Shown piece by piece: positions 1 to 64,000 of a stretch of DNA of 64,000 nucleotides (its first letter is position 1; each line of letters starts with the position of its first letter). Under the pieces are notes generated by a model. The model was not told the DNA's origin, searched no databases, and saw only the letters and a list, made by a program, of their open reading frames with translations. The stretch comes from Chrysemys picta bellii. Taxonomy: Eukaryota. The stretch spans positions 7,378,001 to 7,442,000 of the forward strand of contig NC_088796.1 of assembly GCF_011386835.1 (NCBI RefSeq), written 5' to 3'. The position numbers were made by a program, and so were the translations under genes.

Positions 1-94
1 AAACAATCTCCCTACTCTCAGTTCAAGTGCTCAGACCTGGACCCTGCACCAGCCCAGAGTGGCAATTTCAAGAGAAGTAAAGCTCAACTCCGGG

Positions 95-470
95 CTAGAG
101 CATGCTCAGTGTGGACAGAATCTTCAGGGAATTTAGCTGCTAAAATCTAAGAAGTCTCTACTGAGTGTGTGCGACTATGATGTTTCCGAGGCTCGTAACT
201 TGGCCAAATTTGGGCAGGTTTGCAGGCGGACAGCAAAAGACACATCCCTGGCCAAAAGGGCACTCTCCTGCCAAATTTTAAGCCCCTTCTCCAAAACATG
301 GGAGCACCAAAGCTTTCAAAAAGAGATCTCCATAATGTTTTAACATGGGCAAAACCATGTATTTATGCCTTGCCGCAGAAACAGCAGAACCATTTTGGCT
401 GACGAGTCCTCAAAATATTTCAGCCTGCAGCAGAAAATTTCAGCCTGAATTGTTTACGTTGGGCAACGGT
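95..470. repeat. Unclassified interspersed repeat remnant
   Basis: Resembles an abundant turtle repeat from memory (GAGGCT..TAACTTGGCCAAATTTGGGCAG..CACATCCCTG..CCAAATTT.AAG); no termini or TSD identified. Confidence 0.3.
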
Positions 471-1179
471 ATAAACAACTGTATGCATGGTCTTATAATG
501 GGAAGTGTTGGGCAACCTTAATAATAGGCTATTCCTATAATGTTGTCCTGGGAACATTTCCCCCAGACTCCTGAGGAAGACTTCATAGCAACCAAAGAAA
601 CTCCCCTCCAGAAATCCATTCAAGGTTTTTCAATGAGTCCAGTGTGTTTTGGAACAGGTCTATGGGAGTTTAGTTAATGTTTTGTGAATGCTCAGGCAAG
701 CCAGACATGATCAATAAAGCTCCTAGTTATATACCTCACTACTGAGTCTGCTAAGGAGCTCTGGGTATCCTGGGACACAACAGTACAAACTGCTAGACTC
801 GGTCTTGTGAGCCCTGAAAATCATAAAGATCATTATTTCAACTGTGTGTGTTCTCAGGAGAGAAACATAGAGAAGATTGCATCAGTATATTCTATTTTTC
901 TTTGAATATGGAAATAAAGCAACAATGTTTTTGTTAGGTTAAATATCAATGGTAAATCCTCAGTGGGGGTAAGTCAGTGATATCTCATTGGCCTAAGTTG
1001 AGTTATCCTGATTTTTGAGATTCTGGCCCAATATATTTTTAGAAAACGTAAATAGTTTCCCTATGTTAACTAATACAATCTGAGATAAAGAGAACATAAA
1101 GACTTTGGAAAACAAGTCCCATTTTTAAAAAAACAACAAGGAGTCTGGTGGCACCTTAAAGACTAACAGATTTATTTGG

Positions 1180-1220
1180 GCATAAGCTTTCGTGAATAAA
1201 AACCTCACTTCTTCGGATGC
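1180..1220 (-). ncRNA. Minimal hammerhead ribozyme motif, antisense copy in the inverted arm
   Basis: Reverse complement reads GCAT-CCGAAGA-A-GTGAG-gttttta-TTCAC-GAAA-GC-TT-ATGC. The single arm mismatch turns a stem II G-C pair into G.U. Confidence 0.65.
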
Positions 1221-1241
1221 ATAGAGAAGTGAGGTCTCTAT

Positions 1242-1282
1242 GCATCCGAAGAAGTGAGGTTTTTACTCACGAAAGCTTATGC
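1242..1282 (+). ncRNA. Minimal type-I hammerhead ribozyme motif (C4 variant core CCGAAGA)
   Basis: GCAT-CCGAAGA-A-GTGAG-gttttta-CTCAC-GAAA-GC-TT-ATGC: stem I GCAU/AUGC, perfect 5-bp stem II, AGCU stem III. Confidence 0.7.
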
Positions 1283-1689
1283 CCAAATAAATCTGTTAGT
1301 CTTTAAGGTGCCACCAGACTCCTTGTTGTTTTTGTAGATACAGACTAACACGGCTACCCCCTGATACTTAAGTCCCATTTTTGTTGTTTGTTTACTTTAT
1401 CTAAATCTGACAATTCAATGAGTGAGTTTCACTTTTTCTTGGTAGTTTTTTTTCTCTTTCTGGTTCTCATGCACTAGCCTCATGTTGTGAAATCTGCTAG
1501 TGTAACCCATTGGTCAGTGTGTGTTATTCATGCCCTTGAGTGCAAAGAGCATGTGAGTATGTCACAGAGGTTGGTATCAGTGGATGCTTCTTTAGTTTGA
1601 GTGGTAGCAGCTGGTGTTTTAGATCTAGAGGAGCCTGGTTCTACCCCTGAAATCATCCAAGGTGGTGGTCATCACACCAGCTTTATGGG

Positions 1690-2403
1690 TGTGATGGGGT
1701 GTACACTCCCTGGGCAGGAAGGAGTTAATGAGAGGCTGTGTGTTCAGTTAGCCTTGCCCTGCTTCAATTGTGAGATGTCTGGAGCCTGGAGAGAGGGGCT
1801 GAAAGGGAAAAGTTCAGCTCAGTCTTGGGCTGACTGGGAGGGAGAGAATCTCTTGTACTATCCCTTTGAAAGAAGTCCTGGCAGAGGCCAGAAGAGAACC
1901 AGATACTTCTAGATGCCAGACCCTCCCTAGTGGCAGGTAGATCTGGAACAGGACTTTTATAGGTACTTTGTTCCCTAGGACTATGGTGCTTTTCCTTTTG
2001 GGATCCGCAGAAGAGTGAGCCTGGGAAGAGGCTGGTGGAAAGGCCCAGAGACAGGCCAGGGTAGGAAGTATCCCAGGGAGGAAGTGGTAGGTCCGAGTTG
2101 ACAGACCTTAGCTGTTTATTACAGGAACCAGAGCAAAGGGAAGGCCCAGCGATGACAAGAATTGCAAAGTACTAGTAAGTCTGAAGTTGGGCTGAAGACC
2201 TGGTGTGAAGCCACTGGACTATAGCTGTACACAACTTGGCCTACCCCAGAAGGGATGGGACTGCAAGTGACCTGAGTGGAGGGCCAGGACATGAGAAGGA
2301 GTAGCCCGAAGCAACTGTTGGCAGGGAAGGTGCTTAAAGAGGAGACCCTGCTACACCAAACCATCCCATGAAGGGGTGCACCAGCTGGTGAGTCACTATC
2401 ACA
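1690..2403. mobile_element. Solo LTR (Gypsy/ERV-like)
   Basis: TGTGAT...ATCACA terminal inverted repeat; flanks ATGGG/TTGGG (4/5 TSD); 714 bp. Confidence 0.65.
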
Positions 2404-3344
2404 TTGGGTCCTCTCGAGGAGACGTTCTTTACATATGGGCAAGTAGGATGCTGAATGTTATCAAGAAAGTCTTCACTCCAACCTAATGTAGGCAGCTGAA
2501 CCACAACGTTTTGTGTGGAGGGGTGAGAGGCAGATATTCACTGGTAGGTTTGGTTACCTGTTCTTACCCAGGTTATCTAGGGAAGAAAAGGGAAAAGAAT
2601 TGTCTGGAAGTAGGAGATATTGGGCCATACTCAGAGATGATGTGTAAAATAGAACAAATTGGGATAGACCTAGCAACACCCAGCACTGGGCATGCCAGGG
2701 GGTGGAGGGAGGGCATCAAGCTGCTAGTTACAGTTCCCTGATTCTCTGACCAATAGCTGCTGTAGGCATAGGTTAGAGCATCCCCTAAACCACTTTAATT
2801 TGTGCCAGCTGACAACACTCTCAATGCATCAGCTAAGGATAGCCCAACTTGAGTCCACCACAGCCCATGTGCCAAGGACAGATGGGAGAAGGAATAGGAG
2901 CTGGCTCTGCTGGCTTTGTGCCTGGTGGGGAGTCTGTCTGCAAGGAGTAGCCCCAGGAAGTGAGTTGCAGCCTGTCTCTCTTCTCCCTTTACACTGCCTG
3001 CGCGGCACAGAAGGAATGGAGAGGGGCAAAGCATCTGCCCCAAAGTTGGTATAGCCTACATACTGAGGAAGCTGGAATGAGGTTTAAGTCTTCCTTAGTT
3101 TCACCTTCAAACTTAGTCCATTGACCCTTCTTTTCATTTCAAAAAATGGATTAATTTCCTACACAGTACTTTGCTTTCAACACTACTGTTGTTGGGGTCA
3201 TCTAAAGAATACATGGAGAATTAACAACTGCTTTTCCCCATACATGAATGTGAATCCTTCCCGCTCTGTCAGATGTCACTCAGGGCATGAGCAAGGCTCC
3301 GCTATGCCTGGCTTTCATGCTGTTTGTGTCAATGACTGAGTCGT

Positions 3345-3800
3345 GGGTAGTCTGGCATAATGGTTGGAGCAAAAGTCTGGCCTACCAGTTAGAGATGACT
3401 CCAGACAGGACAGTCCAGGAGCAAAGTCAAGCGTCATAGCCAGAGGCAGAAACCAAAGCCCAAACTGAAGTGTTAACCGGAGTTGTAGTCAGAAGGCAGA
3501 GCTGAGGGTCTAAGCCAGGACTCAGAAGTGAGGAAGAAGATGGGGGCTGGAACAAGGCTAGAGACCACAGAGGCTAGGATAGGACCAAGTGTGGCTACAG
3601 GCTAGGAATACATTAAGCAACTACTGGATAGTGCAGCTGCTGACTTTAAGAAGCAGCCTGATGACTTCTGCAGCCAATCAGGTAGCGAAGTCAATCAGGC
3701 AGCTTCTATCAAGGCCAACTGCGCTCATTAGGTTGCCAGGAGATTGGCTCTGCTGAAGGCTGGCCCATGGTTGTTTGCCAGAATGGCTACCTTGTTGTGT
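3345..3800. repeat. Possible LTR remnant
   Basis: Purine-rich, LTR-like composition with repeated CCAATCAG/ATTGG boxes; termini not resolved. Confidence 0.3.
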
Positions 3801-4169
3801 CTCTATGACCTAATGTTTTATGATGATAGGTTGCTAGCCTATCACATTCAATCCCCAGCCTCGAGGGCCAGTGGGCTGCTTTTCATCTGCATCCTACCCT
3901 TTGACCTATCTGGCTTTGACAGCCCTACCAGGAATAGATGGTTAGGGTCATTTGAACACACAAACCTTCCCATTGGGTCAAGGAGCAGTCCTCAGGGAAG
4001 GGTTATCCCATATGGACCATTTTATTTAGGCACAACACCATGAATGACTTCCTGAAGCAAATGGGGGTTTCCAGAAATTATGACTGCACTATAGAGCATT
4101 TCACCCTTAGATGGCTGGTTCAAATCCAGCCTAGGCAATGCTGTAGTTATTTGCACTGTGTTCATTATG

Positions 4170-4715
4170 CAAATAGAAAGCTTTGAAAAAAGATTTTTCA
4201 TTTGAAGAAAACCAGATTTTAGCCAGAACTATATTTTTTGTTATCAAAAAGGTCATCAAAGTCTTTTGGCACAGAAAATCAGTTTTTCGAACAAAAAAGA
4301 TTATTTTTCTGCCAAAAGTTGATTTTTTTTTCCTTTCAACAGTATTATTTCTCATTGGAAAAGCGTTTTTAACAAAAATAACTATATTTTTTAATAATAA
4401 GTCTCATCAAAAATGTGACTGAATCATTTTCTCCTAAAAATTGATTTTCCAAGTAAATGTCTTTTTTTTTTAAATACTTTTTCTTTGGAAAAACACCAAA
4501 AATATCTATTTTTCATTGAATACATCCAAAAAATTGTTTGACAAATGCTTCCCTTTTTTAATCAGGAGTTTTTAGCGTAAAATTCTTTCTGCAACTAAAA
4601 ATTGTTTAAAAAAGGATTTTTCATTGGACGGAACCAAATCAAATTTTCAGCCCAAAATCCTTGGCTGAAAGGAAAATATAAATAAAAAGTTGCCAAGAAC
4701 AATTTTTCATCAAAC
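4170..4715. repeat. AT-rich degenerate DNA-transposon-like repeat (poly-A/T run family)
   Basis: Dense AAAA/TTTT runs with the same texture as the TIR-bounded copies at 40.5k, 46.4k and 46.9k; termini not seen here. Confidence 0.4.
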
Positions 4716-4736
4716 TATTCATCAAAGACGTTGCCG

Positions 4737-4795
4737 CACCCACCTTGTGTCTGTAATATCCTGGGACCAACATGGCTACAACAATATGGATACAA
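4737..4795 (+). mobile_element. Penelope-like family 2 3'-terminal fragment
   Basis: CACCCACCTTGTGTCTGTAATATCCTGGGACCAACATGGCTACAACAA matches the 3' ends at 13.2k and 56.65-56.71k. Confidence 0.7.
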
Positions 4796-4838
4796 TAATC
4801 TGGAATAAATACTGAGTTCCTTTACTGATGTTCTATTG

Positions 4839-5170
4839 CACTGTTTCTCAAACTGGGGTCGTCGCTTGTGTAGGGAAAGCCCCTGGCGGGCCGGGCCGGT
4901 TTGTTTACCTGCCCCGTCCGCAGGTCCGGCCGATCGCGGCTCCCACTGGCCGCGGTTCGCTGCTCTGGGCCAATGGGAGCTGCTGGAAGTGGCGCGGGCC
5001 AAGGGACATACTGGCCGCCGCTTCCAGCAGCCCCCATTGCCCTGCAGCGGCAAACCATGGCCAGTGAGAGCCGTGATCGGCCGGACCTGCAGATGGGGCA
5101 GGTAAACAAACTAGCCCGGCCCGCCGGGGCTTTCCCTACACAAGCGGCAACCCCAGTTTGAGAAACACTG
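4839..5170. mobile_element. hAT-type MITE, almost fully palindromic
   Basis: 20-bp TIR CA(C/G)TGTTTCTCAAACTGGGG; perfect 8-bp TSD TTCTATTG (4831-4838, 5171-5178); imperfect inverted arms of about 150 bp; CpG-rich. Confidence 0.92.
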
Positions 5171-5878
5171 TTCTATTGAATATACCTAGTGCATTTCAAA
5201 TGTGCCTTTTTTACCTATGAAGATATAAGGGATACCATTCCTTTGAAGTCATAGGTGTGCAGCTGGCTGGCTGATTGATTGATTAGCTCCACCCACTGCA
5301 CCTGAGAAAAGAGTTGGACCTGCATTAGCTGATTCTTATAAAATAGAGTAGCAGGAAATTGCAGGGGAAGGGAGGGACACACTCTAATTACAACAACTTC
5401 CAGAAAGCTGAAGGGGCCTAGGGCCATGCTCCTATTGGATTGCTACTATAAGCTACAGCAGAGAGGAATTACACCAGAAACCAAGTGGACAGAAGGGAGA
5501 TTGTATGAAGACCTTTATTACTGCGGCTCTGAGGTAAGAGCCAGGACATTTGGGGTTTCTGAATTTACTGCTGTGAAGACAGATTTGGAGAAGAGATTAC
5601 TTGGCTTGCACAGACTTTTGAGGGAAAAGTCTGAGGTTTTGATTAGTTTTGTTAAGAAGGCTTAAAATAAAACATCTAACCCTGCTGGAAACAGCTTCCC
5701 TGGATTCTGTGAGGGAGCTCTGAGAGAATTATCCCAGGAAGCGAGCTGGCTCGGCAAGAGTAAAACCTGGTCTGTTAGGAGGGGGTGCTCTAAGATAAGC
5801 CCCAATCCTTTACTTAGATCCAGACTTGTGTTCATTTTACCTATTACATTCCTGTCTTCACTAATTCCAATAGATAAA

Positions 5879-8415
5879 CACAGAATCACATAAATGTAGG
5901 CCAAGAAGGAAATTTGACAGATCATCTACTCCAGTCCCCTGCACTCATGGCAGAAGTAAGTAGTATCTAGACCATCCCTGGCAGGTGTTTCTCTAACCTG
6001 CTCTTTAAAATCTCCAATGATGGAGATTCCACAACCTCCCGAGGCAATTTATTCCAGTGCTTAACCACCTTGACAGTTAGGAAGTTTTTCCTAATGTCCA
6101 ACCTAAAACCTCCCTTGCTGCAATTTAAGCCCATTTCTTCTTGTCCTATCCTCAGAGGTTAATGAGAACAATTTTTTCCCTACTCCTTGTACCTTTTATG
6201 TACTTGAAAATTGTTATCATGTCCCTCCTCAATCTTCTCATCTCCAGACTAAACAAACTCAATTTTTTCAATCTTCCCTCACAGGTCATATTTTCAAGAC
6301 CTCTAATAATTTTTGTTGCTCTCTCTGACTTTCTTCAATTGGTCCACATCTTTCCTGAAATGTGGTGCCCGGAACTGGACACAATACTCCAGTTGAGGCC
6401 TAATCAGTGGCTAGTGGAGCAAAAGAATTACTTTTCCTGTCTTCCTTATAATACTCCTGCTAATACATCCCAGAATTATGTTTGCTTTTTTTGAAACAGT
6501 GTTACAAGTGTTGACTCGTATTTAGCTTGTGAGCCACTGTGACCCCCAGATCTCTTTCTGCAGTATTCCTAGACTGTCATTTCCCATTTTATATGCGTGC
6601 AACTGATTGTTCCTTCCTCAGTGGAGTACTTTGCATTTGTCCTTATTGAATTTCATCTTATTTTCTTCAGACCATTTCTTCAGTTTGTCCAGATCATTTT
6701 GATTTTAATCCTATCCTCCAAAGCACTTGCAATCCTTCCCATCTTGGTATTGACCAAAGACTTTATAATTGTACTCTCTATGTCATTATCTAAATTATTG
6801 ATGAAGATATTGAACAGAACCGGCCAAAGAACTGATCCCTGTGGGACCCCACTGGATACGTCCTCCAGCTTCACTGTGAACCACTAATAACTACTCTCTG
6901 GGAACGTTTTTGAAAAGAGTTATGCACCCACCTTATAGTAGCTCCATCTAGGTTGTATTTACCTAGTTTGTTTATGAGAAGGTCATCCAGCCAGTATCAA
7001 AAGCCTTACTAAAGCCAAGATGTATCACATCTACCACTTCTCCCCCATCCACAAGGCTTGTTACCCTGTCAAAGAAAGCTATTAGGTTGTTTTGACACAA
7101 TTTCATCTTGACAAATCCATGCTGACTATTAATTATCGCCTTATTATCTTGAAGCTATTTGCAAATTCATTGCTTAATTATTTGCTCCATAATCTTTCCG
7201 GATACTGAAGTTAAGATGACTGGTCTATAATTCCCTGGGTTGTCCTTATATCTCTTTTTATTGATGGACACTATATTTGCCCTTTTTGAGTCCTCTGGAA
7301 TCTCTTCCATCTTCCATGACTCTTTGAAAATAATCACTAATGGCTCAGATATCTTCTCAGTCAGCTCCTTGGTATTCTAGGATGTATTTCATCAGGCCCT
7401 GGTGACTTGAAGACATCTAACTTGTCTAAATAATTTTTAACTCGTTCTCTCCCTATTTTAGCCGCTGATCCTACATCATTTTTTACTGGAATTCACGATG
7501 TTAAATGTGAAATCACTACTAACCTTTTTGGTGAAAACAGAAACAAAAAAGGCATTTAAAAAACTTCTGCCATTTCCACATTTTCTGTTATTGTCCCATC
7601 CCCCCCATTGAGTAACAGGCCTACTCTGTCCTTGGACTTCCTCTTGTTTCTAACATATTTGTAGAATGTTTTCTTGTTACCTTTTATGTCTCTAGTTTAG
7701 TCTCTTTCTTTTTTATTCCTTGGCCTTTCTAATTTTGTCCCCACATATTTGTGTTATTTGTGTATATTCATTCTTTGTAGTTTGACCTAGTTTTCACTTT
7801 GTGTAGGACTCTTTTTTTTTGAGTTTGAGGTCATTGAAGATCTCCTGGGTAAGCCAGAGTCATCTGTTGCCATACTTCCTATCTTTCCTATGCAGTGGGG
7901 TAGTTTGCTATTGTGCCCTTAATAATGTCTCTTTGAAAAACTGCCAGCTCTCTTGAACTGTTCTTCCCTTTAGACTTGCTTCCCATGGGATCTTACCTAC
8001 CAACTCCATGAGTTTGCTAAAGTCTGCCTTCTGGAAATCCATTATCTTTATTGTTCTGTTTTCCCTCCTACCATTCCTTAGAATCATGAACTCTACCATT
8101 TAATCATCACTTTCACCTAAGCTGCCTTCCACTTTCAGTTCCTCCTTATTTGTCAAAATCAAATTAAGAACAGCCTCTCCCCTAGTAGCTTTCTCCACCT
8201 TCTGAAACAATAATAAAACAAATTCCAATACATTCCAAGAATTTGTTGGATAATCTGACCTGCTGAATTATTTTCCCAACTGATGTCTGGGTAGTTGAAG
8301 TCCCCCATCACCACTAGGTCCTGTGCTTTGAATGATTTTGTTAGTTGTTTAAAAAAAGGCTCATCCACCTCTTTTTCCTGTTTAGGTGGTCTGAAATAGA
8401 CCCCTACCATGACAT
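5879..8415 (-). mobile_element. CR1 LINE, 5'-truncated (ORF2 endonuclease C-terminus + RT + 3'UTR), pseudogenised
   Basis: Minus-strand ORF fragments: GVYFRPPKQEKEVDEPFFKQL and VVMGDFNYPDISW (APE domain), SSGVPQGSVLWPVLFNIFINNLD (RT); CR1-type 3' end near 5880. Confidence 0.93.
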
Positions 8416-8995
8416 CATAATAAAAAAGCTTTAATCAAAAAGAATATCCCTATAGGTCTTTTGTATCTGTAATTTCTGCATTATCTAGGATCCAGGTATG
8501 TAGCATTAAGAGGAGGTCTCCGCTATACAGCCTCCAAAATGCTGTTCTTTTTTTTTTCACCATGGTGTTCAAAGGAGCTGTAAAGATGCACACCTGTTGC
8601 CAGTGTTACTGGGAAAGCTTTGGATGTGAAGGATCTTAGCGTGGATGTGGATAGGTTATCCATTACCTAAATAAGTGCCAGGTGTTACAATATAGACTGA
8701 ACAAACCTATCCAGTATGTGATAAAGTTGATGTGATTAAAGGCAGCAATGACTTTGTTGTTTCTTTGTGTTAAAAGCAACTTGTCTGAGGTGGGAACTTC
8801 TTATATCATTTTAAGGACCTTTCAGAGAGTATTTCCAAAGTGTACCTTCCCCCGCCTGAGTGCTAGATTTTTTTTTTCTTCTATGTTTAGATCCCTTGAA
8901 TAGGAAGAACAAAAGCCCCGTGTGGGCCAACTTGAAAGAGATGTTTTCTCACCTTCACACACTATGCACTGGGGAGAATGGGAAATGCACATCTC

Positions 8996-9016
8996 TGTGT
9001 GTGTGTGTGTGTGTGT
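8996..9016. repeat. (TG)10 microsatellite
   Basis: Direct read. Confidence 0.95.
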
Positions 9017-9895
9017 ATTTGTTTGAAAGCTTTGTGAAAGGATTTCCAAGGAGATATTTATTTCCTTTATTTGCCTCTTGTTTATTCACGAATCAGGAAG
9101 CTGAAAGTATTTGGCTTGATCAAAGCAGTTTTGAAGTGGCCTGTTAAAGCTAGCACAAATTCAAGGCACTTGTGGGGGTCTGGGGGGGGGGGGGGGGGAA
9201 CAACAGGCACATACACTATGCTCAGGAAACATCACCTTTAAAAAGAGCACTGGAGTTCAGCAGCCTCTGTGAAATGAACGGAGGGTCTGAGCTTTCCTTT
9301 CCTGTGGGCAGTTGCCCAAGGTGTGAAAAAACACCATCTCACCAGGCATTCCGGCAACCAGTCCCAGCAGAGGGGGGAAGGGTGCAAAGGAACTGAAGGA
9401 TCTGATTCCCCTCTGGCATGCACCAGTGTGAATAAGGTCAGGGGAAGGTGATGGAGTTACACAATGCTGGAGTTCTAAAACAGGAAGTGACAGAATGCAG
9501 GGCATTGGGAGGTCCTGGGGGGAGTGGGGAGAGCTGGGGGGAAGATAAAAAAAATGGGGAAAGCCTCAGGGAGCAGGGGATGAATCTGCAGAACCTGTCC
9601 CGTCCCCACCTCCCCACTACTTGTGCCCTTGCTCCTGTTCCCCACAAGACTCTTCACTGTCCAGGCATCCCCACTACCTGACTCCCTTTACTGCCTGGTT
9701 CTGGGCTCTGCACTTCCCCACCCAGTCTTGGCTGAAGCATCCCTGGCGATCTCTCTCTGCTGACCTGCCACCGAGCCCCGCCCAGCTCTGGCACCAGCAC
9801 CTGCCAGCGGGGAGGATGCTCTGCAGACGGAAGGGAAAGGAGCTGCCTGGCCCAGGAGTGGCAGAAGTACCAGAACGCTGTTCCGTCTCCTAAAG

Positions 9896-10183
9896 CAGCG
9901 GTTGTCAAACTATGGGTTGGGACCCCATTTTAATGGGGTCGCCAGTGCTGATTTAGACTTGCTTGGGGGTGGGGATGAGATTACAGGTCCCCTGGCTTGG
10001 GCTGAAGCCCTTGGGCTTCAGCTTGGACCCCTTCCCTTCCCAAGACAGTGGGGGTCAGGCTTTGGCTCTGCCAAAGGGGGAAGTGGGAATCAGGCAGGCT
10101 CAGGCTTCAACCCCTGCAGGGGTCATTTAGTAATTTTTGTTGTCAGAAGGGGGTCGCGATGCTATGAAGTTTGAGAACCTCTG
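9896..10183. mobile_element. hAT-type MITE
   Basis: Ends CAGCGGTTGTCAAACT / AGTTTGAGAACCTCTG; TSD TCCTAAAG/TCCTAAAA (7/8). Confidence 0.85.
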
Positions 10184-10417
10184 TCCTAAAATGAAGTGCA
10201 GGAACAATATTCCGGAGCATTCTGGCATGACTCGAGCACTGGAATGACGTGTGTTGAGGAGGGGAAATGGTGAGACCTCAAAATTAGAATCCATGATGAC
10301 TGGATGATACCCTCACTCATGGAGGACTTGTTCAACCACAAGTCACTGTACATGGTGCATGGATTACTGGGTTAAATTCCACTGCCTGTGCTATGCAAGG
10401 AGAACCAACTAGATTTA

Positions 10418-10713
10418 CAGTGTTGCCAATTCTCACGGTTTTATCATGATATTGGGTGTTTTTTTTTTTTTTAACTCCAGCTGCTGGAGGCACGTGATTA
10501 GCAGAGACTCTCAGTTTCATTAAGAAAAAAGGAACATTTCTAGCCCTTGTGGTTGCAGAGAAAATCTTGAGAATGTGACACCAAAAGGCTCTAAAACCAG
10601 AAGGGAAATGAAAAGAACATGACACATACTTTTAAATCACATGATTTTTAAGTTGATCTCATGATTTTGGGGGAACTGACATGAATTTTGAATGTCTGGA
10701 GCTGGCAATACTG
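10418..10713. mobile_element. hAT-like non-autonomous element
   Basis: TIR CAGTGTTGCCA / TGGCAATACTG; flanks TAGATTTA/TAGATGAT (partial TSD). Confidence 0.65.
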
Positions 10714-11717
10714 TAGATGATCACAGTGGTGCCTTTTTGCTTTAAAATCTATGCCCATATAGTTCGTCCTTCTAGGTCAGGATTGAAGAATATTGTGGGT
10801 GGCAGTGGTGGAAATATGTGAGGGAAATTTGTCCTACTCATGCTGGATCTGCTCTGTGGAGAGATTGAGGATATCAGACTCCATGCTGTCCTTCCAATAC
10901 CTTTTTACCAGAGCTAAATTAACTTTGAAAAAGGAGTGAAAAAAAAAAATTAAATTAGGGGGAAAAAAAGCTCAGACTCCTGCCTTCCTAAATCTGATTA
11001 ACTTTGCTTTGTAATTAAATTGCAGAGAAGTGGCCTAAACACAGTTAACTAGGCATTTATTTTAGGTTTAATAGGTTAATTATTATATGATTGATAAACT
11101 CGGAGAGCCAGATTCTGGCTTCTCCACGGAAGGGGTGGTTATTGCAATGCCTATCCTGGAAAAGCTGGTGCAACTATGCAAGGTGAACATCACTTAAAGT
11201 GTGGGGTTGGCTATTTCTCACCCTGCTAGAACTCTTCATATTTAATCAGTGGAATCTCATGGGAGCCTCGTGTTAAAATTCTGTCCCCAAACTGAAGAGA
11301 AAGTTGGGGGATCATTTGCCTACAGTGGGGACACCCCACCCCAAAGATCTCTTCCAGGTCACCCCATGTTACCCCCATTCAATCGCAAGGTGAACGTGCT
11401 GCTGTCCTAGTATCCAGAGACTCAGTGGCATTGGATTGTCCATTGAATAGGTGCATGGGGGATGAGCAAAGATACTTTGTTTCCCCCCATCCTTTGTGAT
11501 CTCAGTGCAAGGACTAGGGAGAATGTAAGTCCCTTAACTCAGGGTAGCACTGAGACTGTGTCCTTCCATGGGTCCTGGGATACAATCCGCTGCCAGGGGC
11601 TGAAAAGGAGGTGGGGCCATGGCCACACATGTACGAGCCCATGGAGCTGGTCAGACTTAGAAAGAAGGGAAGACTGCACTGTCTCTAAACAGCAGGGAGG
11701 GATTGTGCTTTTGAGGC

Positions 11718-12699
11718 TGTGATGCTTCTCGGAGTATCCAGAACTGTGAGTCACCTTGTTTCCCACTGCCTCCAGCTAGAGGAAGAACTGTTTGTGCTTA
11801 ACCACCACCAGCAGTCTGTTAGCCACCTAAACAATCCTCTCAGGGCAATGCTAACCCTCTCTATCCTTTGCAGGTAAACAATAGGTGCACCCCAGTCCCT
11901 TTGGAAGCCTTCCCCTGTGATATCCAGCCCCTGTCACTGGATACCGACAGAAATAGCAGGTTTGCTATCCCCAATGGGACAGCGCACACACTACCTTGAT
12001 TCAGCTAAGGATCAGATCCTATATAACATCACAGCACTGAGATATATTTATAGTGAAATCAATCCTCAATGTATTATCAAAGATTAAGATTTACAAGATA
12101 GTGAGTAAGGATAATGATGGAAATAGCAAAGTTGCATATAAAACAAAATCATAACTCGCTTTCTAGAAATTAACTGTAACAGGCTCCCCTCCTGTCTGAA
12201 GAAGTCTTATTGCACCCAGAGTCTTCTTGCAGCATTTCTGACCCAGGTTGGTTGGGATCCTATTTTCATAAATGTAGTCGTACTGCTCAATTACTTCCTC
12301 AAGCGCAGGATAAAAAGGGCGTCCTTTTGCCTTTTCCACATATACCACAAACTCTTTGTTTGTCCCCAGTGGTTTATTCCCTGGGGTGCTGATTTTATGT
12401 GGACTTCACATCCTCAGATTGACTTTATATGTAAATGGGACTTCTGTTGTGTTGGCAGACAGTGCATAATTTACATGTGAATCTAGGCAGACAGGTGAAT
12501 AGCAACAAAATGCTTGCACCAAAACAAGACACTTGGCTCCACATGCGTCTCCCCCTGGGAAGTGGATGAGAGGACAAACAACATGAGACAGATGTGAGTC
12601 ATGTTGTTTAATGCATTACTGGAAGGGTCTACAATGCTATGGTCATGAGCATAGTATAAGTGACATAGGCATTACGAGTGCACTGTACCAGTGATCACA
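11718..12699 (-). mobile_element. Solo LTR
   Basis: TGTGAT...ATCACA termini, flanks AGGC/AGGA, 982 bp, LTR-like composition; orientation tentative. Confidence 0.6.
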
Positions 12700-13148
12700 A
12701 GGAATGTTACTGTGCAGAAAGTTGGTTCATTGTAGATTCACAGCCTGGCTTGCAGCACACTGATTCTCTATGTAGACATGCCATTATAATCCCTATAAGG
12801 GAGCTTGTGACTTAAATCAGAAAGGGTCTGTACCAGAAACAGCCTTATATGATGGGAATAGTTCAAGATCAGCAGACCAGTGGCTCTTGTTTTGGTTTTG
12901 CTGTTTGACAGTTAACTGACGCATTGAAGGCCTGTGTCTACTTAAATATTTCAAGGCTAAACTGGAGGTGGTCTCTGCATTTTGAATGAAGCATGGTGGC
13001 AGGTAAAAGGGGATGCTAGTTCACTGAATGGAGTCTGTAAAGTCATTATAATCAGGCCTTGTTGTAATTAAAACTGTCAACAAATTGACAAGGACTCTTC
13101 ACAAATACTGAAAGCACTAGGAAATTCTGGAATGTGGAAGCACCTATT

Positions 13149-13253
13149 GAGAGAGAAGGTGGGTGAGGTAATATCTTTTATTGGACCAACTTCTGCTGCT
13201 ATTACATCACCACTTTGTCTCTCTAATATCTTGGGACCAACACGACTACAACA
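13149..13253 (+). mobile_element. Penelope-like family 2 insertion with inverted 5' piece
   Basis: 13149-13198 is the reverse complement of the family-2 repeat; 13200-13253 is the direct 3' end. Degenerate TSD GTGGAAGCACCTAT (13134-13147) / GTGGAGCATCTAT (13254-13266). Confidence 0.75.
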
Positions 13254-14192
13254 GTGGAGCATCTATCTGCACAGGAGAGCCATTATCCTAAGCATTCTCT
13301 CCTTTTTGGAGTTTGTTTACCTTGGAACTCTTAGCGCATGGGGCTTTCTACTCACATGCCACCACCTCGGTTGGTGAATGGCACCCTCTAAAGGACCACT
13401 GCACTTTTCACTCCACATCACTAAAGCGTCTGACTGCTATTTACTGCACATGGCATTCTTTTTTGCTTTGTGTCCAAAATCTGTGCACTTAAATAGCTGC
13501 TGCAGCTCACCCTAGGTGAGAATGTGTCTAAATACTGGGGTGATTCCTGGGCATAATCCTTCATGTCTGTAAAGTTCTTCAGGATCCTTCAGGATGGTAA
13601 GATAACAACAATAATAATGATGCTATTACCTCAACCTTAAACTACAGCTATTAACTGAAGAATCCACAAGTCTCTGAGCCTAGCAATGCACTAATAGGTT
13701 AGGTCGACAATAGCTTGGACATTATTTCTGATTTACGTAGTGCTAGAGGTGCTCTGTGGCTATAAAACAAAGTTTGTGCCCCAAGGAGCACCTCCCTGCT
13801 CCCACCCAGACAAACAGCAATTAGGGAACAAAGACTGTGCACCCAACGTGTGTGTGGACAACACAGGGATAAAGGAGTGTGAAAAGCAACTTTTGACCCA
13901 CAAAGCAACTAACCCAGTTTGGACTAGAGTTGTTGTAATAAGAAGAAATAATGAGAATATTCCTAACCAGGTAACAAAATGTTTGTATAATGGGGAAGAA
14001 TTATTGACTCCATTGCACGAATCACTGGGTGGAATTCTCTGGCCTTTATTATGCAAGATTATACTAAATGATAATGGCCTTAAAATCTCTGTGACAGAGC
14101 CTGAGCTGGTGTAAATTAGGGTAGCTCCACTGAAGTTAATGGAGCTACAATGATTTACATCAGCTGAGGATCTAACCCTAGGAATGCACAAA

Positions 14193-14610
14193 TTTCATAG
14201 ATGCCAAGGCCAGAAGGGACCACTGTGATCATCTAGCGTGACCTACTGTATAGCAGAGGCCAGAGAACTTCTCGGGAATAATCCTGGTTTGAGCGGGAGA
14301 ATTTCCTTTTAGAAAAACATCCAATCTTAATTTCAACATTGTCAACGATGGAGGATCTACCACAATATTTAGTAAGTTGCTCCAACCTTACTGTTAAAAA
14401 TGTGCAATCTTATTTCCAGTCTGAGTTTGTCTTGCTTCCTCTTCCAGCCATTGGATCTTGTATCTTAGTCTGATAGATTGAAGAACCCAGCATCAAATAT
14501 TTCCCCATTAGGTACTTAGAGACTGTAATCATGTCACCCCCTTAACCTTCTTTTTGCTAAGATAAATAAATGGAACGCCTTAAATCTATCACTATAAAGC
14601 CTGTTTTCCA
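14193..14610 (-). mobile_element. CR1 LINE 3' fragment (older subfamily)
   Basis: TCATAGAT..AAGGCCAGAAGGGACCACTGTGATCATCTAG tail followed by RT C-terminal antisense motifs. Confidence 0.8.
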
Positions 14611-15924
14611 TTATTTGGGGATTTGAAGGGCAAGTTTAGGTTGGGTTAATTGGCCAGGGCACAGTGTGGGTTACGGAGAGTTCGTTGATTGCAGATTGTT
14701 GTGGGTCTGTCACTATAAGGCATGTGTTCCAATCCTTTGGGGCACTATCAGACCCTCCATAATGGGTTGATTTGGCAAGGATGTGGTGTAGTTGTGGAGA
14801 GTTGTTTGCAGTGTGTTCTGAACTGGATCACCCCTCTTCAGTATAATCCTTTTTTCTTCTCGCCTTACATCAAAAGTTCATGGAAAATCATTAGCAGTGG
14901 TTTCAGAAACTTCAAAAGGTATCACCCCTTTTACTCTGACGTGGAGGAAAATACACTGTGTACCTCTCAGCCTTTCATCCTCAAGCATTTGCCACTTAAA
15001 AACAATCTAGAAAGCAACTTAAATGTACAAGCCATCATATATTTATAAGCCAGGAAAAGAAATCAAGCAGTGTGGGAGGGATGGGGGCGGTGGGTAGGGA
15101 GAAATAACCCAAAGCTATTTCTATACAGACTTCTTAGCACATGGCACATTAACTTTCAGTCAAGAAAAATATTAGCGTGAGGTAAGGGATAACTCCTTGC
15201 CTTTGAGTAGGACAAATGCAATGTGATGTGATTAAAAGGATGATTGTAATATTGCATCTCCGGTAACATTAATAAGCTGGCATTATAAATGCTCCCAGGT
15301 AACCATTTTTGACATCAGCATTATTAAATGTTAATCAAGGAAGTGGAATCACCAGATAAACATTAAGCATTAGTGATCCCAGATTGTTAGTAAACATGGA
15401 GCCAAACATTCACACACCCTCACAGGTGGATAAAGAACTTTAGTCTGAAGTGCACTCATTTCTAAGGTCTTTATTGCTATGAGAGATACGTGTGGTTGAT
15501 TGATTGTTTCATTGCACTGGGGATCTTCTTTTGCCTTAGTTTTGTTTTGCGCAGGCTGGAGTCATGCTTTGAGTTCCAGCTTTGAATTCATCTGATAATT
15601 AGACTAAAAATAGCTGAACTAAGATGAAGAATATCACCAAAAAGGTCATTCTCACTGTACAGCTGGCCTGGCTAAGAATTAAGAGACCCCCCCCCCCCTA
15701 CACACACCTCTTTTCACTGTATTTACATTGGAGTTGACTGAAATTTGAGCTAACATGTTCCTTCAGTAAAAAATGAAGTTTTGGCAGCACCAAATGTTTT
15801 ACAAATTTGAGTCAATTTAGTTGAACTGTTCCATAATAATAATAATTAATAAAATTAGTAATAATAGAAACATTTGACATTTTCAAAATGAAGAGTTTAC
15901 AGTCTAAAGAGATAAAGGGTGGGC

Positions 15925-16700
15925 ATTGTTTTTACCAGCCTCTGGTCACACGCTTAGCAATGCTGTGAAACATAGTCTTGGCAGGCTAAGTCAGATTCTT
16001 ATTAAATAGAAGGGAAAAGGTGAGGGTTAGGAAAGAGAAGATATAAGATGGGGAAGGAAAAGGACACCAAGGGGTTGGGGGTGGGGACACACACAAAGTC
16101 TCACATCCCAGGTGGCATTTGGGATTCTGATGTAGACAGTGGAGGTGGAGAAGTCAGCTGGGTCCCTCTCTTGGCCCAGTCTGGTCAGGATATTTCTCAG
16201 TATCAGGACAACAAAGGCCCAACAATGTCACAGTAGATCCCAGGGTCCCAGGAAACAGTGGAGGTGGTAGCCATGATTGTGAAGCTTGCCCCTTCCTATT
16301 GTTTCAGTCAGCCATTGTTGCACTTACGCTTCCCCTTTGCATCTTCTGCTGGTCTATTTTCCCCAAAAATATCTTTTTGAGGTCCCCAAAAGGGGAGTAG
16401 CAGGTAGGAAACCCACTACCTCATTATTTTGTCTAAGAGTTGGGCCTAATATCTGACACACCAATCTTGGTCCATTGATTTTCGGTCCCGCACTTCTCTT
16501 GTTTACCAGGCATGATCTTAACACTGACTTTGAGTTATATGAGTAGACCTTTTTGTTTAGACTAATTCGGTCTGTCTACTTTTTGCAGCTTTTCCCATGA
16601 ACATTTAGGGTTGTAGGTTCCTGTGACACCTTATGAACTTTCACTCCCTTTTCACAGTTGAGATCACAATTAGGATACATTTGTAGCCCCAGTTAGCACA
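15925..16700. repeat. Possible LTR remnant
   Basis: LTR-like composition with reverse AATAAA (TTATTAAAT near 15990); termini unresolved. Confidence 0.3.
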
Positions 16701-18117
16701 CTATGCTCTCTCTCCCTCCCTTGATCTTGTGGCTGACCAAGGCCAAACTAGTCGCCCAGTCCAAGGTAGAGCACCTAACAAGGTTGCTTTAATATATTCT
16801 GGTTGGAACAATTCTGCCAGCCCAGGTCACCAGAAGGGCATCATACTCCTTCTCTACTTCCTCTGCATCCCAACACATCTTCCCTTCTCTCCGCATCTCC
16901 GACATGTCCCCTACACTGGACGAGCAGGAGCAGCTGACAATAGATTTGTCAAGCGAGTATTACTCCCTACTGGGGGAACACTTAGCTGGCTATACAAAGC
17001 AGTTTTAGGTGCCCATGGCACCAATGGAGATGCAGAAAGGTCTGAAGATCTGTCTCATATTTAGCAGAGAGAAGACGTCCATATATCCATCCTTTGGTTC
17101 TGGTTTCTGGGATGGAGGGATGAGGACAGGTATTTTCGCAGAGGGTGGAATCACAATTTCTCTTTCTGGTTGCAGAATTTTCTTAGTGGAGGAAGAACCA
17201 AGCCCCTAACGCTGTAATGTGTTGAACACTGTGTTTTTGATGCATGAAAATAAACACAGAACTAAAGCTAAATATTTCTGCTTTCCAATTTAACCGGCTT
17301 TGTATTATAGAGCTGTGTGGCTTATGATGTTGTAGTGGAAGGAACATTAAATTGCCATCCAGTGTTCCTAGACAAAAGCTTTAGACAACAAAATCAATGT
17401 GAAATGTATGTATTTACTTTGCACTAAGAATATGTAACCATGATAGGCAAGTGACATGTGATCTTTCCTTTGAGGACATGTGACTTTTGCACTCAGTGCA
17501 TCTAGTGGATGTTCCAAGGCCTAAGCATTGCATTTCCCCTTACTCTTTCTAATATGGTCTATTCCTGAAAGCTGGGCAGGGTTCTCACTCCAACTTCACG
17601 TTTACACCTGTCTCTTATTTCAAGGAACTGATTCACGTTTTGTACCTGACTCCTTCGGGGCTGCCCTCCAGGTGAGGACCATATCCAAGCTTAGGAACGA
17701 GGGAAAAGTTATCTTTATGCAGTCAATGCCATGAACACAGGAAACTGATGACTTGGCATTCACGTACTGAGTCATCAATCATAAAAGAATCAATCCTTGC
17801 TCCCTGAGGAGCTGGCCCCAGGCAAACATAATTCTCTCTCACTGCCACCGAACTGAAAAGCTCTTGTCCCATTTGAAGGGACTGTATTTGTTCTTATTTC
17901 AACATTGATTCACTTGGCATTCAGGAGTATTTTCCAGAATCCCAGAAAATATCACCTAATTTATCCTCTCTACGGGGGAAGGTGATGTCTGTATATAATA
18001 GTGTAACATACATTGGGAAAGCAAGTGTATAGGGCACTACAAGTTGAATGGGAAACAGCATTAAGCTAGTTTACATAGGGCCTTAGGTAACCCAGAATCT
18101 TTGCAAAGAGAAAGAAA

Positions 18118-18810
18118 GTCTTGTGGTTAAGACTCTGGCCCGGCATTTGGATTTTCAGGGCTCACTCTTTGCTCTACCAATGCGTTTCCTGTGGGACTTT
18201 GGGCAAGGCATTTAATTGTTGTTTACTCTTGTGGTTGCATCTTGAAGCTCCAGTCATGGGACAGGACTCCGTTGCGCTGGGCACTGTGCAAACAGAGAAA
18301 AAAGATGATTCCTGTCCCAAACAGTTTATAGTCTAAGGCTATGTCCACGCTACCTCAGTAAGTCGACCTACGCTATGCAACTCCAGCTACGTTATTCACG
18401 TAGCTGGAGTCGACGTACCTTAGGTCGAGTTACTACGGGGTCTACACCGCCAGGGGTCGACAGGAGAAAATCTCCCATCAACTTACCTTACTCTTCTCAT
18501 CAGGGGTAGAATACAGAGGTCGACTGGAGAGCAATCTGCAGTCAATTTGGTGAGTCTTTACTAGACCCGCTAAATCGACCGCTGGTGGATTGATTTCGGA
18601 GCGTCGATCCCTGCGGTAGTGTAGACCTGCCCTCAGTAATCTCTCTTAATGTCTGTGACTCAGTTTCCCATCTGAAAACTGAGGATAATAATATTTCCTC
18701 TCTCCCACCCTTTATCTCTTTAAACTGTAAACTCTTCAGTCCAAGGGCTGTGCTACTATATGTATATATAGTGTGGCATATTGAGGACTGAGTCTAAATT
18801 GTAAGCTATT
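18118..18810. repeat. CORE-SINE (MIR-like) remnants interrupted by a Harbinger MITE
   Basis: TTGTGGTTAAGAC head, GGGACTTTGGGCAAG and CTCAGTTTCCCATCTG core motifs, plus an opposite-strand tail piece. Confidence 0.5.
18337..18632. mobile_element. PIF/Harbinger-type MITE
   Basis: TIR GGCTATGTCCACGCTAC / GTAGTGTAGACCTGCCC; 3-bp flanks TAA/TCA; internal palindrome CTCCAGCTACGT..ACGTAGCTGGAG; CpG-rich. Confidence 0.8.
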
Positions 18811-19714
18811 ACTTTAAGAGTGAGAGGTTTTCCTTGTCTTGTTTTCAGGCCATAGGGTGCTGTAGGTAAATAGGCAATCAGAGTCAATGTACAAAGCGTC
18901 CTCATACAGCAAGATGAGGTGAGTTTTGTCTTGCTGCCTTAGGGAGCAGCCTGCTTTGTCTCTCTCTGGTTTTGGTTACTGTATGTTATGTGTATGGATT
19001 CTAAGATTAAAAGTTTTTCCTTGCAACCTTCCAGCAAGAATTTGATGTTTTTATATAACTTTGATGTGTGTATGGTGTGAGCAGAACATACAGGGCCTAG
19101 CTCAATGAAACCTTCAGGTACTCTTGCAATAATGGAAATCCTGAAACTGGTACTGGAGGTTAGGTAAACAGTGCAGGCAAATTCACAGCAGGCCCTAAGG
19201 CTCTGCATACAGTGCAATTGCTCCTGATGCTCCATTGATGGGGGAAAAAGGACAGGGAGTGGCAGGAAACCCATGTGTTTTGTTTTAATTGAATAGGAAG
19301 AAGATGGAAGAGGTGAAATGAGCCACAGAATCCTACTAGTACAGGGAAGGCAATTAAGGAAACTGATACCCCTGCCTAATCAATTCTTTCACTTCCCCTA
19401 AAGGCATGTAAGACTGGTACTGCAATGATAGTCCACATAAGCAATTGATAACATACCACTATGCTCCCTGGAATGTAACAAAGAAGGAAAGGGGCCCAGG
19501 ACATGACAATTTGAGTAGTACCTAGAGGCCCCAACTAAGGTCAGGACCCTATTGTACTAGGTGCTGTGTAGACACATATTAGGAGAGTCCCTGCTCTACA
19601 CAGTTTAAATCAGACTGGGCAAGACAGACCAAGGAAGTGTTTTTAGCAGACAGTGAACTGAGGGACAGAGAGATTATGTGAAAGAAGTTCAGCAGCTTTT
19701 CTTTTTCCCCTTCT

Positions 19715-20080
19715 CCCAGCACCAGAAGAAAAGGGACAGTGGATGAAATAGGACGGTGGCAAATTCAAACCTGGTAAAAAGGTACTTCTTTTCACAAAAT
19801 GTGTAACTAGACTGTGGAACTCATTGTCACAGGATGTTAGGGAGACCGAGAACGCGGTAAGACTCAGAGGGATTAGACACTTATATTGATATCAAGAATG
19901 TCCAGAGTTAGAATAATTAATGCTAACATTTATTTGCAAGAGACATTAAACCTTATGTTTCAGGGCTTAAATCAATCTTTAAGAAATAGAGATATAGAGG
20001 TTTCTTGCCTTTTCCTCTGAAGCATCTGGTTCTTACCACTGCTGGAGGCAGTTTACCAGAGAAATGGACCCAGTCTGAGA
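19715..20080 (+). mobile_element. CR1/L2-like LINE 3' fragment
   Basis: TTCTTTTCACAAAATGTGTAACTAGACTGTGGAACTCATTG (RT C-terminal region) followed by a 3'UTR-like segment. Confidence 0.6.
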
Positions 20081-20094
20081 CTGGTCTTGGTTAC

Positions 20095-20118
20095 TGTGTG
20101 TGTGTGTGTGTGTGTGTG
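20095..20118. repeat. (TG)12 microsatellite
   Basis: Direct read. Confidence 0.95.
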
Positions 20119-21481
20119 GATTCTAAGATTAAAAGTAGTGTTACCTTGCAACCGTCCAGCAAGAAGACTGGTCTGATCCAGTCTACCAAATCTCATGTTG
20201 TTCCCATGTTCCATAAAGTGGTTTGAGTTCTGTATTAAACTCAGTAGATTTGGATTCTGTCCTCTTTCCTGGTTGAGATGAACAATGGGCAAATAGAGCA
20301 GTTTAAAAATAACCGAACGCACTTTCTCACATATTGAAAAGAACCCATGTTGTGGTTGCTGCTGTTTTTCAAGTATGAAGGGTACTGAAATATCACTAGC
20401 AGTTCTTGATTCATACGGTCATGTTCAGGCTGGGTGAAATCCACCCAGGTGAAGATGGGCCAGCAGAAGACCTGAACAGTTCAGAGGTCTTCCAAATAGG
20501 ACCTTGTGTGGCCGGTTTGCACAGAACTGAATTTCACCTTCCATGAATAAACTGGTGCAACTCCCATTGAAGTCAATCTGAATTACACTGTGCTGAATTT
20601 CAAGGCCTCTGTGGACCCAGGGATTAGTATTTGAGGCCCATTTAGAACCAGTTTCATGCCCATTGTGTTTCAAACCCATCCTGAATAAGTAATTAGTTAC
20701 AGGGAACTAAATGACAAATCATGGCCCAGCAAAAACCGTTCCAGACCCAAGGCATTCATGATACATTCTTATAAAGTTTGGTCGAGTCTCCAAACTGAAC
20801 CTCTGAGCCCTCTGAGTTTTGCTCATCCCAGGCTTTAATGCCTGGAAAAATGATCAATGAGGCATAAAGCAAACCTCATTGCTTCATCAGATGGTGAGTG
20901 CAATTTATGATCTACTGACAAACCCAGCAGAGAATGCTGAAATACTGTGGTCACGCCTAATAAATACCAGATACAGTATGGAGATAAGGGTAAAGGCTGC
21001 TCTCAATTGCATGCGCACTGCTTCGCTAAAGCCAGTGGGACTAGCTTTGGACCCAATTCAGCAAAGCACTGCTGCATGGTCCAACTCTACTCCGCAAAGC
21101 ACTTGAGCAAATGCTTAAATCCTGTTTGAAGTTGATAGGAATACTTCAAGTTAAATATGTGCTTTGCTGAGTAGTACTTGAGAGCAGAACTTGGGCCAGG
21201 TTGTTTCTGAGATTGTAGTGACTAGCTGGTGATCAGGAGGTTCTGATGGATAGACATTAACAGCCAAGTGTGCAGAAAGGGGTTTAATTAGCCAGAGAGT
21301 TATCTGGGATTCAAAGGCCCCTGAAAGAATCTCCCATTCTTTGTGATGTTACAAAGTCAAGAGTGCTCAGAATCATCATTTCAGACATGGCCATGAGCCT
21401 GCATGCAGGATGATGCTAGGACTATCTTTCTCTCAGAGTTTCTATTTGTCCTTCTCACCTAGTTTATGAAAGCTTCTTTTC

Positions 21482-21637
21482 NNNNNNNNNNNNNNNNNNN
21501 NNNNNNNNNNNNNNNNNNNNNNNNNNNNNNNNNNNNNNNNNNNNNNNNNNNNNNNNNNNNNNNNNNNNNNNNNNNNNNNNNNNNNNNNNNNNNNNNNNNN
21601 NNNNNNNNNNNNNNNNNNNNNNNNNNNNNNNNNNNNN
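21482..21637. other. Assembly gap (156 N)
   Basis: Run of N. Confidence 1.
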
Positions 21638-22160
21638 CATTGCTTCTTAGCACACCTTGGAAGTTAACTTAATTAAATTAATTAGAACAATATAAAAATG
21701 AACTGTTTATTGGTCCACAATGGCCCGAAGCGAGATCTTTTCCACCAATGCTAGGAAATATCCCAGACTGCAACCTTTCCTCCTCCCCCCCCCCCCCCCC
21801 CCAAACTTCCAGTTCTTTGTTTCAGGCTTCTTGTGAGCTGCCAAGAAAGAGAGGAGATGACATTCCCTCTGTAGAACTCATGCACATGAATTCTACACAC
21901 ATTATTTTCAAGTTCTGTACATGCCACCAAGACCTAGAAAATAAAACTAAACTGTGCGCTGAAATTTAGACATCGTGACAGTTGCTGTCTACATACAGAA
22001 GATGTGGCATATACTATTCAGACAATGTGTCTGCAGCAAGGGACCGATCCAGAGTTCACTGAGACCAGTGAAAAGATTCCCATTGATTTCAATGAGCTTT
22101 TCATCAGGCCGCAAATGGATAACAAACATTACATCTTAAAAGCTCCAGTCTGCAGTTAGC

Positions 22161-22335
22161 AGGTAACCTAGTGAGGTTATGGAATCCCCCTCATTAGAGA
22201 TTTTTTTTAAAGAACAGATTAGACAAATATCTGTCAGAGATGATCTAGGTTTACAGTATTTGGTGCTGTTTCAGTATAGGGTGGATGGGACTAAATTATC
22301 TTTCAAGGTCCCTTCCAGTCCTACATTACGATGAA
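22161..22335 (+). mobile_element. CR1 LINE 3' fragment
   Basis: GGTTATGGAATCCCCCTCATTAGAG..GGTCCCTTCCAGTCCTAC, a typical CR1 3' end. Confidence 0.75.
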
Positions 22336-22788
22336 TAAACGGTTATGTGCTACACTTTCTTCTGGAGGACCATTGTAACTAGAGAATCATAGTGCTTGTT
22401 AGAGAGGAAGGGCTGAGTGCTCCAAGCATAACGGTTGGAATATAACAGGGTCTTCTCAGCCATGCACATTCCAGCAACAGAAAAAAAAAAAAGATTCCCA
22501 TGCACTTTCCTGTGTGCTGGTTAATTGGAGGAGACCTTCAAACCGGAATCATGTCTATACTGAATGATTGTTATGGTTCCTGAGCCAAATTCTTCCATGG
22601 TGGCATGGCACAGTCTTTTAGGGATGAATTTGGTCTCCTAGATCACTTTTAATCAAAGTGTGTATGGAAGGCTTCCCATAGTATTTTTGGCCAGTCCTTT
22701 TCCCCACTGGTGTATAGCATGCTGTGGGCCACTGGTGCCTTGTGCTCCAGAGGTAGATTAAGTGAATCCTGTGTCTATATAAAGCTAG

Positions 22789-22953
22789 AGAGGGTCCTGT
22801 GGCACCTTTGAGACTAACAGAAGTACTGGGAGCATAAGCTTTCGTGGGTAAGAACCTCACTTCTTCAGATGCAGTACTTCTGTTAGTCTCAAAGGTGCCA
22901 CAGGACCCTCTGTTGCTTTTTACAGATTCAGACTAACACGGCTACCCCTCTAA
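22789..22953 (+). mobile_element. Penelope-like family 1 insertion with inverted 5' segment
   Basis: Perfect 40-bp inverted repeat 22789-22828 / 22872-22911; 13-bp TSD TATATAAAGCTAG (22776-22788, 22954-22966). Confidence 0.88.
22832..22872 (-). ncRNA. Minimal type-I hammerhead ribozyme motif, intact core
   Basis: Reverse complement: GCAT-CTGAAGA-A-GTGAG-gttctta-CCCAC-GAAA-GC-TT-ATGC. Confidence 0.8.
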
Positions 22954-23526
22954 TATATAAAGCTAGGTTATTCCTGAAAAAGGGCTGATGAGGCTCACTG
23001 CCCCGTGGATTGCCTCACGGTCCCCTCTTAGACCCACAATTCCTCCCAGTGCTCCTCTAAGGAGGGAAGTACTTTGTGCCACACATTTTATGAGGTGCAG
23101 CACACAAGTGGAGAAAGAGGAAAGACCTATTAATCCAGGACCACTCCCTGCTCACTTGTCCAGGAAGAAGCTGCAATGCTCCAGGAGCTGCAATTACCAT
23201 GAAACCATAATGCAGCTATGCAAGGGCTGCACGAACCTTGTCTCCACCATTGGAGATAGGAATCATGTAACCCAGGGATTCTAAAGAGCTGTATGTATGC
23301 ATGCGGCTGGTTAAGACACTTTATAAATGTTATTGTCCTACAATAATACTTCACACTTACCTTCATAGATTTGAAGGGCAGGCAGGGCCATCAGATCATG
23401 GAGTCTGATCTCCAAAGAGACAAGAACCTTTCCCTACAATGGTTAAGAGGAAATTTGAACCACTAGCCGCTCACACACAAGGCATGACCCTTTCCAAATG
23501 CTATATAACACCTACCAGCTGGTCAT

Positions 23527-23657
23527 CCCTAAGAGCTTTACAAAGGCAAGTCAGTGACATCATCTCCTTTTTACAGTCAAGGATACTCAGACACAGAGGT
23601 GAAGTCACTTGGCTAAAGACCCAGAGGGAGGCGGTGGCTGACTCAGGGATAAAAACC
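23527..23657 (-). repeat. CORE-SINE (MIR-like) fragment
   Basis: CAGACACAGAGGTGAAGTCACTTGGCTAAAGACCCAG, antisense MIR core. Confidence 0.6.
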
Positions 23658-24691
23658 AGTGCCAATATTTTCAAAAGCAACTGGGCTCTGATTCTCAAAG
23701 ATATTTGGGTACCTAAATACTCCAAAGGGGGAGTTGCACACCCACCTTATGAAAACCAGGCCCCCTTTAAGATGTTTAAAGCTGGACAGCCAAGAAACCA
23801 GGCAGCCAAGAAACGAGGCACCCAAAACCACTAGTCACATTTCTCCCCCCAATATTGGCCTCCAGATTCCAAGTCTTCTAATTTAGCACTTGACTACATG
23901 GCCTCCTTTTTACTTATGAGGTAGGACATCTATAGGCTCCATCGTCTGGCCTCAGTGCAATAGTTAAGACATCACACATGGGGGGGGAAGTCACTCCTTG
24001 AACACACAACACCACTATGTTCTGCTTTTGTGTGATTTATTGTCAATCCTTTTACTTCCTCTTCCTAGTTTCCTTGCATACCCCGGCTCTTTATACACCA
24101 TTTATTTATTTTCTTCTGCCTATGTTTTGTTACCATCATTTTTCTTGTGAGTGTATGTAATTTTCTTGGAATTCTTTCATCACAGTCCATTATCCCAGCC
24201 GTGTTGTTGCTATGTAACGAAGCTGTGCTGCTGTTCCTACATCTTTCTTTGCTTTATCTCTGTGCTCTTTCAATTCTTAATTCTCTGTATCTCTCAAATG
24301 CTTTCCCCCCCCCCCCCAAAAAACCCAAAAGGCGCACTCACACACGCACGCATGAAACCATGGGGAAAATATCTTTCATTTTCTCCCATACTGTTTTTCC
24401 TTTTTTGGAGTGAAGAAATAAGATGCGACAAGGCATGTGTTGCTGTGAGATAACACATGCCTTGGGGGATTTGTGAAGAAAAAGGCAAGGAGGAGCGCCT
24501 TCAATGACCCAAGATGAGAGTTATCTTGTGGTAACACACACCTAGATGTGTCTCATTATGGCTGCAAAGAGGGAGGGAAAAAGGGACCTAGAACTAAGAA
24601 AGTTAGCCTGTGATATGTCCTTCTGCCAGTAAAAACAGGGTAGGATTCCATCCAATAATCCTATGGGAAATCCATTATAACCTGGAATACA

Positions 24692-25855
24692 CATTATAAA
24701 ACCAGAAGGGACCATTCATTACATCATCCGGTCTGACCTCTTATATGACAGGCCATTACATTTCTCCCAGTTTCCCCTGTACTGAGTCCAATAACTTGTG
24801 TTTGTATTAAGCATATTTTCCTGAAACGTATCCAACCTTGATTTGAAGACATCAAGAGATAGAGAATCCACCGCTTCCCTTCATAGTTTGCGCCAATGGT
24901 TAATCACCCTCACTATTTAAAATAAAATAAAACAAAATGTGTCTTATTTCTAATTTGAAGTTATCTGCCTTCATTTTCCAGCTATTGTTTCTTGTTATGT
25001 CATTCTCTGCTAGATTAAAGAGCCCTTTAATACAGGGTATTTTCTCCCCATGAAGGTACTTATACACTGTAATCAAGTCATCCCTCATTTTCTTTTTGAT
25101 GATCAAAATCAATTGAGCTCTAAGTCTCTCACCGTAAGGCATTTTCTCCTGCTCTCAAATCATTTCTGTAGCTCTTCTCTGCACCCTCTCCAAGTTTTCA
25201 ACATCCTTTTAAAAATGTGGACACTAGAAGTGTAGGCAGTATTCATTGTAGTATCAGTTTCGTCAATGCTGAATGCCGAGAGAAAATCACCTCACTACTC
25301 TCATGTTTATACATACAAGGATCACATTATTCCTTTTTACCACTGGATCACATGGAGATCTCCTATTGAGTTGATTGTCCATGATGACCCCTAAATCCTT
25401 TTCAGAGTCACTGCTTTCCAGGATACAGTTCTCATTCTGTAGCTGTAGGTTCCTGATCCTACTCTTTGTTCATAGACCTTTTATTGGGCTGTATTGAAAC
25501 ACATCTCATTTGAAAGTGACTAGCTTTCCAAGCAATCCAGACCTCTTTCTGTGACTGCCTGTTCTCATCATTAATCATTCTGACAATTTTTGTGTCATCC
25601 ACAAATTTTACCAGCAGTGATTTGATATTTGTTTCCAGCTCTTTGATTAAAATGTTCAATACCATCAGGCCTACTACCAGTCCTTTTAGATCCCCTCTGG
25701 AAGCAAACCCCCATTTGATGATGGTTCACCATTCAGAACTGCTTTTCGAGCTCACAGTTGGCCAGTTCTTAATCATATGCTGTACTGATATTATACAGTG
25801 CCAAGTTTTATCACACTATCCTGTGGTACAAAGTCAAACACCTCTAAAGACATTC
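24692..25855 (-). mobile_element. CR1 LINE fragment (RT + 3'UTR)
   Basis: ORF fragments LLVKFVDDTKI (FADDTK motif) and MRDDLITVYKYLHGE. Confidence 0.88.
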
Positions 25856-25942
25856 CTCTAAAGATGAAGATACTTGCTTTGGTGGGAACAAAGGGATCTT
25901 ATGTTTTATTACTATCCAAGCTGTGGCCAAGCTTTCTCAACC

Positions 25943-27685
25943 AATCATAGAAATGCAGGGCTGGAAGGGACCTTGAGAGGTCATCAAGTCTAGTCCCCTG
26001 TGCTGAGGCAGGCCCAAGTAAACCTAGACCATCCCTGATAGGTCTTTGCCCAACCTGTTCTTAAAAACCACCAATGATGGGGATTCCACAACCTGCCTTG
26101 GAAACCTGTTCCAGAGCTTAACTACACCTGTAGTTGTGACATGATGCCCCATATTCTTCATAAAAATATTGTTATAATATGAATATGGCATAACTAAGAT
26201 ATGTTTGATGCAGGATGGTTCATGTGAGATATCAGTGGAAAGGTTATAATGTACTGACTATGATTATCCTATTTGTATGCATGTATCTTTTTTTTTAATC
26301 TAAAGTGAGTAATATTGACTATGTAACAATTACAATTGGGTTTCCATCTGGGGAACGCTCACCAGACAGAATGCAGTCAGTCTGGATTGGCCATTAGGGA
26401 GAACAATCGGACTTTGAAGATGCTAATCTCCCATCTTCCTGAGAAGTCTTCCTGAGGACTTATTCCTGCTTTGACACTGTAGGGTCATGTGATCATGTCA
26501 CCTGGTACTGGATTCCATCTTGGACTACTAGTATTTTTCAACAAAGGGGGTGGGGAGCAAACTGGGAAACAAAGGATTGCCGACATATGTAAATCCTATT
26601 TAAGGCAAGGAAGTGAGTTAATGAGGGTCGCTTCTTCACTGAATCCCCACCCAGGATGACTGCTGAAAATACCTTAGACTGATTTCGGGAAGAAAGGACT
26701 GGACCCAGTGTAGAAGGTGTCTGGCCTGTGAAAGGAATACCTGGAGTTCTAAACTGCAAGCAAGAACAGTTTGTCTTCAAGAAACTCTGCAATCTGCCAT
26801 TAAACAACATTTAGGGGGAGAAGTTACTCCTTGTAGCCAGTTTCTTTACTGTATTAAGATGAGTTTGTGTCTTTGCTTTATTTGCTCAGTAATCTACCTT
26901 GATCTGTTTGCTATCCCTTAAAATCTATCCTTTGTAGTTAATAAACTAGTTGTTGTTTTCTCTAAACCAGTTTGTGCAGTTCATAACTGGGGGGGGGGGG
27001 GGGAGAAAGCTGTGCATACCTTCCTCCACCTTGAGGGAGGGAGCGAATTTCATGAGCTTACGCTGGACAGTGTGTACTGGAGGAGGCTTGAGGGCCTGGC
27101 TCAGCAGGGCAATGTAAGGGAACCCAGACTGGTGTAACTGGCAGGCTCAATGTTACTCCAGCACATCAGGTGGCACCCCAGAGGGTGGGGGAAATACCTC
27201 ACAGTAGTTAAAAAGTTTTTTTCCTTGCTGCAGACTAAGCCCATTACTACTTGTCATACCTTGAGTAGACATGGACAGCAATCACTCTGTTCTCTTTATA
27301 ACTGCCCTTAACATATTTGAAGACTTATCAGGCTCCCCTCACTCTTCTTTTCTCAAGACTAAACAGGCCCAGTTTTTTTAACCTTTTCTCATCGGTCAGG
27401 TTTTCTAAATCTTTTATCATCTTTGTTGCTCTCCTCAAGGAATCTCACAATTTGTCCACATCTTTCCTAAAATGTGGTGCCCATAATTGGATACTGTGCT
27501 TCATCTGAGGCCTCACCCGGGCCAAGTAGAGTGAGACAATTACCTCCTGTGTCTGACATATGACACGCCTCTTAATATACCCCAGAATATTATCCTTTTT
27601 CGTAACTTCATCACATTATTAACTCATATTTAATTTGTGATCCACTATAAAACCCAGCTCCTTTTCAGCAGTACTACCACCTGGT
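25943..27685 (-). mobile_element. CR1 LINE 3' fragment split by a solo LTR (pieces 25943-26134 and 27204-27685)
   Basis: AATCATAGAAATGCAGGGCTGGAAGGGACC tail; CR1 sequence resumes in register after the LTR. Confidence 0.88.
26135..27203 (+). mobile_element. Solo LTR
   Basis: TGTGA...TCACA termini, perfect 5-bp TSD GTAGT (26130-26134, 27204-27208), TATTTAA at 26597, AATAAA at 26940; 1069 bp. Confidence 0.9.
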
Positions 27686-27686
27686 C

Positions 27687-28232
27687 CAGAGGTTAGCAAA
27701 CTTTTTGGCCCAAGGGCCACATCTGGGAACAGAAAATGTATGGTGGGCCAAGAATACTCACTAAATTGGGGATGAGGTGTGGGGCGGGTGAGGGCTCTGG
27801 CTGGGGGTGCGGGCTCTGGGGTGGGGCTGGGAATAAGTAGTTTGGTGTGTAGGAGGATGTTTTGTCCTGGGACTGAGGGGTTCAGAGGGCGTAAGGGGAA
27901 TCAGGGCTGGGGCAGAGGTTGGGGTGCAGGAAGGGGTGCAGGCTCTGGCTGGGGATGCAGGCTCTGGGCTGTGGCTGGGGATGAGAGGTTTGGGGTGCAG
28001 AAGGGTGATCTGGGCTGGAATTGAGGTGTTTGGAGGGTGGGAGGGGGATCAGGATTGGAGAGCGGGGAGAGGCTTGGGGGTGCATGCTCTCGGTGGCCCT
28101 TACCTCAAGCAGCTTCCGGAAGCAGTGACATGTTGCTTCTCTGGCTCCTACACGGGGGTGTGGCCAGGCAGCTCTGCACGCTGCCCCGTCCGCAGGCACC
28201 GCCCCTGCAGCTCCCATTGGCTGCGGTTCCCA
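27687..28232 (+). mobile_element. hAT-type non-autonomous element, 3'-truncated, G-rich subterminal repeats
   Basis: Starts CAGAGGTTAGCAAACTTTTTGGCCC; repeated GGGCTCTGG(C/G)/GGGGTGCAGG units; right TIR not found. Confidence 0.6.
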
Positions 28233-28634
28233 GACCCACAACCTGACACTTGCTGGACCCCACTATATGTGCTCTTTCAGTTTGACAGCAAACCAAAAAT
28301 GGATGTATAAAGTTAGAATCCTAAGTTCATATATAGCTATTTAAATATGTGGCCTGATTTTCAAGAGTTTCAAGTCCTTCTAGTCAGTGGTAGCTGCTGC
28401 AGGCTTAGGAATTTTGAAAATCAGGTTGTTACTAGCAAATGCTTTTTGAAAATGTTGGCGTGTCACTTTTTTAGACAAGGTGCCATGTTTGACATCCTCC
28501 ATAAAATATAGCAATTCCCTCATTGTTCCTGGGCTAGTGTTCACCATGGATGTTTAACTGGTGTGGACAAGGTCAGTTGAATTCAGAATTCATTGTAGCA
28601 AATTGTGTTTTTTGCTTGATAGAAGCAAATCTGT

Positions 28635-28750
28635 AGAATTGTAGATTTTAAGGCTGGAAAGGACCATTATGATTTGCTGCTCTGACCTCTTGCATAGCGC
28701 CAGCTATATAATTTTACCCAGCAATTCCTGCCTCAAGCCCAGTAACCCAT
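28635..28750 (-). mobile_element. CR1 3' tail fragment
   Basis: GTAGAATTGTAGATTTTAAGGCTGGAAAGGACCATTATG..TCTGACCTCTTGCATAG. Confidence 0.65.
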
Positions 28751-28912
28751 GATGTATAACAGGCTTTACTGCAGTGAGTGTTGGCCTTCTTTGACCCTGC
28801 CTGCATTAGAGGGACATCTGTTTTCAACATCAGTTTGGGAGCGATAGAGGTGAGGGATATTGTGAGAACACACGCATTGTGTTTCACACTGAGTGTCAAA
28901 CATGCCAGATTT

Positions 28913-29160
28913 TCAAGTACAGACATGCCCCCACTTGCTGAGCCACCGTTTTATATTCCCTCTGCTAATTTTTTTCTGTTCCTTACTATTATGTCTAATT
29001 TCTTTCTTTTCTGCTGCTTCTTTCCTCTGTTTCTCCATCATGGTGTAGTCCGTACTAGAATACATGCTCCCCAGCAACCGTTTTTCAGCCACCATCAGCT
29101 TTGGCATGCCACAGAGAGGAAGGTAGAGCTGGCCAGTACACAATCTGTACAGACACAAAC
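28913..29160 (-). pseudogene. Possible ancient RTE-clade LINE RT C-terminal fragment
   Basis: KLMVAEKRLLGSM...KEIRHNSK..KI...KRWLSKWGHV resembles the RTE KLxVxxRxMxxxM...IR..SK..DI....K..KWxWAGHV pattern; similarity judged by eye. Confidence 0.35.
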
Positions 29161-29559
29161 CTGGATGGAAAATATTTGGTCTTGCAGATCAAGGTCTGAT
29201 CTTGCAGAGCTGCAGTGACTTGCAACATTGAGAGCCTCCCTCTTCAGAGTTGCTTCCATCTAGCTTATTTGGTGTAAGGGGAGTGGAAGGCTTTGGAGAC
29301 TGGAAAGGAATAAAGAGCTTTTACCCTGGAGGGCTCTGAAAGTCATTCCTATATCAGCTGAGTGGTCAGGAGCCTACATGAAATGTCACATTTGCCATCC
29401 TGGTTACAGTCTCAGCAGAAATGTCTAGGAGGCACTGGGCACAGACATTGAACTAACCTCTCTCCTGTTAGTAGGCAAGGGGTGGAACATTTTGCATGAG
29501 CAGTTGCCGTGAGGCACTTGGTCTACAGGTAAGTAAAGATCTCAGTTTTCAGTGCTGCC

Positions 29560-29649
29560 AATCATAGAATCATAGAATATCAGGGTTGGAAGGGACCTCA
29601 AGAGGTCATCTAGTCCACCCCCTGCTCAAAGCAGGACCAATTCCCAACT
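29560..29649 (-). mobile_element. CR1 (or CR1-tailed SINE) 3' end
   Basis: ATCATAGAATCATAGAATATCAGGGTTGGAAGGGACCTC...GCAGGACCAATTCCCAACT. Confidence 0.85.
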
Positions 29650-29825
29650 TGCATGTGTACCCAAGTTGAGGAGTGTGTTATAGGCCCTCCGCCATGCCCC
29701 TGGCTCAGAGGTGATGAGGCCATGACAGCCTCACCTAGGGTGCTCTCACTTATGCTGTAGCACATTATGCTCTTAGTTCTAGAGGTCCCTGGTTCAATTC
29801 CTGCTGTGTCAGCTAAGAGGGCGGC

Positions 29826-30989
29826 TGTGATGGGTTGGATCACAGAAACCCCCCTGGGAGCTGCCAAATGATGTGCCAAGACTACCTCTGCTCCTGTTTT
29901 CCCTGCCAGCTCAGGAATCCAGCACCCTGTCTTGCTGAGCCGGACACTCCCGTCTGCTCCAACAAAGACTCAGGGTCTGAGTTACTTGCCCCAAAGCTGC
30001 AGGTTAACCTGAAAACAGCTCACAGAAGTGTGCTTGTCTTTAGCACTCAGATGCCCAACTCCCAATGGGGTGTAAACTCAAATAAATCCATTTTACCCTG
30101 TATAAAGCTTATGCAGGGTAAACTCATATATTGTTCGCCCTCTATAACACCGATAGAGAGATATGCACAGTTGTTTGCTCCCCCAGGTATTAATATACAC
30201 TCTGAGTTAATTACTAAGTAGAAAGTGATTTTATTAAATACAGAAAGTAGCATTTAAGTGGTTCCAAGTAGTAACAGACAGAACAAAGTAAATCACCAAG
30301 CAAAATGAAATAAAATGCGCAAATCTATGTCTAGTCAATCTGAATACAGATAATCTCACCCTCAGAGATGCTTTAATAAGTTTTTTCCTCAGACTGGACA
30401 CCTTCCAGGCCTGGGCACAATTCTTTCCCCTGGTACAGCTCTTGTTCCAGCTTAGGTGGTCGCTAGGGGATTCTTCATGATGGCTCCTCTCCCCCTTTGT
30501 TCTCTTCCACCCCTTTATATATCTCTTGCATAAGGTGGGAATCCTTTTGTCCCTCTGAGTTCCCACCCCCTCCTTCTCTATTGAAAGACACCAGGTTAAA
30601 GATGGATTCCAGTTCAGGTGACATGATCACATGTCACTGCAAGACTTCATTACCCACTTGCCAGCACACAGGTATACAGGAAGACTTACAGGTAAAACAC
30701 AGCCATTTGCAGACAATGGTCCTGGTTAATGGGAGTCATCAAGATTCCAAACCACCATTAATGGCCCACACTTTGCACAATTACAATAGGCCCTCAGAGT
30801 TATATTTCATATTTCTAGTTTCAGCTACAAGAGTGGTATATTTATACAAAAAGGATGATCACACTCAGTAGATTATATGCTTTGTAATGATACCTTACAA
30901 GAGACCTTTTGCATGAAGCATATTCCAGTTACATTATATTCACTTATTTTTAAATTTTTATAAAACCATATAGACTGCATAACATCACA
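29826..30989 (-). mobile_element. Solo LTR, same broad family as 26135-27203 in opposite orientation
   Basis: TGTGATG...CATCACA 7-bp inverted termini; TSD GCGGC/GCAGC (CpG decay); shares CAGGTGACATGATCACATG with the reverse complement of about 26484-26505. Confidence 0.88.
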
Positions 30990-32576
30990 GCAGCCATTGC
31001 ACATGGTGGGAGAGACAGCGGGAATATGATGAAAAGAGACGTCCTAACGAGACTGATTATAACAGTTTTTTTCTGTACTCTTAAAAAAAGAAACAATCTT
31101 ACTATGTCACAGTCGCACGTGTGTGAGTGCGAAAAAGCACTGTTCATAAAAATGCTGGTAGGAGCACCCTGGAGAATGAGGCTAGCACAGAGAAGGGCTT
31201 CTCCCCAGCTTCCCAGCACACACTGCCACGCCAAATCTCCTTTAAGACTCTTTATTTTCTTAAAACAGGCAAGTAAACAAACAGAAAACAGTCTTAACTC
31301 ACTCTATAGCCTGATCTATAGATTATGAATAAGAATTCCCAGTTATCACTCTGAGGGTTGACAGGTTCTTGTCCCAAGATCAGGTCCAGTATTATTAAAA
31401 TGATTATATAGTTGGGAATCCCAACATGCATAGTTGCAACACTCACACTATAGGAACTCCTTTATATTTACAAATAAATAATCTATTAATACATTTGGCA
31501 AAGTCACACACACTCTAACTCATATGTAGATAGAGAGAATGCAGAAAGTACATCTGAACATTCATAGTCACACCATCCCTTGCAGAACAACCTGTAATGT
31601 TAGCCATTATCTTCCTCATCACCATCACCTTCCTCATCTTCACCATTGGCCATCATTCTGGGCCTTCTCTCCTACTGCCCAAAGGCTGGGATACCATTTT
31701 TATAATATGTTACACTGATGTTACCATGTCTAATGCATATTCAGTAGAAGTTTCTCACCTCTTCCTTATTTGTATTTTCTCCCCTTATCAATGTTAAGTT
31801 GTCCTTCTATAGGTTAGTATATTTATGATTTCACCCCATTGTCATATACATCAATTCGCTGCCATGGTACTCTTGCAGTTGGATGTGCCGTCCAAAACCT
31901 TCCAGAAGCTGGTGTTAAGTCATGTCTCTGTGGTTGGCTGATGTCATTATGGACAAAAATCCCTCTTACACTCTACTTCCAGTTCCCCAAAACTCATGGG
32001 TTACCTAAGTTTATCTATGCCAAAGATTGTGGGCCTCAAGTGTCATGATAATTGCTGAAGCCAATGTCTTACAGGATACAAGTCTGTAGGTTCCTGGCAT
32101 TACTGCTAAATCTAATAAAGCCAAATATAATGCAAAGCAGTGAATACAATAGAGGTAAGCTGGCCCACAAAGTTGGAGGAGAATAAAGGAAAATTTGTTT
32201 TGCTTTCATTTCATTTTGGGGGTGAGCCAGTCTCCCAGGTATCCCAAAGGTGGGGCAGACTCTGTTCAGGATTGGTCTGAATTCTGAGCTTGAGTCACTT
32301 CTTATTTATATCTGACTGCATTGCTTATTGTCTAAGTTTAGGATATTTAATAGAAGTGGGCGGAGACCACAACCTTCAGATCTAGATTTGCCTTTGGGTG
32401 CTCTATCTGGGGTTTTGGTTCGAGCCCTTGTCTGATATTCAGTCAGGGTTCAATCTGGAAGCCCTCATTCATGCTGGCAAGTATCTTTTTCCAGAAAGAA
32501 TTTCATAAGTTATTGGTTCTACTGATGTAAGTCACCACCCAACAGGAGTAAAGGTAACAGAATCTAATCCTTAGTT

Positions 32577-32892
32577 CAGGGGTTCTCAAACTTCATTGTA
32601 CCATGACCCTCTCTTACAACAAAAATTACTACACCATCCAAGGAGGGGAGACCGAAGCCTGAGCCCGCTCAAGCTTCATTGACCCAGGTCGGGAGGGAGG
32701 GGGCAAAGCCGATGCCCAAGCGCTTCAGCCCCATGCAGGGGGCCTGTACCCTGAGCCCCACCACCCAGGGCTGAAGCCCTAAGACTTCAGCTTTGGCCCT
32801 GGACCCCAGCAAGTCTAAGCCAGCCCTGGCGACCCCTTTAAAGTGGGGTCACAACCCATTTTGGGGTCCTGACCCAAGTTTGAGAACCATTA
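32577..32892. mobile_element. hAT-type MITE
   Basis: CAGGGGTTCTCAAACT / AGTTTGAGAACCATTA; TSD CCTTAGTT/CCTTACTT (7/8). Confidence 0.85.
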
Positions 32893-35024
32893 CCTTACTT
32901 AGTTGCCTTGTTCATTGCGTGAGAAGTGTCACCTTACAAAATCACATGTCCAAAAGGTGGTCTCAATTGAAGCCATCAAATGGGGCAGCTGGGTGTTCAC
33001 CAAATATTTTTAGAAGCAGGCCCACATCTCTAAATAGCTCCCGCAACAAAATGTCATTAGACACATACCCAGCCACTTCTAGATCATGGAGCTGTGAGAC
33101 TTCACCTCTCTGCCCAAGCTTTCCGAAACAATAAAGACCCTGATTTAGCAAGGGACTTAAGCATGTACCTAACTTTAAGCATGCAAATTTTCCTATTGGC
33201 TTAAAATTAGGCATATGCTTGCATACACCTGGCTGATTTGGAACCTAAAACCTGATTTCCTTAGCTGAGGAATAAAGTTGCAGGCAGCAGGGTGTTGGGT
33301 CTCGCTTAGTGAGATCTTGAATGTGTTGGAAGGCATTCAGATATGACGGGTGATGATAAAGGCTTGTAGCAATAAGAAATAGTAATAGTGATACCTGATT
33401 CATGCAAGTGTATCTGTATACACCAACACAGGTGTATGTTGTGTGCACGAAAATCTGCGGTAACCAGTTTCCGCAACAATTTTGCAAGGTGGAAAATTCC
33501 ACCTTAGCATTTACTATTGTATCCACAAAATCACTGAGACAGGAACCCATTGACTGTTCCATGCTGGGCATACCATTGGAAACAGGACGTCACAGACACG
33601 GTGGATGGATAACATTCTACCGACTTTATACAGCTGTATCCACCGAGTCTCCAAGTGCACCTTTTAGAACTTTGATCCTGTTGAATACGCTGGATAGCTG
33701 AGTTTTCAAAACATATTCATCACCAGCGGAGCTCTATGCTCTGTTGATTGGGCTGCCTACGTTTTCTGATCATGCTGTGAACTTTAGTGGATGAAATTTT
33801 ATACATAATCATGCTGCATTCTTTGCTGATTGAGCTGCCTGTTATCACTGTTTATATAGCTATTACATTCTGTGCTTGCTAGTCCAGTTTCTGGCTGGTT
33901 TCCCCCTCCCCCTACCCCAATATATTATGCAAAATAAACTGAACAGGAATTAGAGTATTTCCAACCTGCTGTGTCTTCAGAATCTCAGATAGCAAAATGC
34001 TTAGGTTTTCTTTCAAACAGTAGGATAAACGTTTCTCCAAAGATTGACGCCGCTGGTTATGGAGAGCTTGTGCCACTTACTATATGCAAAATAGAGAGAT
34101 TTACAAAGCAACTGATTGCATCTTTATTTGCTTTATCAAAGAATCTAAAACCATAGCTAAAACTACAGAAAATGCACTTTAATGGTCTTAAAACAAATGA
34201 TATCCTCAACGGATTTGTCGACAGCTTAACACATAAGCTCAGGCAGCTGAAGTGAAAGCATCTGCGATTTCCACTGCTAGTCTATGCACCTTAATAAGGA
34301 AAAGATTAAAAAGTTCAGTGCCTGAATGGCACAGCTTGGTCAGCGGAGTTTTGCAGCTGAACAAGTGTTGTCTACGCAGCTGGCTTTGCCAAAAATAAAT
34401 AAATAAGGGGAATGAATAAGCTAGAGCTGCAAAATATGAATCTTCCCTAATAATAAAATATGCAAAAATGATAGTAAACTCGCTCCATTTATTAAATTAA
34501 ATTATGCATCTCAATCAGCAAAGTGTGCAACAACCACACTCCAGAAAGGCGTCGCTAAATCAAGGGAAGACACAGCCCAATCAGGAAAATTTAACAACTT
34601 GATCATTAAATTAGGCAACGCTACCAGCACTGAGGTAAATAAAAAAGTACCAGATGAAATGTGGATTCTGATCAGTGCAGCCCAAAATAAAAGGGGAAGA
34701 AAGCAGGAATCGCTAAACAGTTGTTTTCCCACTCGGTCAGATCCTCAGCTGATGTAAATTGGAGGAGCTCCCATATAGTCCATGAAGCAGTGTCTGTTTA
34801 TATCAGATGAAGATCTGGTCAAGTAATTTTTGTTGTAACCGATTTTTCTTATTTATTATCATGATAGTGCATAGGAACCTCACTCAAGGATCAGATCCCA
34901 TTGCACGAGGCGCTATACAGATAAGTAACAAAGAAACCAGTTCCGCCTCTAAGTTGCTCGCAATCTGTCTTTTGTCTTTCTACAAACTATTCTCTAACGC
35001 CATCAAAAGCTTGATTCAGGGAGC

Positions 35025-35110
35025 CACTTGGTGAAATTCTATCACCTATGTTATGCAGGAAATCGGACTAGATGATTGTAATGGTCCTTTCTGGCCTTAA
35101 AACCTATCTG
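35025..35110 (+). mobile_element. CR1 3' tail fragment
   Basis: GCAGGAAATCGGACTAGATGATTGTAATGGTCCTTTCTGGCCTTAAAA. Confidence 0.65.
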
Positions 35111-35809
35111 TCCACATGGCATAGGGTGTAAGGCTGGAATAGGAGGGCGAGGGGACATAATTTAGCAGGAAAGGTTCTTTCCCCACTGTGTGGAGGAGTT
35201 ATACAATTCCTGCCCCCCCCCGTTAGTCAGGATGTGTTGCAGGGGGAGCTTAATAAATCTAGGAACTTCCTGGCCAGGGAGTTCTCTAGTTACTGCTTAA
35301 GGCATGCCTGGTTTTGTTTGTTCTCACATTGCTTCGTTGCCTTCATCCCATTGTAACTGTTGGCCCTCTCTTGCCTCATGCATACCTAATCCCTTATGTA
35401 AGCTGCACCTGAGACTGTGGCAACGTTCCATAGTTACGCAGCACCCACACCAGATTTCCAGGGAGAGGCCGAATTTTCAGACTCCAAAGGAAGTAGGAGC
35501 AGGCGCTTTATTATTGCAAGACCAATACTGCTCTGATCAAAGCCAATGGGAAGTTTTCCATTGACCTCAATGGGAACAGGTTCAGGTCATACAAATCACT
35601 CAAGGCACAATCCTGCAATTTAAGAGGCCCCGTTTAGTTCAGTGGGACTGCCCACATGAGGAAGGACTGAGTACATGAATAAAAGTTTGCCAGGTGCTCA
35701 GATACTATGGTGAGTGACAGAGTATCCCTATCAGTAGATTAGATAGCCCTCTTAGAGCATGCCAAGTTTACAAGGAGCAATACAAACACACGGCAATCCA
35801 TGGTTACTG

Positions 35810-36056
35810 TTTTTCTGTTGGTCGTACCTACAGGCCTCAGCTGAGATCAGCACCCCATTGTGCCAGGCACTGTACACACACCAACAGTCCCTACTCCAAA
35901 TAGCTAAGTCTAAATAGATAAGACAGAGAAAGGGTGGAGAAGAACACAGAGGCACAGAGAGATGAAATGACTTGCCAAAGGTGGCACAGCTGGTCAGTGG
36001 CAGAATCATTGGTGAGGGCAGGCCCAGTGTCCTATCTGCTGGACCACACTCCCTCT
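35810..36056 (-). repeat. CORE-SINE (MIR-like)
   Basis: GAGGCACAGAGAGATGAAATGACTTGCCAAAGGTGGCACAG antisense core plus tail. Confidence 0.65.
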
Positions 36057-36936
36057 CCACGCCATACCTGACTCATTAGACCATGATGCCTCCTCAGTTA
36101 TCCTTGTCTAGCACTTAGTGGTTTCACCCAAGAGTGATCTCTCTTACATGGGGTCACTCATAAAAATAAATAATCTTTGCTGTTGGCAGAGACAAAGCAC
36201 CAGCCAAGCTAAGCACCACATAGCGCTCTTCCATGCTTGTTTGGCACCACGCCTCCTCCTTGCGATTATTAACTTCCTAGCATTCTGGAATACTCTCCTC
36301 ATTATCTCGACTGTCTCTGGGCCACAGGCTGGAACTCCAGTCCTCCGATTATCCCTTAGTGGCTGGATAGATAGCTCACTTCCTTCCCTCTGGCAACAGG
36401 CAGCTATTGTTGTTCTGTCTCTCTCAACAGTGGCTTAACCGTTCATATCCATGCACTGCTTAACTTGACTTCAGCTCATTAAAACAAAGAACTTTAGACT
36501 GAGCCACTCCTCGTGTGGAGCTGCAGCTTCTGGAGGAGAGACACAGGTGGGAGATGGTTCAGCGCTGGTTCATGAGCCTAATCAACCTCCTGGGTATTCC
36601 TCAAAGAGGCGTGTTTGGTTGTTTTTTGCCTGCTTATTAGGACTGCATGTGACCACTTTCAGTTCAAGCCCTGACCTTTGTCGGGAATTCCATGCCGCTG
36701 GGTTTTATTTTGACTTCAGTCCCTTGGCCTAAAACGTCCTTTCCTGGACCTAACCGGTCTCCTTGGATCCTAACTCACCTGCCTGCATCCATCTGTCTCC
36801 TTGTAGGTCCCTGAAAACTTCCATGCAGCTGCTCCTTTCTACCCAACACAATGCAATTTAAGTGTTTATAGTGCATTCATCAATGTGGCATTTAGGTCCT
36901 GATTCCTCTCTCTTGAAACATTGCCTGATGCAGGGC

Positions 36937-38569
36937 TGTGCCAGAATACATCTGTATCCATACCCTGCGCACTATTGTAATAATCTCTGTACAAATTATG
37001 CCTTGCAAGGAATCATTTGGAAAAAAAATAGAATTTGCTTGTCAGTATTGTCCTGGCAAAATAGGTGTAATAACATTGTATGTGAAGTTATAAGATGCCT
37101 CTTTGTTGTGTTAACAACAGGATCCAAACTCCACAGCCCTGTCCAAACAGAAATTGGCAAACAAAGGAATGTGTGCTCTGCTTTATTTGCATTTAGCCAG
37201 TGAACAGTCATCAACCAGGTAGGGAAACTGTGGAGGCTCAAACTGGTGGGGAAAAGCCAGCAGGGAACATCCTTCCCCATAGACTTTTTGTCTCCTACCT
37301 CCCAGCTGGAAATGTTTTTCAAGCGTGGGACTGAAACTATGGAAAGAAGGGACAAACATGCCACAGGACCCCCCCCCCCCACGCCCCGCCGCCTATTGCA
37401 GTCACTGCACCTGAAGAGAAAAAGGTGTTGGAGTCTGCGGAGGGATCCTGACCTGAGAGTTTGCTCAATAGTCTGGTGAGATTATTGTGGTGAGAAACTC
37501 TGCTTGAATCATAGGGGACCATAAGGATCATCTTCTAGTCTACCCCCCTGCCCCGATACAGGATTTGTTGTGTCTAAACCATCCAAGACAGATGGCTATC
37601 CAGCCTCCTTTTAAAAACCATCAGTGAAGGAGCTTTCACAACCTCCATCAGTAGTCTGTTCCATTGTCCTACAGAGTAAGGAAGTTTTTTCCTGAGATTC
37701 AATCTAAATCGGTTATATTGTAGTTTGAAACCATTGCTTTTTGTCCTGCCTTCTGTGGCAAGGGAGAACAACTTTTCTCCATCCTTTTTATGGCAGCCTT
37801 TCAAGTATTTGAAGACCGCTATCATGTCCCCCCCTTAATCTCCTCTTTTCCATACTAAACATACCCAGTGCCTTCAGCCTTTGCTCATGTGGCTTGCATT
37901 CCATCCCTTTGATCATCTTTGTTGCTCGCCTCTGTATTCTTTCCAGTTTCTCCTCATCCTTTCTATACATTAGTGACGAGAATTGGACACAGTACTCCAT
38001 CTGGATTGGACAGAGTACTCCAGCTGAGTCTAATATAGTTTGTTAAGTTAGGCATTAGTAAATGTCTTATCTTTATTTTCTTGTAACCATTTCTGACTTT
38101 TATGCCTCATTACTTGTACTCACTTAAAATCTCTCTCTTTGTAGTTAATAAACTTGTTTTACTGTTTTATCTAATCCAGTGTGTTTAAATTGAAGTGTCT
38201 GAATAACTATTTGAGATAAGAAGCTGGCATATTATTCCCTTAAGGAGTAACGGACTTTAAATATATGTGTACTATCCAAGAGAAGGCTGGGCAGTACAGG
38301 CTACATTTCTGGGTGGAAATCTGGGACTGGTGGTGTGTTGGGGTCACCCAGCAGTCTAACCATGGCTGGTGAGAGCCAGAGTGTAACCCACGTGTGGCTG
38401 GCAGGCTGCAGGTACATACAGACACTCAGGGTGTGGCTTGCATGCTGGAAGACTGCTTGTGAGTGGCACAGGTGGGAGCTACTTCAACAAGGCATTGTAA
38501 GGCACCCCAGGCTGCAGGGCAGGGTGACATATCTCCCCACTTGTCTGGACTGTACCCTGGTATGTCACA
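36937..38569 (+). mobile_element. Solo LTR interrupted by CR1
   Basis: TGTGCC...GTCACA termini; TSD AGGGC/AGAGC (4/5); AATAAA near 38148; LTR sequence resumes after the CR1. Confidence 0.75.
37506..38028 (-). mobile_element. CR1 LINE 3' fragment
   Basis: ORF fragments [32 protein letters not shown] and MIAVFKYLKGCHKKDGEKLFS. Confidence 0.92.
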
Positions 38570-39024
38570 AGAGCTAAGTTGAGTCTTCCAAAAGCAAGAT
38601 TCCTTGAGCTCCTCTCTTATCATATGGGATAGAATATTACCTGATTCTCTCATTATATTACCTCCTTCTGCTGACAGACCATCCCCCTTTACACTCCCAA
38701 AGCATTCTGATTTGTTTGATCAGGAAAGGGCCGGGCTGCCGGTCCAGTCTTATCCATTTTAACTCTGCCGCTAGTTAAAGGGCAGTAACATGGGACCACG
38801 TTTTTTTTTTTTTTGCTGGTGTAAACTAACACAGCTCCATTTTCAGTGGACCTGCCCCAAGGCAGGTAATTTGCCCGTAATTTTCATATGTATTATCCTC
38901 TAACAATATCACTGGACTGTGCAAGAGAAATCCTGAAAGAAATTAGGAAAACGTGAGTGTTGAAATTCTTTCTCTCCTTTTGTGATTTTGGAAAACAGAC
39001 CAATTTCCTGACGATTCTTTATCC

Positions 39025-39335
39025 CAGGGGTAGGCAACCAATGGCACGTGTGCCAAAGGCGGCACGCGAGCTGATTTTCAGTGGCACTCACATTGCCCGG
39101 GTCCTGGCCACCGGTCCGGCGGGCTCTGCATTTTAATTTAATTTTAAATGAAGCTTCTTAAACATTTAAAAAACCTTATTTACTTTACAAACAACAATAG
39201 TTTAGTTATATATTATAGACTTATAGAAAGAGACCTTCTAAAAACATTAAAATGTATTACTGGCACGCAAAACCTTAAATTAGAGTGAATAAATGAAGAC
39301 TCGGCACACCACTTCTGAAAGGTTGCCGACTCCTG
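39025..39335. mobile_element. hAT-type MITE
   Basis: CAGGGGTAGGCAACC / GGTTGCCGACTCCTG; perfect 8-bp TSD CTTTATCC (39017-39024, 39336-39343). Confidence 0.92.
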
Positions 39336-39352
39336 CTTTATCCAGTTAATAA

Positions 39353-40358
39353 TGCAAGGGTAGAAGAGCGGACTCACCACTGGTGTGTGCCATCATAGCA
39401 GAGCACTGCGTGGCAGGCTCTTCTCATCTAGGGCCCCCAGCTGACAGATGCACCAGCCCTAGTGATCTACCCCTTCTTGTTACAGCCCACCAGCAGGATC
39501 ACTTTAAAGTATCACCCTTTCTGGGATAACAAAGTCCAACAGTCTCATGCTGAGTCTTTGATCTGAGTCCAGACTCACTAGTCCTTCCACCCCTGGCCTC
39601 CAGGGTCTTCCCACTACCTTTTTCGGTGGCCGTGTAGGGGAATCCAGGCCACCCTCTCACGTGGGTTCCAGCCCAGGGACCCCGTAGTAAGCAGGTCTGT
39701 CTACTCGGAGCATTACACCTGACTTCCTCCTGGGCTTCTTCCTACCCAACCTGTCAGTAGACCCTTCCCATGGGTCTTTCCTGGGCCCACTACTACCTGT
39801 GTCCTTCAGGCACCAATATCTCTCTAGGTTCACCCTTCTTTCAAGGCAGGGACTCACAGACGGAATCCCAAATGGAAATATAAACTTAAATCACTTCTGC
39901 CCTCCTGGGGCTTGAACTTCCATCCCTCTTAAGTTTTCCCTGTGAGCTTTTCCTCAGTTGAGCACCAACTCCCACGGCTGCTTCCCAGGGCTGCTTACCA
40001 ACACAGTCCAAACCCCCCAGCCCTGTCCAAACAGAAATTGGCAAACAAAGGAATGTGTACTCTGCTTAATTTGCATTTAGCCAGTGAACAGAGTCATCAA
40101 TCAGGAAGGAAACAAAGGAAGCTCAAACAGGTGGGAAAAAGCCAGCAGGGAACATCCTTCCCCATGGGCTCTCCCCAGTTCTCCTTCTGCCTGACTCCTA
40201 TCATGCCCTTCCCCAAGAGAGGGAACACCCAGGCTTGTCTCTCCTGGATCTCTCTCTTCCCAAATGAGCAGGCCTTCCTGACCCTTTCCCAGCTGTGTCC
40301 AATGATTGCAATGACACCATCTGATCAGGGTCAGCTGGGAGATACATGTTGTGTTACA
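39353..40358 (-). mobile_element. LTR-like element remnant
   Basis: Contains GGCCCACCCTCT..GGGTTCCAGCCCAGGGACCC (recalled turtle LTR motif), ends ...GTTACA; left end approximate, no TSD. Confidence 0.5.
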
Positions 40359-40526
40359 GGAAAAGCTGAGACCAATTCCCCATGAAGAGCCAGCCAGCCT
40401 ATGACTAGGATCATTTATGAATGAAAAGGAACTGTCTCCTGTTCTATATTTGCAAGTCCCTAGTGCAAAATAGGCCTCCTATCTAAATAGAGGCCTCTGT
40501 TCTAAAATAACATAAATAATCATAAT

Positions 40527-40872
40527 TAGAGCTGGTAATAAATAATTGTTTTACTTGGGAAATCTTAGGGATTTTTAAAAAAATTCTTGCAATGGATTTT
40601 TCATGGTTTTGGGAAATAAACTGAAATATGAACTTTTTTGTTTTGTTTTTTTCTTTATTTCTCTCACCCATTTTCCTCCCCTTTCTTTCCCAGTAGCAGA
40701 ATCCAAAAAAGTGGATGTTTAAAAAGTAAAGCCAAACAAATTGGGGTTTCATTTTATGGTTTTGTTTTTTATGTTTAAAATTTTTAAAAAAGCCCATGAA
40801 CATGTTACGTGGAATGAATAAGGTCATTTTCTGTCAAAAGTGATTTTGATGAAAAATTTTCAACCAGTCCTA
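40527..40872. mobile_element. AT-rich non-autonomous DNA transposon (TAG(A/G)GCTGGT termini)
   Basis: TAGAGCTGGT / ACCAGTCCTA; partial 8-bp flank match. Confidence 0.6.
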
Positions 40873-41129
40873 CTGATAACAATGTTCTGCATCATCATCT
40901 GATAAAACCACATCCCACTCCTGCAGTTTCCATGAATTTTTGTATAAAGAAGACTCCTAATTTCCTGTCCCTCTGGAAATACACACTAGGGGGAGTTATT
41001 CAGCTAAGCCCCTGACTTTACACAACTGAAGTTCGAGAGCTTTGCTACTGATGTCAATAGCACTATGAGTATGTATGGGGGGAGATTTACAACCTGCCCC
41101 ATACATTCAAAACTAGCTTACTTTGTCAA

Positions 41130-41280
41130 GGGAGGAATAACTCAGTGGTTTGAACATGGGTCTCCTAAACCCAGGGTTGTGAGTTCAGCTCTTAAGGGGG
41201 CCATTTGGGGATTGGTCCTGCTTTGAGCAGGGGGTTGGACTAGATGACCTCCTGAGGTCTTTTCAAACCCTGATATTCTA
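41130..41280 (+). mobile_element. Turtle polIII/SINE (tRNA-derived head + CR1-derived tail)
   Basis: A-box-like TAACTCAGTGG, B-box-like GAGTTCAGCTC, followed by the CR1 3' end GGTCCTGCTTTGAGCAGGGGGTTGGACTAGATGACCTCC...ATTCTA. Confidence 0.85.
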
Positions 41281-43164
41281 AGTCCTTAAGGGAAGCTGAC
41301 ACTGATATAGTATATGGAGCCACTTCAATCACTAAGCATTACAGGTGTTTGTTTAAACTTAGCATACATGAAAAACGATAATGATTTGTTTTGTACCCAA
41401 AGCTCGAAAGAGGATTATGCTGCCTGTCTGCTTGCTGTATGTGAGGTGTGTGAGCAAAGCAATTTAACAGCCACATCCAATTTCTCTGCATCATCTGGAT
41501 CATGCACATCCATTAAAATACTAACTTTTAACCATTAATATTCTTCTGAAATCATTATAAAATAACACCTCATGCAGCCATTTGGTCCTTGTGTGAGCCA
41601 AGGTCATTTCCACTGTAAATGTCTTCAGTACTTTGTACTGGATTTAATGTTTTACAATTCTTCTCAATAAATTCAGCACTCTTGAAAACCAGATATTAGT
41701 TAAAAAAAATAAAACCCTGAAGGCAGGTAGCATGGAACCTTGACAAGTCCCCCCACCGGGTCTTCTGATGCTCTCCTTTCTTGATGGGCTTCTCCTGGGG
41801 TCAGTTAGGCAGATGAGTTTCATGGTCAAGGGACGTGACAATGCACATACAATCTAATCCTGCTTGCCACCTCTCGGTCCAGACAGGACCGTTAGGTGGA
41901 GCAAAACTGGTGCAGCTTCATTTCATGGGCATGGGTCAAGCTTTGTTGACTCATTGCTGGGGCATTGAATCAGTGGTGCTTCAGAGGAAAGAATAACCCC
42001 TTCTGGGTGCCTAGCTTCTTATAGCTCCCTGGGCTTTTTCCCATGGAGGTCTTTCATTCTAGAGCTGTGTCAGCTCAACCCACCTCGATCCTGCAAGGTG
42101 CACTGCTGAGTATCTTGAACTCCCCTTAAAATGAAAAGGAGCTGAGGTGCTCGGAACCTCTCAGGAGATGCTCAGCAACTTGCAGGCTTGAGTCCTGAGC
42201 ATGTAGGACCCTGCACTTACACATGTGCTTCAGTCCCATTGACTTCAATGGGATTTGCACATGCACTTAAAGTTAAGCACATGTTTAGGTGTTTTGCTGA
42301 ACTGGCCCATAAGAGCAGTCATATCTCAGGAGGGCTAGGATACAAGCTAACAACCCCCTAGACAGCCTTTTAAAAATGCACCCTATCACTTCTGTGCTAC
42401 GCCAAGTATTTAGCAATGAAAGTCAGGCTCGAAACACAAACCACCTTCTCCGTAATGTTGGCTAATGGATAAAGAGATAAAACACTTATGAGAAGACACA
42501 GCCCCTCCTGAAATGATTCCTTAAGGAGCATCTGCCCTTTACTTAATGATGCAGTCACTTGTTATAATAAGATTTAGAAGACTGTTTATTTATTTGAGGG
42601 TATAATTATTTAATTTACACAGCCCAGTGCTGGAGACGCAGATGAGCTAGGAGGTTTTGTTCATATTTTGGGGGGTCATTTAGCCATTCATTTGGGGACA
42701 GGTGCTTATAAAATGTAAAATGTTGCTGTAAATGGAACTTCTCCCCAGGTGTTCATTTCTTTTTTATACCTTAAGCAAAGGAAGCTGATGATGATAGTCA
42801 TTCCAAGCAATCACATTATTAATAACCGTGTTTATTACAGTAGTGCCTCAGGACCAACCAAGAGTGGGGCCACATTGTGGTAGGTGCTGTCAAAACCCAG
42901 AATACCAGACAATCTATGCCCCAAAGAGCTTACCATCTAAATAAGAGCTTACAGTCTAAATATTCAGGGTTGTTTGTTGGTACTGGATGATCCCACACTT
43001 TCTACTTGGCTACACATGCGAAGAGTTGGAAAACAGTTCATGGGATGGCCATCAAGAAGGGTACTCTAATGGGGCAACTGCATTGTAAACCTTTGTATCT
43101 TTTTACAGGGCTCATCTGACTGTAACATCTGAATGCTTCCCAGTCAATTAGTCCCATGACACAC

Positions 43165-43318
43165 AAGTATTATTACTCCCATTCCCAGATGGAGAACTGA
43201 GGAATAGAGAGGTGAAGTGACTTGCCCAAGACCACACAGGAAGTCTGTGGTAGAGTTAGGAACTGAACGCAGATCTCGTGAGTGCAACCCAATGCATTAA
43301 TCAGGAGACCAACCTTCT
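43165..43318 (-). repeat. CORE-SINE (MIR-like) fragment
   Basis: CAGATGGAGAACTGAGG..AGAGGTGAAGTGACTTGCCCAAGACCACACAG. Confidence 0.7.
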
Positions 43319-43616
43319 TTCATGCATGAATCCGGAGCAGCAGACAAAAAACTACTTTAAGGGCTTATCTGCATGAGAAAGTACCAGCGGTTTAACTCTG
43401 AGGTGTGACTTTCAAACCCATTTATTTTAACCAGTGCAAAAGGCTGATGCAATATTCGGGGTGGGAGGGTGGGGAGGGTTGGTTTTTCAGTGAAAACCCA
43501 GGTTTGGGGAATGAAAATGGCTTTTTAAAAAATGTCCATTTAGTAGAAAAGCCGTTTTCCATTGGGAAAAGAAAAAAGAACGGGAATTTTTCAATCAGCT
43601 GTACTGCTTAGCATTA

Positions 43617-43752
43617 AGCCATGTTGGCATCTGAAGAAGTGAGGTTCTTACCCACGAAAGCTTATGCTCCCAATACTTCTGTTAGTCTTAAAGGTGCCAC
43701 AGGACCCTCTGTTGCTTTTTACAGATTCAGACTAACACGGCTACTCCTCTGA
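43617..43752 (+). mobile_element. Penelope-like family 1 insertion
   Basis: 12-bp TSD TGCTTAGCATTA (43605-43616, 43753-43764); 9-nt inverted 5' piece AGCCATGTT matching the reverse complement of the element's own AACACGGCT (8/9). Confidence 0.88.
43627..43667 (+). ncRNA. Minimal type-I hammerhead ribozyme motif, intact core
   Basis: GCAT-CTGAAGA-A-GTGAG-gttctta-CCCAC-GAAA-GC-TT-ATGC; identical to the 22832-22872 copy. Confidence 0.8.
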
Positions 43753-45692
43753 TGCTTAGCATTAGTTTTCAGAGTTATCAACACATTGAGATAATTAGGG
43801 CAAACTCCTGACCTAGGAAAGCATCCCTATTCTGGAAAGTGTTTACACGCATATTTGACTTCAAGTATGTACTCAAGTCCCAGTGAATTGTAATGGTATT
43901 TAAAGGTAAGTGTGTGCTTAAATTCTTTGCTGATTCAGGGCCCTTGGGGCAGATTTACAGAGACATTTAGGTGAGTAAAGATACAGATAGGCACCTAAGT
44001 CCAGATCCTCAAAAGTTCAGAAATCCGTGGGAGTTAAGTGCCTAAATACCTTTGAGGATTGGGGACCTAGAAGGATTTAAACAAAATCACTTAAGCAGGT
44101 TAGGTGCTTAACTCCCATTGAAAGTCAATGCGAGTTGGGTGCTTAAGGTCAGATTTGTAAACATTTTTAAAAACATCAAGATGCAGGGAGATGCCTAGTG
44201 GAATTTTCAAAAGTGTCGACGTGTCTAACTCTCATTGATTTTTCGTGGGTGGGGGAGGCATAATATGTGATCATGTAACTGAAGACTATATCATAATGCA
44301 TACACACAAATGGGCTGAATTAAGGTCACACTGGCAACCTTAATTATAGTATTTTCCGGCTTTTGAGTGCTTGACTTTGCAACCTTAATAATGTTCTTTT
44401 AATGTAATATTTTTGTGCATAATTTAATAATGCATAGTATATAAGTGCCAAGGACATTTAAAAGGATTTCTTTTAAAGAGAGATACCCCTCTGAACAGCA
44501 GTTTATTATTTCAGAAACTATTTTGCAGAAACAGAGTAATTTTAACAAGGAATATATATATATATATATTCTAACTTCAAACTTGTCTGAATAAAATATT
44601 ATCCTTTTTGAACTACTGTATGTAATTTCTTCAAAATATATTGTTCTGAATTCTCTTTAATGAGAATCTGTGTACAGAATTTATACTTGCATGCTACTAT
44701 CAATGTATCTCTAATTGTACAAGTGCAAGGAAATGGAAAATGGATTTTTTTCCATAAAATGACATAAAAAGCATGTATGTTTCTTGGTACAAAGTATTTA
44801 ATTGTATTAAGCTGCTTCTGTGTAATTGTATTGCTGAGGCACCCTAGAGAGTATGGTAGTCGCTGATAATTAATCTGGTAATTTCTTTCTAATCTCTGTA
44901 TTTATCAATACATTCCCCGTATTACAGTCTGTTGTAAATCTGTCATAGTAAATTGTCTATGGATCTTTCATACAGATCACTTTCGTGGCCTGGGTCTGAC
45001 ATACATAGATCATTAGATTCTACAATCTTGGGTATCCATGTGTAGAAGGAACTGTATTATGTTAATTGTATGTATTTGAGAAACTGTGCATGATCGTGTA
45101 ATTAGTGACTGCAGGTAGGATGCTGTGCTACACACCTAAAAGGCACAGGACAGAACTCACAGTGCAGGGGGGCTAAGGAAGCTTTAAGCCATCTTTAGTC
45201 CCTCACAAATCCAGGTTGGAGAGACCCTGTATAATTTAGACAGCCCTAGGGGCCAATCTAAATTGCAACAACTTCCCCTGTGGGCCACAGCACTGCCCTG
45301 AAGCATGGCGGTCCTGTGTGATGAAGAGACACCTCTGATGGCATGCTAGGTTCAGGGATGGAGGCAGCAGGGGCATGTCCTCAGCACACAGCTCTGCCTA
45401 ACTAGCAAGGGGGTCTGAGAAGTCGGGCCTTCTGTCTGTCCTAGGAGTGCCTGCATTGGAGGACTCCACTTTGGCTTTATGCAAAGTTTGTAGGGTTCCA
45501 TTATGCTGTGCTGGCCCTTTGCCCTGTATAAAGGAGCTGGATCTGGGGTTAAGGTTCACACCCTGAGTTGCAGTACATAAGCACTATGGGGCAGAGTTAA
45601 GATTGTGTATGCAAAGACTTAATCATGAGTAACTTTATTCACAAGAGTAAACCACTCATGGGGGAATTCTGAGAGTCAACATGAGGGACATT

Positions 45693-46083
45693 ATCATAGA
45701 AATGTAGGTTTGGAAGGGACCTCAAGAAGTCGCTGAAGCAGGACCAAGGAAACCTAGACCATCTGGACAGGTGTTTGGCCAACCTGTTTTTGAAAACCTC
45801 CAGTGATGGGAATTCCACAACCTCCCTTGGAAGCCTGTTCCAGAGCTTAACTACCCTTATAGTTAGAAAGTTCTTCCTAGTATCTAACCTAAATATACTT
45901 TGCTGTAGATTAAGCCCATTACTTCTTGTCCTTCCGTGCACATGGAAAACAATTGATCCCTTTTCTTTTTACAACAGACCTTAAATATTTGAAGACAGTT
46001 ATCAGATCCCCCTTCACTCTTCTTTTCTCAAGACTGAAGATCCCCAGTTTTTGTAACTTTTCCTCATGGGTCAGGTTTTCTAA
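45693..46083 (-). mobile_element. CR1 LINE 3' fragment
   Basis: [45 protein letters not shown]; ATCATAGAAATG tail. Confidence 0.9.
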
Positions 46084-46356
46084 TTACACGATTTGTCAGA
46101 AAAGACTCCAGAAGATCTGTTTTTTAGGATTTATGGATTAAGGGAGGTATTTTCCATATTAGAATTTGTATTTTGATTGTCAGTGATGCACCAAAAGTTT
46201 AAGGCAAGTGAATATAGAATCTAAATATATAGATAAAGTAAGCAATAACACCAATATAATATGAAAGTTGTTATAATTTGAAGCCTTTCAGTACAAACAC
46301 TTCTCAGGAAGCTATGAGACTTTTTAAAATTCACATCTGTATACATAAGTCACATC

Positions 46357-46763
46357 TAGGGCTGTGCAAATAACAGATTTTCCAGTTCACTGGAAATTAA
46401 AAAAAAATAAAAATAAAGGGTCAAACCAAAAACCGAATCCTTTTAAAATTTCTGACAAATTGAAAAGTTGAAAAAAAAGTGTCATTGCGAGCCAAACAAA
46501 ATGTTTTATTCAACTCAAAATGAAATCTTTCATTTTGATTTCAAGCTGTTTCTTCTACATTTTTATTTAAAAAAATGAAGGACATTTTTAAATGAAAAGT
46601 TGTTTTGAATCAAAATGTTTCATTTTGTTTTTTGGCTTTTAGTTTTTTTTTCCCAGTTGAAATAATTCATCAGAATCAACACAAATTCAAGAATTGTTTG
46701 TGGTACCAAATCTACATTTTTAATTGGAAAAAGACTTTGCCAAAAAAATGTCACACCACTCTA
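46357..46763. mobile_element. AT-rich hAT-like non-autonomous element
   Basis: TAGGGCTGTG / CACCACTCTA termini; TSD GTCACATC/GTGACATC (7/8). Confidence 0.75.
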
Positions 46764-46943
46764 GTGACATCCTACCACCTCCTGTGAAGAGAAATTAAGC
46801 ATAGTGCGCTATTACAAAGATGAGGCCAGGAATTTGAAAAAGAGGCATTTTGCCTATTCAGATTAAAACTAGTTTAAATATTTTTGGACAAAATTGAATA
46901 ATTAAAAATAAATTCCTCTTAAATAATAGAAACAAACACAATG

Positions 46944-47775
46944 GAGAGCTGGTCAGAAAATGGGGTAAAGAGGTTTCAAACATGAAATTGTGAGGTTTTT
47001 TTTCCATTTTGCCAGGTCCTAAATAAATACATTTTTCATTACATTCTGGGACTCTATTTTACCAATGTTTTTATTGAAATTTATTTTGAAAAATACTTAC
47101 TGAAACCATAGGTTTCAGAAAGAAAAAGTAATTTTTATGAAACAAGTTTAACACTTTAAAAACAATTTCAATAAAAATGTTGCTAGGAAACGGTTACATT
47201 TTTAATGAAAAAAATCAATGGCATTCACTGAAATTTTGTTTTGGGCAAAAAAATGGTTTTTCACAAAGGGCCATTTTTCACCATAAATACTTCTCTTGCA
47301 AAGATTTCAAGGAGCCCTAAACCCAATGAATGGACTCACATAATAGTGAATAACTAGAGCAAATCTAATTTCCAACTGTCTGTCCCATAAAAAGTTTCAA
47401 GATTTAAAAAAAAATATCATTCCAACTTGGTATAAAAATCCAAAATTTTAAATTGTTCAAAAAAACAAAATTAGGAAAAAAATAACTTCAGGTCACAACA
47501 TTTCATTTTGATAAATCTGCAACATTTTGTTTCAATTTCAACCCTTTGCGGTCTTTTAATTTTTTTATACAGAAAATAATTTTCAAAACAAAGTCACTTC
47601 CAAGTTAAAAAAAAATCAAAACGTTTCATTCTGAAAATGTCAAAATGGGACATTTCAATTAATTTTTTCCTTTATCGCCCCAAGACAAAATTTTGTAAAA
47701 AAAAAAAATTGATTTGTCAAAATGGCAAATTCCAACAGAAAAGCTCTTTCAATTAAAATATTCTGACCAGCTTTA
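46944..47775. mobile_element. AT-rich non-autonomous DNA transposon
   Basis: TIR GAGAGCTGGTCAGAA / TTCTGACCAGCTTTA (13/15); no TSD seen. Confidence 0.6.
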
Positions 47776-47844
47776 TGAATAACATTGAGAGTCTATTGCT
47801 CCAGGCCCAGGGATGTAAGTGAGAGGAACACAGCCAAAGACTAA

Positions 47845-48149
47845 GGATATGTTTACACTACAAGCTAGGAGCGTGATTTCCCTTCTCTCATGGAACGAAC
47901 ATGAGTATAAGTGGCAGTCCATCCATGGTAGCAATGCTTGCAGCAATGCCTGGCTGTTGTGCTGAGTGCAAACTTGCCTCAACTGGTCAGTAGGTACTTG
48001 GCATTGGTTCAGCTGTGCCGCCACTACTGCTACCCAAGGTACCACAGCTCCACTGGTATTTGTGCTTGTGCCTGCATGATGAGAGCTAGTAAGAGAATGT
48101 GTACAGGGCCAGGGCAATCACACCCTTCACTCACGGTGTAGATGTAGCC
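47845..48149. mobile_element. PIF/Harbinger-type MITE
   Basis: TAA-GGATATGTTTACAC ... GTGTAGATGTAGCC-TA; same TIR family as 18337 and 54109. Confidence 0.7.
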
Positions 48150-50705
48150 TACGGGTGTAATCTAGCCCCATTGAAGTCAATGGGAGTTTTATCACTGTCC
48201 TCACTGAGTCAGGATTTCACCCTATATCTTCCCCAAACAAGGATTCTTCAGTCTGTCCATCTTAGGCTTACTGATTTAGACCTTTCCCTAATCAGGACTC
48301 CAGTTCTCCCAGGTGATCAGCCAAACACCCATTGCTTTTCTTGCTCTGTTCTGCCACCCTCTCTGACCTTCCAAAATTACTCCTGTCACTAGTTCCACCC
48401 CTCTCCTAGCAAATCAACTCTCTTATCCAAAGCTAGCTCTTATCCAAAGAGAGTTGATTTGCTAGGAGAGAGGTACTCAGCTGTCTACCACTGTGCCAAT
48501 CTCTGATCAGTCCTAAATCTCCCCTCCTGGAGACACCCTTTCACAGTCCATTACAATATTTAGCATCCGCCCAGACATGAATATTTTACAGGTGCAAGTT
48601 AAGCAATAGAGCTCGGAGTGCGCATAACCTTGATGCTGAAATGTGTTCTGATTTAGTTCTGTGTCCACTCTAAGGCATACATTTATGTAATCTGTACTGT
48701 TTGTCCTCAAAAGATATTGTATTGTCTGGAAACATTTTTTTTTAAAGAATTCTAATTATATGTTTGAGTTATTGACCTTTTTTCAAACACTTTCAAAAAA
48801 GGCATGCTCATTAAGAGTCTTTTGTCTACAAAACAAGTATGTTTTCCTAAGCCATAGAGCAACCAAATTCTAATTGCTGGCTTCATTATACAGAAAAGTA
48901 GAAGTGTAACAATCAAGAGCCTTATTACACATACATAATTGAGTTTCATTGCAACTTATCAAAACATAAACTGAGTTAAACACACTTGCAGAAAATGTCG
49001 CATCATCAAATCAACACTTTTATTATACAAAAGTAATTGTGTTTAAAGACACCAAGCATATGTTATATATACAAAAAAACCCATAGAGTTGTAATATGAT
49101 TCAGAAGTCTTGGCAACTCTTTAATCTCAGAGCGTGTTTTGAAAGTGACATGATGCTAAATTGAAGTCAATGGAACTATTTGCAAGAGATTACTCCAACC
49201 AGTGCTGGGGTCCTGGACAAAATCATTTGAATGAGCCCCAGTTGCAAGGTTAATGACTCTACTCATTGGTTGTTAGCAGGGGTCAAACGCAAGATCTCCA
49301 GCACTTGTAACCACTAGTGAGCATGGGTTACTAGTCTTTAGTGTTACTCACTCTATAGAGCAGAGGTGGCCAACCTGAACCTGAGAAGGCTTTTTTTTAT
49401 TTGCGATTGGATGGATTTTTCTGAATCATTTTGCCCCTACACTATATCAGACATTGTTACATCTAGGATATTTTGTTTTTACTTTCCATCGTTACTATTT
49501 ATATTTATGAGCTGTTATAATTATTAGTAGTAGTAATATTTACTTGTATTACAATAGCGTGGAAGTCCCAGACAAATTTGGGACCTATTTGTTGCACATA
49601 GTAACAGACCTGAGGAGATTATAATCTAAGCAGAATAGAAAAAAATAGAGATGAATAGAGCTGAGAGGAGAATATATGTTCCCTGAGTTCCAGTTGAACA
49701 CCCTGTCCAATGGACCATGAGGTTTATCTAGTCTAATCATCAGACCCTTGAGCCTAATCTAATAACACACCCTTTCCCTTCCCAATGTCCAGGCAGCTTG
49801 TGGCAGGTCTCCTTTGACACCTTTTCATGACCATTAATAACCTGCAATGCAACTATTTACCCTGCTCAGCCACTTCCAACTCTTAGACTGGTTTCCCGCA
49901 CAAATAAAAGGTGGGAGGAGGAAACTATAAAAGAACTTTTTTTCAGGGCTCTTCAGTGCCTCCTTTACCATATCCATCAACTCTTTTGCTAGCACTTGTA
50001 ATGTGCCTTAGTGTGACATCTTTGCTTGACTCCACATGTTTTATGCATCAGTTTCTCTAACATTCAAGCAGGCTTCATAGAGATATATTTAGAGACTGAT
50101 ATATGTGCGCTATTAATTGTATATGTTACATACAGTATATGAAGCAAGCGGCAGAAAGAGGGAATCTGATTACTCTAGGGCATCAGCGCCTTTCAACCAA
50201 TAATAATTTAACATCTCTATTAACTACCTTTTGATGGTCTCTGTAGAGGGTACATACTGTTTTATATACAGGATGCATAATAAATTTCTACAAGATTATG
50301 CTGCAATTGAGTAGAAAGTCTATAATGCATAAGTGATGGAGCTGCAAGCAAGGAAGGATTTCCCTTTCAAAATAAGGTCACATATTTATATCTCATAGGG
50401 CAACATTAGGGTCATGGAGGAGAGAGAGTCACTGAACTGCAAACAGGCGGTGCCGATGTGGGTGTCTGAGCCCCTTGCATGAGTTCACCTAGGGTGATTC
50501 ATGACAAGGAGTGAATTGCTGCATATAGATCCTCTGGAAAATTGTAACAGCTGCTTGTCTCCAGAATGAATGGAGTTGAATGACTCTGGGGTCAATACGG
50601 AGAGCTGTTTAAAGCAAATTCCATTTTGTGAAAAAATTGGAAGTTTCAAAATTTGTTTTCGATCCAGTGAAGAACATAATTGAACATTTTCATGAAAATA
50701 AAAAC

Positions 50706-50910
50706 TAGGGCTATCGATTAATCGCAGTTAACTCGTGAATAACTCAAAAAAGTAATCATGATTAAAAAATTTAACTGTGATTAATCACACTGTTAAACAA
50801 TAGAATACCAATTGAAATGTATTAAATATTTTGGATGTTTTTTCTACATTTTCAAATATATTGATTGCTATTACAACACAGACTACAAAGTATATAGTAG
50901 TTTATATTAT
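50706..50910 (+). mobile_element. hAT element 5' fragment (GATTAATC subterminal repeats), nested in an AT-rich repeat
   Basis: TAGGGCTATCGATTAATCGCAGTTAACTCG start with repeated GATTAA(T/A) motifs. Confidence 0.6.
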
Positions 50911-52361
50911 TTTTGATTGGTGAGGCTAATTGATCAGGGCTCACTAGCTCCAGGCCTCCTGGCCCCTAAAGGGTCCTGTTTCTATATTTTTGAAAGAAAA
51001 GTTGTTGATTTTGGTTCAAAATGACATTATGTTTTAAAAAAATATTAGTTAATTTATACTAAAAAAGGAGTTGAACACAAAATATTACAACATGATCACA
51101 AAGAAATGTTTTGACTGCCCCAATCCATTTTTTTTTCCTGATTATCCATACACCGACAATTTTGAGATTTCAACTTTCCGTTCCAGTCTGGAATGGGTAA
51201 AAAGTTTGAAATCTTGAAAAGTCTTATGTGATGGAAAACTTTTTTCCAGTGCACTATAATGAGAACAGTGACGACAGTCTGTAAGTGCCAGCTGTTACAT
51301 ACTGTGTATGTGCGCTGTACACTGAGATACAGGTTTTTTGTTTTTATGAGCATGTGTCCACAATTATGCATTTATCTACAGGTATGTGTGTGTGTGAGAG
51401 AGAGTTAGTGATGGGTGACCCTGAAGAGAATCAGAACTTTGGCTCTCCTTATACAAGCACTCAAAGACTTGGATGCCTATCTACCGTTTCCCATCCAAAC
51501 TTCTCCAGCCTGTAAAAGTAGGATAGAGATCTTATGTTCACAGGTTTTCTTGGGAAAATTCAGACACGTTCACTTCTCCTGATTAGGAATATCACACAAT
51601 ATACCCACTCTAATCCCATCTCTGACAAAAACTCAAAGTGGGAAATAAAAGAGAAAAATATCCAATCATTTCAAAAAGGGTTGAGTCTAAAAGTGGGAGA
51701 AGACTCAGGGTGTATATGTGTGTCTCTTATTCTTATTTTTCATCCAAAGTGCTAACTACAGTTGGTTGGGAAAACCCATAGACGTTTGAGGAAAACATTT
51801 TTGCATTAAAAAAAAATCAAAGAACTTTTATTTTTTGTCAAAAAAAAAACAAAAAAATTAAAATTAAAAACAACAATAAATAATTTTCAACAATCAAAAA
51901 CTGAAAAAAAAAAGTTTAAAACAAACAAACAAATGCAGCATTCCAAGAAATGGAAATAATTTGTGTAACTGAAATGGACACCAATGTTCTTTCCCTTTTA
52001 ATAAATTCTGTTCTATGAATATATTAAGTTTTAACATACTTGTAAAATTGCATAGGGTTTTTTTGCACTGATTTTGTTACAAAATAAAATTCTATTCCTT
52101 GGAACATAATTCAACTTTATTAGTTCCAAACATATGCTGCCGAGTTCTCAGCAGTTCTAAAAGCAACCAGTTACCTATTACTGCACAGTGTCACACAACT
52201 CATAGGATTGGTCACAAGTAAAATGAATAGGTGCATTGACAATGTTATATTCTGACATATACGGCTATCACCACGCAATTCTTAGCAGGCCACAAAAGAG
52301 CAGTGCCAGGTAAAGCAAACTATAACAATACGTTATTCCGGCTCACTATTAAAATGTTCTT

Positions 52362-53753
52362 TCAAAGCCTCCCTGACTCATATAGCTCTGCACTGAACTC
52401 TTCTATTAGCTCTCGTATCTGACTATTCAAATCCAGCAGACAGCCACTCCACCTCCGCCCGCCACCCCACCCCCTTTTCGCTTCAAAGATATTATGCAGG
52501 ACACAACAGGTAGCTATAACCATTGGGATATTTTTCTCACTGAGGCCCAATCTTGTGAGTAAAAAACACCAGCGTCCCTTCAAACGACCGAAAGCAAATT
52601 CAATTCTCATTCTGCACCTGCTGAGCTAGTAGTTGAATCTTTCCTTGGTGCTGCCAAGGTGGCCGGTGTTTGGCTCGTGAGCCAGGGGGTTAAGGGATAG
52701 GCTGGGTCCCCCATAGAATCATAGAAGATTAAGGTTGGAAGAGACCTCAGGAGGTCATCTAGTCCAACCCCCTGCTCAAAGCAGGACCAACACCAACTAA
52801 ATTATCCCAGCCAGGGTTTTGTCAAGCTGGGCCTTAAAAATTGCCAGGATCACCACTGGTATCTCAAAAATTGCCAGGATCACTATTGGCATCTCAACGT
52901 TGACAATGGTAATCTGCTGGTTGGGAAAGAAAGTCCCTGTTGACAGCTTTCTGAACAGTCCTGCATTCTTAAAGATGCAAGTATCATGCATCTTCCCTGA
53001 TCTGCTCACACTGATTTCAGAGAAGCACAGTGCTTGCATAAACATAGAAAAGTAACCCTTTCTGTTGATGTATTCCATGGTAAGGTGCTCCAGTGCCAAA
53101 ACTGGGATATCCGTGCTGCCTATTATCACCCTCCCTACACACAGTTCAGGAACCCCATTGCTATTGATCCATCCACTATGTCCTGAACATCGCTGAGTGT
53201 CACACTCCTGTGAAACGAGGAGATTAATGACTGAGCACGCTTGCTGGACAACACCTCCCACGATGGATTTCCTGATTCCAATTAGATTCCCAACTGACCT
53301 GTAGCAATCCAGCATTTCAAGTTTCCACAATGTGTTTGCCACTTGCTTCTCCACGGTCAGTGCAGCTCTCATTTTGGTGTCCCTGCTGGCAGGGGTGAGC
53401 TCTGCACACAGATCCAGGAATGTGGCCTTGCATATCTGAACGTTCTGCAGCCACTGCTCATCATCCCAAACCTGCATTATGATGCGATCCCGCCAGTCCG
53501 AGCTCGTTTCTCGGGCCTAGAAGTGGCGCTCTACCATCTGCAGCTGCTCTGTGAATGCCATCAACAACTTCAAATCGGTTCTCACTATGTTCCACAGCAA
53601 TCTGCCCTCCAAGACATCATCATGTTCCCCACTCATTCGGTTCTTCGTGTGGCTCTTCAGATACTGCAGAACCATGCGCTGTGTGCTTGCAATGCTCAGG
53701 ACAATAGTGTAGAGCTGTACAGACTCCATGCTTCTAACAGAGATGGTAGTCAT
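52362..53753 (-). pseudogene. Harbinger (DDE_Tnp_4 / HARBI1-like) transposase pseudogene
   Basis: MQVWDDEQWLQN..KATFLDLC, YINRKGYFSM, SGKMHD..IFKN, MPIVIL|GDPAYP, IEFAFGRLKGRW, CCVLHNI; frameshifts and an internal CR1 insertion. Confidence 0.9.
52712..52840 (-). mobile_element. CR1 3' end inserted in the Harbinger transposase
   Basis: CATAGAATCATAGAAGATTAAGGTTGGAAGAGACCTCAGG... Confidence 0.9.
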
Positions 53754-54377
53754 GTGGGTTTGTGGGATTTTGAAAAAAAGGCATGAAGATTATAGGATAC
53801 AGGTAACATTATGGGATGGAGACGGTTGCAAATCGGGAAGTTAACTCCATGCTCCCAATCATGACTTGTTTTGGCCCCAAGCCTGCATTGCTAAACTTCC
53901 CAAAAGACAGTGCACTGGATAGTGGTGAGTTGCACACTGGGATACATACCCATGATGCACCTCACTCAGTATTGACACAAGCACTCCTAGTGAGGACGTG
54001 CACTGCTGACAAAAGGAGCCAAGTACACACGCACAAGCGATATACTAACTGTGGCAGCTGTATGCCAATGTAACTTGAGTCAGCATAAGTTTGTAGTGTA
54101 GACATGGCCTACATCTATCAGGGATGGGGATTTCTCACCCCCTGGGAAATTAGCTGTGCCAAAGTGAATTTCAGTGTCAATCAGCCCTAAGAAATATGAG
54201 AATCAGGCCCTGATTAATCAAGGCACTTGAACACATGCCTAACTGGAAGCATGTAAGTACTCCCATTGACTGCTTGTGTGCTTAAGCACCTTTCTGATTC
54301 ACACCTCTAGGAAGTAACAGTGTGTGTGTGCATCCATGCACAACCAGATGTGACTGAGTGCACAAATGTTTTTAAAA

Positions 54378-54966
54378 TGTTGTTGTATGTGTTGGTTGCA
54401 GGATATGAAAGAGACAAGGAGGGCGAGGTAATATCTTTTATTGCCCATCAGGTTCTGTGGTGGTGCAGAAGTTTAATCTCTTGGAGAGTACAGATAGTTC
54501 AGTTCTGTTTAGGGGTTGTCTTGATAGTTTGATGATGTTGGGCTGATGTGGATGGCCCATGTGGTGGGTCCTGGTGTCGTGGTTTCTCCCAGAGGTGGCG
54601 TTCTGTTGATTGTGAAGTTGTTGTAGCTGGTTCTACTTTTTGTGTTGGGTGACATCAGAGTGTATTTTTTTTTAAATATTGTTTTGGGTTACCTGCATGA
54701 TATCCAGGTAGTTTTCTGGATTTTTTTTCTTCCAGTGTGTGAGATCATGTGATGATTTCTTGTTTGAGGTGATTCCTTCTGGTATGTGAGGTGCAGGAGA
54801 TGGCGTCTCAGTTTTTCTGAACTTCTTCTGCATGTTTAGCTGTTCAGCATATATGCAGTTGTACAGAGCTGTCAGAGGGTTACAGATGGTGAGTCCTCTG
54901 GGGAGGATGTTCTGTTTTTGCATTTGCTCTTTTATGGTCTAATAAAAGATATTACCTCACCCACCT
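54378..54966 (-). mobile_element. Penelope-like family 2 element with N-terminal ORF remnant between opposed terminal-repeat pieces
   Basis: Minus strand 54444-54539 encodes NIIKLSRQPLNRTELSVLSKRLNFCTTT (PLE N-terminal xxNLSxxxLxxxExxxLxKGLNF motif); KQNILPRGLTI upstream; family-2 repeat at 54378-54443 and inverted at about 54936-54966. Confidence 0.75.
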
Positions 54967-55764
54967 AATCTAAGAATTGTAAAGGTATTTAGGCATTGTA
55001 TTGCAACACCTAGATGATTCACAAGCCAACTGAAAAGTCACATCTCCTAAATCAGTTAGGCATTGTGGTACTGTGCGCAGCAAGACCTAATTACCTTTAA
55101 AAATCCAGGCCCACATCTTTAGGGCCAGAGAGATGTGCAAGAGGAAAATGGAGTTGATACAATGACATTGCTTTAGCAGAAACGTAAGCTCTTGTTTTGC
55201 AGTGAGCTAGAACTGATTCACGCAACCTTGAACCTCCCCCCGGACTATCCCAAATCCTCCTGCAGGTAAGGAGGCTGCTGTACAGTGGCATTCACTGGAT
55301 AAAAATGCTTACATTTATGGAGAGTGACTGGCTGCAAGGAATGTAATGAAATGTGATATTTCACATAACTGTGCAGTGCAGAAATCATGCAGAATGACGG
55401 CGAAGTGTCAGCACTCAGTGAATAAGACCAACTTGAGATGGTAGACGAAGCCACTAAATTATTTTGCACAGCACTGAATATCCAGGCACAGTCTGGTCTC
55501 CTCGTGCCTCAGATCTCGAGTTACATTTCACATATACAAGTGTATTGCCACCATCTTTTCTTGTCAAGCTCTGTATTTTAAAGCCCGGACAACCAAACTC
55601 TCTAAGGAGAAAACCTGGACAATTAATAACCAGTAACTTTACCCTATTAAAATGGGTTATGTGCAATAGTTTTAAGGACTTTTTTTTTTCTTATGTGAAT
55701 CTGTAGTATGTTTCTCAAGATCAATGTGCTATCCATTACAAGCAGCAAATTTGAGGGGGCTCAG

Positions 55765-55930
55765 GTGAGCTGAGTTCTATTCCTGGTTCCGCTTGCTGCC
55801 CTTAGCAAATGACTTAATTGCTCCGTGCCTCAGTTTCCCCATCAGCAAAATGAGCACAAGGATACTGACTTCCTTTGTAAAGTGCATTGAGATCAGCTGT
55901 TGAAAAGGGGCTCTGTAAGAGTGAGGTGTT
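55765..55930 (+). repeat. CORE-SINE (MIR-like)
   Basis: TTCTATTCCTGG..GTGCCTCAGTTTCCCCATC..AAAATG..TTTGTAAAGTGCATTGAGATC. Confidence 0.7.
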
Positions 55931-56501
55931 ATGCTGCATGACAGTGGCTTGTTAATGCTGCATTAGAGAAAGGAAGTGTCTCAGAACCAGCAAGCTGGGG
56001 GTTAACTCATGACTTGGCTCCACCACCAGTGTGAAAGGTGGGAGACATGAGGAGGGTGAGGGGAGTTGAAGCCTGCTGAGAGAGACAATGTTTTCCAGTG
56101 GATAGTATGCTGCATTGGAATCAGGGATTCTATTCCTGGTTCTGTCCATGACCTTGGGCACATTACTTTGCTGATACATAATAAAGTCCAACAGGATAAC
56201 CCCTTTTTATGGAGTCCGGGGAGCATTAGCTGGCTAGTGTAATGCTGGGTTCTTCTCAGGTCAACGTTTAATTTGAACAGTATTTCTCAAATCACCACAC
56301 TTACCTATTCTTAACCAACCATTTATTAATTCATCCAGAACCACACTCATAGATAATCAAAAGTTTACCCCTCAAATGTAGACGCAACCAATTGTACGTA
56401 CGACACACACCACAATCCATTCCCACAAGCACTTATCACAGTCTAGAGTTAAGGCTCATCAGTTATATCAAAGTACAATGGAAATGACCAATATTTCTTA
56501 T

Positions 56502-56710
56502 GGCTGAGGTAATCTCTTCTATTGGACCAACTTCTGTTAGTGAGAGAGACAAGCTTTCAAGATTATATAGCTTTTGTCTTCAGGTCACCCTGTGTAAGCT
56601 GGAAAGGTTGTCTCTCTCACCAATAAAAGTTGGTCCAATAAAAGATATTACTTTACCTACCTTGTCCCTCTAACTCCTGGGACTGAAACAGCTACAGCAA
56701 CACTGCATAC
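56502..56710 (+). mobile_element. Penelope-like family 2 insertion with inverted 5' segment
   Basis: Imperfect inverted arms about 56506-56558 / 56602-56658; candidate TSD AATATTTCTTAT (56490-56501) / AAAATTTCTTAT (56711-56722). Confidence 0.8.
56548..56586 (-). ncRNA. Minimal hammerhead ribozyme motif, family 2 (stem II decayed)
   Basis: Reverse complement: GAC-CTGAAGA-caaaagctatataatctt-GAAA-GC-TT-GTC; same core as family 1, different complementary stem I. Confidence 0.65.
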
Positions 56711-57039
56711 AAAATTTCTTATTAATTTTATTAATGATCAACAATTCTGAATTCTTTAGTACCTAACACAGTTATCACCCTTCCCAGGGTGCACTTGTCT
56801 TTAAGAAACTTTGAAGAGAATGGTTACTTCTCTTTGACTACATTGGTCCAAAAGGGATACATTTAGAATATTAAAAGCAATTGCTTAAAACAATTCTTTT
56901 CACTCTCTCTTAGATCAGTTTGCTTGGATTCATAAAGGAATTAAATTCTACAATATGGTTACTTGAGATCTCACTAGAGAGTGTAGACTCAGCAAGATAA
57001 CCTAGAGTTATTCATATTAAAGAATAGAAGGGGAAATAC

Positions 57040-57604
57040 AATCTTTTAAATGAAATCTCACCACTTCGTCTTATCCTCTGAACCCTGGGATGGGGGAAGA
57101 ACCCTTTCCACGCGGCTGGTCCAGACGTCAGTTGCACTTAGGATTCTGCAGTTTCTTGTGTTGGGTTCAGTCAACTCCCTTGAGCACACGTTGACCTCAG
57201 TTTACATACTGTCCGCTGCTCTTGGTGTAACCTCGCAGAGTCCCAGCTTTCTCCTAACTGGTCCCCTTCAATTCATCTACAGTGAGACCACTTGGACTCT
57301 ATAACCACTTGGACTCAATTTCAGTTATCAGCCCTTAAATTCCAGGTCCCCTTTGGTCTCCCTGTCACTGTTTTAGAGGCAGCCTAGCATGGGACTGTTG
57401 ACCCTCTTCTATCCCAGGCCTTTCTACCTTCTTTTCCCTCTCAATTCTCCCCCCTTTATAGCTGGGCTTGTTTTCTTAATTAGTCACAGTTGTGGGTGCA
57501 GGTCTCCATGACTGGCTGTGTGGAGGTGTGGTCAGCCTGATTGCTTGTGGTCACCTAGAAGACTCTTATCTCTTCTCAGTATGGAGTTTGTAAACCCCAT
57601 TACA
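57040..57604 (-). repeat. Possible LTR remnant
   Basis: LTR-like composition, CCTTTATAG (reverse TATA-like), ends ..ATTACA; weak. Confidence 0.3.
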
Positions 57605-58612
57605 ATACCCTAGTTTCAGGGCTCATAAAAGGGGACTCCCTCTTATTCCTATTGGACACATGCCAAGGGAGTGCTTAGCTTTAGCTTTTTCAGTTTCTTT
57701 GATGCTTCCACTGGTATCCAGTAGATGGCGACAGTGTGTGACAAAATCTTTCAATCATTTTCTGGTCGGAGGCTTTTTAGGTTTGATTCATTTCAAGGCC
57801 TGCATTTCATTATTAGCTGCTACCATCAATTGGAAGCCCCACTTGTAAGCAATTCCTCTTAATATGCCAAAGTTATATGCTGGTTAATATCTTTTAACAT
57901 TCTTCTTCCTTATGCCAATTTCTCTTACTTCTAGAGTGCAACAACTATTTACAGTGTGAATCAACAAAATCCTTAGAGTCTTCTAAATCTGGAGGACATA
58001 CTCCATACATTCATTGATTGCACATCACCATTTCACATTCTTTAGAACTTACAATAGAACAAGAGACATTTTCCGCATGTAGAAGAATGTAGCTCTGACT
58101 GACGTGCAGATTCTAATTTGGGGTGAACGACAAATTATTCACAGTTTATTAGATTTACAAGGAAACAATATATAGTTTATAATTTGGGGCGAAAACATGT
58201 GGCTTGGATTTCTTGGGGTAACAGTTTGTCCAATTTGACTTTCAATCTTAAAACCACATTACAGTTTTTTTGAACTTGCGGATTCCCCAACCCATTTCTT
58301 GAGCCATCAATGTTCAGTGGGTCACTTTGCATAGGAAAGTAGGGTGTGACTCTTGTGTGGTAGCTTGGAGGTCTTTTTAGCTAGGTTGCAAGGGAGAAAA
58401 AGTTTTATCCATATTATGAAAGATTCTTGCCTAGATGATTAACATTACTCTTATTCATCCATTTTAGTTTCTACAGTTGGCTGATCTATGGGTCCTTAGA
58501 CAAAGTGTCTCACATAATGTGAACCATTTTCTTGTTGTTTTCATATTTGGATCCTGTTCTGGGATAAACAGAGGTCAATAGTTCTTTTAATTTTTGAGGG
58601 CCAGAATGAGTC

Positions 58613-58740
58613 AGTATCGGGGGTAGCCATGTTAGTCTGTATCCACAAAAACAACAAGGAGTCCGGTGGCACCTTAAAGACTAACAGATTTATTTGGGCA
58701 TCAGCTTTCGTGGGTAAAAAACCTCACTTCCTTAGATGCA
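58613..58740 (-). mobile_element. Penelope-like family 1 terminal repeat with degenerate hammerhead (58698-58739)
   Basis: Near-identical to the 1.1k subfamily; ribozyme reads GCAT-CTAAGGA-A-GTGAG..CCCAC-GAAA-GC-TG-ATGC (core and cleavage site mutated). Confidence 0.85.
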
Positions 58741-59856
58741 ACTGAATCAGTAGTTATTAATCATTCAAGGCATATCTGTTCCATATACCCCTTATATTAA
58801 GTCCATAACCCGTTCTATTGTACAGCACTTCACACAACAGAGCTGCAATCTTGGTCTGAAAGAAATGCTATTGAGATGTATGAGAAGTATTCAGGGATTG
58901 GGTTGGTTTGGAACAAAAACTGCCTGAAGCTTTGCTCATCCCTCAAACCAAACCCGTGACTCCCTGCAATGAAAAAGTTAAAAGTAGAAAGGAGTGTGAT
59001 GAGCGCAGATGTGGTACCAGATTTTAGCAGCGTGTCTGTCTAGACTCATATATGGCCCCCATCACTTTAATACCTGAGATCCTCATGTATATTCATCCTC
59101 GTCCTTTACAGCTCCCATGGCTATGGCCTCTTTCTGCCTCTAGCACTGCAGCTTCTGCTTCCGCTGCCTTCGTGGAGGCAACTTCTTTCCCTGCTCCAGG
59201 GCTGCAATCCACTGCCCTCTGCCTCAGCTCAGCCTCCATTACTGCTGTGGGCACAGCCTGTGCCGGTGCAGCTGTTCTAGCCTCTCCGATTGCTCTGATT
59301 TCAATATCTGCCTCCTACCTTTCCCACTACCATGGCTGCAGCCGCTGCCGGTATAGGCCCCTGGGCTGTAGCCTCTGCTGTCTGCCTCCGCTGCTACCAC
59401 AGTTGCAATGTTCATTTCTACTGATGCCCTCTTTCTGCTGCTGCCTTCTATCCAGCTTCAGCACAGGCAGTGAAGCTCACCCGATCCGGACATGTTTCTC
59501 TGTGGCTTTCCCCAGCACTTCTGGCGATGCTGTTAACAAGCCAACGTTTTCCCTGTCATGAGTGTCGCAGCAGCTGCTTGGGTTGGGCACTGCCTTAACT
59601 TGATAGAACGTGCTCTAGTAAGCAGTGCTATGTGCTTTGACATTTGACCTGCAACTCCCTGCCTCTCAGGAACAGGTTTCACATGCTTCAAAGAATAGCA
59701 AAATGACTGGATTTTATATTATCTGTTCTTTTAATCGCAGATGTTTGTAATGATGAAATTTTAACTGGAAAAGGCTTGAACCAGCAACCCTGAACTATGG
59801 GAAACTTTAGATCAACCCTCATCTCTGAAGTTAGCAGCTTAACGGGCATGTATCAT

Positions 59857-60741
59857 AGAATCATAGAATATCAAAGTTGGAGGGGACATCAGAAGGTAAT
59901 CTAGTCCAACCCACAGCTCAAAGAAGGACCAATCCTCAACTAAATCATCCCAGCCAGGGTTTTGTCAAGCCTGATTTTAAAAACCTCTAAGGAAGAAGAT
60001 TCCACCACCTCCCTAGGTAATCCATTCCAGTGCTTCGCTATCCTCCTAGTGAAAAAGTTTTTCCTAATATCCAACCTAGACCTCCCCCACTGCAACTTGA
60101 GACCATTACTCCTTGTTCTGTCATCTGGTACCACTGAGAACAGCCGAGATCCATCCTCTTTGGAACCCCCCTTTCAGATAGTTGAAAGTAGCTATCAAAT
60201 CCCCCCTCATTCTTCTCTTCTGCAGACTAAACAATCCCAGTTCCCTCAGCCTCTCTTCATAAGTCACGTGCTCCAGCCCCTAATCATTTTTGTTGCCCTC
60301 CGCTGGACTCTTTCCCATTTTTACACATCCTTCTTGTAGTGTGGGGCCCAAAACTGGACACAGTACTCCAGATGAGGCCTCACCAATGCCGAATAGAGGG
60401 GAATGATGATGTCCCTCGATCTGCTGGCAATGCCCCTACTTATACAGCCCAAAATGCCATTAGCCTTCTTGGCAACAAGGGCACACTGTCGACTCATATC
60501 CAGCTTCTCGTACATTGTAACCCTTAGGTCCTTTTCTGCAGAACTGCTGCCTAGCGATTTGGTCCCTAGTCTGTAGCAGTGCATGGGATTCTTCCATCGT
60601 AAGTGCAGGACTCTGCACTTGTCCTTGTTGAACCTCATCAGATTTCTTTTGGTCCAATCCTCTAATTTGTCTTGGTCCCTCGGGACCCTATCCCTACCCT
60701 TCAACGTATCTACTACTCCTCCCAGTTTACTGTCATCTGCA
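59857..60741 (-). mobile_element. CR1 LINE, 5'-truncated
   Basis: ORF ...RFNKDKCRVLHL...LYSALVRPHLEYCVQFWAPHYKKDV; (CATAGAAT)n tail; 9-bp TSD ATGTATCAT (59848-59856, 60742-60750). Confidence 0.95.
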
Positions 60742-60759
60742 ATGTATCATTCTTATTGT

Positions 60760-60936
60760 CAGGGCCGGCTCCAGGCACCAGCTTAACAAGCAGGTGCTTG
60801 GGGCGGCCAAGGGAGAGGGGCGGCACCTGCGGCAATTCGGGGGCGGCAGGTCCCTCACTCCCTCTAGCCGATCGCGGCTTTTTTTTTTTTTTTTTTTTTT
60901 TTGCTTGGGGTGGCAGAAATGCTGGAGCCGGCCCTG
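60760..60936. mobile_element. hAT-type MITE
   Basis: Perfect 15-bp TIR CAGGGCCGGCTCCAG; TSD CTTATTGT/CTTATTGG (7/8). Confidence 0.92.
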
Positions 60937-61359
60937 CTTATTGGTCAGCATTTGGGGCAGGTACTATATAATTTGAATTAAATTATGATTAGGTCAGATC
61001 ATTCTGTCTTTACTCAGGCAAAGATGTTGTTTGAAGGCAATGGCACATTTACCTGAGTGAAAACTGAAATGGAGTCTGCAGCACCAGTCACGGTGAGTAC
61101 AGCCCTCCGGGACGGGGCGGGGTGGGGGGGAGGGAGGAGATAAGTGAGGGGAATAGCTCACTGGCATGATTATTGTTGTATAGGGCAATGGGACTGATTA
61201 CTGCACCATTTTCCGCAGGCGGTGGTGATTTTAACTGATATCTCACCCCTAAGGATCCCAGAATCCCAGCTGGAGTTCAACGTTAACCTTGGAGGGTCAA
61301 TTTCAGTGTCTTTACACTGCCAGCAGTTCCCTACTTTGCTGACAGGAAATGTAATACTG

Positions 61360-61605
61360 AGAGGAGAGATGATCTAGTGGCTAACACAGTGGACTGGGAC
61401 ACAGGAGAGCAGGTGTCATTTCACTGGGCAAGTTTATTTGCCTCTCTGTGCCTCTGTTTCACCTCCTACCCTTTGTCTAGCTAGACTGTGTGTTCTTCAG
61501 GGCAGAGACTGTCTTTTTTTAAATGTTTGTATATTGACTAGCATATAATGGGACCCAGACCATTGGCTGGGACCTCTAAATGCTACCATAATAGAAATAC
61601 TATAG
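61360..61605 (+). repeat. CORE-SINE (MIR-like)
   Basis: CTAGTGGCTAACACAGTGGACTGGGA head, CCTCTCTGTGCCTCTGTTTC core, GGGCAGAGACTGTC tail. Confidence 0.6.
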
Positions 61606-62561
61606 TAATAGTGGTTGATTGCCAGCGGTCACTCTGCTTTCACAGTACATCCTTTTGTTTGTTGAGATTCTAAGGTCTCTAATTCATACTTGATAATAAT
61701 GACTAGCTCCAAGAATTCAACTGATACTAAACTCCAGCTCAGTCTCCAAATTGCAGACACAAAATGACTTTTGTTCTGGGTTCTTGTTTGGCCCCCTCCC
61801 CCTGCCCTCATGATACCAGGGATGAGTCAAAATGTGTTTGGTTTGTTGTGTTTTAAAAGCAAAACCAGCCCGCCTCAGGAGTTTTATAAGGAGTGGATTT
61901 AAAAAGAAGAGAAAATAGATGACAGCACCTGCAAGGACAGCAAAGAAGGGATGTGGCAGACAGTTGGACTGTCACACTAAAGGCACCTGGGAGCTGAGCC
62001 CTGGGGAAAGGAAAGTGAAACCTGTTCTCCTGGTCACCAGGACAGCCGGTGCGCTACCCACATCTCAGGTTTGCAGAGTGAGGCGCAGATTCCGACATGT
62101 TTATGCAGAGAAGAGAGGCCTGGAAAAAGGCCCACACCACTGCTCACGGACGATTTTGTAATTACACTGACATTGTTAGCGATTACTGCCATGCAGCTGC
62201 TTGGAAAGGGCACGTCCCCTAACGGAGAATAACATGCTGGCGCCGTTAAGGTAAAGCCCTTCTGACGTGTGCTCTTGCACAAATGTTTGAATAAACAAGC
62301 CGTGTAGTAGTTGGAGCCACTTTATTCACTCTTAATACACATCTTGGTTACAGAGATCAGCTTGACAAGCATGAGCAATATGCAAAACATTCCTCTTCGT
62401 CCTCTCACATGCTGGCCTCATAGACATATGCTGTTTATACCAGCCCAGTGCCTCATACAGCACAATGATAAGGGATGACATTTCCCCCAATCTTCTGCAT
62501 GCTAACAACCACCACATTGGAAGCTCCAAAGAGCAGACTATGGCGCGCTTTCCACATGGGC

Positions 62562-62740
62562 TAAGGTTGCCACCTTTCTAATGGTTGGTAACCAAACCCG
62601 CGAGGTCCCGCCCCTCTTCTTCCCCCCCCAAGGCCCTAACCCTGCTCCACCTCTTCCCCCCCCAACGCCCCTCCCCTGCTCCAACTCTTCCCCTCATGGC
62701 CCCACCCCCGTCGTTCGCTTCTCTCCTCCCCTCCCAGTCT
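62562..62740 (+). mobile_element. hAT-like element 5' fragment with C-rich subterminal repeats
   Basis: TAAGGTTGCCACCTTTCTAAT start followed by CCCGCCCCT/CCCTGCTCC repeats; no right end. Confidence 0.5.
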
Positions 62741-63292
62741 GTAGGGTACATCTGCCCATATATCCTAGGGGTAATAAGCACAATTTACACACACACAGGG
62801 GGATTTTCATTTACAGACGTTCATTTGAACTTCTCCATTTACACAAATACACACACACACAGAGTGGGAGGTTTGCTTCATTAGCACTGTTCTGCGGAGC
62901 AGGGAAAGGGAGCTCTCCCTTTTGCACGGTCAGCTGGGTGATAGGGAGAATTCCCCCTACATTTACACGGATGCACAGATAGGGGGAGAGACTCCCCTTA
63001 TTTGCACTAGTATCGGAGAGAGAAGAAGGTCCCACCCACTTGCACACACAGTGGGAGTGTGGGAGGAAGAGAAACAGGTGCTCCCCCAAATGGCCCCTGG
63101 ACACACTAGCTGAAACCTGTCCAGGTGAAAACCAGATGGGTGGCATCCCTAACATGGACACTAGAGAGTAAAGAAGAGCAGGGAACCTTCCCCTGCACCA
63201 CACACACACTAATGCACACGAGCAGGGCACAGACATAACCTAGCTATAAAGCATTGAGGACGGCAGCCAGTCCAGCAATGACCAGCTCTACG

Positions 63293-63644
63293 TAGGGTTT
63301 CCACCCGTCCTGTTTTCACCCAGAAAGTCTGGGTTTTGACTTGTGTGTCCAGGGGCCATTTGACAAGGCCCGTTTTCCATTTTTTGGTGTGGTTATTATT
63401 ATTTTTTTTAATTTGGAAACTGCTCACTGCCAGTTTGAATTTAACCCACTGAGAGATTTTTACCCAGCAAATGCTCACCACCCTCGTGAGGAAGGGGACA
63501 GAGCACAGCCAATCACAGCCTGGCACCCTGACCGGCCAGCCAATCACAGCCTGCAGCCCTCCCTGTCCCACCCACTCCCACCCACCCAACTGGGGAAAGT
63601 TTAGAGTTTCTCAGCCTGGAGTTTGGCAGGATGTGGGAACTCGG
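63293..63644. mobile_element. hAT-like non-autonomous element (degenerate)
   Basis: TAGGGTTTCCACCCGTCC left end with a partial match GGATGTGGGAACTC on the right; internal CCAATCACAGCC duplicated; no TSD. Confidence 0.4.
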
Positions 63645-64000
63645 CAGGTGTGCAATAAAAATGTGTGTGTGTGTGCGCTCCCCTCCTCTCCTCACTCAGG
63701 TGAGTGTGCTGCAGTTACAGTAGACAGGATACACATCATTTTTAAAAGGATATAAACCCACATGCTTCATGGCAAAAGCCAACCACTAACTGAAAGGGGT
63801 CAGGAAGAAACTTCTACTCTGGGCTGTTTATTCCATAACTGTCCACTATATGGTTTTGTGATGAGGCAGATAGGCCCACAATGACAATGAGAGGGTTAAG
63901 GAGAGCCTGTGGGCTGAACTGGTCACACCAGCAGCAAATGTCAGGCATGGAGGGGTGTGAAAAGAAGGAGAAGTAGCCTAGGTCAGGGCTGACTAGGAAG

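What the first reader, a model, noticed from the sequence alone, without database searches (positions are those of the whole stretch)
43617..43752. Penelope-like terminal repeats carry a minimal, dimer-type hammerhead ribozyme with a CUU cleavage triplet
Seen: 43627-43667 reads GCAU-CUGAAGA-A-GUGAG-guucuua-CCCAC-GAAA-GC-UU-AUGC. This is the hammerhead core (CUGANGA...GAAA...UH) with a 4-bp stem I (GCAU/AUGC), a stem II hairpin with one A.C mismatch, an extra A after A9, and stem III collapsed to A15.1-G-C-U16.1. It lies in a 136-bp insertion with a perfect 12-bp TSD. Known: Penelope-like retroelement terminal repeats encode minimal type-I hammerheads with a short palindromic stem III that cleave efficiently as dimers. 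Inference: AGCU is self-complementary, so two copies (tandem repeats or two RNAs) could swap strands to form a 4-bp stem III and cleave after C-U-U. Five insertions in this 64 kb carry the motif, so an abundant dispersed ribozyme family is implied. I cannot tell whether these turtle motifs have been characterised before.
Basis: partly seen in the sequence, partly recalled or inferred. Interest (0 to 1): 0.85.

Follow-up and report, generated by a model that had tools for sequence, protein, structure and literature searches.

The report
Penelope-type retroposon fossil with minimal hammerhead
The 136-bp insertion is a truncated copy of a very abundant Penelope-like retroelement that still carries that element's minimal hammerhead ribozyme motif, a class already described (turtles included) in 2014, so it is a clean example of something known.

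Summary
Window 43627-43667 reads stem I, CUGAAGA, an extra A, stem II, GAAA, GC, UU, stem I. It lies in a 136-bp insertion with a perfect 12-bp target-site duplication.

- Stem II folds best as 6 bp with a bulged A, not with an A.C mismatch.
- The window holds four insertions of this family with five motif copies, plus a second family at 56509-56651. Only two motif copies keep an intact core.

The motif meets every sequence feature of the Penelope-like-element "min-HHR" of Cervera and de la Pena 2014. That paper already notes such motifs in turtle and snakes.

The layout matches the anole Poseidon element: a palindromic 4-nt helix III and about 89 nt from the cut site to the insertion's 3' end.

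Contigs of public runs put the family at roughly 10^5 copies. They show no frequent variant inside the motif, against nine variable sites just downstream, so source elements conserved it. Individual copies decay neutrally.

Activity was not tested. An isolated monomer should be inert, and published work on these motifs reports weak dimer cleavage that insertion in vitro did not need.

This scan flagged the same motif about 25 times elsewhere in this genome.

Verdict: real, and a known kind.

The parts
43605..43616 (.). Left target-site duplication, TGCTTAGCATTA
   Evidence: Identical 12-mer at 43753-43764
43617..43626 (+). 10 nt (AGCCATGTTG) between the duplication and the motif. Either upstream element sequence or filler. 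Other copies end at (T)GCATC.
   Evidence: In one search mapped depth starts sharply at 43627, and the loose-end consensus upstream reads ...TCCAT.
43627..43630 (+). Hammerhead stem I, 5' strand (GCAU)
   Evidence: Pairs with 43664-43667 in the minimum-free-energy fold
43631..43638 (+). Core C3-A9 (CUGAAGA) plus the extra unpaired A typical of PLE min-HHRs
   Evidence: [quoted passage not shown]
43639..43655 (+). Stem II hairpin GUG[A]GGU-UCUU-ACCCAC, with G10.1-C11.1 closing it
   Evidence: RNAfold. Copy B has a continuous 5-bp version, GUGAG/CUCAC.
43656..43663 (+). GAAA core, the collapsed palindromic helix III (A15.1-G-C-U16.1) and U17. The predicted cut lies between 43663 and 43664.
   Evidence: AGCU is self-complementary, and AAGCUU is a 6-nt palindrome.
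43664..43667 (+). Stem I, 3' strand (AUGC)
43668..43727 (+). Variable middle of the element
   Evidence: Holds all 9 variant sites at 5% or more and the one indel seen across the family
43728..43752 (+). Conserved AC-rich 3' end (CAGACTAACACGGCTAC...). Inferred site where reverse transcription starts, 89 nt after the cut site.
   Evidence: No variant at 5% or more. By analogy, the anole Poseidon element starts reverse transcription 82-89 nt after its cut site in an AC-rich stem loop (PMC11167929).
43753..43764 (.). Right target-site duplication
22774..22951 (.). Fold-back copy C. The inverted arm carries an identical intact motif at 22832-22872(-), which forms the 43-nt loop between 60-nt arms.
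1128..1364 (.). Fold-back copy B (102-nt arms, 98% complementary). Both motifs read CCGA in the core.
58620..58739 (-). Solo copy D, with two disabling core changes

Best explanation
The 136-bp insertion is a fixed, severely 5'-truncated or short non-autonomous copy of a Penelope-like retroelement (PLE).

How it arose (inferred): reverse transcription started in the AC-rich 3' region and ran back through the hammerhead, about 89 nt upstream. Integration left a 12-bp target-site duplication.

What it carries (shown): the lineage's 'min-HHR', a type-I hammerhead with a 4-bp stem I, an unpaired nucleotide after A9, a G-C-closed stem II, and helix III reduced to the palindrome AGCU. An active junction therefore needs two copies to swap strands.

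Where it is conserved (shown at consensus level): in the source elements that generated the family. In dispersed copies it is not conserved and decays.

This copy (inferred): it keeps an intact core because it has not yet mutated, not because of selection. As an isolated monomer it is most likely catalytically silent.

Source elements (inferred): the motif presumably acts on multimeric or paired transcripts. That role is still unproven for any PLE.
For: - Motif and duplication are as described.
- All sequence traits listed for PLE min-HHRs in PMC4209133 are present: the extra nucleotide between 9 and 10.1, G10.1-C11.1, palindromic 15.2-16.2, and a helix I of 4-5 bp.
- PLE-type insertion architecture: inverted 5'-truncated partner copies at B and C, 'opposite strands' and go-back joints in DNA runs, target-site duplications of about 8 to 13 bp, and no poly(A). 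This matches PMC8557442.
- The anole Poseidon element has the same design, CCU-CUGAGGA-U-stem II-GAAA-CG-UC|AGG, and starts reverse transcription 82-89 nt after the cut. Here the distance is 89 nt, and all have an AACAC-containing 3' end.
- Abundance: 16,000-20,000 contigs per DNA run map to the element. Summed depth is 2-5 million against about 23 on the unique flank. Window density (5 motif copies in 64 kb) points to the same order, 10^5.
- Conservation in sources: 0 of 41 motif positions have a variant at 5% or more, against 9 of 60 positions just downstream (Fisher p=0.007). Between subfamilies the motif differs at 3/41 and the middle at 12/56.
- Neutral decay in copies: B and D, of the same subfamily, differ at 5/41 in the motif and 3/79 elsewhere. 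Three of five motif copies have core-disabling changes.
- This locus has zero depth on its flanks in the two putative RNA runs.
Against: - No RT/GIY-YIG ORF or longer element could be linked to this family. None is in the window, and there were no hits in viral or metagenome collections. The PLE assignment therefore rests on architecture and motif.
- No cleavage data exist. All runs were contigs, which cannot show RNA ends.
- U17 and the AAGCUU palindrome, which could pair A14 with U17 in a dimer, argue for weak activity even in source elements.
- The variant table is depth-weighted, dominated by one subfamily, and clips divergent 5' ends, so the conservation signal is modest.
- Four of five copy arms end at (T)GCATC, the 5' edge of the motif. 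Random 5' truncation does not explain that.
Confidence: 0.8

Rival explanations
1. The ~126-nt unit, from (U)GCAUC to the AC-rich 3' end, is a complete SINE-like or retrozyme-like non-autonomous element. It would have its own defined RNA 5' end at the edge of the hammerhead and be mobilised in trans by PLE reverse transcriptase. It would not be a randomly truncated PLE.
For: - B (both arms), C(-) and D all begin at (T)GCATC.
- Mapped depth rises sharply at 43627.
- Other notes of this scan report 123-155-bp insertions of the same kind (unchecked).
- A 2026 preprint (10.64898/2026.07.22.740005) argues that animal retrozymes are non-autonomous PLE derivatives and finds them in 4 of 5 reptiles, with monomers common.
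- No conserved reading frame is shared by the subfamilies, which differ by a 1-nt indel at 43669.
Against: - Copy A extends 10 nt further upstream.
- The loose-end consensus ...TTTCACTCCAT upstream of 43627 recurs in three of the four runs and ends alike (...CTCCAT) in the fourth. This suggests some copies continue into a longer element.
- The sharp edge is partly an artefact of A's own divergent upstream 10 nt.
- No tandem arrays were seen in the window.
Confidence: 0.35
2. The hammerhead resemblance is a chance feature of a repeat consensus and has no ribozyme ancestry.
For: - Rfam hammerhead models give no hit even at E up to 10.
- The specified core is short.
- Helix III is absent in the monomer, U17 is a poor leaving context, and the modelled dimer is not favoured.
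Against: - The descriptor hit rate is about 0.017 per 128 kb of shuffled sequence.
- An unrelated second family in the window has the same core and GAAAGCUU with a different, still complementary stem I, GAC/GUC.
- The anole Poseidon element, whose motif was shown to cleave and to respond to C3/G8 compensatory mutants, has the same architecture and spacing.
- The motif is less variable than its neighbouring sequence.
Confidence: 0.04
3. This particular copy, or dispersed copies generally, has been co-opted as a functional self-cleaving RNA in host transcripts.
For: - The core is intact here and at 22832-22872.
- Element sequence is present in contigs of putative RNA runs.
- The locus is shared by several organisms' runs: 0.74-0.96 of the words, flanks included.
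Against: - Flanks of this locus have no depth in the RNA-like runs.
- Sister copies carry disabling changes at a neutral or higher rate.
- No partner copy lies in cis on the same strand.
- Sharing between species is expected for an old neutral insertion in a slowly evolving lineage.
Confidence: 0.03

Closest known systems
min-HHR of metazoan Penelope-like elements (Cervera and de la Pena 2014, PMC4209133; Lunse, Weinberg and Breaker 2017, known to me by title only)
   Same: - CUGANGA and GAAA boxes
- An unpaired nucleotide between A9 and 10.1
- G10.1-C11.1
- Helix I of 4-5 bp without a defined loop
- Helix III reduced to a palindrome
- Mostly dispersed single motifs in truncated PLEs, some as close pairs on opposite strands
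- Reported in turtle
   Different: - U17 (triplet CUU), so that AAGCUU is a 6-nt palindrome
- Stem II of 5-6 bp with a bulged A, against 7-8 bp in the schistosome families
- Apparent copy number near 10^5, about tenfold above the 4,000-9,000 the paper called remarkable for coelacanth and Xenopus
Poseidon_Ac (PAc) hammerhead of Anolis carolinensis (Frangieh et al. 2024, PMC11167929)
   Same: - Type-I motif with a 3-4-bp stem I, an extra nucleotide after A9, and a palindromic 4-nt helix III (ACGU there, AGCU here)
- Insertion 3' end 82-89 nt after the cut site, in an AC-rich region containing AACAC
   Different: - PAc's ORF starts inside stem II and runs through the downstream 90 nt. The turtle family has no frame conserved between subfamilies.
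- PAc has C17.
- PAc is linked to an RT-EN ORF, and its motif's cleavage was shown in vitro.
Non-LTR retrozymes (Cervera and de la Pena 2020, PMC7229834; Li, Clavereau and Pollet 2026 preprint)
   Same: Short non-coding units with a type-I hammerhead, target-site duplications, and an evolutionary link to PLE pLTRs. Monomer derivatives are dispersed.
   Different: Retrozymes are defined by direct tandem repeats that yield circular RNAs. Here only solo and inverted copies are seen, and no circular RNA evidence was obtainable.
Rfam Hammerhead_1 (RF00163) and other Rfam hammerhead families
   Same: Catalytic core consensus and type-I topology
   Different: There is no helix III hairpin, and the motif fails the models entirely

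Membership tests
PLE min-HHR (Cervera and de la Pena 2014) | Conserved boxes CUGANGA and GAAA, with UH at the cleavage site | tested here: met
   CUGAAGA at 43631-37, GAAA at 43656-59, U16.1-U17 at 43662-63. Also met at 22832-22872(-). Not met in copies B and D.
PLE min-HHR (Cervera and de la Pena 2014) | [quoted passage not shown] | tested here: met
   A at 43638; G43639-C43655 closes stem II
PLE min-HHR (Cervera and de la Pena 2014) | Palindromic 15.2-16.2 (helix III absent or 1-2 bp), allowing a double hammerhead | tested here: met
   A-G-C-U at 43659-62 is self-complementary. The swapped-strand dimer can be drawn without a pseudoknot, but its model energy is marginal (-15.9 against -17.0 kcal/mol for two monomers).
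PLE min-HHR (Cervera and de la Pena 2014) | Consensus families with covariation in the helices | tested here: inconclusive
   Stem I is GCAU/AUGC here, GAC/GUC in the second family (56509-56651) and CCU/AGG in the anole PAc. Stem II is bulged in A and continuous in B. There are too few independent sequences for statistics. The family-wide data show only invariance.
PLE min-HHR (Cervera and de la Pena 2014) | Self-cleavage as dimer or multimer | not testable with these tools
   Only contig-level run data were available. These cannot show RNA ends.
Penelope-like elements | ORF with a telomerase-like RT and a GIY-YIG endonuclease | tested here: inconclusive
   No such ORF in the window. No related loci in the viral or metagenome collections. 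Short copies are not expected to carry it.
Penelope-like elements | Strong 5' truncation, with an inverted 5'-truncated copy abutting the 5' end (fold-back), or partial tandems (pLTR) | tested here: met
   Fold-backs at 1126-1336 and 22769-22931. Opposite-strand and go-back joints appear in contigs of DNA runs. Criterion from PMC8557442.
Penelope-like elements | Hammerhead near the 3' end, and a 3' end at an internal AC-rich reverse-transcription start rather than poly(A) | tested here: met
   89 nt from the cut site to the 3' end, AACAC-containing end, no A-tail. PAc comparison.
Non-LTR retrozymes | Direct tandem repeats of the hammerhead unit that give circular RNAs | tested here: not met
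   No direct tandem in the window. Only a handful of go-back joints among about 16,000 contigs. Circular RNA could not be tested.
Rfam Hammerhead_1/3/II/HH9/HH10 | Score at or above the family threshold | tested here: not met
   No hammerhead hit at gathering thresholds or at E up to 10 on 43560-43800

The most novel reading that the evidence does not exclude
Turtle genomes carry on the order of 10^5 copies of a ~126-nt hammerhead-headed unit whose 5' end sits at the 5' edge of the ribozyme, not at its cleavage site. This would be a SINE-like, PLE-dependent retroposon in which the folded ribozyme, or a transcription start or processing event tied to it, sets the RNA 5' end. The conserved AAGCUU/U17 variant would serve dimerisation or protein binding rather than cleavage.
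Probability: 0.15. Interest if true: 0.5.

Novelty: already known. Interest (0 to 1): 0.2.

Why it matters
It gives a well-anchored, intact example of a PLE min-HHR in a reptile, with clear insertion boundaries. The geometry matches the one PLE studied biochemically: about 89 nt from the cut site to the point where reverse transcription starts.

Two points could interest specialists. First, the family appears very abundant, roughly tenfold above the numbers called remarkable in 2014. Second, copy 5' ends cluster at the ribozyme's 5' edge, while no copy in the window starts at the cleavage site. That agrees with the 2024 in-vitro result that uncleaved RNA is the template, and it sharpens the open question of what PLE hammerheads are for. 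It does not reveal a new kind of ribozyme or element.

Tried and rejected
- Rfam scan of the whole window at gathering thresholds, and of 43560-43800 at E up to 10: no hammerhead family hit. This is uninformative, because those models require a helix III hairpin.
- A strict descriptor with a perfect stem II found nothing.
- Search for an autonomous PLE: ORFs of at least 110 aa in the window gave only a weak DDE_Tnp_4 match. Element patterns had 0 matches in viral contigs and in both metagenome scans.
- RNA ends at the predicted cut site: impossible, because every available run is kept as contigs.
- RNAcofold of two motifs returned the trivial fully swapped duplex. The explicit double-hammerhead structure scored no better than two monomers. 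Thermodynamic modelling therefore neither supports nor excludes dimer activity.
- Lunse et al. 2017 (PMC5785218) is not held. The supplement of PMC4209133 with the turtle motifs is not held either, so sequence identity with the published turtle motifs could not be checked.
- Considered and rejected: an alternative register with A17 (GAAAGCUUA|UGC), because it would leave an extra U between stem I and C3.
- Considered and rejected: a coding role for the element. One frame is open across copy A (42 codons, about 14% by chance), but the 1-nt indel that separates the subfamilies breaks it.

Full report
**1. What is in the sequence**

Window 43617-43752 is a 136-bp insertion bounded by a perfect 12-bp duplication, TGCTTAGCATTA, at 43605-43616 and 43753-43764.

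- RNAfold of this 41-mer recovers the hammerhead topology: a 4-bp stem I (5 bp if the flanking G-U is counted) and a stem II hairpin.
- Stem II is best drawn as GUG[A]GGU/ACCCAC, that is 6 bp with a bulged A and a UCUU loop. This fits better than 5 bp with an A.C mismatch.
- A minimal-hammerhead descriptor I wrote finds only this copy and an identical one at 22832-22872(-) with a palindromic helix III. It allows 0-1 extra nucleotide after A9, at least 4 stem II pairs with one irregularity, 0-6 nt between A15.1 and U16.1, H17 other than G, and a stem I of at least 3 bp. About 0.017 such hits are expected per shuffled window.
- A stricter pattern gave 2 hits against 0.01 expected.
- Rfam's hammerhead models do not score the motif at any threshold tried. 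That is expected, because they require a helix III hairpin.

**2. Copies in the window**

blastn of the 136-mer against the window, together with direct reading, gives four insertion events of this family.

| Copy | Coordinates | Form | Duplication / arms | Core |
|---|---|---|---|---|
| A | 43617-43752 (+) | solo | 12-bp duplication | intact |
| B | 1128-1220(-) / 1242-1364(+) | inverted fold-back | 102-nt arms, 98% complementary; AAGTCCCATTTTT | both arms read CCGA (position 4 is C) |
| C | 22774-22872(-) / 22872-22951(+) | fold-back | 60-nt arms; ATATAAAGCTAG | inverted arm intact |
| D | 58620-58739 (-) | solo | about 8 bp with one mismatch | position 5 is A, position 17 is G |

- In C the inverted arm's motif forms the 43-nt loop. 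The forward arm starts only at element position 55.
- In total there are five motif copies, two of them intact, lying on opposite strands 20.8 kb apart.
- A second, unrelated fold-back family at 56509-56570/56590-56651 has CUGAAGA-C-...-GAAAGCUU|GUC with stem I GAC/GUC. Its stem II is decayed.

**3. What kind of element it is**

The architecture is the one described for Penelope-like elements (PLEs) in PMC8557442:
- heavy 5' truncation;
- an inverted 5'-truncated copy abutting the 5' end;
- target-site duplications;
- no poly(A);
- a hammerhead near the 3' end.

The closest biochemically studied element is Poseidon_Ac of Anolis (PMC11167929).
- Read across the tandem junction of the supplementary consensus, its motif is CCU-CUGAGGA-U-stem II-GAAA-CG-UC|AGG. 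This is the same design as here, with ACGU in place of AGCU.
- Its reverse transcription starts 111-118 nt into the ORF, which is 82-89 nt after the cut site, in an AC-rich stem loop.
- In copy A the predicted cut at 43663/43664 lies 89 nt before the 3' end. That end reads CAGACTAACACGGCTAC..., with the AACAC also seen at the PAc start sites and in the second family.

I could not link the family to an RT/GIY-YIG ORF. None is in the window, and pattern scans of the viral and metagenome collections found nothing. The PLE assignment is therefore strong but indirect.

**4. Family-wide evidence from public runs**

Many runs hold the stretch, including runs from several differently coded organisms that hold it together with its flanks (0.74-0.96 of words). 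The insertion is therefore probably old and shared.

All runs are kept as contigs. Four were laid on 43560-43810 at 80% likeness or more.
- In the two DNA-type runs, 16,000-20,000 contigs map to the element.
- Summed word depth is 2-5 million on the element, against about 23 on the unique flank of X1.
- The tool warns that this is not a copy number. Still, the order of magnitude (10^5) agrees with the window density of 5 motif copies per 64 kb.
- No position in 43627-43667 shows an alternative letter at 5% or more in any run.
- By contrast, 43668-43727 holds nine such sites (four of them at 25-45%) and one indel. Fisher's test gives 0/41 against 9/60, p=0.007.
- The last 25 nt are again invariant.

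Caveats on this comparison:
- The measure is depth-weighted.
- It is dominated by the subfamily of copy A.
- Divergent 5' ends are clipped rather than counted.

Within the window the same two-level pattern appears.
- Between subfamilies (A against B), the motif differs at 3/41 and the middle at 12/56.
- Within a subfamily (B against D), the motif differs at 5/41 and the rest at 3/79. The motif differences there include core-disabling changes.

I read this as conservation of the motif and of the 3' end in the source elements, with neutral decay after insertion.

**5. How it most likely works**

Shown:
- The sequence has every primary- and secondary-structure trait of the PLE min-HHR.
- It belongs to a huge family.
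- It sits at a fixed distance from the insertion's 3' end.

Inferred:
- A monomer cannot close helix III. AGCU leaves no loop, so an active junction needs two copies that swap both helix III and stem I, as in the double hammerhead of Forster et al. 1988 and Cervera and de la Pena 2014.
- The swapped structure is nested and feasible. In the nearest-neighbour model it scores -15.9 kcal/mol, against -17.0 for two separate monomers.
- U17 also makes AAGCUU a 6-nt palindrome. In a dimer that could pair A14 with U17 and compete with the active core.

Published data point the same way:
- PLE min-HHRs are inactive as monomers and cleave poorly as dimers in vitro (PMC4209133; PMC6765202).
- In PAc, dead-core mutants did not affect insertion in vitro, and no RNA-seq reads ended at the cut site.

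In the window, no copy begins at the cut site. Four of five arms begin at (T)GCATC, upstream of the motif. The templates were therefore uncleaved RNAs.

This locus has no same-strand partner nearby, and its flanks have no depth in the two RNA-like runs. My best account is a silent fossil of a motif that matters, if at all, in the source element's transcripts.

**6. Comparison with what is known, and novelty**

Cervera and de la Pena 2014 list the family traits:
- G10.1-C11.1;
- palindromic 15.2-16.2;
- a helix I of 4-5 bp;
- mostly dispersed single motifs from truncated PLEs, with some pairs on opposite strands.

They also state that similar motifs are conserved in turtle and snakes. Lunse et al. 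2017 (not held) is cited for dimeric cleavage. A 2026 preprint links short hammerhead units in reptiles to PLE pLTRs.

This scan has also flagged the same motif repeatedly in this genome: 25 notes, none followed up.

What might be mildly new:
- the apparent abundance, near 10^5 against the 4,000-9,000 called remarkable in 2014;
- the U17/AAGCUU variant shared by two families;
- the clustering of 5' ends at the ribozyme's edge.

I cannot resolve that last point. Copy A runs 10 nt further upstream. The upstream loose-end consensus ...TTTCACTCCAT recurs in three of the four runs and ends alike (...CTCCAT) in the fourth, which hints at a longer parent.

**7. Verdict**

It is a known kind, of low to moderate interest.

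Noticed in passing
window 56509-56651: A second Penelope-like fold-back family (62-nt arms, 84% complementary, 19 nt between). On the minus strand it has a decayed hammerhead, CUGAAGA-C-...-GAAAGCUU|GUC, with stem I GAC/GUC. Its 3' end is also AC-rich (…CAGCAACACTGCATACA).
   Followed up: partly
window 1221-1241: The spacer between the two arms of fold-back B (TAGAGAAGTGAGGTCTCTA) repeats GAAGTGAGGT from the hammerhead stem II region. This looks like a template-switch footprint at the junction of the two cDNAs.
   Followed up: no
window 1126-1139 and 22774-22790: In both fold-backs the inverted arm lacks the last 35-50 nt of the element and abuts the duplication at a T/A-rich stretch. This suggests internal, microhomology-type priming of the second arm.
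   Followed up: no
window 43627 (5' edge), loose ends: Contigs that run upstream of 43627 give a recurrent consensus ending ...TTTCACTCCAT in three runs (...CTCCAT in the fourth). Copy A instead has AGCCATGTTG. In the window, four of five arms start at (T)GCATC. The 5' boundary of the family is unexplained.
   Followed up: partly
window 43632-43757, depth table: The ratio of RNA-like to DNA depth rises about 2.5-fold from the hammerhead part to the 3' part of the element, for both putative RNA runs (X17, X25) measured against the DNA run X1. Depth from contigs is unreliable, so this is only a hint of 3'-biased representation.
   Followed up: no
window 52797-53477 (-): A 226-aa ORF with a weak DDE_Tnp_4 match (E 0.0014, below the Pfam cutoff). 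Probably a PIF/Harbinger-type transposase remnant.
   Followed up: no
window about 21490 onward: A run of N totalling 156 bases in the window (assembly gap or masked).
   Followed up: no
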